In this document: positions 1 through 35,506 of the stretch, piece by piece | Layout: each line of letters opens with the position of its first letter | How positions within the stretch are numbered: position 1 is the first letter of the stretch | Assembly (NCBI GenBank): GCA_048939995.1 | Contig: JBHLOY010000017.1 | Coordinates: forward strand, 1 to 35,506 | From: Promethearchaeota archaeon | GTDB taxonomy: Archaea > Asgardarchaeota > Lokiarchaeia > Sigyniarchaeales > SOKP01 | Direction: 5' to 3' | Length of the DNA: 35,506 nt | Notes under the pieces: model-generated | Seen by the model: the letters and a program-made list of their open reading frames with translations, nothing else | What the model was told of the DNA's origin: nothing | The model's database searches: none | Program-made: the position numbers and the translations under genes

Positions 1-1932
1 GGAGCTGCAACAGGGATAGGGGGGATAATAAGAGATATTCTATGTATGGGAGTACGACCTATTGCTTTATTAGATCCATTGCGGTTCGGACCGTTAAAGA
101 ATAATCCTCACTCGCAATGGTTGTTTAAATACGTTGTAAAAGGAATAGCAGATTATGGTAATTGCACTGGAATACCAACTATAGGGGGAGAAGTCGAATT
201 TGATAAAAGCTTTGAGAGTAATTGTCTTGTAAATGTTGCTTGTATTGGATTGGGAAGGATCGAGGATTTTAAGCATGCCCCAAGTAGAGCATACTATCCT
301 GGGGATTATATTGTTTTAATGGGGGGATCAACTGGCAGGGATGGAATACATGGAGTTACTTTTGCTTCAAGAACTCTTACTGAACTTTCAGAAGCTGATA
401 GACCAGCAGTGCAAATTGGTGACCCCTTTACAAAAAAGATGATTATTGAAGCTACTTTAGAAGCTATTAAGACTGGGTATGTAAGAGGGCTAAAAGATCT
501 TGGAGGTGGAGGTTTGTCTTGTGCTTTAAGTGAGTTGACAGGTGATGGTGGTACTGGTGCTAAGGTTGATATGAGAAAAATTTTTACTCGTGAGCCAAAT
601 ATGAATTCATTCGAAATTATGTTATCAGAGTCTCAAGAAAGAATGGCTTTTATCGTTAAACCTGAGGGATTAGGGACAATATTAAATGTATTTAGAAAAT
701 TTGAAATGCTGCATGCTGTCATTGGTCGTACAAATGATTCTAAAATACTAAATATCTATGACGGAGATAATTCAGTTGTTAGTTTACCTTCAATTGCTCT
801 TTCTGAATCTCCGACTATTCCCCGTAACGAAAAACGTCCTAATTATCTTGATGATTTACTACTTCAGAAGACTCCAGAACTATCTTCTGGATTGGATCAG
901 ATTATCTACAAATTGATTGCATCTGAGAATATATGTAATAAAGAATGGGTATATAGACAGTATGATCATGAAGTAGGGATACGTTCTGTCGTAAAGTGTG
1001 GTGAAGGGGATTCTGGGGTACTGAGAATTATAGGTACTAATAAGTTTATAGCTGCAAGTGCAGGTACCAATTCAAAGCATTGTTATCTTGACCCCTATGA
1101 AGGTGCTAAAGGTGGTATTATTGAAGTAGCGGGGAATGTGATTGCAAATGGAGCAAAACCAAAAGCAATGGTAAACTGTTGTAATTTTGGAAATCCTGAA
1201 AAACCCGATTCTTTTTGGTTTTTTGCTGAAGCTGTTAGAGGAATGGCAGATTGCTGTAAAAGTCTAAGGATTCCTGTTGTTGGAGGAAATGTGTCATTCT
1301 ATAACGAGGATGATGTAAATAATACTGTAGTTAAACCCTCTCCAGTCATTATGATTGTAGGTGTTCTTGATGGAAAAGAAAATATTATAACATTGCCCTT
1401 CAAAAATGTTGGGGATGATGTGTTAATAATTGGAGATACTAAAGCAGAGTTAGGAGGCTCAGAGTATCATTCAGTTATTTATAACATTGAAGGAGGAAAC
1501 CCGCCTAAAATTAAAGAAGTTGAAATAGTTAATAGGTGGAAGTTTATTCAAGAATTATATAAAAATAAACTTGTGAAAGCGAATCATGATGTTAATAAAG
1601 GTGGATTTGTAATAACTCTTGGAGAGATGTGCTTTAAAAATAAATTAGGATTAGAAGTGAATTTAGATGAGTATAATACTCACAAGTTAAGAGATGATGA
1701 GCTATTATTTAGTGAAAGTGCTGGTAGATTCGTAATTGAGATTAATCCAGAAAATTACCAAAAAGTCTTGAAACTAGCTCTAAAATTTGGTGTATTTGTT
1801 AAAAAGATCGGTACACTAATTAAAGATCCAATCATTAAGGTTACTGGTTTAAAAGTGGGAAATCTTGCACTTGACGTTCTTAAAATGAAAGAACTTTATG
1901 ACTCCACTATTCCTAACCTCATGGAAATCTAA
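1..1932 (+). CDS. purL: Phosphoribosylformylglycinamidine synthase subunit PurL (5' end outside window)
   Basis: Frame is open from base 1 ([17 protein letters not shown], the PurL motif), so ATG 46 is internal. Also [54 protein letters not shown]. Confidence 0.97.
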
Positions 1933-2015
1933 ATTTTTGATCTAAAAACATAAATTTGAAATATCAAAAATTCTTTTCATTAATTCGATAAAGTCTTCAG
2001 AGAGTGCTATAAGCT

Positions 2016-2222
2016 ATGAGAGCTCGAGCTTGTATTAAATGTAAAGAATACGTATTAATTCATCCAAACAGTCCCTTAAATCAAACAAAAATATATCAAT
2101 TTGAAAGAAGGCATCATCTTCACACTCTAATTACTGTAAATCTCGACGAAGTTAAAGAATCTTACCAAATGTATAAAAATAATGGCTCAGATAACCCCTC
2201 AGAAGAATTAAGTAATTCTTAG
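2016..2222 (+). CDS. Small putative Zn-binding protein (CxxC...HHxH)
   Basis: 68 aa with CIKC and FERRHHLH; fills the gap between purL and the convergent HAD gene; T-run follows the stop. Confidence 0.7.
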   Translation: MRARACIKCKEYVLIHPNSPLNQTKIYQFERRHHLHTLITVNLDEVKESYQMYKNNGSDNPSEELSNS

Positions 2223-2242
2223 TTTTTTTGTCCTATTTTTCA

Positions 2243-3040
2243 TTATAAATACTCTAAAAGGGACTCAAAAGATTCTATAATAAGAAATGGTTCTTTTTCA
2301 TTATTTGATGGTTTAAAATGAAAACCTTTCCCGGTTTTTACCAAGATAGATTTTATATTGGCATTATTAGCTCCTTTAATATCTGATTCAAAATCATCTC
2401 CAATTACAATGCATTCATTAGATTTGAGTTTCAGTTTTGTTAATGCTTGGCTAAAGAATTCTGTAGATGGTTTGCCAAAGATTTTATAAGGAATTCTTGC
2501 TGTTTCTGCTAACATTTTCACTAATGAGCCAGTATCAATTACAGGTTCACCTTTTTGATCTAAAAAGTAACGATTCCCTTGAGTTCCAAAAAGTTTAGCT
2601 CCCTTCATAAGATATTTGAATGCAGTATTTAGACGATTAAGATCCCAATTGTCTCTAAAATCTGAAATTATTACATAATCAGGTACTTGATCGCCTTTAA
2701 TTAAATTAAATTCATGAAATAGACTTTCAATTTCTTTTGATGCTACTAAATATATACTTTTTTCCGATTGAATTGATAAGAATTCTTTTAAAGCATTAAT
2801 GGGGGTAAAAATCTCATTTTCCTTAATAGAAAATCCAAAGTTGACTAATTGGGTATGTATTGTTTTAGGAGATCTACTATCTGTATTTGTTAAGAATAAG
2901 AACTTCAATCTCATTTTTCGAAGTTTAGATATTGCATCAATAACTCCCGGAATTACCGAGCCTTTGAAATATAAAGTGCCATCTATATCTGATAAAATCC
3001 CCTTTATATTTTCTAGGTTTTTATTTGTTTTATTTATCAT
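2243..3040 (-). CDS. HAD-IIA hydrolase (NagD / LHPP-HDHD2-like)
   Basis: DIDGTL motif I, FLTNT motif II, GKPS, IGDDFESDIKGA, ILVKTGK. Confidence 0.92.
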   Translation of the reverse strand: MINKTNKNLENIKGILSDIDGTLYFKGSVIPGVIDAISKLRKMRLKFLFLTNTDSRSPKTIHTQLVNFGFSIKENEIFTPINALKEFLSIQSEKSIYLVASKEIESLFHEFNLIKGDQVPDYVIISDFRDNWDLNRLNTAFKYLMKGAKLFGTQGNRYFLDQKGEPVIDTGSLVKMLAETARIPYKIFGKPSTEFFSQALTKLKLKSNECIVIGDDFESDIKGANNANIKSILVKTGKGFHFKPSNNEKEPFLIIESFESLLEYL

Positions 3041-3118
3041 GATTGTACTAATTTTAATTTGTATTTTTGTTTTCTTATAAAATCTACATTTCCTTCATAG
3101 TACAAAAAAATTTGAAAT

Positions 3119-3133
3119 CAAAATCTTTATATA
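3119..3133 (+). promoter_or_regulatory. Putative BRE/TATA promoter of the 970-aa gene
   Basis: caaaatc followed by TTTATATA (3126-3133), about 55 bp upstream of the start. Confidence 0.45.
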
Positions 3134-3188
3134 TAGGTTTATCTCAATGATTATACGATTCAAATTTATTACAAAAATGTAATATCTG

Positions 3189-6101
3189 GTGAAATTTATG
3201 CAAAATAAAAAATTAATAGTATATTTCATAACCATCCTTTTTATCTTAGGATTTTGCTTAATGATTAATCCAGTAGTATCTTGTAATTATGAGAAAGGAA
3301 AGAAAAAATCGAAGATTCCTTCAGAAGATGAGATTTTTAGTTGGGTTGAAGATCTATGTGAGATTGGTAATCAAGGTCCATACGGTTACCGAATGCCAGG
3401 AACAGGATCATACTGGGAAGGAGCAGATTATGTCTTACAAAAGTTTGAACAAGTTGGGCTAAAAGATACCTTTTTAGAACCGGTCCTCGCAACTGTTAAT
3501 TTCCCAGATCAATGGGAATTAACGATTAATGCTGGAGGAGATGATGAAGATATACCATGTTACTTCTTACGATATGCCGATTTTACACCTCCTGAAGGAG
3601 TTTCAGCTGATCTAGTCTATGTAGGGACGGGATCAGATACTGAATTTAATGATATTGACACATCTGTAGGGATTGAAGGTAAAATAGTACTTGTGGATGT
3701 TTTAGCCGCACCATGGCCTAGAGCAATTCTTGAACCTTTTATCTTATTTGAGTGGGATCCAGATAACACTTTTGCTAATGATCCATTAGCTACTGAAAAT
3801 TGGCCTCTAGCTAATCTAGATAGCTCATATAATTTAGCGTATACTTATGGTGCTGTTGGATACATTGGAATAATGACTTGCATGCCCGATTACGTAAATC
3901 AATATCTTCATTGGTATTCTAATGGGGAATTACCTGGTATCACTATAAGTCCAAATGATGGCAATTATCTGAAAGATTTATTAGCAGGAGGTCCGGTCAC
4001 TGCAAACATGATCTTAACTGGAACAGATGGACCTGGGACAACTTACAACGTTTATGGATCTTTGCCAGGAAAAACAGATGATATAATCATGGTTGTATCC
4101 CACCATGATGGATGGGCTACTAATGAAGCTTCAGGAGTATCAATAGTTATGGCTTTAGCTAAGTATTTTGCTCAAATACCTAGATATTCAAGAGAGAAAA
4201 CATTAATGTTTGTCAGTTTTGCCAGTCACTTTGGTAAAAAGGCAGATTGGACTGAATATGACTGCTTGGCATATGATGTATTGCCTAAAGTTGCGTGTGC
4301 TATAAATATCGAGATGATTAGCAAACAAATCAAAGTAATTGATGGAGAATTCGTTGAAACTGGATTGGTTGCGCCCAGAGGAATGTTTCTTTCAGGACCT
4401 TTCTTTTCGGCGAATGAATATCTACTTTCTTATGCATCAGAAGCGATTGTAAAGAATGATATGGTACGGACGTCGTGCCTACCAGGAGCTTTTGCTGTTC
4501 CAGGGGAGGGAGGAAAATTCCATGAACTTGGAATACCAACAATCAATTTTATCTCCCACAATTCCCCTCAGTTCACTCAATATGATACACTAGATACAGT
4601 AGCTAAAGATGCTTTAGTTCCAACAACTAAAATGTTCATAGATATCATTAATGACATTGATACGACTCCTGCAAGCCTATTAAAATGGACAATGACGGTA
4701 GATAGTAGGGATGTAAAAGCCTATCCCGAATTAAGAGAGTATATATGGCAGATGCGAAGAGCTCCGTATGGTCCTTTTGATAGAATTGGTGTTCATAGGT
4801 TAGTAAAAGCCGGCATTGAACCTGAAGGGGTAGTATTCGTTTTACCTGGGACTTGGAGTAATGGTGAACAATTAACTTCAAATCCACCTGAAGACTGGTG
4901 GACCGCAGATGAGGATCATAGTTTTGCCTTCTACCTTGCTAATAGAAACTTTGATGTCTATTCCATAGATTATAGAACCCATTTTGTAAACCCATATTTA
5001 AATCCTCCTGAACTTGGTTTTATGGCAAATTGGGGATGGGATCAGTGGATTGGTGATATAAAAGAAGCAGTAGAATTATCTAAAGCAGTATCTGGAGTTA
5101 AACGAGTATATTTAGCAGGTGATAGTTTTGGAGGAAGCGCAACGATGAATTATGCATCAATGTATTGGGAGGAAGATCTCAAAGGTATCCTTCTACGAGA
5201 TGGTGGAACAGGAGCTAAATATCCTGAGCTAGTTACTAATTCATATGACTTGCCTGCAATGATTGCTGGTATGATAGCAACAGGTAATTGGGCTAGTGAA
5301 GTAGGTGGTAGCCCTGGATCGATATTTGTAATGCAGTATGCTGATCAAAACCCCACTGCGCCTGCCGAATTTCCACCAGGAAATCCTCTTGAACCTACAA
5401 TAAATCCATTCACAGGCTTGCCTTGGGAAAACATACAAGAATGGGCTGCATTCATGATTTATATGGCATGGGGTCCTGGTGTAGTTAGTAACATTTATGG
5501 AGGGTATGGTGATCCTGCTGTGATGATACATATCGATGCTACTTTTGATAGGTATTGGCCCTCAAGATTAGGTCTTGAGAGTGCTGCAATAAGTAACTGG
5601 GATAATTGCCCATATGTATCATTTGATTTTGATGACCACTATTGTGAGATTGATGTTCCAATTCTAGCTTTTACAAGCGAGTTAATGGGATTAGCCTATT
5701 GGGGTCCCTTCAGACGTGGTACTGCAAATCCAGACTTCACAGGAATATATCTTTGGGGATACGGTCATTTAGATGTTTATTCTGGAGAATTTTCTGCAGC
5801 ACAAGTAAGTCAACCTACTTATGAATGGCTAATGAGCCATAAAATGCTTATAGGTTATGGAAGAATTAGTCTCGGGAAGAAGTACTTATGGGGTAAAGCT
5901 GCAATCTATATTAATGCAACCACAATAGAGTTTAGAATTTACACAATACGTATGTCATGGACTATTATTTGTCATCAAACCTCTAAAAAACACGAAATTT
6001 ATAAAGGTAAAAACGATTACAGCAAAATTACGGTAATCATTCAAGCAGGATTTGCTTCAGGGACTGGACATAAAATTCATTTCTTTGGTTTTATGGTATG
6101 A
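3189..6101 (+). CDS. Secreted fusion: PA-domain/M28-like peptidase + alpha/beta hydrolase + C-terminal beta-rich domain
   Basis: N-terminal hydrophobic signal; PA domain (LVYVGTG...GKIVLVD); M28-like SHHDG..NEASG; hydrolase LPGTW, GDSFGG nucleophile elbow, GHLD. Start is GTG 3189 or ATG 3198. Confidence 0.8.
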   Translation: MKFMQNKKLIVYFITILFILGFCLMINPVVSCNYEKGKKKSKIPSEDEIFSWVEDLCEIGNQGPYGYRMPGTGSYWEGADYVLQKFEQVGLKDTFLEPVLATVNFPDQWELTINAGGDDEDIPCYFLRYADFTPPEGVSADLVYVGTGSDTEFNDIDTSVGIEGKIVLVDVLAAPWPRAILEPFILFEWDPDNTFANDPLATENWPLANLDSSYNLAYTYGAVGYIGIMTCMPDYVNQYLHWYSNGELPGITISPNDGNYLKDLLAGGPVTANMILTGTDGPGTTYNVYGSLPGKTDDIIMVVSHHDGWATNEASGVSIVMALAKYFAQIPRYSREKTLMFVSFASHFGKKADWTEYDCLAYDVLPKVACAINIEMISKQIKVIDGEFVETGLVAPRGMFLSGPFFSANEYLLSYASEAIVKNDMVRTSCLPGAFAVPGEGGKFHELGIPTINFISHNSPQFTQYDTLDTVAKDALVPTTKMFIDIINDIDTTPASLLKWTMTVDSRDVKAYPELREYIWQMRRAPYGPFDRIGVHRLVKAGIEPEGVVFVLPGTWSNGEQLTSNPPEDWWTADEDHSFAFYLANRNFDVYSIDYRTHFVNPYLNPPELGFMANWGWDQWIGDIKEAVELSKAVSGVKRVYLAGDSFGGSATMNYASMYWEEDLKGILLRDGGTGAKYPELVTNSYDLPAMIAGMIATGNWASEVGGSPGSIFVMQYADQNPTAPAEFPPGNPLEPTINPFTGLPWENIQEWAAFMIYMAWGPGVVSNIYGGYGDPAVMIHIDATFDRYWPSRLGLESAAISNWDNCPYVSFDFDDHYCEIDVPILAFTSELMGLAYWGPFRRGTANPDFTGIYLWGYGHLDVYSGEFSAAQVSQPTYEWLMSHKMLIGYGRISLGKKYLWGKAAIYINATTIEFRIYTIRMSWTIICHQTSKKHEIYKGKNDYSKITVIIQAGFASGTGHKIHFFGFMV

Positions 6102-6119
6102 AGCGAGTCCTACAATAAC

Positions 6120-6131
6120 TTTTTTTTTTTT
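6120..6131 (+). terminator. Oligo-T archaeal terminator (T12)
   Basis: 12 consecutive T beginning 19 nt after the stop of the 970-aa gene. Confidence 0.6.
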
Positions 6132-6515
6132 AAAAAGAAAAAGAGGAATATTTGCTTTTTCAAAGTGCTGGATTTATCCATAATGGCATACTTACTATGA
6201 AATCTGCTTTTCTATCACCTTCTTTTTTTGATTTTTTTTTTTTTTATGGGAATTGATTCCCACGAAAAATAAATCAGTTGACACTTAAAAATCTTTCTTT
6301 TTTCAGTGAAACAGGAAAAAAAAAGAGACCAATTTAGGAATAGTTAAGAAATTTAAATAATTTTTAATATTTTTTGAATTTGTTGAACAATTGTATAAAA
6401 TATCGTGTATATTCCAGGCTAATTAGATAAATTTGTTTAAAGTATCTTTAATATATCTAAATAATTTTTAAATGTCAATAAAAGAATTTTTAATTATAAA
6501 AAGAGACGATCCATA

Positions 6516-7088
6516 ATGAAAATCTCAGTTGATATAGATGGCGTACTATTGGATGTAATGATAACTTACTGTGAAGAATTCAATAACCTTTACAATACTA
6601 ATTATGAAAAACATGACGTGAGGAACTGGGAATTCTTTAAAGATTGGAATATAACAGAAAAGCAAGCGTTTGACGTGTTTTATAGAGTTTATGAAAAATC
6701 CTTAATCATACCATTTATTGATGAGGATGCTCCAGAAATATTGAAAAAATTAAATTTAAACCATGGTGTGTATATCGTTACCGCGAGACAAGTTAGATTT
6801 AAGGAACCTACTTTAGAAAAATTAAGATTTCATGGGATAAAGAAAAACGTTCAATATAAAGAACTTTTTTTTATGGAACCTAGACCCTATGATGTAAAAT
6901 TACAGCATAAATTTGATATTTACATCGATGATTCCCCTAATTTAGCCGCTTCTATAAAGAAATTGAAAAAAAGAGTGTTATTATTATTTGATCAACCATG
7001 GAATCAGAAGGTTGAGTGTAATGGTAATATATTTAGGGTTTATAATTGGAAGAATATATATAGCTTTATTAACAATATGAGTGATTAA
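6516..7088 (+). CDS. 5'(3')-deoxyribonucleotidase-like HAD (NT5C family)
   Basis: VDIDGVL, IVTAR, YIDDSP, FDQPWN, RVYNW. Confidence 0.88.
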   Translation: MKISVDIDGVLLDVMITYCEEFNNLYNTNYEKHDVRNWEFFKDWNITEKQAFDVFYRVYEKSLIIPFIDEDAPEILKKLNLNHGVYIVTARQVRFKEPTLEKLRFHGIKKNVQYKELFFMEPRPYDVKLQHKFDIYIDDSPNLAASIKKLKKRVLLLFDQPWNQKVECNGNIFRVYNWKNIYSFINNMSD

Positions 7089-7091
7089 AGT

Positions 7092-8228
7092 TTGGGTAAA
7101 TTAGTATTAATAGATGGTGCTAAAGGGCACACGGGTACATTTTTAGTAAAGGAAGTACTAGACTCAAGGCCTGAATGGGAGATCATTGCTACAGACTTAC
7201 CAACCGAAGAAAGAACTAGTTTAATGACAAAAGAAAAAGTATTTAGTAGTAGGTTTAAGTACATGACAGAAGTTTTAGAGAATGATCGGGTTTCATATAT
7301 TCCTGCTGACTTAACCGCTAAAGATACTATTGAAAGATTATTTGAAGGGAATAAATTTGATATTATTTTCCATGTTGCGAGTCTTTATGACTATTTTGCA
7401 GAATTAAGTATTTTGAGAAAGATTAACGTACAGGGTACTAAAAATTTCCTCGAGATAATTAATAGAACGCAGGATTTGAACAAAGTACGTTTCATCCATT
7501 GGAGTACATGTGGTGTGTATGGTGAGCCAAAATATATAAAAGCAGAAAGCGGATACCCTATTCCTGCTGATGAAACTATCCCTCTTAACCCTCAAAACGA
7601 TTATAGCATCAGCAAGATGGAACAAGAGAATGTTATAAATGAATATTCGGCAAAATTTGGGTTGAAAGCTACAATAATTCGTCCAGCACCTATAATGGGA
7701 CCAAGCCAAATATATGGGACATTTCATATCATCCAACTCGTAAATAAATCAGGTTTTGGTCCGGGTATCCATGTTTATCCTAAGAAAAAACGATTAGGTA
7801 TGCCCTTAATTCATGTAGAAGATTTAGTACGTCTAGCGATATTTTTAGCCGAAAAAGATGAATCTATTGGACAAATATATAATGCTGCTATTAATATGTG
7901 TTATCAACAAGATTTTTTAGAATATCTTGCTGATCTTTTAAACGTTGAGTATTTTAATTTTCCGATATGGTGGCCAATTTACAAATTTTTCTCAAAATAT
8001 CTTTTTTGGCTTGAAAAAAGGAAAGTCAAGAAAGCTAGGAAAATGAATACAAGACCACCAGTAGATTTAGATATGGCAGCTTATACAAAATATCAATATC
8101 TTTTCTCTAATGAGAAAATTAAGAAATTAGGATTTGAATTTAAATTTCCTGACTACATAAGTACTACAAAGAATACTGTGGAATGGTATCTTAGAAATAA
8201 TTGGTTGGAGAGTGAATATCAAAAATGA
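7092..8228 (+). CDS. NAD-dependent epimerase/dehydratase (extended SDR, 3-beta-HSD-like)
   Basis: GAKGHTG Rossmann motif, FHVASL, NVQGT, STCGVYG, YSISK catalytic YxxxK, IHVEDL; TTG start 3 nt after the upstream stop. Confidence 0.88.
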   Translation: MGKLVLIDGAKGHTGTFLVKEVLDSRPEWEIIATDLPTEERTSLMTKEKVFSSRFKYMTEVLENDRVSYIPADLTAKDTIERLFEGNKFDIIFHVASLYDYFAELSILRKINVQGTKNFLEIINRTQDLNKVRFIHWSTCGVYGEPKYIKAESGYPIPADETIPLNPQNDYSISKMEQENVINEYSAKFGLKATIIRPAPIMGPSQIYGTFHIIQLVNKSGFGPGIHVYPKKKRLGMPLIHVEDLVRLAIFLAEKDESIGQIYNAAINMCYQQDFLEYLADLLNVEYFNFPIWWPIYKFFSKYLFWLEKRKVKKARKMNTRPPVDLDMAAYTKYQYLFSNEKIKKLGFEFKFPDYISTTKNTVEWYLRNNWLESEYQK

Positions 8229-8710
8229 GCTTTTTAGAAGGACTTATTGGTAATTTCTTATTTGGTTGGTTAAATTCCTACTTGTATCGAAAATACCTTA
8301 GAAAAAGAAATAAAGATTGGATTGTTTTTTTAGCAATAATTTTTATATCAGGGTTGTTATTTCTGGACATTTTTATTTATACTGGAATAGTTGATATTAT
8401 CTGGTTAAATGTAATTCCTTGGGTAAATATTCCATCTATTGACAGTGGAAGATACTTTATGTGGAATTCTTTCTTACTTTTTGGTATCGATCTTGGAATA
8501 ATGCCTCAATCTGGATTGGATTTATTTGCTGTTTTTTTATTTACATCTTATATATTTTGGTATTATTTTGGATCTAAATTCGGAAAATTTCTGCATGGTT
8601 ATCGGCCTTATCAACAAGGGTTTTATATGGTTTTTCGTCCAGTGAGGAAATTTATAAAAGAACGTGAGAAGAGAATGAAAGGTGAAGCAGAAGCAAAATC
8701 TAATAAATAA
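8225..8710 (+). CDS. Hypothetical integral membrane protein
   Basis: About 3 hydrophobic segments and a basic tail; ATGA overlap with the SDR gene suggests an operon. Confidence 0.75.
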   Translation: MSFLEGLIGNFLFGWLNSYLYRKYLRKRNKDWIVFLAIIFISGLLFLDIFIYTGIVDIIWLNVIPWVNIPSIDSGRYFMWNSFLLFGIDLGIMPQSGLDLFAVFLFTSYIFWYYFGSKFGKFLHGYRPYQQGFYMVFRPVRKFIKEREKRMKGEAEAKSNK

Positions 8711-8826
8711 ATTCTATTATTATTTTTGTAAACTAATAATTCAATAAAAATTCTCTCTCTATTTATATAAACAAGATTAGGATTTGATAGATATTAATTA
8801 AACTACATTTAGAGTTAAACAGGACA

Positions 8827-9732
8827 ATGACAGGAATCTATTCGAATTTTATGGTATTTGAACTATATGATAATGGTGAATATAAAAGACTAGATATTGA
8901 AGAAGAAGATTTTCGCGACGCCAAAGGGGATGGTGTTTTACATCCTTCTCAAGTAACTATAATTGTTAGAGAAGATTTAAGATGCATTTTCATTTGGAAA
9001 GGGGTAGAGTCCTCTGTAAGAAAAAAGTTTATTGCTTCGCGAGTTGCATCTGAATTGCAACAAGAATTAATGCAACAAGCAGGTTTCCATAGATGTAGGA
9101 TTGTTTCAGTGGATCAAGGAGAAGAACCAATAGAATTTCTTACTGCCTTTGGATTTAAAAGCAATGTTCAAAAGCCAATAGAGAGTAAAAAATCTGAGGG
9201 AAAAAACCTTGAAGTGAAAACCTCTGAAGATCATAAAATAAATGATCATAATACTAATCCAAAACCTTTTTCTTCAAAATCTTTTAAACAATTAAAAATT
9301 GAAAAGCAATCTAAAAATATTTTAGAGAAAGTCCTTAAAAAGGGAACTCCTGATAATTATAAAAGAAAGAATATATTGACTGGAACTAATATACTTTATG
9401 GGGAAGTAATAAAGAAAGTAAATATCTTTGGAGAAGTAATTGAAGAAAAGGAATGGGAGCCAATTTATAATGTTCCAAAAGAAATATTCGAATTAGAGGG
9501 GCATAAACTACGTATCTACTTTAATAATGAAGTTGGAGAAATTGAGGCTATAGAAATTTTAGAATTAGATTCTCTATTTAATAAGGTTGATAAAAAAGAA
9601 TCAAACTATAATAATTGGACTGTTAAACAATTAAAGGATTTTTGTAAGGAAAATCATATTACTGTTCCCTCATCCTATAGAAAAGCTGATATTGTACATC
9701 TTGTAAAAGAATTCACTAATTCTGAAAAATAA
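8827..9732 (+). CDS. Gelsolin-domain protein with C-terminal HeH/LEM/SAP-like motif
   Basis: Gelsolin fold signature VTIIV...IFIWKG..SSVRKKFIASRVA...VDQGEEPIEFL; charged linker; middle beta-rich domain; tail WTVKQLKDFCKENHITVPSSYRKADIVHLV. Confidence 0.8.
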   Translation: MTGIYSNFMVFELYDNGEYKRLDIEEEDFRDAKGDGVLHPSQVTIIVREDLRCIFIWKGVESSVRKKFIASRVASELQQELMQQAGFHRCRIVSVDQGEEPIEFLTAFGFKSNVQKPIESKKSEGKNLEVKTSEDHKINDHNTNPKPFSSKSFKQLKIEKQSKNILEKVLKKGTPDNYKRKNILTGTNILYGEVIKKVNIFGEVIEEKEWEPIYNVPKEIFELEGHKLRIYFNNEVGEIEAIEILELDSLFNKVDKKESNYNNWTVKQLKDFCKENHITVPSSYRKADIVHLVKEFTNSEK

Positions 9733-9762
9733 AAATTTAAAAAAAATAATTTTGAAAAACCT

Positions 9763-10401
9763 TTATGGGACTAAAATCATCAGCAAAGTGATAATCCAAT
9801 AAATGAAAAATACTGCTGAAGCAATAATCAAAATTATTGATGATATGGTTAAACATTTTACACGTATTTTTAATGCATATAACAATAAGAATATCCTCGA
9901 TACTACCATTAGGGGTATTATTATAATAGCAATTATCTCAAAAATTAGAACTAAAGTTGGAGTTAGTGGAAAAAGCGATGCTGGGAACATAATTATATTT
10001 ACAATTAACAGAATTACAGAATAAACAATCCAGAAAATTCCTGACAAGAGTAAATTTTTTCCAAAACGATCACTATTTTTTTTTCCTAAAATTATTATCA
10101 ATATCCCAAAAGTAATCATTGATATGATATTTGGTATGATATACATAATAATATGGTTTATATTCATAGTTAATGGTGTAAACCCCATAAAAGTGTAAAC
10201 TAGAGAAGATAACCGTCCCTTTAAAAGCCCATATACAATCTCAATAGCCCCTATAATTATGAAAAATATAGAACCTTGAAGCTTTTCTTCTTTTTTTAAA
10301 TTTAATGCACCAGCAATTACGATAAATAGATAAGCTATTATTAACAAGGAGAGTCCAATTATATCAAGAACAATTCTGGTTTCAATCAATTGAAATAACA
10401 T
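9763..10401 (-). CDS. Multi-pass (~6 TM) membrane protein, paralog A
   Basis: Highly hydrophobic; paralogous to 10540..11166. Confidence 0.8.
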   Translation of the reverse strand: MLFQLIETRIVLDIIGLSLLIIAYLFIVIAGALNLKKEEKLQGSIFFIIIGAIEIVYGLLKGRLSSLVYTFMGFTPLTMNINHIIMYIIPNIISMITFGILIIILGKKNSDRFGKNLLLSGIFWIVYSVILLIVNIIMFPASLFPLTPTLVLIFEIIAIIIIPLMVVSRIFLLLYALKIRVKCLTISSIILIIASAVFFIYWIITLLMILVP

Positions 10402-10539
10402 GGTTATAAAACGTCTTTTTTAGATTTTTAAATTTATAAATAAAATCGACTTCTTTATTTAAAAAACTTTAGTCAATAAGGGATACCTAAAGAAATCACT
10501 AAAATGTATTGAAGTAAAAAAACAAAATATGATTTATTT

Positions 10540-11166
10540 TTAAGGGAAAAAAGCAATGAATATATCGATAATATTATAAAAAATGAATACCGTTGAAGCT
10601 GTGATAAATAATATTGATGCAACGAGTAGGTTTTTCTCATTCATTTTAATTGAATATAATAGCAAAAAAATTCTCGAGGCTACCATAAAAGCTATTACTA
10701 TAAGTGATAAGTTAATGAAGATCACGATCACTGTAGGTGTAACCGGGAACAAGCCGTAAATATTAATAATTAACAAGGTAGCAGCATAAATAATCCAGAA
10801 AATTCCTGACAAAAGTAACTTTTTTCCAAAGTTTTCTTTATTCCGTTTCGCTAAAATTATAATCAATACCCCAAAAGTGATTATTGATATGACATATGGG
10901 ACAATCCTCATGATTGAATAGGTTATCCTGTAACTCAACATAGTATAACCCATAAGGAAGGGAAGATAGTTATATAATTGCCACTTTAGAAGCTCGTATA
11001 CAATCTCAACAGCCCCAATGATTATTAAAAATAGTGGAGCTTTAAGATTCTCTTCTCTTTTTAAATTTATTGCACCAGTAATAACGAGAAATAGATATCC
11101 TAATATTAGTAATAAGGTTAAGATAAAAAAGAGAATACTATTGATTTCAACCAATTGGAATAACAT
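10540..11166 (-). CDS. Multi-pass (~6 TM) membrane protein, paralog B
   Basis: Shares MLFQL, IIIGAxEIVY, ITFG, FGKxLLLSGIFWI, SRIFLLLY with paralog A. Confidence 0.8.
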   Translation of the reverse strand: MLFQLVEINSILFFILTLLLILGYLFLVITGAINLKREENLKAPLFLIIIGAVEIVYELLKWQLYNYLPFLMGYTMLSYRITYSIMRIVPYVISIITFGVLIIILAKRNKENFGKKLLLSGIFWIIYAATLLIINIYGLFPVTPTVIVIFINLSLIVIAFMVASRIFLLLYSIKMNEKNLLVASILFITASTVFIFYNIIDIFIAFFP

Positions 11167-11314
11167 CGATTATCGCCTTTTCAGATTTTCAATTTTTTAA
11201 TAATAAAATTGTATTTGATATCTTTCTATAAAAAACTTACTTAGAAAATCCTAAAATTAAAAATTGTAATTAATTTTAAATTTTTAATCTTGTTAAATAT
11301 AAGGTTATAGAATA

Positions 11315-12172
11315 ATGAAAATATTATACGTCACTGATTTACATGGGATTGAGTGGAAATTCGATAAAATTTATAATTTAACCAAGTTGTTCAAACCTGA
11401 TGTAGTAATAAATGGTGGAGATATGCTTCCATTCAGAGGTAATTTATTACATCAAAATAAGTTTATAACTAACTTTCTTGATGATTATTTTTCGAAGTTT
11501 GAAGCAATGAAAATTTATTATTTGGGGTTGTTAGGAAATGATGATTTAATCATATTTGACGAGCTATTTCAAGAAACTTGCGATAAGTCCAAATATATTG
11601 AAAATATAGCTCAGACTCGATTCCAGATAGTTGGTAGTAAATATGAATTTATTGGGATGAATTGGGTAACGGATCTGCCTTTTGGTCTAAAAGATAGGGC
11701 GAGAAAGGACACTACTAATTTTAAGCATCCAAAGCAAATTGGTAAGCAATATCTTTCCTCTACTAATGGATGGAAAAAACTTGAAGATTGGTTTTCCTAT
11801 GCTGAGAATTTACCGACAATAAAAGACGAAATCAACAAATTAGTAAAACCTTTTGATATGAATAATGCAATTTATATAATCCATAATCCTCCTTCTCATC
11901 TAAGTCTTGATGTATGCTATGATGCGCGCAAAGTGGGGTCAAGGGCGATCTATGACTTTCTTGAAGAGAATCAACCAAAAATTTCATTTCACGGGCATAT
12001 TCACGAATCTCCTGATGTTTCTGGTAAATGGTATTCCTATTTAAAAAGAACACTGTGTATTCAACCAGGACAATCCCACCAATATGAAAATTATTTAACT
12101 TATGTATTAGCTGATCTAGAGACTATGAATTTTAACCGGAAAGTAATTGAGAAAGACCAAATAATTAACTAA
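11315..12172 (+). CDS. Calcineurin-like metallophosphoesterase (Icc-related)
   Basis: TDLHG, GGDML, GNDD, HNPP, VGSRA, HGHIHES, QPGQ. Confidence 0.9.
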   Translation: MKILYVTDLHGIEWKFDKIYNLTKLFKPDVVINGGDMLPFRGNLLHQNKFITNFLDDYFSKFEAMKIYYLGLLGNDDLIIFDELFQETCDKSKYIENIAQTRFQIVGSKYEFIGMNWVTDLPFGLKDRARKDTTNFKHPKQIGKQYLSSTNGWKKLEDWFSYAENLPTIKDEINKLVKPFDMNNAIYIIHNPPSHLSLDVCYDARKVGSRAIYDFLEENQPKISFHGHIHESPDVSGKWYSYLKRTLCIQPGQSHQYENYLTYVLADLETMNFNRKVIEKDQIIN

Positions 12173-12220
12173 TTAATTTTTCTCCTAAAAAGATTCAAAA
12201 AGAACTAGAAAAGGTCTTCT

Positions 12221-12306
12221 TCGATTTCAGATATATTTATATAGGTAGTTTATCTATATTAAAGTAAGTTTCGATTTATGATATATGCACCTATCGGAAA
12301 TCGAAA
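12221..12306 (+). promoter_or_regulatory. padR-hsp20 promoter with two TCGAT-N3-WGATATAT boxes flanking the TATA box
   Basis: tcgatttcagatatat 12221-12236, TTTATATA 12236-12243, tcgatttatgatatat 12271-12286; inverted repeat tttcgattt (12269-77) / aaatcgaaa (12298-306); SD ggtga before the TTG start. Confidence 0.55.
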
Positions 12307-12327
12307 TTAAAATTGGTGAGTTAAAAA

Positions 12328-12996
12328 TTGTTTTTTGGTAAGAGATTTAGTGGATATCACGGAGGACCCTTTTCAGGATTAGATATTTTAGTACTTTCTA
12401 TCATTAAAAATTATGAAAGTACGGGAATTTCTGGTTATGATATAATTCTCGAAATCAATCAGACATTTAAACCAATGTGGAGAGCTTCTCCCGGTACAAT
12501 TTATCCTTTATTAGGGCGCCTTGAAGAGAGAGCCTTTGTTGAGGCTGAAGAAATCATTGATGAGAACAACCGTCAAAAAAAAATCTATAAAATTACAAAG
12601 ACTGGAATAGAACGTCTTGAGGAGGTACTGAAGGATAATTTAGAATCAAGTATGAACACTCTTGGAGATTACATTAGAACAGTGGTTCAAACATGGCTAC
12701 CTGATGAAAAAAGAATTAATAGGGTAATGACTTGTTTTCCTTTTCATTGTTCTCCTCATCACAGAGAAATTGACAAGGAAGATTATTCATTAAAAAATAT
12801 TAATCGCTTGGAGAGAATTTTGAAAGAACTAAAGTTTAGTAAGCGGAGATTAGTGCATAGATTAGAAGAAATTGATATTGAGATTGAATCTTATCAAAAA
12901 GTATTAGATAATTTAAAGAATGAAAGAGATCAAAAAGCTAAAACGATTCCCATCGTAGGAGATGACGAATACGAGAGAGGTTTTGAGAAGGAGTAG
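12328..12996 (+). CDS. PadR family transcriptional regulator with C-terminal coiled coil
   Basis: SGYDII, WRASPGTIYPLLGRLEE, KKIYKITKTG; heptad-like tail. Confidence 0.9.
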   Translation: MFFGKRFSGYHGGPFSGLDILVLSIIKNYESTGISGYDIILEINQTFKPMWRASPGTIYPLLGRLEERAFVEAEEIIDENNRQKKIYKITKTGIERLEEVLKDNLESSMNTLGDYIRTVVQTWLPDEKRINRVMTCFPFHCSPHHREIDKEDYSLKNINRLERILKELKFSKRRLVHRLEEIDIEIESYQKVLDNLKNERDQKAKTIPIVGDDEYERGFEKE

Positions 12997-13044
12997 AACT
13001 CACCAATAAGTTGAATAATAGATTAAAAAAGAGAGGTAATAAAT

Positions 13045-13512
13045 ATGTGTGATGAAAAACATCATGGACCGAATATGTGGGCAGGTTGTTGTTCTCCAAG
13101 AGATATGGCACGAATGAAACATATGGCAGGTAAATTTATGAGACAATTTATGGGGGGATTTGGTAATTGGATACCCTATAATATCGAGGATCTTGGAAAC
13201 GAGTACTTAATTACAGTTCCTTTACCAGGGCGCACAAAGGAAGATGTTCAAGTATCATTGATAAATAAAAATCTTAATGTTAGTGCTAAAAAACCTAAAG
13301 TTCCTGAAAAAGAAGGAACGAAGAAAGAAGAGGAGAAAGGAATTCCATTTCCTTTTTATGGTTTTAGATTTATCGATGTCAATATGGATATTCAACTTCC
13401 GACAGACGCAAATGAAGATTTAATATCATCGAAGATGGCAAATGGATTATTAAGAATAACTTTAGGGAAAAAACCTGCAAAACATATCGATATAAATGAG
13501 GGACAGAACTAA
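13045..13512 (+). CDS. Small heat-shock protein (Hsp20/alpha-crystallin)
   Basis: LPGRTKEDVQV, IQLP, NGLLRITL, C-terminal IDI (IxI) motif; SD gaggt upstream. Confidence 0.9.
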   Translation: MCDEKHHGPNMWAGCCSPRDMARMKHMAGKFMRQFMGGFGNWIPYNIEDLGNEYLITVPLPGRTKEDVQVSLINKNLNVSAKKPKVPEKEGTKKEEEKGIPFPFYGFRFIDVNMDIQLPTDANEDLISSKMANGLLRITLGKKPAKHIDINEGQN

Positions 13513-13519
13513 AAAAGGA

Positions 13520-13592
13520 GAGGCGCTTCAGAATTATAAGTCTTTTAATCTAACGACTGGAACGTAGTACTTTTTTAATTCTTAAGCACCTC
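13520..13592. repeat. 17-bp imperfect inverted repeat (hairpin) 3' of hsp20
   Basis: gaggcgcttcagaatta (13520-36) / taattcttaagcacctc (13576-92), 15 of 17 complementary. Confidence 0.6.
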
Positions 13593-13825
13593 AATTAATT
13601 ATCATTTTTTTTTCTTTATTATTTTATGCTTTTATTTTCTTTTCTCTCACTCATTTATGAATTTATAATTCTTTAGATACTTTTGTCCTCAAAATTTATA
13701 CTGAAAAGTTATATAAATTAATGGAAAATGACGGATATGACACTAAACCGAGAAAAATTACTAACGCTTAACCAGATAAAACAATTAAAAGATATAAAAT
13801 AAAAATATGATAAGTAGAAATAAAA

Positions 13826-14770
13826 TTAACGATTTTTTTTTAACTTTCTTTGCCTAAGGATTAAAAACAGCACTAATCCGACTACAATACATGCTAGAAT
13901 TATTAAGATCGTATAAAAAAGCCAATTGGAGTCTCTGCTTAGAAATTCAAAAATTATACCTTCATTATTTTTCACAGAAAAGGTTGATATTAATCCTTTA
14001 GCTCCATATGTGATCTCAACTGTGTAATTTGCAATACCTGAGCGTTCAATTACAAGAGTTTTACCATTTGCAGAAATATTCTTGCACCCCAGTTCATTAA
14101 CTAGATTTGTTAGATACTCCTCTTGAGGTTCTGCAATTGCTAAACCATTTAGAGAAATCTGCCACAGAAAATCATCAGCAGTTAAAAGTGGAAAAGTATA
14201 TCCTGGTGGAAGCATCAATCCATTAAGCTCTGTCGAAAGATTGTTATAATCGTCTAACATTACTTTAAAGAGAAATGGGTTCTCCAGTACGAAAACTCCA
14301 TCGATATAACTAGGTTCTTCTTCAAAATCACTATCTGTAAAATTCCATACAGCACGTAATCCATACCACAATGTATAATTTAAAGGATAACCTGTATTAA
14401 TTGTAGTCTCATTGTAACCTTGAAAATTCAAGGTCTCTAATAACATAATCATTTCTTCTGGGTTGAAATATTTGGGCATGACAATAGACGTAAAAACATC
14501 ATATAGTTGCCAGGTGGTATAACTCCAACCTTTTATTGTAAACTTGCTCTTCGAATTTGTTATGTTTGCTGTTCCTCCAAACCAATCAGTAGGTGTTGTA
14601 GTTGTATTAACTGTAGTTTTCCATGCTATATCATCATACTGGGTTATTATGAACTCTTCGGTTCCTTTTACTAAGGTAGATTGATAGCTTGTAGCAGCTG
14701 ATACAGTAGTAATTAGCATTCCAAAAATGATCAATCCTACCAAACTGAATTTACTTCTCTTGTTAACCAT
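13826..14770 (-). CDS. Secreted protein with C-terminal membrane anchor
   Basis: Signal peptide ending VSA; Thr/Asn-rich ectodomain with several N-x-S/T sequons; C-terminal TM helix then RQRKLKK; last gene of the ABC operon. Confidence 0.8.
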   Translation of the reverse strand: MVNKRSKFSLVGLIIFGMLITTVSAATSYQSTLVKGTEEFIITQYDDIAWKTTVNTTTTPTDWFGGTANITNSKSKFTIKGWSYTTWQLYDVFTSIVMPKYFNPEEMIMLLETLNFQGYNETTINTGYPLNYTLWYGLRAVWNFTDSDFEEEPSYIDGVFVLENPFLFKVMLDDYNNLSTELNGLMLPPGYTFPLLTADDFLWQISLNGLAIAEPQEEYLTNLVNELGCKNISANGKTLVIERSGIANYTVEITYGAKGLISTFSVKNNEGIIFEFLSRDSNWLFYTILIILACIVVGLVLFLILRQRKLKKNR

Positions 14771-14772
14771 CT

Positions 14773-15627
14773 TTACAATTGCCTCCTTTTGAATAGTAAA
14801 GCTGCTAGTATAAAGAAAACAACAATGTATACAATTAGTAAGGTAGTCCCTATCTCAACACTGGGTGTTATCCAATTGCCAATAGTAAAACTACCACCAA
14901 AACCTCCAGGCCCCATTCCACCAAATGAAAATTCAACATATCTCGGATCAGGGAAAGGATTTTCGAGTATTGATGTTATAAGACTACCTAAATATGATAC
15001 TGAATATAAAGGTTCAAAACTATCTCGAAACACCAATGTAACAATTTGATCTGCGATATTAAGACCAATGAGAAGAATTATTAGTGTAATAATGATTGTA
15101 ATAGTTTCGCTTCTCAAAAATGAACTAAACAGCGTAACAAAACTACTCAATGTAATTACATACAATAAAGCAAAACCATAGGAATATAAGAGCCGAATAG
15201 TAATAGGACCACCATAATAGAAAAATCCTAGTAATGCTAAGAAGAAATAATAAACAGATACAATAAAAGCGACTATCAGTAAATTACCTAAGTATTTTCC
15301 TAAAATTAATTTATATTTGTTTATCTTAGGAAACACTATAAACCCAGTTTTTTTGTCAAATTCAGAACAAATAATTCCTGAAAAGAAGAGACAAGCAGCA
15401 AATAAAGTTAGGAATGAAATAAAAGTTAATCCATCGCTAAAAAAATCTGCTTGTGTATCTGGGAGAAGATTTCCAGGGATTAGCTGTAAAAAGTACCCAA
15501 CTAAAAATACTACTACAATTGCTACTGCTAAAAAGAAATAAAATTTCTTTTTCTGCTTCTTTATCTCGAATACCATTGTATCCAAAATTGGTTTAATCCC
15601 AATACCACGCTGAATATTATTTACCAT
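14773..15627 (-). CDS. ABC-2 type transporter permease
   Basis: About 6 TM; ICSEFDKKT..., LILGKYLG, terminal FKRRQL typical of ABC-2 permeases. Confidence 0.85.
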   Translation of the reverse strand: MVNNIQRGIGIKPILDTMVFEIKKQKKKFYFFLAVAIVVVFLVGYFLQLIPGNLLPDTQADFFSDGLTFISFLTLFAACLFFSGIICSEFDKKTGFIVFPKINKYKLILGKYLGNLLIVAFIVSVYYFFLALLGFFYYGGPITIRLLYSYGFALLYVITLSSFVTLFSSFLRSETITIIITLIILLIGLNIADQIVTLVFRDSFEPLYSVSYLGSLITSILENPFPDPRYVEFSFGGMGPGGFGGSFTIGNWITPSVEIGTTLLIVYIVVFFILAALLFKRRQL

Positions 15628-15634
15628 TTTTAAG

Positions 15635-16672
15635 TCATCTCCTTATTGCTTCTGGTTCATTGTTTTTCACCATTTCGGAGTATACCATTTCTAATTGCGA
15701 TGTTTTTGGTTGTGTAAATGAAACTATTGAGAAATCCGATTCAAAATCCTTAATGAGAATTTTCAGAATTTCTGCTCTTGATTCGGCTTTACCATCATAA
15801 TAAAACTTTAATTCTTGTTTTTCGGGTTTATATTTTATTGGAATGGCCGATATAGAAGGATCCAAATCCAGATCTAAATATGGATTAAGTCTTTTGGTTA
15901 AACGATTTATAATTGGACCTAGTTTTTCAGGCTCAAGTGGTTTGAGCAAAATACAATTTAACATACTGGTTCTTAAATTTGATGCTAAATTTTCCACAGT
16001 GTCAAACCCGATAATTTTTCCATAATTAATCAAAGCAATTTTATCGCATACCTCTGAAATTTCATATAGCATATGAGAAGCAACAAATATAGTTTTTCCT
16101 TGAGATTGAAGCTCTCGGATGTATTTTCGTATTTCAATTCTAGCAAGGGGGTCAAGACCGGTCTGAGGTTCGTCTAGAATGACGATCTCTGGGTCATGAA
16201 TAATAGCTTGAATGATTCCTAATTTCTGGGTCATCCCTTTCGAAAAGTTCTTCACTTTTTCATATTTCCATTCTGAAAGCCCAAACAGAGTTAAAAGTTC
16301 ATCAATTCTATCATTGATCTTATCTCTTGGATACTTTTGAATTTTAGCAAAATATTTAAGTAATTCATAAGCCGTCATGTTGTAAAAATTAGGTATGTCA
16401 ATCAAAAAGCCCATCTGGCTAACTGTACTTGATATATTTTGTAAATCTTCTAAATGACTATGATTAGTTCTAACTAAGATTTTACCTGAATTTGGTCTTA
16501 AGATTTTTGCAATCATCTTTATTGTTGTGGTTTTTCCAGCACCATTTGGGCCAACTAAACCCACAGTTTCTCCACTGCACACTTCGAGGTTAATTTTATC
16601 TACTGCAGTAAAATTTCCGAATCGTTTTGTTATGTTTTCTAGTTTAATTACTATATCTGACATTGATTTCAT
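15635..16672 (-). CDS. ABC-2 type transporter ATP-binding protein
   Basis: Walker A GPNGAGKTT, signature FSKGM, Walker B VILDEP, H-loop SH. Confidence 0.95.
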   Translation of the reverse strand: MKSMSDIVIKLENITKRFGNFTAVDKINLEVCSGETVGLVGPNGAGKTTTIKMIAKILRPNSGKILVRTNHSHLEDLQNISSTVSQMGFLIDIPNFYNMTAYELLKYFAKIQKYPRDKINDRIDELLTLFGLSEWKYEKVKNFSKGMTQKLGIIQAIIHDPEIVILDEPQTGLDPLARIEIRKYIRELQSQGKTIFVASHMLYEISEVCDKIALINYGKIIGFDTVENLASNLRTSMLNCILLKPLEPEKLGPIINRLTKRLNPYLDLDLDPSISAIPIKYKPEKQELKFYYDGKAESRAEILKILIKDFESDFSIVSFTQPKTSQLEMVYSEMVKNNEPEAIRR

Positions 16673-16681
16673 TTTTTTAGT

Positions 16682-17230
16682 TTACTTTTTATTTTGATTT
16701 TCCAATTTTGAAATCTTTTGTTCAATATTTTGAAGTTTTGTGTTTAGTATTTCGATCCGCTTTTTGACAAATGACCTTTGAAATCGTAAAACGTTGATAT
16801 CATCTGTCTCAGAACCAATTCGATTAAATGGAGGTCCATGTCTGAAAAAATCTTTTTGGATGTCTGGAAATTCATCTTTAATTCCAAAAGTAGATGTGAT
16901 AATAGATCTTATTGATTCCCTTATTTCTTGTTCTTTCTTAATCATTATATCAAGGGTCTTTTTACCAGCTTCGGTAATTTCATAAATAATGACTTTCTCA
17001 TCTTCTTCTTGCTTAATAGGTTCAATCAAATTTTTCTCTCGTAAATTCTTAAGAATTGTATATATTGTTGAGTCGGCAATCGGATCCCATACTCCAAAAG
17101 AGCGTTCTTCAATTGCTTTTTTTATCTGGCGTCCATGCATTGGTTCTTTTTCTAAAACTAATAAAGTTAGTGTACTTATGAACCCTTTTTTCATTGCTTT
17201 TCCAAACTTATCGGCAATATCTTCAACCAT
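16682..17230 (-). CDS. PadR family transcriptional regulator
   Basis: KKGFIS...PMHG..IK..IEE...STIYTILKNL...YEITEAG; C-terminal coiled coil; first gene of the ABC operon. Confidence 0.9.
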   Translation of the reverse strand: MVEDIADKFGKAMKKGFISTLTLLVLEKEPMHGRQIKKAIEERSFGVWDPIADSTIYTILKNLREKNLIEPIKQEEDEKVIIYEITEAGKKTLDIMIKKEQEIRESIRSIITSTFGIKDEFPDIQKDFFRHGPPFNRIGSETDDINVLRFQRSFVKKRIEILNTKLQNIEQKISKLENQNKK

Positions 17231-17268
17231 TACAATACATCACCAAAATATTGATTTTCAAAATTGTA

Positions 17269-17310
17269 TCGATAATTGATATATCAGTAATCGAAATATA
17301 AAGTTTTTTA
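17269..17310 (-). promoter_or_regulatory. BRE/TATA plus adjacent 26-bp palindromic operator of the PadR-ABC operon
   Basis: Minus strand reads taaaaaac-TTTATATT (17310-17295), immediately followed by the imperfect palindrome tcgataattgatatatcagtaatcga (17269-17294). Confidence 0.6.
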
Positions 17311-17516
17311 TTCTAAAAGTTAAGAAACCTCATATTTCAACGTATTACAAAATTTGATTCAAAAAATTTTATAATTTCTATCAATAATTCAAAATTGCTT
17401 TGCTCACTTTTTGTACTATTCTTTTGAGTGTAATACATATGTAATATATTCAATTATTACTCTGTTTACTCTCGTAAGTATTAAATACTCCAATAATAAA
17501 AGGTGGTAGTAAAAAG

Positions 17517-17678
17517 TTGAAGTTAATAACTTGTCATGTACCCGAAGCTTATCTTCGTGGCATAGAAGAACTTGTCCAAATGAATGTTTATCCTAATCGT
17601 TCAGAAGTTATTCGTGTAGCAATTCGGGATTTACTCAAAACCGAATTAAGTACAGTTTTACATAAAAAACCGGAATAA
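17517..17678 (+). CDS. Ribbon-helix-helix (CopG/Arc/MetJ; CdrS-like) regulator, 53 aa, absent from the ORF track
   Basis: TTG start after SD aggtgg; translates MKLITCHVPEAYLRGIEELVQMNVYPNRSEVIRVAIRDLLKTELSTVLHKKPE; YPNRSExIRxAIRDLL is the archaeal RHH signature; T-run after the stop. Confidence 0.9.
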   Translation: MKLITCHVPEAYLRGIEELVQMNVYPNRSEVIRVAIRDLLKTELSTVLHKKPE

Positions 17679-17760
17679 TATTATTTTTTTTCTTATTTTC
17701 CCCTAACTCTCTATTCTTAAAATAAATTATTATAGTAATGGATACATTAGATTTCTTGTT

Positions 17761-18732
17761 ATGTGGAATATCTTAATCTGGATTCTATTATTCATTGGAG
17801 GATATTTATTGATATATTTTGCGGCGGATATCTTTCTTGATAATCTTAAGGAACTCTGCTTAATATGCAAATTATCTCCATTTATAATTGGATTATTAGT
17901 GCTGGGGATTGATCCTGAAGAATCAATTGCATCGATTATTGCTGCCATTAATGGATTGCCGTTTATTACAATCGGTAATATTATTGGAAATTCAATTTTT
18001 TCACTAACCTTATGTTTCGCACTACCCGCTTTTTTTTATAATATAACTTTAAAGTCTATTTCTCGATTTTATTTTGAGATTCTTTATATATGCATGATAT
18101 TCCTTCTATTGAGTTTTTTCGTTGAATATGGTTTGTTGCTTTTTGGATTAGCCGCTCTGATTTTGTATATAATTTATATTATAAAATCAATAAGAGATAT
18201 TTCGAAAAAAGGAGTTTTAGATACTGTCGAAATTAAAGATATAGCAGAAGAGCTCAAAGAACAGAAAGTAGAATTCAGTAAAGGCTCTATAGTTAAAAGA
18301 ATAATAATGATAATTATTGGACTCTTCTTTATCATTCTTGGAGGTGAAATTCTCATTTATTCAGCCGAAATATTAATAAATTTGACTGGAATCTCTGAAG
18401 AAATTTTTGGATTTTTAATCATCGCCTTTGTTACCAATGTTGAGGAATTAACATTAGTTTTTAAGTCAATTAAGAAGGGTAGTTTTGAAATTGGTTTAGG
18501 AGGAATGATGGGAAAAGTGATCTGGAATCTATCTCTAACCTTTGGTTTAGGTGGATTAATTGCTGTTCAAATTGGATTTAATCAAATATTAACTTACAAT
18601 TGGTTATTGTTACTGGGATTAATTGTTTATTATCATGTAAAATCAAAAAAGGAAAATTTAGGTAAGTTTGATGCCTCAATTTTAATGATATTTCTCATAG
18701 TTTTCATTATTATAAATCTAATTTTTAACTAA
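17761..18732 (+). CDS. Cation:Ca2+ antiporter (CaCA / Na_Ca_ex family)
   Basis: Two internal repeats of about 5 TM each; IGNIIGNSIF; alpha-repeat-like LGIDPEE and FVTNVEE. Confidence 0.8.
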   Translation: MWNILIWILLFIGGYLLIYFAADIFLDNLKELCLICKLSPFIIGLLVLGIDPEESIASIIAAINGLPFITIGNIIGNSIFSLTLCFALPAFFYNITLKSISRFYFEILYICMIFLLLSFFVEYGLLLFGLAALILYIIYIIKSIRDISKKGVLDTVEIKDIAEELKEQKVEFSKGSIVKRIIMIIIGLFFIILGGEILIYSAEILINLTGISEEIFGFLIIAFVTNVEELTLVFKSIKKGSFEIGLGGMMGKVIWNLSLTFGLGGLIAVQIGFNQILTYNWLLLLGLIVYYHVKSKKENLGKFDASILMIFLIVFIIINLIFN

Positions 18733-18771
18733 TCAATTAAGATTTTATTAAACTTTGAATTTCATTTTATA

Positions 18772-19644
18772 ATGACTTTTTCGCATTTTGACTTTAATTA
18801 TATTGATGTGCATTGTCATTTCTTCCCACCTCAAATATTTAAGGCGATCTGGAATTTTTTTGAACGGCCTAATGACAAAAATAGAATTGAGGGGTGGCCA
18901 ATTAATTATAAATTATCAACAACTGAGTTAATACGAATTCTTGTTAAAAAAAGTGTAGATTTCTTCACAGCATATAATTATGCGCATAAAGAAAACGTAG
19001 CAGAGTATATAAATGACTGGACATATAATCTTACCTTAGATCATAAACAAGTTATTCCATTTGGATGTGTTTGGCCTCAGGATCATAATCGAGTTGAATA
19101 TGTCGTAAAGTCTTTTGAAGAATACAACTTCTATGGAATAAAAATACAACCTTTAGTGCAAAACTTCTTCCTAAATGATGATAGAATGACTCCTATTTAT
19201 AAATTATTAATCGATAGAGGAAAGTGGTTAGCAGTTCATATCGGTACAGCTCCCTATCGTAATAAGTTTGTTGGTTATAAGGTTTTTCTGAAGTTCATTG
19301 AAAAATATGAGGATATGAATATTATTATAGCTCACATGGGAGCATTTGAATACCAGAAGTTTTTAAATTTATTAGACAAATATGAGAATCTATATTTAGA
19401 TACCGCAATGATTTACATTCCCAATAATATATTTCCTGAACGCGATAGTAAGCGACCAGGCCCTGAAAAGTTACTATCCTATCAAGACAGGATACTCTTT
19501 GGTTCAGATTTCCCAAATATTCCTTATGAATATGAAAATTCTACAAAGGGATTATTAGAGTTTAATCTTCCAAGAAAATTCTATGAAGCCATTTTTCACA
19601 ATAATGCAAAAAAGTTATTTAATATTAAATATAGCTCCCATTAG
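18772..19644 (+). CDS. Amidohydrolase_2 family TIM-barrel metal-dependent hydrolase
   Basis: IDVHCH, GIKIQP, VHIG, IAHMG, LDTA, ILFGSDFP, NAKKLF. Confidence 0.9.
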   Translation: MTFSHFDFNYIDVHCHFFPPQIFKAIWNFFERPNDKNRIEGWPINYKLSTTELIRILVKKSVDFFTAYNYAHKENVAEYINDWTYNLTLDHKQVIPFGCVWPQDHNRVEYVVKSFEEYNFYGIKIQPLVQNFFLNDDRMTPIYKLLIDRGKWLAVHIGTAPYRNKFVGYKVFLKFIEKYEDMNIIIAHMGAFEYQKFLNLLDKYENLYLDTAMIYIPNNIFPERDSKRPGPEKLLSYQDRILFGSDFPNIPYEYENSTKGLLEFNLPRKFYEAIFHNNAKKLFNIKYSSH

Positions 19645-19647
19645 CAA

Positions 19648-20481
19648 TTATAACAGTAGTAAACTCAATGCCATTATAAACATACCAGTGATTATTCCCA
19701 ATATTGAATAGTGTTCTTTAGCCAATGAGCGCGAAACTGGTAATAATTCATCTAAAGAAATATAGATCATTATTCCCCCCACAATTCCTAACATAGCACT
19801 CAATACAATCTCACTTATAAAAGGAAATAATATTATCCACGTAATAATCGCACCCAAAGGCTCACTCATCCCCGATAAGAACGACCACTTGAATGCCTTC
19901 TTCTTATTTAAGGTAGAGGCATATATCGGTACTGATACAGCAATTCCTTCTGGAATGTTATGTAAAGCTATAGCAATGGTTAATAAGATTCCAAGATTCG
20001 CTTCTGTTAAAGTTCCTATAAAAGTTACAATTCCCTCAGGGAAGTTATGGATAAACACTCCGAAAAATATGAATATTGAAGTTTTCATTAAATTTATCTC
20101 TCGTTTTTCCCCTCGATGATGATACCTTCTACGATGTCTATGACCATAATGAAGGTGAGGTTTGTGTTCACCATTTTTATTTATGAAATACTCAATAGAA
20201 TCTTCAAATTCATATTGGTGTGACACTACCATATCAATCCCGAACATAATTAGCATGCCTAAAAAGAAAAATACCAACCCTAGAAAAAGACCCTGTGTCT
20301 CAATACTTGCTTGGAGTAATTCTACAAACGATACTAAAATCATTACTCCTGCTGAAAACCCCATGATGAATGAAAGAAACTTTGGGCTAGGGTTTTTCAT
20401 AAAAAATGAGATTATACTTCCAAAAGTAGTTGAAAGTCCCGCTAGTAGGCTTAGTAAAAGAGCAAATAAGATTGATTCCAT
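19648..20481 (-). CDS. zupT: ZIP family zinc/divalent metal transporter (ZupT-like)
   Basis: GFSAGVM, HNFPEG, ALHNIPEG, SEPLG, LDELLP; His/Arg-rich cytoplasmic loop. Confidence 0.88.
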   Translation of the reverse strand: MESILFALLLSLLAGLSTTFGSIISFFMKNPSPKFLSFIMGFSAGVMILVSFVELLQASIETQGLFLGLVFFFLGMLIMFGIDMVVSHQYEFEDSIEYFINKNGEHKPHLHYGHRHRRRYHHRGEKREINLMKTSIFIFFGVFIHNFPEGIVTFIGTLTEANLGILLTIAIALHNIPEGIAVSVPIYASTLNKKKAFKWSFLSGMSEPLGAIITWIILFPFISEIVLSAMLGIVGGIMIYISLDELLPVSRSLAKEHYSILGIITGMFIMALSLLLL

Positions 20482-20864
20482 TTTTAGCCTCTTCCTCTAA
20501 AAGCGATTCCTTTTTAATAAATAATTACCTAAAGAAGTTTTTTAAATTGACTTCCAGCAAAATTTTAGCCTTATTTGACTAATTTACATATCTAGATAAT
20601 AAAAACTTTAATATTATTTAGATCTGTCTAATTCTTTATAAATTATCTTTCTATTTAAACATTATTGAATATTATTAGTTAAGAATTTAACTACAATTAG
20701 TTTTCTGAATTATTTAGAATAAAGATTAAAACTAATCTAAAAATTAGAACAGAGAAAAGGAATTTAATTCTCTGATTTTTAATATTATAATCAATATTAA
20801 TACTATATATAATGTTGAAACATTTCATTATTTAAAATTATAGCTAATAAATTAGGATTAGAAA

Positions 20865-21887
20865 TTGAAGCCAATATCTATTAACGACAAACTTTTTTTT
20901 TTTGAGCGTAATTTTTTCACATTAGATGGATTATGGATGATTCAAACTGAAGAAGAAACGAGTTGGGAGATTGCGTTAAGTATTGATTTAAGTGTTTGGA
21001 AGAGGTTGCTGAAAATTGTCTTTCAGAGACTGAAAAAGTATTTAAATATAAAAAGTAATCATCTAATTGATCTTATCAGAATTCTGACATTTAGATGGTC
21101 TGTGGAAGGCTGGAATTATGAGATTTTTTTGACTAACCAATCTCAAGTCCAAATCATCATCAAAAGTTGCCCCTATTATGCTACAATGTATCGTAATCCC
21201 GATCGCCATCAAAAAATACCCTTAATATGCAACAATGTTTGTATTCCCTTATATGAATCTATTGTTCTTGAATTTAATAATAGTTTCAGGATAAGCAGAA
21301 GTCATTTTAAGGGATTAGGTGATAATGATTGTAATTTTGTCTTTAGTGAAAATGGCATATCTATTTCAAAAAAGTCTTTTGCTAAAGTTTTAGAGAAAAA
21401 GGTGGATAAGTATGGAAAATTGTTCTATTTTGAAAAGAATTTTAGAACACTTGATGGTTTATGGATTATTGAGGTTGAAAATCAAATTAATTTTGATACA
21501 GCATTAAAATTAGATATTAAAGTATGGCAAGAATTATATGAAATAATCTTTAGGAGAGTAATTAAATATTTGGACATTAAGAGCCGATCCCTTCAAGATC
21601 TTATTTTTATTTTATCATTTATCTGGAATTGTGAAGGCAATTATCATAAGATAATTAAAAAAAATGAGAGAGAGGTTATCATTAATATTAACAAGTGCCC
21701 TTATCTTGATGCCATGCAAAGAAATCCTGAACGTCATGATTATATTGCTTCAATTTGTAAAGAGATGTGTATACCATACTTAGAACCTGTTATTAAAAAT
21801 TTTAATCCAAAGATTAAATTAAAAAGAACAAAATTTATCGGAATAGGTAATGATATCTGTGATTTTCATTTTAAATTAGAGAAATAA
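20865..21887 (+). CDS. Tandem two-domain DUF6125 / ATC-hydrolase (V4R-like) protein
   Basis: Two copies of F(F/Y)FE(R/K)NFxTLDGLW...LDxxVW...CPY..M.RNP.RH...IC...CIP...FN...G.GxxxCxF. Confidence 0.75.
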   Translation: MKPISINDKLFFFERNFFTLDGLWMIQTEEETSWEIALSIDLSVWKRLLKIVFQRLKKYLNIKSNHLIDLIRILTFRWSVEGWNYEIFLTNQSQVQIIIKSCPYYATMYRNPDRHQKIPLICNNVCIPLYESIVLEFNNSFRISRSHFKGLGDNDCNFVFSENGISISKKSFAKVLEKKVDKYGKLFYFEKNFRTLDGLWIIEVENQINFDTALKLDIKVWQELYEIIFRRVIKYLDIKSRSLQDLIFILSFIWNCEGNYHKIIKKNEREVIININKCPYLDAMQRNPERHDYIASICKEMCIPYLEPVIKNFNPKIKLKRTKFIGIGNDICDFHFKLEK

Positions 21888-21899
21888 TATCCCCTTAGC

Positions 21900-23765
21900 T
21901 TAATATATCTTTTTAAAGAATTCTATTTGTTTTTTAGTGATAGATATAATCATAGTTTTTTCTTCATTAGAAATTGAATACAATCTAAAAATTATATTAT
22001 CATTTTCTTTTATGTATTGTTTAGCTTGGGCAGACAGTATTCCTTTATATTTAGATAATTCATTGGAGATTTTTTCAGCTCTACCAATTATCTTTTGCTT
22101 TATATCTTGTTGACAGTGGATTATCGGAAGGTGTCTTATCATATATTGATTCAAATTAATTGTGGTGTTTTGTTGGTTATTAATTCCGTAAATACAATAG
22201 AACTGCATAATAATTGAATTAAGTATTCCGCACAAATATTTCAATTCAGAAACATCAGAATGTAGAAGAGAATATATTGATGAGGTAAAACATACCTTTT
22301 CTTCTGTGAATAGAGCTTGAGGATAAACGTTATTATGTTTAATAAGTAATTTGGGATTAATATAATATTCTAAATGGTTTCCCTTTAAATTTTTAGCATT
22401 TATTTTATCTAAATTGAGGGATTTATTTTTTTGAAAATAAAAATACGTAAAATCTTCTTTAGCATTAATGAATAAACAAGATTTGTCAGGATTATCTACT
22501 ATCAGGGTTTTTATCATTTTTAATCCTTTTGCTTCTTCACCTCGTATCATATTTGGAAATGCTTGGATATTCAAATAATTTAAATCGCCTTTTTGTTCAA
22601 TTTTGTTAATAATTTTTAATATTTCTTGACTAGGTTTAATTCTAATACGATTCATTAATGATGTTTCAGAAAAACAGTATGGGCAGATCTTCTGAAAAGT
22701 ATATACAAAAACCTTTCTGGTTTTGTCATATAAATTACAATTTTTGTTATTACAAATTCTAAGAGCATCTACTTTCTGATTTTTATACAGAATGACTTCA
22801 CTGTTAGGGTATTTATAGACTCTTAAATCCTTTGAGTTATTTGCTCTTTTTTCATAAATGATTATTTGAACTTCGTTAGTTGCTTTTTTAAAAACATTAG
22901 GTCCGACATCATAAATTTTCAACAGATTGGTTTTAAACAAGAGCAAATTTCTAAAATTTACATATCCTTGCCTAAATAGAAAGCTCTTAGGCACTAAAAA
23001 TGCTATTATTTTATCCGTCCAATCAATAGCTTTTAAGATAAAGGCACAATAAATATCATTGTAAAATATATCATCCTCCTTAAGGATTTGTTTATCATTT
23101 TCCTTGAGAATATTACCATATGGTGGGTTTCCAATAATCATATCAAAATTATCATGTTGAAGCTCAATCAAACTATTTTTTAACTTTAAATTTGAATCTA
23201 AAATAAATATTGTTTGTTTTAATTGAGCAAAATTTTCGTCAAATAGCCATCTCAATAGTTTTAGTTTACTTAATTTTAATGCAGATTTGTTAATTTCAAA
23301 ACCATAGAGGTTTCTCAAGATTGTTAGCTTTAGATTTTCAAGATCTCCTTCAAGGTTAAGCTTTAGTATTAAGTCATAAAGCATTTCAGCAGCACTTATA
23401 ATGAAAACTCCAGAACCACAAGCTGGATCACAAATTCTAATACTTAATAAAACTTTTTTAACTTTACTTAAGATTTTAGGTTCAAGTGAATATAAATCAG
23501 TAAATTTAGTAACTTTTAGTGGCTCTAACATATTATTCAATAGTGAGATTAATGCTTGAGAGAAAATAAAGTCTGAAATCTCTTTCTTGGTATAAAATAC
23601 ACCCTCTTTCTTGCGGTTAGTATAGTTCTTTTCAAAAAGTTTTTCAACACTATCAATTAGATTTAAGTCTTCTTTTAACTTTGAGAATTTTTTGAAAGAA
23701 ATTGCACTTAAAACAGAAAGATATAAGTCGTTGATTTCTTGGAAATTATTCTCTGAAAATTTCAT
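21900..23765 (-). CDS. N6-adenine DNA methyltransferase (TaqI/Eco57I-like, gamma order) with TaqI_C-like TRD
   Basis: GVFYT, ICDPACGSGVF (motif I) before IIGNPPY (motif IV); C-terminal YLCGILNS...LPI. Confidence 0.88.
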   Translation of the reverse strand: MKFSENNFQEINDLYLSVLSAISFKKFSKLKEDLNLIDSVEKLFEKNYTNRKKEGVFYTKKEISDFIFSQALISLLNNMLEPLKVTKFTDLYSLEPKILSKVKKVLLSIRICDPACGSGVFIISAAEMLYDLILKLNLEGDLENLKLTILRNLYGFEINKSALKLSKLKLLRWLFDENFAQLKQTIFILDSNLKLKNSLIELQHDNFDMIIGNPPYGNILKENDKQILKEDDIFYNDIYCAFILKAIDWTDKIIAFLVPKSFLFRQGYVNFRNLLLFKTNLLKIYDVGPNVFKKATNEVQIIIYEKRANNSKDLRVYKYPNSEVILYKNQKVDALRICNNKNCNLYDKTRKVFVYTFQKICPYCFSETSLMNRIRIKPSQEILKIINKIEQKGDLNYLNIQAFPNMIRGEEAKGLKMIKTLIVDNPDKSCLFINAKEDFTYFYFQKNKSLNLDKINAKNLKGNHLEYYINPKLLIKHNNVYPQALFTEEKVCFTSSIYSLLHSDVSELKYLCGILNSIIMQFYCIYGINNQQNTTINLNQYMIRHLPIIHCQQDIKQKIIGRAEKISNELSKYKGILSAQAKQYIKENDNIIFRLYSISNEEKTMIISITKKQIEFFKKIY

Positions 23766-23886
23766 CTTTTTAAATTGATTGAATTATTAATCCTATAAAA
23801 AAGAATTTAACCCATGAACAATATACATCTTATGGAGATTATTCTTTATCTTTTTATATTTTTATTGATATAATATAAGTTGAAAT

Positions 23887-24375
23887 ATGACCAATAAGGA
23901 AGAAGAAGATTATTACGGAGTTGCTCCTATAAAGACAGTTATCAAAAAAATGAAAAAAGACTATGATAAGGATTCCAAAGGATGGCGAATAATTGGAACA
24001 AAGGATGATCATGGCAATACAGATACATTTATTACAAAAAAACCCGATGCATATTGGTTAAAATCCAAGATGTTGAATCCTTATTCTTCTTTGACAATGG
24101 GTGCCACTGTACGTAATATTGATAAAGATATTGACGAAAAGATTGGAAAAAAGATGTCACCAGATGATATGCTACGTCTGTTTGGAATGGTTGTGCCAAT
24201 TAACACTGATCAAAACATTATTGCGGCTGGTATAGAAAAGTATTCACATAATCATGGTAACTATCTAAAAAAAATCATCCAAGAAAAGGAGACGAATTTA
24301 GGATATCAACTTGCACGAAGAGTGGACGAGGAATTTACTCGAAAACATCCTCAAAGAAAAAATTTGTATATTTAA
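23887..24375 (+). CDS. Hypothetical protein
   Basis: 162-aa ORF of normal globular composition, divergent from the MTase. Confidence 0.75.
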   Translation: MTNKEEEDYYGVAPIKTVIKKMKKDYDKDSKGWRIIGTKDDHGNTDTFITKKPDAYWLKSKMLNPYSSLTMGATVRNIDKDIDEKIGKKMSPDDMLRLFGMVVPINTDQNIIAAGIEKYSHNHGNYLKKIIQEKETNLGYQLARRVDEEFTRKHPQRKNLYI

Positions 24376-24423
24376 TTGATCCTTAATTCCAAAAGTTTGA
24401 AAATTAGAAAAAATCTTTAAAAA

Positions 24424-24843
24424 TTATTTCACTTTTTCTTTTAAAATGTTTAAATTATCTTTTCCTTTAACTATAGGCAAATTTGCAGAATATTTTGAAG
24501 CATTATTTGTGAGTTCTGTTATAATAGCATTCATTTTATCAGAACCAGATTTACTTTCAAGTGTTTGAGCAAATTCTTTTAAGGAAAGGACATTTAAATC
24601 TTGAATGTAGAAAGAAACTCCCTTTTCGACTTCTTCGAGTAAAAACTGATACGATAACTCTGCATCTCTTTCTCTTTTAATAAGGGGTTCTGTTGGATCC
24701 TCAAATGTATATGAGATTTCTATCCAGCGAGACCCATTAGGATCTGCCGGGACCATCCCAAAAATATAATCATCAGTATAAAGCCAAATCGGAGTTCCAT
24801 TATTATAGGATGAATCAATAATTGCTTTAAATTCCTCACTCAT
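24424..24843 (-). CDS. Hypothetical protein
   Basis: 139-aa acidic globular ORF. Confidence 0.75.
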   Translation of the reverse strand: MSEEFKAIIDSSYNNGTPIWLYTDDYIFGMVPADPNGSRWIEISYTFEDPTEPLIKRERDAELSYQFLLEEVEKGVSFYIQDLNVLSLKEFAQTLESKSGSDKMNAIITELTNNASKYSANLPIVKGKDNLNILKEKVK

Positions 24844-24997
24844 TATAACTCAGTTTTTTTATATAAATTGGTGTTTATAATAACTAGCATAATTAAGAAT
24901 TGCTTTTTTAATTTATTATCAAAAATATCTTATTTTAATCTTAGCTTTTCTACGCTTTTATAAATGATTTTTTAATAAGAAAAGATTATTATAAACT

Positions 24998-25771
24998 ATG
25001 CGGGTACTTAATTATAATAAATTGACTGAGGCTATTCAGAGTTGGATAAAGAACTATGTTTTTTCTGCTAATGCCAACGGAGTAGTCTTAGGTTTGAGTG
25101 GTGGTATTGATAGTTCTGTGACAGCAGCATTATGTGTAAATGCAATTGGTAATAAGAATGTAATGGGATTAGGCCTTCCATGTGAATCGGTATCTCAAGA
25201 TCTTGAAGACGCTAAGTTGATTGCGGATCATCTAGGAATTAAATTGACAATCATAAATTTAGAAAACTCCTATAATCAACTAGTCCAATCCCTTTCGCCC
25301 TACTTTGAACCCAACAAAATCTCAAAAGCTAATATTAAACCAAGACTTAGAATGATTTCTTTGTATTATGTTGCTCAATCTATAGATAATTATTTAGTAG
25401 CAGGTACGGGTAATAGATCTGAACTGGCAATTGGATATTTTACTAAATATGGAGATGGGGGGGTAGACTTTGAGCCTTTGGGGATGCTGTATAAAAGTGA
25501 AGTAAAGGAAATCGCGAAGCAACTCAAACTTCCTGAAAGGATAATTAAAAAACCCCCTTCTGCTGGATTATGGCCTGGACAAACTGATGAAGGTGAGATT
25601 GGGATTAGTTACAGTGAACTAGATGAAATTTTATACAGATTGGATCATAAATTAGAGATTAATGATTTAAATGAGAAAAAAGTTGAAAAAGTTAAAAGTA
25701 TGATCGCTTCTACAAATCATAAGTTAAAAGTGCCCCCTGTATTCGAAGTCGACAATAATATGTCAGATTAA
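24998..25771 (+). CDS. nadE: NH3-dependent NAD+ synthetase
   Basis: GLSGGIDS, NIKPRLRM, GTGNRSE, GYFTKYGDG, KPPSAGLWPGQTDE, HK; no glutaminase domain. Confidence 0.96.
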   Translation: MRVLNYNKLTEAIQSWIKNYVFSANANGVVLGLSGGIDSSVTAALCVNAIGNKNVMGLGLPCESVSQDLEDAKLIADHLGIKLTIINLENSYNQLVQSLSPYFEPNKISKANIKPRLRMISLYYVAQSIDNYLVAGTGNRSELAIGYFTKYGDGGVDFEPLGMLYKSEVKEIAKQLKLPERIIKKPPSAGLWPGQTDEGEIGISYSELDEILYRLDHKLEINDLNEKKVEKVKSMIASTNHKLKVPPVFEVDNNMSD

Positions 25772-25784
25772 ATTACATTTTAAA

Positions 25785-27143
25785 CTATAAACTAGCAATT
25801 ATCCTTCTAATTTTATTTATCCTTGAAGTAATTTCATCTAATCTGCTTTTAAGTTTATCATTCTGATTTTTATGATCAGCCTCGGAAATGGATCCTTTTT
25901 GATAGTTGTTATCTAATTCCTTAAAATTTTTTTCTAACGCATATCTTTTTCCTTCTAGAGCAATTAATTCTTGATACAAAGAATCCTTATCATTTGGTAA
26001 CTCTTCGTCTTCTGATATGGGAGTTAATTCTTGACTAATAAATTTCTTAGATTGACTTAGATTAATAAATGAGGCAATTGGGGGAGTTTCTTTAGTTGGT
26101 TCTTTAATAGGTCTCATAGGTGCTTTTAATTCAGCTTTTTTTTCTTTTGGTTTTGAGACTTTTTCCCCAACTGATGAAAAAACATTAAAAAGGTCCATTG
26201 AACTTGACTTAATAGTACCAGTTTCAACTTCCTCAACTTTCATAGATGAAACTTTTGGTTTTTCAACTGAAAAGACAACAGATTGCTTTTCCTCTACTTC
26301 TGCCTTTTTAGGTTCGTCAACAGACTCTTCAACAACAATCGGAGTGATTTTACGCTTTTCTGTAATTATTGGAATCTCTTCAAGCTCTTTTGGGACTTCA
26401 AAACGAGGTTTCTCATCTTCAATTACATCTGGATTTGGTAGTGTATCATTAAACTTTGTTTCTGCATCCGAGTTTAATGGAATTGGAGTCAAATCCTTGT
26501 GATCATTACTAAATTCTATAGGATTCTCGGTTATTGGTTGAGGTTCATCTATTTCAGGTTTAGGCTTAACTTCTGGTTTTACAATTGGTTTTTTGAAAAC
26601 TGGGATCTTAATTTTGGGAGGAGGTAATTTTGGCTCTTTGCTTAATATGATTTTTTGAACTCTTTTCTTTTGAGAAATAGATTGAAGAGTTTTATCCTTT
26701 TGTTCTAGTTCTTTTTTAAGTTCTTCAATCTTTCCTTTTAAACCTTCAATTTCTCCTTTGAATTGTTCTGATACTTTGTCTACTATCTTTGTTACATCAA
26801 TTTCTGTTCTTTCAGTAATTTGTTCATGACTGGCTTTTAAATCTTCTTTTAATGGTTTTTTTCTACTTTGAGGAATATTCAATAAGTCTCTAATATCGTT
26901 AGGAATTGAGGTTTCTAAAAACCATAAATCCAATGTATCCCAATCTTCTAATTTTTGAAGGATCGATTTAATAAGATTATTATGTTCTGGGAATTCATCT
27001 AAATTAGAGATTTCGCTGAAATGTTCGATAAGGAGTTCCCTAGCATCTATTTCATCATCTGGGGATGGTTCTCCTTCTGTTAAGAATTTAAATATTTCTG
27101 TGATCTCCTTGATTTCCGAATTAAATTTCTCTTCCTCAGTCAT
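25785..27143 (-). CDS. Coiled-coil / Pro-Glu-Lys-rich hypothetical protein
   Basis: N-terminal helical domain, heptad coiled coil, PKLPPPKIKIP, long low-complexity linker, C-terminal helical hairpin. Confidence 0.8.
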   Translation of the reverse strand: MTEEEKFNSEIKEITEIFKFLTEGEPSPDDEIDARELLIEHFSEISNLDEFPEHNNLIKSILQKLEDWDTLDLWFLETSIPNDIRDLLNIPQSRKKPLKEDLKASHEQITERTEIDVTKIVDKVSEQFKGEIEGLKGKIEELKKELEQKDKTLQSISQKKRVQKIILSKEPKLPPPKIKIPVFKKPIVKPEVKPKPEIDEPQPITENPIEFSNDHKDLTPIPLNSDAETKFNDTLPNPDVIEDEKPRFEVPKELEEIPIITEKRKITPIVVEESVDEPKKAEVEEKQSVVFSVEKPKVSSMKVEEVETGTIKSSSMDLFNVFSSVGEKVSKPKEKKAELKAPMRPIKEPTKETPPIASFINLSQSKKFISQELTPISEDEELPNDKDSLYQELIALEGKRYALEKNFKELDNNYQKGSISEADHKNQNDKLKSRLDEITSRINKIRRIIASL

Positions 27144-27390
27144 GAACGCTATTAGGTTATTTTATTTTTAAAATCTAGCTATAAATTTCTATTTAAATAT
27201 TAAATTAATTTTCATAAATTTATTTTTTTGTAATATAAAAGACCATATATTTAGATTCTTAATTAGAGTAAATTAATTTTGATATATATTTATTAACTCT
27301 AAAGGAAATAAGTTTAACATTTATTTTAAAGAAAAAATAGTACTAAAGATTTAATTACGTACTTAAGTCAATATTTAATGTGAGAAGATA

Positions 27391-28800
27391 TTGATAACTG
27401 AAAAATTACCATTAAAATCAAAATTAGCATATGGGGGTTTAGGTGCAGGTATTAATTTATCTTCGAATATTGCATTTTCAGCAATTACTTTCTTCTATAA
27501 TACGGTTTTAGGTTTAAATGCCGAATTGATTGGAATTGCGTGGTTAATCTTTGCATTTTGGAATGCGATTAATGATCCCCTATTTGGTTTCATTGAGGAT
27601 CACACTAAATCAGAAAAATATGGGAGGAGAATACCATATATTCGATTTGGTGCCCCAATTTATGGAATAGTGTTCATATTATGCTGGACTCCATTTGTTG
27701 ATATAAATAATCAAACAGCTCTTTTCTTTAATTTTATTATTATTTTATTTGTTTTTGATACATTATTTACAATTTTAGGCCTGATAAATTTCACCCTTCC
27801 TGCTGAAATGGCTATTACTGCTAAAGAAAGAGGAAATTTATTGGTATATAGCAATGTAATTACCTCTTTTTCACTGTTATTATCTTTTGTTTTACCAATT
27901 TTATTACTGACTGGAAATGATTCACCTGATGCTCCAATAGTTTTTTATATTGCAATGATTTTTGTTGGAATCTTATCTACAGCGATTTTATTCCTAAGTA
28001 GTTTTTATTTAAAAGAAAATAAGTATACTCAAATGGAAGATACCCTCCCAATCATAAAAGGAATAAAAGAAACTTTCAAAAATGAACCATTTCTCATCTT
28101 TGAAATTTCAAACTTCTCTTTTACTATGGCTCAAACAATCCTTACAACAGCTATTTTTTACTACGTTGATTATGTTTTAATTTTAACTGGCTTTATAACC
28201 ACAATTCCTTTAATAATCGTATTTCTTATGATCTTTGCCTTTTTAGCGGTATTTAATAAATTGATTAGTAAATATGGGGTAAAGAAAACCTTCATCCTTG
28301 CTATGTTATGGTCAGGTTTGAGCTTCCTTTTGACCTTTTTCATTGGTTGGAACTTATTCTCTGCTATGATAGGGTTTATCTTAATCGGTATTGGAATTTC
28401 CGGTTATATGTTATCTAACCAAATTGTAATAGCCGATATTGTTGATTATGATGAGGTTAGAACCGGAAAACGTAGAGAAACAACTTATTCAGGAATTAAT
28501 GCATTACTTACAAAACCAGCTATCTCAGTGGCAAACTGGTTATTTCTAGTAATAATAGGCGTCTCTGGGTTCGAACCGGAACAGATAACTCAAGATTTTC
28601 TCGCTCAGTTGGGAATCATGGTTGGATTCTATCTTATTCCTTCAATTTTTTTAGTCTTAGGAGCTGTTTTAATGTTTTTATACCCATTAGATGGTCCTGA
28701 ATGGCTCTCTAAAAAAAATGACTTGATTAAAATTCATAAAGAAAAAGAACTTGACTATGTAAAATACATTGAAAATAAAAGAAGTGCTGATAAAAAGTGA
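27391..28800 (+). CDS. GPH family (MFS_2, MelB-like) glycoside:cation symporter
   Basis: WNAINDPLFG, GRRIPYI, ADIVDYDE..TGKRRE..YSG; about 12 TM. Confidence 0.92.
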   Translation: MITEKLPLKSKLAYGGLGAGINLSSNIAFSAITFFYNTVLGLNAELIGIAWLIFAFWNAINDPLFGFIEDHTKSEKYGRRIPYIRFGAPIYGIVFILCWTPFVDINNQTALFFNFIIILFVFDTLFTILGLINFTLPAEMAITAKERGNLLVYSNVITSFSLLLSFVLPILLLTGNDSPDAPIVFYIAMIFVGILSTAILFLSSFYLKENKYTQMEDTLPIIKGIKETFKNEPFLIFEISNFSFTMAQTILTTAIFYYVDYVLILTGFITTIPLIIVFLMIFAFLAVFNKLISKYGVKKTFILAMLWSGLSFLLTFFIGWNLFSAMIGFILIGIGISGYMLSNQIVIADIVDYDEVRTGKRRETTYSGINALLTKPAISVANWLFLVIIGVSGFEPEQITQDFLAQLGIMVGFYLIPSIFLVLGAVLMFLYPLDGPEWLSKKNDLIKIHKEKELDYVKYIENKRSADKK

Positions 28801-28816
28801 ATGCTGTTAATTACTT

Positions 28817-29401
28817 TCACTTATTCAAAACGCTATAAATCTCTTTCTTGCTTGAATGCTTATAGAGAGAAATCTCACCGTCACAAATTATGCAATAAGT
28901 GCCATACGGGTACACTCCATTTTGTTGCGCTTCTTTACAATTATTAATTTTAATAGCTTTAACTTTATCTTTTGTATTCGCAGTTTTCAATTCTTCTACA
29001 AGGTCTGTAATATAAGGACATTGATCCGTAAAAATTATCACTGCACCTTGGGAACACTCTTTTTGATTCTTTTCAATCATAGGATAAAAGCGGGGTTTTG
29101 GAGCATTTTTATTAAAGGCTTTTGCATATAAACTAAAATTGGGTGCTATTTCATCAACTTTTTCAAATCCATTGTTCAGAAAGATTTTTTTGTTTGGAAG
29201 CCAACCTCCTTTTTCTGCTGACATACCCACAATCCCATGCATTCCTAGCCTTTTTGCATCTTCAACCGCGTTTTGTAGTAATTTGTTCCCATGTCCTTTA
29301 TTTTTTGCTTTACCAACAAGCCATAAGCAATGGATAACCATCCAACCATCAGCTTGTATCCCGCGCCAGTTGTATTCTCCTGGAATGTATTCGATTATTC
29401 C
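28817..29401 (-). pseudogene. GNAT acetyltransferase with YoaP-like C-terminus, apparently 5'-truncated
   Basis: Family-like sequence GIIEYIPGEYNWRGIQADGW lies in frame upstream of ATG 29341; KNKGHGNKLL acetyl-CoA loop, TDQCPY, EAQQ; no ATG/GTG/TTG in frame before the TGA at 29488. Confidence 0.6.
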
Positions 29402-29581
29402 TGTAGAAATTTCTACATTATAATTGTTTGTCTCACCAACTAAGACTGACCAAAGATTTATTAGATTATACTTTAAAAAGATACTTCAGCTTTAGTTCAA
29501 TTTTACTAATTTAAATATTGTCAATTCTATAATATTATTAACTAAATGAGAATTTAATAATCCAAAATAAATAGATCATTT

Positions 29582-29785
29582 ATGAGTGAAATCGAAAAGA
29601 AACAGTGCCAAAAGTGTAAAATCTTAACTAATGAATATTTCACGATGTATGGAGAATCAGAGAGTGGGACTTGGGCTGAAATTAGATGTAAAGATTGTTT
29701 AATAGATTTTCTTCATGAGAATGATGGTATTTTTTTAGATTCGCTTTACTCTATATCATATTCAAAGGATAGGAAAAAAAGATAG
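29582..29785 (+). CDS. Small C4 Zn-finger protein
   Basis: CQKC...CKDC in 67 aa. Confidence 0.65.
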   Translation: MSEIEKKQCQKCKILTNEYFTMYGESESGTWAEIRCKDCLIDFLHENDGIFLDSLYSISYSKDRKKR

Positions 29786-29788
29786 ATT

Positions 29789-30334
29789 CTATTTTTTTTC
29801 TTTTACTATATATCTTAATATACACTTTTTATCTCCCTTAGATAATGTTGAGGGGACTTCAATCTTGAGATTCGGGTTATATCCTTTTAAAATTGAAACG
29901 TCAATATATTGACAATAAATCTGGCCATACTCCAATTTATCCCACTCTTGACAACCATTGCAAAACACACATTCTCTTCCCACGATTTCTAAATTGCCAT
30001 CTATTATTCTTGGTTTATACTTTAAAGTGCTTTTCGCATCCAAATCTCCATATATAAAAAAATTCTTCAAATTGAGTTCCTTGCCTAATGATCTAACCAA
30101 CTCTGCGATTCTCCTTCCTCGTTCTTTCCCATACTTCTTCACAGCATTCCCTATAACTTCCTTTCCTTTTTCTCCAAATTCGTTTATAACTACTTCTGCC
30201 ATCGTGCAGAAAAGTTGAGAGAACATAGCAAAGAAATGGCTTTTATATCGGTTCCCAACAACCTTTTGTCCATTGAAAATCTCCATCAAATCATCATTAG
30301 TAAACCCTTCTTTATTTTCAATGATATCTAACAC
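29789..30334 (-). CDS. L-2-amino-thiazoline-4-carboxylic acid hydrolase-like (ATC_hydrolase / V4R-like) protein
   Basis: FGEKGKEVIGNAVKKYGKERG, CVF...W, YCQYID, GYNP, LSKGDKKC. Confidence 0.85.
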   Translation of the reverse strand: MLDIIENKEGFTNDDLMEIFNGQKVVGNRYKSHFFAMFSQLFCTMAEVVINEFGEKGKEVIGNAVKKYGKERGRRIAELVRSLGKELNLKNFFIYGDLDAKSTLKYKPRIIDGNLEIVGRECVFCNGCQEWDKLEYGQIYCQYIDVSILKGYNPNLKIEVPSTLSKGDKKCILRYIVKEKK

Positions 30335-30490
30335 CTATTCAAAATTTCAATACTTAAATCTTAATCTTATTAATTTTATTAAAAGGTTGTGTTGACCTTT
30401 TTAAAGACTTTTTTTATTTTACCCTTCTTAAAAAAGTAGGTATTATAAGAATAAGTGGTTTATTTTAACATAAAATTTAATCTAATTATC

Positions 30491-30661
30491 ATGCCTAATT
30501 GTATAAATTGTGGTATGGAAATCTCAGAGGAACAGAATAGAAATTTTAATGGTTTATGTCCAAATTGCGCGCAATTAGTAAAACCTACCAAGCAGAAAGT
30601 AGGAGGCTATTGGTTAAAGAAAAGGAAAGAAAAGAGAAGAAAAAAGAAATTAGAATTGTAG
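30491..30661 (+). CDS. Small C4 Zn-finger protein with basic tail
   Basis: From ATG 30491: CINC...CPNC then KKRKEKRRKKK. GTG 30455 is an alternative start. Confidence 0.7.
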   Translation: MPNCINCGMEISEEQNRNFNGLCPNCAQLVKPTKQKVGGYWLKKRKEKRRKKKLEL

Positions 30662-30691
30662 ATATATAATCAAAGAAAATTTTGTAAATTC

Positions 30692-33103
30692 TTAGTTTAT
30701 TGGTAAAAATATTTGATTTTTGTAGGCTTCATAGACCAAAAAATTAGCTTCTTGATCTGAAATATCCATTTCTCGTACGAGGGTATAGGTGACTTCGGCA
30801 GGATAAAAACCATCAGACTTTGACTTAAAATCTTTTAAAATGGTTTTAAATGATTCAGGAGCATCATATTTATCTAATTGTTTTACATTAATGATGCATT
30901 TTTTATTTAGATTCACATCAAGTCCCTTTTTAATTGATTCCTCAAAATCATTGAAAACCTGGAGTTCACCGTCAAAGTTTTTTAAATCATCAATATGCTT
31001 ATTTTCATATGCCCTTAAAATCTGTCCACACTTTTCTTTTATCAAATCTCCAAGACTGCTGTAAGACACTAAACCTAATCTAAGATATACACCATCCATA
31101 AGGGTTATTGTAAATTCTTTGTACTCAATAACATTATCTCCCCCTTCACCCCGAACTTGCAGACCCATCTGTTTAGCAAGTTCATTTTTAAAACTTCCTA
31201 TAGCAGATATAAAGCCAGTGAATAAATTTTCATCCAATCCAATACCACCATGAAGTGCCATTTTAGATAAGCATAAACCTGATTCATTATGTATGGCTAA
31301 AATTGTAAGAATGCTAGTGATGTCTTTAAAATATTGTGCTTCTGATAATTGTTCTTCATTGAGTTTCCTTGATTTTTTTATTCTTCTCTTAAGTGAAACT
31401 CTCATTACAATAATAGTAACTGCGATTATTAATATTACGATGATACCAATAACTATGATAATTATTACATCGAGGGGAGGATTTCCGTTATGAGGCCCTT
31501 CGGAGATACCTTTAATTAAATTTACGGAATTAGAACCAAGATTCCATGCAATATCTCGAACATAAAATGTGATAATGACATTGCCATCAGCTAATGCATC
31601 CCATACTTCCTCGTTAATTGTCCCATTTTCTGTAAAGTAGTATTTTACACCACTATTATTTATAACATACCACATAGAATATATATACGGATCATTAATG
31701 AAAATATTAAATTCAGGAGCATTCGTTCCATAAGTACTTGATGTTGGAGTGTTGATGGTTATAACGGGAACCCCATGATCGTACATAGGAAGAGTGTCAT
31801 TTGCATTTGCATCACCTGAAATATTGTACGAGGTATCACCAATATGATCAGTATTTAAATCCTCACCGGTATAATCGTCCCAATAATTCCCAATCACCGA
31901 ATTGTCCCAAAAATTTGCCGTTCCATTATCATAAGCATGAATTCCATTTGAGATAAAGGCGTTTTTATAGAAGTTATTATTAGTGTCGGAAGGATCATCA
32001 AGTTGTATGCCCATGTTAATATTATCTTTAATAACGTTATCATAAAATTCATTATTGTCGGAATTGAGAATTATTCGTATCGCATAATTTACTGTTTCAT
32101 TTATAAAATTTCTATATATCTTGCCCCCATCACACGCACTCATAATAATTCCATAGGATCCCCCTGAGATCGTATTGTCAGTAATTTCAGTCTGGAAGTC
32201 TATTAACATCCACATTCCAGTGCCGCAGTCTATTATTTGATTACCCGCAACATAACTTTGATCAGAGGTGACCATGTATATTCCATAATTATTAAGATCT
32301 TCAAACAAGTTGAGTGAGATAGTATTTTGATCACAATCAGTGTGTAGCCTTATACCATAATCTTGCTGATTTGTGGCTTTATTTGTAATCGTATTATTAA
32401 ATATTATATTTTCTTCGCAATTATTATCAATGTTTATTCCATAGACATTATTATCATATATCGAATTTCCGAAAATATCATTATTATCACAAAAACTTCT
32501 AAGATATATCCCCGTATCTTGAAAGTTTGTACCTTCATTTTTTACCGTATTTTCAAGGATTCTATTGTTATTACAATTCGAGGTCAAATTGATTCCACAC
32601 AAACCATTATTCATTAAAGTATTTCGTAGGAGTGTATTATTAGCGCAATTAATCATGTTGATTCCGGAGTCTAGGTTGCCTGAAAGAAGATTCCTAATTA
32701 AAGCACCATTATTCGTATTTTCTAATTTGATTCCATTAGCAGACCCAAAAATCGTAACATTTTTAATTGTAAAATAAACGTTAATGGAATTTTCAATAAA
32801 AATACCACAACCGACTGGAGAATCAGTTGCATTAATTATCATATTTTCAATTAAATAGGGGCTGCGCCAAGTACCTGAACCAGAACACCAATCAGATTGA
32901 TTAGCAATGGTCCAATTTAAATCAGTAATATGGATAAACGTAAAGTTATTCCAAAATCCCGCTGGTTTTAAATTATATGTTCTAATTTTTAAATCCTCTT
33001 GCATAGTTTCAATACCATCTTTCAAATTATTTTGACTAGTTATTGAAAAAATTAATAGAAAAAACACTAAAAAAGCAAAAATGCCTTTACCCTTTGTTCT
33101 CAT
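30692..33103 (-). CDS. Single-pass membrane protein: NosD/pectin-lyase-like beta-helix ectodomain, Ig-like domain, TM, longin-like cytoplasmic domain
   Basis: Signal peptide; GSGT...PYLIEN; repeated N-x-I-x-x-N...GI beta-helix turns; GNYWDDY..D...GDTSY; Ile/Val TM then KRRIKK; IHNESGLCL...DENLFTGFISAI..F. Confidence 0.82.
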   Translation of the reverse strand: MRTKGKGIFAFLVFFLLIFSITSQNNLKDGIETMQEDLKIRTYNLKPAGFWNNFTFIHITDLNWTIANQSDWCSGSGTWRSPYLIENMIINATDSPVGCGIFIENSINVYFTIKNVTIFGSANGIKLENTNNGALIRNLLSGNLDSGINMINCANNTLLRNTLMNNGLCGINLTSNCNNNRILENTVKNEGTNFQDTGIYLRSFCDNNDIFGNSIYDNNVYGINIDNNCEENIIFNNTITNKATNQQDYGIRLHTDCDQNTISLNLFEDLNNYGIYMVTSDQSYVAGNQIIDCGTGMWMLIDFQTEITDNTISGGSYGIIMSACDGGKIYRNFINETVNYAIRIILNSDNNEFYDNVIKDNINMGIQLDDPSDTNNNFYKNAFISNGIHAYDNGTANFWDNSVIGNYWDDYTGEDLNTDHIGDTSYNISGDANANDTLPMYDHGVPVITINTPTSSTYGTNAPEFNIFINDPYIYSMWYVINNSGVKYYFTENGTINEEVWDALADGNVIITFYVRDIAWNLGSNSVNLIKGISEGPHNGNPPLDVIIIIVIGIIVILIIAVTIIVMRVSLKRRIKKSRKLNEEQLSEAQYFKDITSILTILAIHNESGLCLSKMALHGGIGLDENLFTGFISAIGSFKNELAKQMGLQVRGEGGDNVIEYKEFTITLMDGVYLRLGLVSYSSLGDLIKEKCGQILRAYENKHIDDLKNFDGELQVFNDFEESIKKGLDVNLNKKCIINVKQLDKYDAPESFKTILKDFKSKSDGFYPAEVTYTLVREMDISDQEANFLVYEAYKNQIFLPIN

Positions 33104-33354
33104 TATAAAATACCCCTTATTTCCCTTTAATAGAAATTATTCTAAAAAAAATATAAACTTCATAAATATAGATTTTTGTCTTTTTCAAAATTTTCAATAA
33201 TTTCTAATTTCCTTTAAAAATAAGTAGGAACATTAATTTTCTGAGGATTATCCTATTTAAAAGAATAAATTTTCAATCTTAATAGGCATAATTAAATAAA
33301 ACATTGCATAAGTATCCTAAAAACTACTATGTAAGATATTATTTTTAATCCAGA

Positions 33355-34353
33355 ATGATGAGAAAGAAGAAAATGATTATTATTGGAGCGATACTAGCAT
33401 TTTTAGTAATTAACTCAGTCATTATGTTAAGTATAATTCTAGATAATTTTTCCACTACAATTTATTCTGGCGACTTTCCTGATTTTTATACTAAAACTGA
33501 GGATTATTATATTACTCGAATCGGAGATGTCCCTATAATTGATGAACAAAGTTATAAGTTAGAGATAACAGGTTGTATCGAGAATCCTACAAATTACAGC
33601 CTTTCTGAGTTACGAGCTCTGCCCTTAATTAAATTCCCATTAACAATAGAATGTATTGGAAATCCTGTTTCAGGTTCCTTAATTTCCACAGCCAATTGGA
33701 CTGGATTTAGCATTTACGATTTATTAAGCTCGCTTGAAATAAAGAGTAATGCAACTGGTGTTAAATATTACGCTGCAGATGGTTATTATGCGACCCATAC
33801 AATGGAACAATTAATTAATAATCCAGTCATAGGAGCACTTTTCATCAATAATCAAACTTTACCACAGGCTCAAGGGTTTCCTTTAAGAATAATAAACCCT
33901 GGTTACTATGGAGCTAAACAACCTGCTTGGGTAACTGGAATTGAGGTAATTAACATGCCATTAAACGATTATTGGGATGATCGGGGTTGGGACACTTCAC
34001 CTCCTATGGCTGTAGACTCCAAAATTTTTTTCCCAGAAAGCTATATTTCAGTGAAAAGGGGCGATTCAATTTTAATTGGGGGTGCAGCTTATGGAGGAAC
34101 TAGAATATCAAAAGTGGAATATACCGTTAATGATGAATTTGATTGGTACCAAGCAAAAATAATTAAAAGTGTTGATTTTAACCATGTTTGGGTTTTTTGG
34201 CAATTAGAACTTACTACTTCTGAAATGACAACAGGATTCAAAACTATATACGTGAGAGCCACAGACATTTTTAATCGAACACAACCCAAAATTGATACGG
34301 TTAAAACAGATGGAGATAATAGTTGGCCCTATTTAGTTTTTAATTTGACATAA
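33355..34353 (+). CDS. Sulfite oxidase family molybdopterin oxidoreductase, membrane-anchored
   Basis: TIECIGN (Mo-ligating Cys), ANWTG, AADGY, QGFPLR..PGYYGAK...W, YW..RGW, Ig-like dimerization domain (VRATD...TQP). Confidence 0.9.
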   Translation: MMRKKKMIIIGAILAFLVINSVIMLSIILDNFSTTIYSGDFPDFYTKTEDYYITRIGDVPIIDEQSYKLEITGCIENPTNYSLSELRALPLIKFPLTIECIGNPVSGSLISTANWTGFSIYDLLSSLEIKSNATGVKYYAADGYYATHTMEQLINNPVIGALFINNQTLPQAQGFPLRIINPGYYGAKQPAWVTGIEVINMPLNDYWDDRGWDTSPPMAVDSKIFFPESYISVKRGDSILIGGAAYGGTRISKVEYTVNDEFDWYQAKIIKSVDFNHVWVFWQLELTTSEMTTGFKTIYVRATDIFNRTQPKIDTVKTDGDNSWPYLVFNLT

Positions 34354-34785
34354 AATCTTCTTATCAGGAATAGTAATTTATTATAATTCATTATTGCAAG
34401 TAACAAAACACAATTGATTATGGTGACGTATGGAGAACCTTTCGGGGTATGTTAAGCCATACCATTGTAAGCGTGATAAATGAGCTTAGTGAACTCTTTC
34501 TATGAAATCCTATGAATAATAAAATTAGTTAATCTTTATCCGCTAAAAAGGTTTTTTACTCATTTATATTATCCACTGTTTTAACATACACAAGGTTTGA
34601 GCATTTTTAAATATTCTCCCGCAATTGATTAAAATTTATATGGAAATATAAGTTCAAATTCAGGTTTTAATTACTTTTTTTGAAGATTAGTTCTTAATAG
34701 GTTAGGGGTTCTGAATCAATTATAAATATAACTTTAACTAAAAATAACTTAATTATTTTAATCCTAAATTCGAAATCATAAAAAT

Positions 34786-35454
34786 ATGAATATAAAAGAT
34801 GCTGAAAATTCAGAAAAGGTATATCTAGAGACTATAGAAAAATATAAAGAGTTAGCTAAGAAAAATCCAGAAATCTATTTACCAAAAGTTGCTATGGCAC
34901 AGAATAACCTTGGAATATTTTATTGGAAGCTAGGAAAGTATGGGGAGGCGGAACTCGCTTATCAAGAAGCATTAGAAATATGTAAAGAGTTAGCTAAGGA
35001 AAATCCCGAAGAATATAGACCTGCTATTGCTTTAACGCAGAATAATTTTGGATTATTATATGCTGATTTAGGAAGGCTTGAGGAAACTGAACACGCATAT
35101 CTGCAAGCATTAAATATATATAAAGAACTAGCTGCCATGAATCCTGATACACATAAATCCAATGTTTCGATGATGCAATATAACCTTGGAATATTGTATT
35201 GGAAATTAGGAAGGTTTGAGGATGCTGAACATGCATATTTAGAAGCATTAGAGATAGATAAAGAGTTAGCTAAGAAAAATCCAGATGTATATAAATCCAA
35301 CGTTGCGATGACGCAGAAGAGCCTTGGAAGACTATATGATGATCTCGGAAGGTATGAAGAAGCTGAACGCGCATATCAAGAAGCAATAAAAATAGAAGAA
35401 GAACTAGCTAATAAGATTTCTGATGTGAGAAATTCTCAACCTCAATTCAATTAG
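34786..35454 (+). CDS. Tetratricopeptide repeat protein (46-aa repeats)
   Basis: A..QNNLG.LY..LG..EEAE.AY.EAL.I.KELA..NP repeated. Confidence 0.9.
   Translation: MNIKDAENSEKVYLETIEKYKELAKKNPEIYLPKVAMAQNNLGIFYWKLGKYGEAELAYQEALEICKELAKENPEEYRPAIALTQNNFGLLYADLGRLEETEHAYLQALNIYKELAAMNPDTHKSNVSMMQYNLGILYWKLGRFEDAEHAYLEALEIDKELAKKNPDVYKSNVAMTQKSLGRLYDDLGRYEEAERAYQEAIKIEEELANKISDVRNSQPQFN
34846..35415 (+). repeat. 138-bp degenerate tandem repeat encoding the TPR units
   Basis: aaagagttagctaag-like anchors at 34846, 34984, 35122, 35260 and 35398, spaced exactly 138 bp. Confidence 0.85.
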
Positions 35455-35506
35455 AATTTGATTGTAAAGGTGTCCAAATGGACCAACTAAGAAAATTCTA
35501 TGATTT

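Follow-up and report, generated by a model that had tools for sequence, protein, structure and literature searches.

A GelX-family gelsolin protein with a helix-extension-helix tail in one Lokiarchaeia family suggests actin control steered towards DNA or RNA

How DNA is placed relative to the actin cytoskeleton in Asgard archaea is an open question, and it is touched by a gene from an uncultured Lokiarchaeon (Promethearchaeota archaeon, GCA_048939995.1). The window analyzed here is the whole stretch of 35,506 nucleotides at positions 1–35,506, forward strand, of contig JBHLOY010000017.1. The gene (8827..9732, plus strand) encodes a 301-amino-acid product which homology and a tree assign to the GelX family of gelsolin-like proteins, and which carries a helix-extension-helix (HeH) module at its C-terminus. 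The original prediction was that one such polypeptide could couple actin to DNA or RNA. Can a protein built in this way bring the two together, and if so, for what?

The protein is composed of three conserved parts joined by flexible segments, all encoded on the plus strand. The N-terminal part is a single gelsolin domain of the ProGel/1DGelX type (aa 1–112, 8827..9162) with a WxG motif at W57–G59 and 50% identity to B35_GelX of L. ossiferum across 104 amino acids, and within it lies a long helix (aa 64–85, 9016..9081), placed by alignment, whose homologs suggest that it contacts actin. A disordered, little conserved linker follows (aa 113–152, 9163..9282; pLDDT below 50 over 114–149, mean identity 18%), then the conserved domain X, defined by profile and model as one helix and six beta strands (aa 153–247, 9283..9567), a short spacer that the model and conservation mark as flexible (aa 248–259, 9568..9603), and the HeH module of SAP/Rho-N/Ish1-like type (aa 260–300, 9604..9726), recognized from sub-threshold Pfam matches, fold and conservation. 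Mean conservation is 68% in the gelsolin domain, 64% in the HeH tail, 51% in domain X and about 20% in the linkers. This layout bears out the gelsolin-fold signature (about 8850–9160), the charged linker, the beta-rich domain and the terminal HeH/LEM/SAP-like motif (about 9607–9714) initially read from the sequence. A sequence search returned 301 homologs at E ≤ 1e-3, and NCBIfam had no match for the protein. Neither its sequence contains a hydrophobic span nor its model a transmembrane one, and Pfam gave no match to an MSC-type anchor. It has no second gelsolin domain, and the 2DGel of the host genome is a separate gene (L008).

On sequence grounds, the core of this protein is that of Asgard GelX/1DGelX, a known family of actin regulators, and is not new. 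Its closest L. ossiferum match is UYP44381.1, named B35_GelX in a preprint on the motility of that organism (bioRxiv 10.1101/2025.11.30.690169), and the best match in genome G312 (closed, 6.0 Mb) is the same protein, letter for letter. Both domains align: the gelsolin domains are 50% identical, and domain X (aa 159–259, pairwise E 8e-11) 27%. In a tree of the gelsolin and X domains, which is rooted only at its midpoint, the protein falls with B35_GelX in a 99-row clade (94/59) within a 101-row clade (100/99) and separate from B35_Gel1; the Thor proteins, on long branches, are placed closer to the latter. Thorarchaeota genomes do encode proteins with a gelsolin domain and domain X, and the tie to Thor 1DGelX (KXH72031.1) depends on the statement of the preprint that B35_GelX clusters with Thor_GelX (bioRxiv 10.1101/2025.11.30.690169), not on direct sequence comparison. 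Like KXH72031.1 and UYP44381.1, the present protein has one gelsolin domain, a long linker and a second conserved domain, and lacks calcium ligands. It differs from B35_GelX and the Thorarchaeota relatives examined in its C-terminal HeH, which these lack, and from B35_GelX also in the absence of the C-terminal motif RxL(P/K)xIP that B35_GelX bears; it has an insertion ahead of the core strand region as well. The architecture had been thought unfamiliar from the characterized Asgard gelsolins; this does not hold for the core, and it does hold for the tail, as we found no published description of an Asgard gelsolin-HeH/SAP fusion in a literature search from which subscription journals were mostly missing.

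What is known of the family suggests what this core may do. Thor 1DGelX binds rabbit actin with a Kd of 7.7 µM and severs and nucleates filaments independently of calcium, and Thor ProGel, a lone gelsolin domain, binds actin very weakly, with a Kd of 337 µM (PMC7444086). Co-immunoprecipitation with Lokiactin enriches B35_GelX (log2 2.28, adjusted p 0.024), a signal that can also arise from indirect association (bioRxiv 2025.11.30.690169). The long helix, which touches actin in solved gelsolin-actin complexes, varies least of any stretch in the family (R65, K67, F68, I69, S71, A74 and Q78 are invariant), and in the alignment it matches B35_GelX and ProGel. By alignment only, the acidic D/E calcium ligands of 2DGel correspond to R65, K66 and Q78 here. 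The gelsolin fold and the long helix are also shared with Thor ProGel (PDB 7c2f) and Asgard 2DGel (7c2g, 7c2h, 7whf, 7whg). However, ProGel has no further domain, and 2DGel, which is under calcium control, has a second gelsolin domain as well as a central WH2-like motif, in contrast to the single gelsolin domain here. Lokiactin is encoded in the host genome. The same genome holds more gelsolin-like paralogs (L004:4205-5005, L005:3088-3822, L009:3218-3826, L007:2947-3168), namely two divergent ones that have X-like domains, a third that joins a gelsolin domain to an all-helical one, and an ORF of ProGel size.

Domain X occurs across Asgard archaea and is duplicated in some members. Its profile matches 115 of 301 Asgard genomes, among them every one of the 68 in the Lokiarchaeia family to which the host belongs and all seven of the sister family; among 1.8 billion representatives there were 82 matches, of which the strong full-length ones have a gelsolin domain upstream. 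Separately, a tandem pair of domain X was seen in five GelX proteins (L057, L058, P0121, P0122, P0132). The predicted structure, a helix with beta strands, corrects the coiled coil predicted in 2020 for 1DGelX, and the model found no solved relative among the structures searched: the domain X profile had no match among PDB sequences, a Foldseek search of the PDB with the model of domain X and HeH gave nothing at E ≤ 0.001, and Atlas searches returned its own family alone. The VIA-align list for the combined model was filled by HeH and barely covered domain X. A likeness of the combined model to alpha-crystallin in the Foldseek search of the PDB was rejected (E 0.14 or more, rmsd about 12 Å).

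The tail is modeled as two helices with an extended segment between them, over about 35–45 amino acids, so that the predicted HeH fold was indeed obtained. Pfam SAP, Rho_N, HeH and Ish1 all match it below their curated cut-offs, with homologs reaching E of about 1e-11 to 1e-12, and no one family is favored. The two-helix fold is that of the HeH superfamily (SAP of Tho1, SAF-A, PIAS and Ku70; Rho-N; the T4 endonuclease VII C-terminus; FluMu gp35 2out; Ish1; LEM), with which the tail has in common TVxxL(K/R) and KAxI motifs and basic residues near both helix N-termini. A GxK loop is typical of SAP, but it is absent from the present tail. Unlike Heh1/Src1/MAN1, the protein has neither a transmembrane segment nor an MSC domain. 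The eukaryotic MRTF/MKL1 joins RPEL actin-binding repeats to a SAP domain; however, its actin-binding part is unrelated, homology nowhere extends beyond the small fold, and it is a transcription coactivator under G-actin control, unlike the present protein. A villin-headpiece reading of the tail found no support from Pfam or fold. Basic residues are kept in the tail (K270, R285, K286), its net charge across homologs ranges from +1 to +9 (median +4), and orthologs retain it as had been expected, with HeH in all 120 of the closest homologs and a tandem pair in 24 of them.

Beyond these relatives, HeH is sparse. Among the 301 genomes, the HeH profile matches 64 of 68 in the host family, one of seven in the sister family (weakly) and four others, and the tail is missing from the GelX-type proteins examined from L. 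ossiferum and Thorarchaeota. The present protein belongs to a 55-row clade (100/99) in which HeH is present and the terminal RxL(P/K)xIP absent, with three exceptions to HeH: two replacements by HhH and one aberrant C-terminus. Outside this clade, the motif stands on most other Lokiarchaeia GelX proteins. The clade is nested in a family-level group in which HeH and motif co-occur or occur separately, and sister GelX proteins carry no module. A paralog on contig C7 of the same genome has the motif and no HeH. As an observation on the motif itself, R-x-L-(P/K)-x-I-P, conserved at the terminus of L002:4650-5555 and most Lokiarchaeia GelX (P0121–P0201), resembles the WH2 LKKT actin motif and also a class I SH3 ligand. 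A wider range for HeH, as the depositor names Thor-, Hod- and Odinarchaeota would imply, was not accepted: L010, the one such entry in the tree, nests within the family clade. On its sequence distribution, the HeH tail is a late, lineage-restricted gain, nearly confined to one Lokiarchaeia family, and therefore an addition of that family rather than a eukaryotic precursor. The pre-eukaryotic tethering analogue first envisaged thus gives way to a lineage-specific one.

The ligand of the tail is approached through the company that the module keeps. In this family HeH is found on at least six unrelated hosts, four of which were found in the present genome. It stands at the N-terminus of a probable ScpA kleisin encoded between smc and scpB (L041:2109-3122, contig C5), in many genomes of the family; the host genome's ScpA has no direct match in Pfam or PDB, and is identified by gene position and by an ortholog in genome G207 with a Pfam SMC_ScpA match (E 2e-4). 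Topo VI-B in the family (L042:2326-5634, L044, L149, L182) is 1100–1200 amino acids long and contains a long insertion; near its C-terminus stand one or two HeH modules, followed by a final short domain resembling a winged helix. In one genus, RadA has an N-terminal HeH and an acidic linker before its usual HhH (L148:343-1674, L175:334-1644), and a 420-amino-acid GATase/IFT52-GIFT-like protein with a C-terminal HeH (L001:6208-7470, contig C13) also has a ribbon-helix-helix-like segment and a coiled coil. In every host group helix 1 keeps a basic residue, and helix 2 opens with one or two conserved ones. Not all HeH copies are basic, some being acidic and some neutral, and L150 (net −8) is a host that falls outside the DNA proteins. 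We also observed a conserved 318-amino-acid protein (L006:2740-3696, contig C11) that has a Rho_N-type HeH at its N-terminus, together with a SWIM-like CxC...CxH motif and what may be an OB fold.

The slot at the C-terminus of GelX accepts other tails as well. Two members nested in the HeH clade have in its place an HhH domain that shares 63% identity with the one on ribosomal protein eL13, and HhH is appended to eL13, aIF2-gamma and an FKBP-type PPIase (L198:1498-2118, L201:1435-3054, L203:532-1686); AKKK-rich tails fill the slot in other members. Since different types of nucleic-acid-binding tail occupy one slot, a generic polyanion, DNA or RNA, is favored as the ligand: the HhH donor points to RNA or ribosomes, whereas the HeH co-hosts point to DNA.

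Taken together, from the domains, folds, family membership, distribution and module hosts found here, we infer actin binding, nucleic-acid binding and a cellular role as follows, in a reading to which we give about even odds (roughly 0.5): the protein may be a calcium-independent actin severing or nucleating protein with a tail that targets it to nucleic acid irrespective of sequence. By analogy with its homologs, the gelsolin domain would bind actin through the long helix and, together with domain X, would sever, cap or nucleate filaments. The HeH would most likely bind nucleic acid with no sequence specificity, DNA being somewhat favored over RNA. The tail would then serve as a tag by which actin regulation is focused on the nucleoid or the ribosome-rich cytoplasm, rather than as a load-bearing tether. 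Following gene duplication, the present copy would have retained HeH while losing the C-terminal RxL(P/K)xIP; the contig C7 paralog bears the motif but not HeH. Against this reading, the co-IP-positive B35_GelX has no HeH and does have the motif that is absent here, and therefore its actin affinity may not carry over. The sub-threshold Pfam matches of the tail, the neutral or acidic HeH copies and a gene neighborhood that is neither conserved nor home to partition genes also count against it.

Whether the tail binds nucleic acid at all is a point at which this reading could fail, as HeH folds bind proteins too, in emerin (LEM-BAF), MANF/CDNF (SAP-BiP), SAP30 and phage baseplate parts, as the fold matches show. 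The coupling originally proposed was right in its domains and gains from the HeH common to ScpA, Topo VI-B and RadA, but the fold leaves the ligand open, since LEM binds BAF and the MANF/CDNF SAP binds the ATPase domain of BiP. A protein-binding HeH, which we consider unlikely, might recognize a chromatin protein common to ScpA, Topo VI-B and RadA, in the manner of LEM and BAF, or an ATPase of the actin/Hsp70 fold, Lokiactin included, in the manner of MANF/CDNF and BiP, in which case it would stand in for the lost motif. However, many relatives have HeH and motif together, so HeH did not arrive as a motif replacement; the unrelated HhH fold can take its place, as would be expected of a generic polyanion ligand more than of a specific site on a protein; and the surface residues common to all HeH hosts are basic.

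A stronger form of the nucleic-acid reading, which the original prediction came close to, is a physical tether between Lokiactin filaments and the chromosome that would serve to position or segregate the nucleoid. The two-ended architecture with flexible linkers, the tandem HeH of 24 of the 120 homologs, the HeH common to SMC kleisin and Topo VI, and the condensed DNA, apart from ribosomes, of environmental Lokiarchaeota cells (PMC8776820) would all suit it. Yet the characterized homolog severs filaments and associates weakly with filaments in cells, the tail-less L. ossiferum GelX and Thorarchaeota relatives indicate that such a link is dispensable elsewhere, and conserved partition or DNA genes are missing from the neighborhood. 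Across five other contigs the neighborhoods contain no partition genes and, once past the closest relative, are no longer alike, RFC subunits lying close by in one of the five without being conserved. We therefore regard a tether as doubtful, and no less doubtful the related conjecture that a one-polypeptide Lokiactin-chromosome bridge evolved independently in one Lokiarchaeia family, with HeH as an address tag, as on SMC kleisin, Topo VI and RadA, and filaments nucleated or anchored on the nucleoid, helping to position or segregate it. Because Thor 1DGelX severs and nucleates, local regulation, as in the preferred targeting reading, suits the protein better than tethering.

The window around the gene was also surveyed. 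A scan for sigma-70 promoters and terminators stayed at chance level, with a sigma-70 model that is ill-suited to archaea. Two tandem paralogous membrane proteins of 212 and 208 amino acids, with no Pfam match, are encoded at 9763-11166 (minus strand), convergent with the GelX gene; a PadR-family regulator lies beside an Hsp20 gene at 12328-13512 (plus strand), and another gene, probably PadR-like, is found upstream of an ABC transporter at 15635-17230 (minus strand).

It is improbable that the tail is a generic appendage of the family, serving solubility, stability or weak electrostatic localization with no specific role between actin and nucleic acid. The spread of HeH over unrelated hosts, the like attachment of HhH to eL13, aIF2-gamma and FKBP PPIase, and the sister GelX proteins without any module would accord with it, but the tail is conserved nearly as well as the gelsolin domain and better than domain X, the 55-row clade keeps it save in three rows, and only four HeH hosts were found in the present genome. 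Least credible is that this paralog's gelsolin domain no longer binds actin and that the protein has its role elsewhere, as the missing motif, the motif-bearing paralog in the same genome and the weak binding of the lone gelsolin domain of ProGel might suggest, against which stand the invariant long helix, matching B35_GelX and ProGel, and the Lokiactin of the genome.

For the biology of this family, the 45-residue tail offers a small soluble handle on DNA placement relative to actin, with natural tail-less controls in the contig C7 paralog and in B35_GelX of the cultured L. ossiferum. The reach of the finding is limited to a late gain in one uncultured family, which would be a convergent analogue and no explanation of nuclear tethering in eukaryotes. 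Should an actin-severing protein be bound or gated by nucleic acid, Asgard actin would have a regulatory input of a new kind. The GelX core is known; what this protein adds to it is the HeH tail, in one archaeal family, which suggests that actin control may there be steered towards DNA or RNA.
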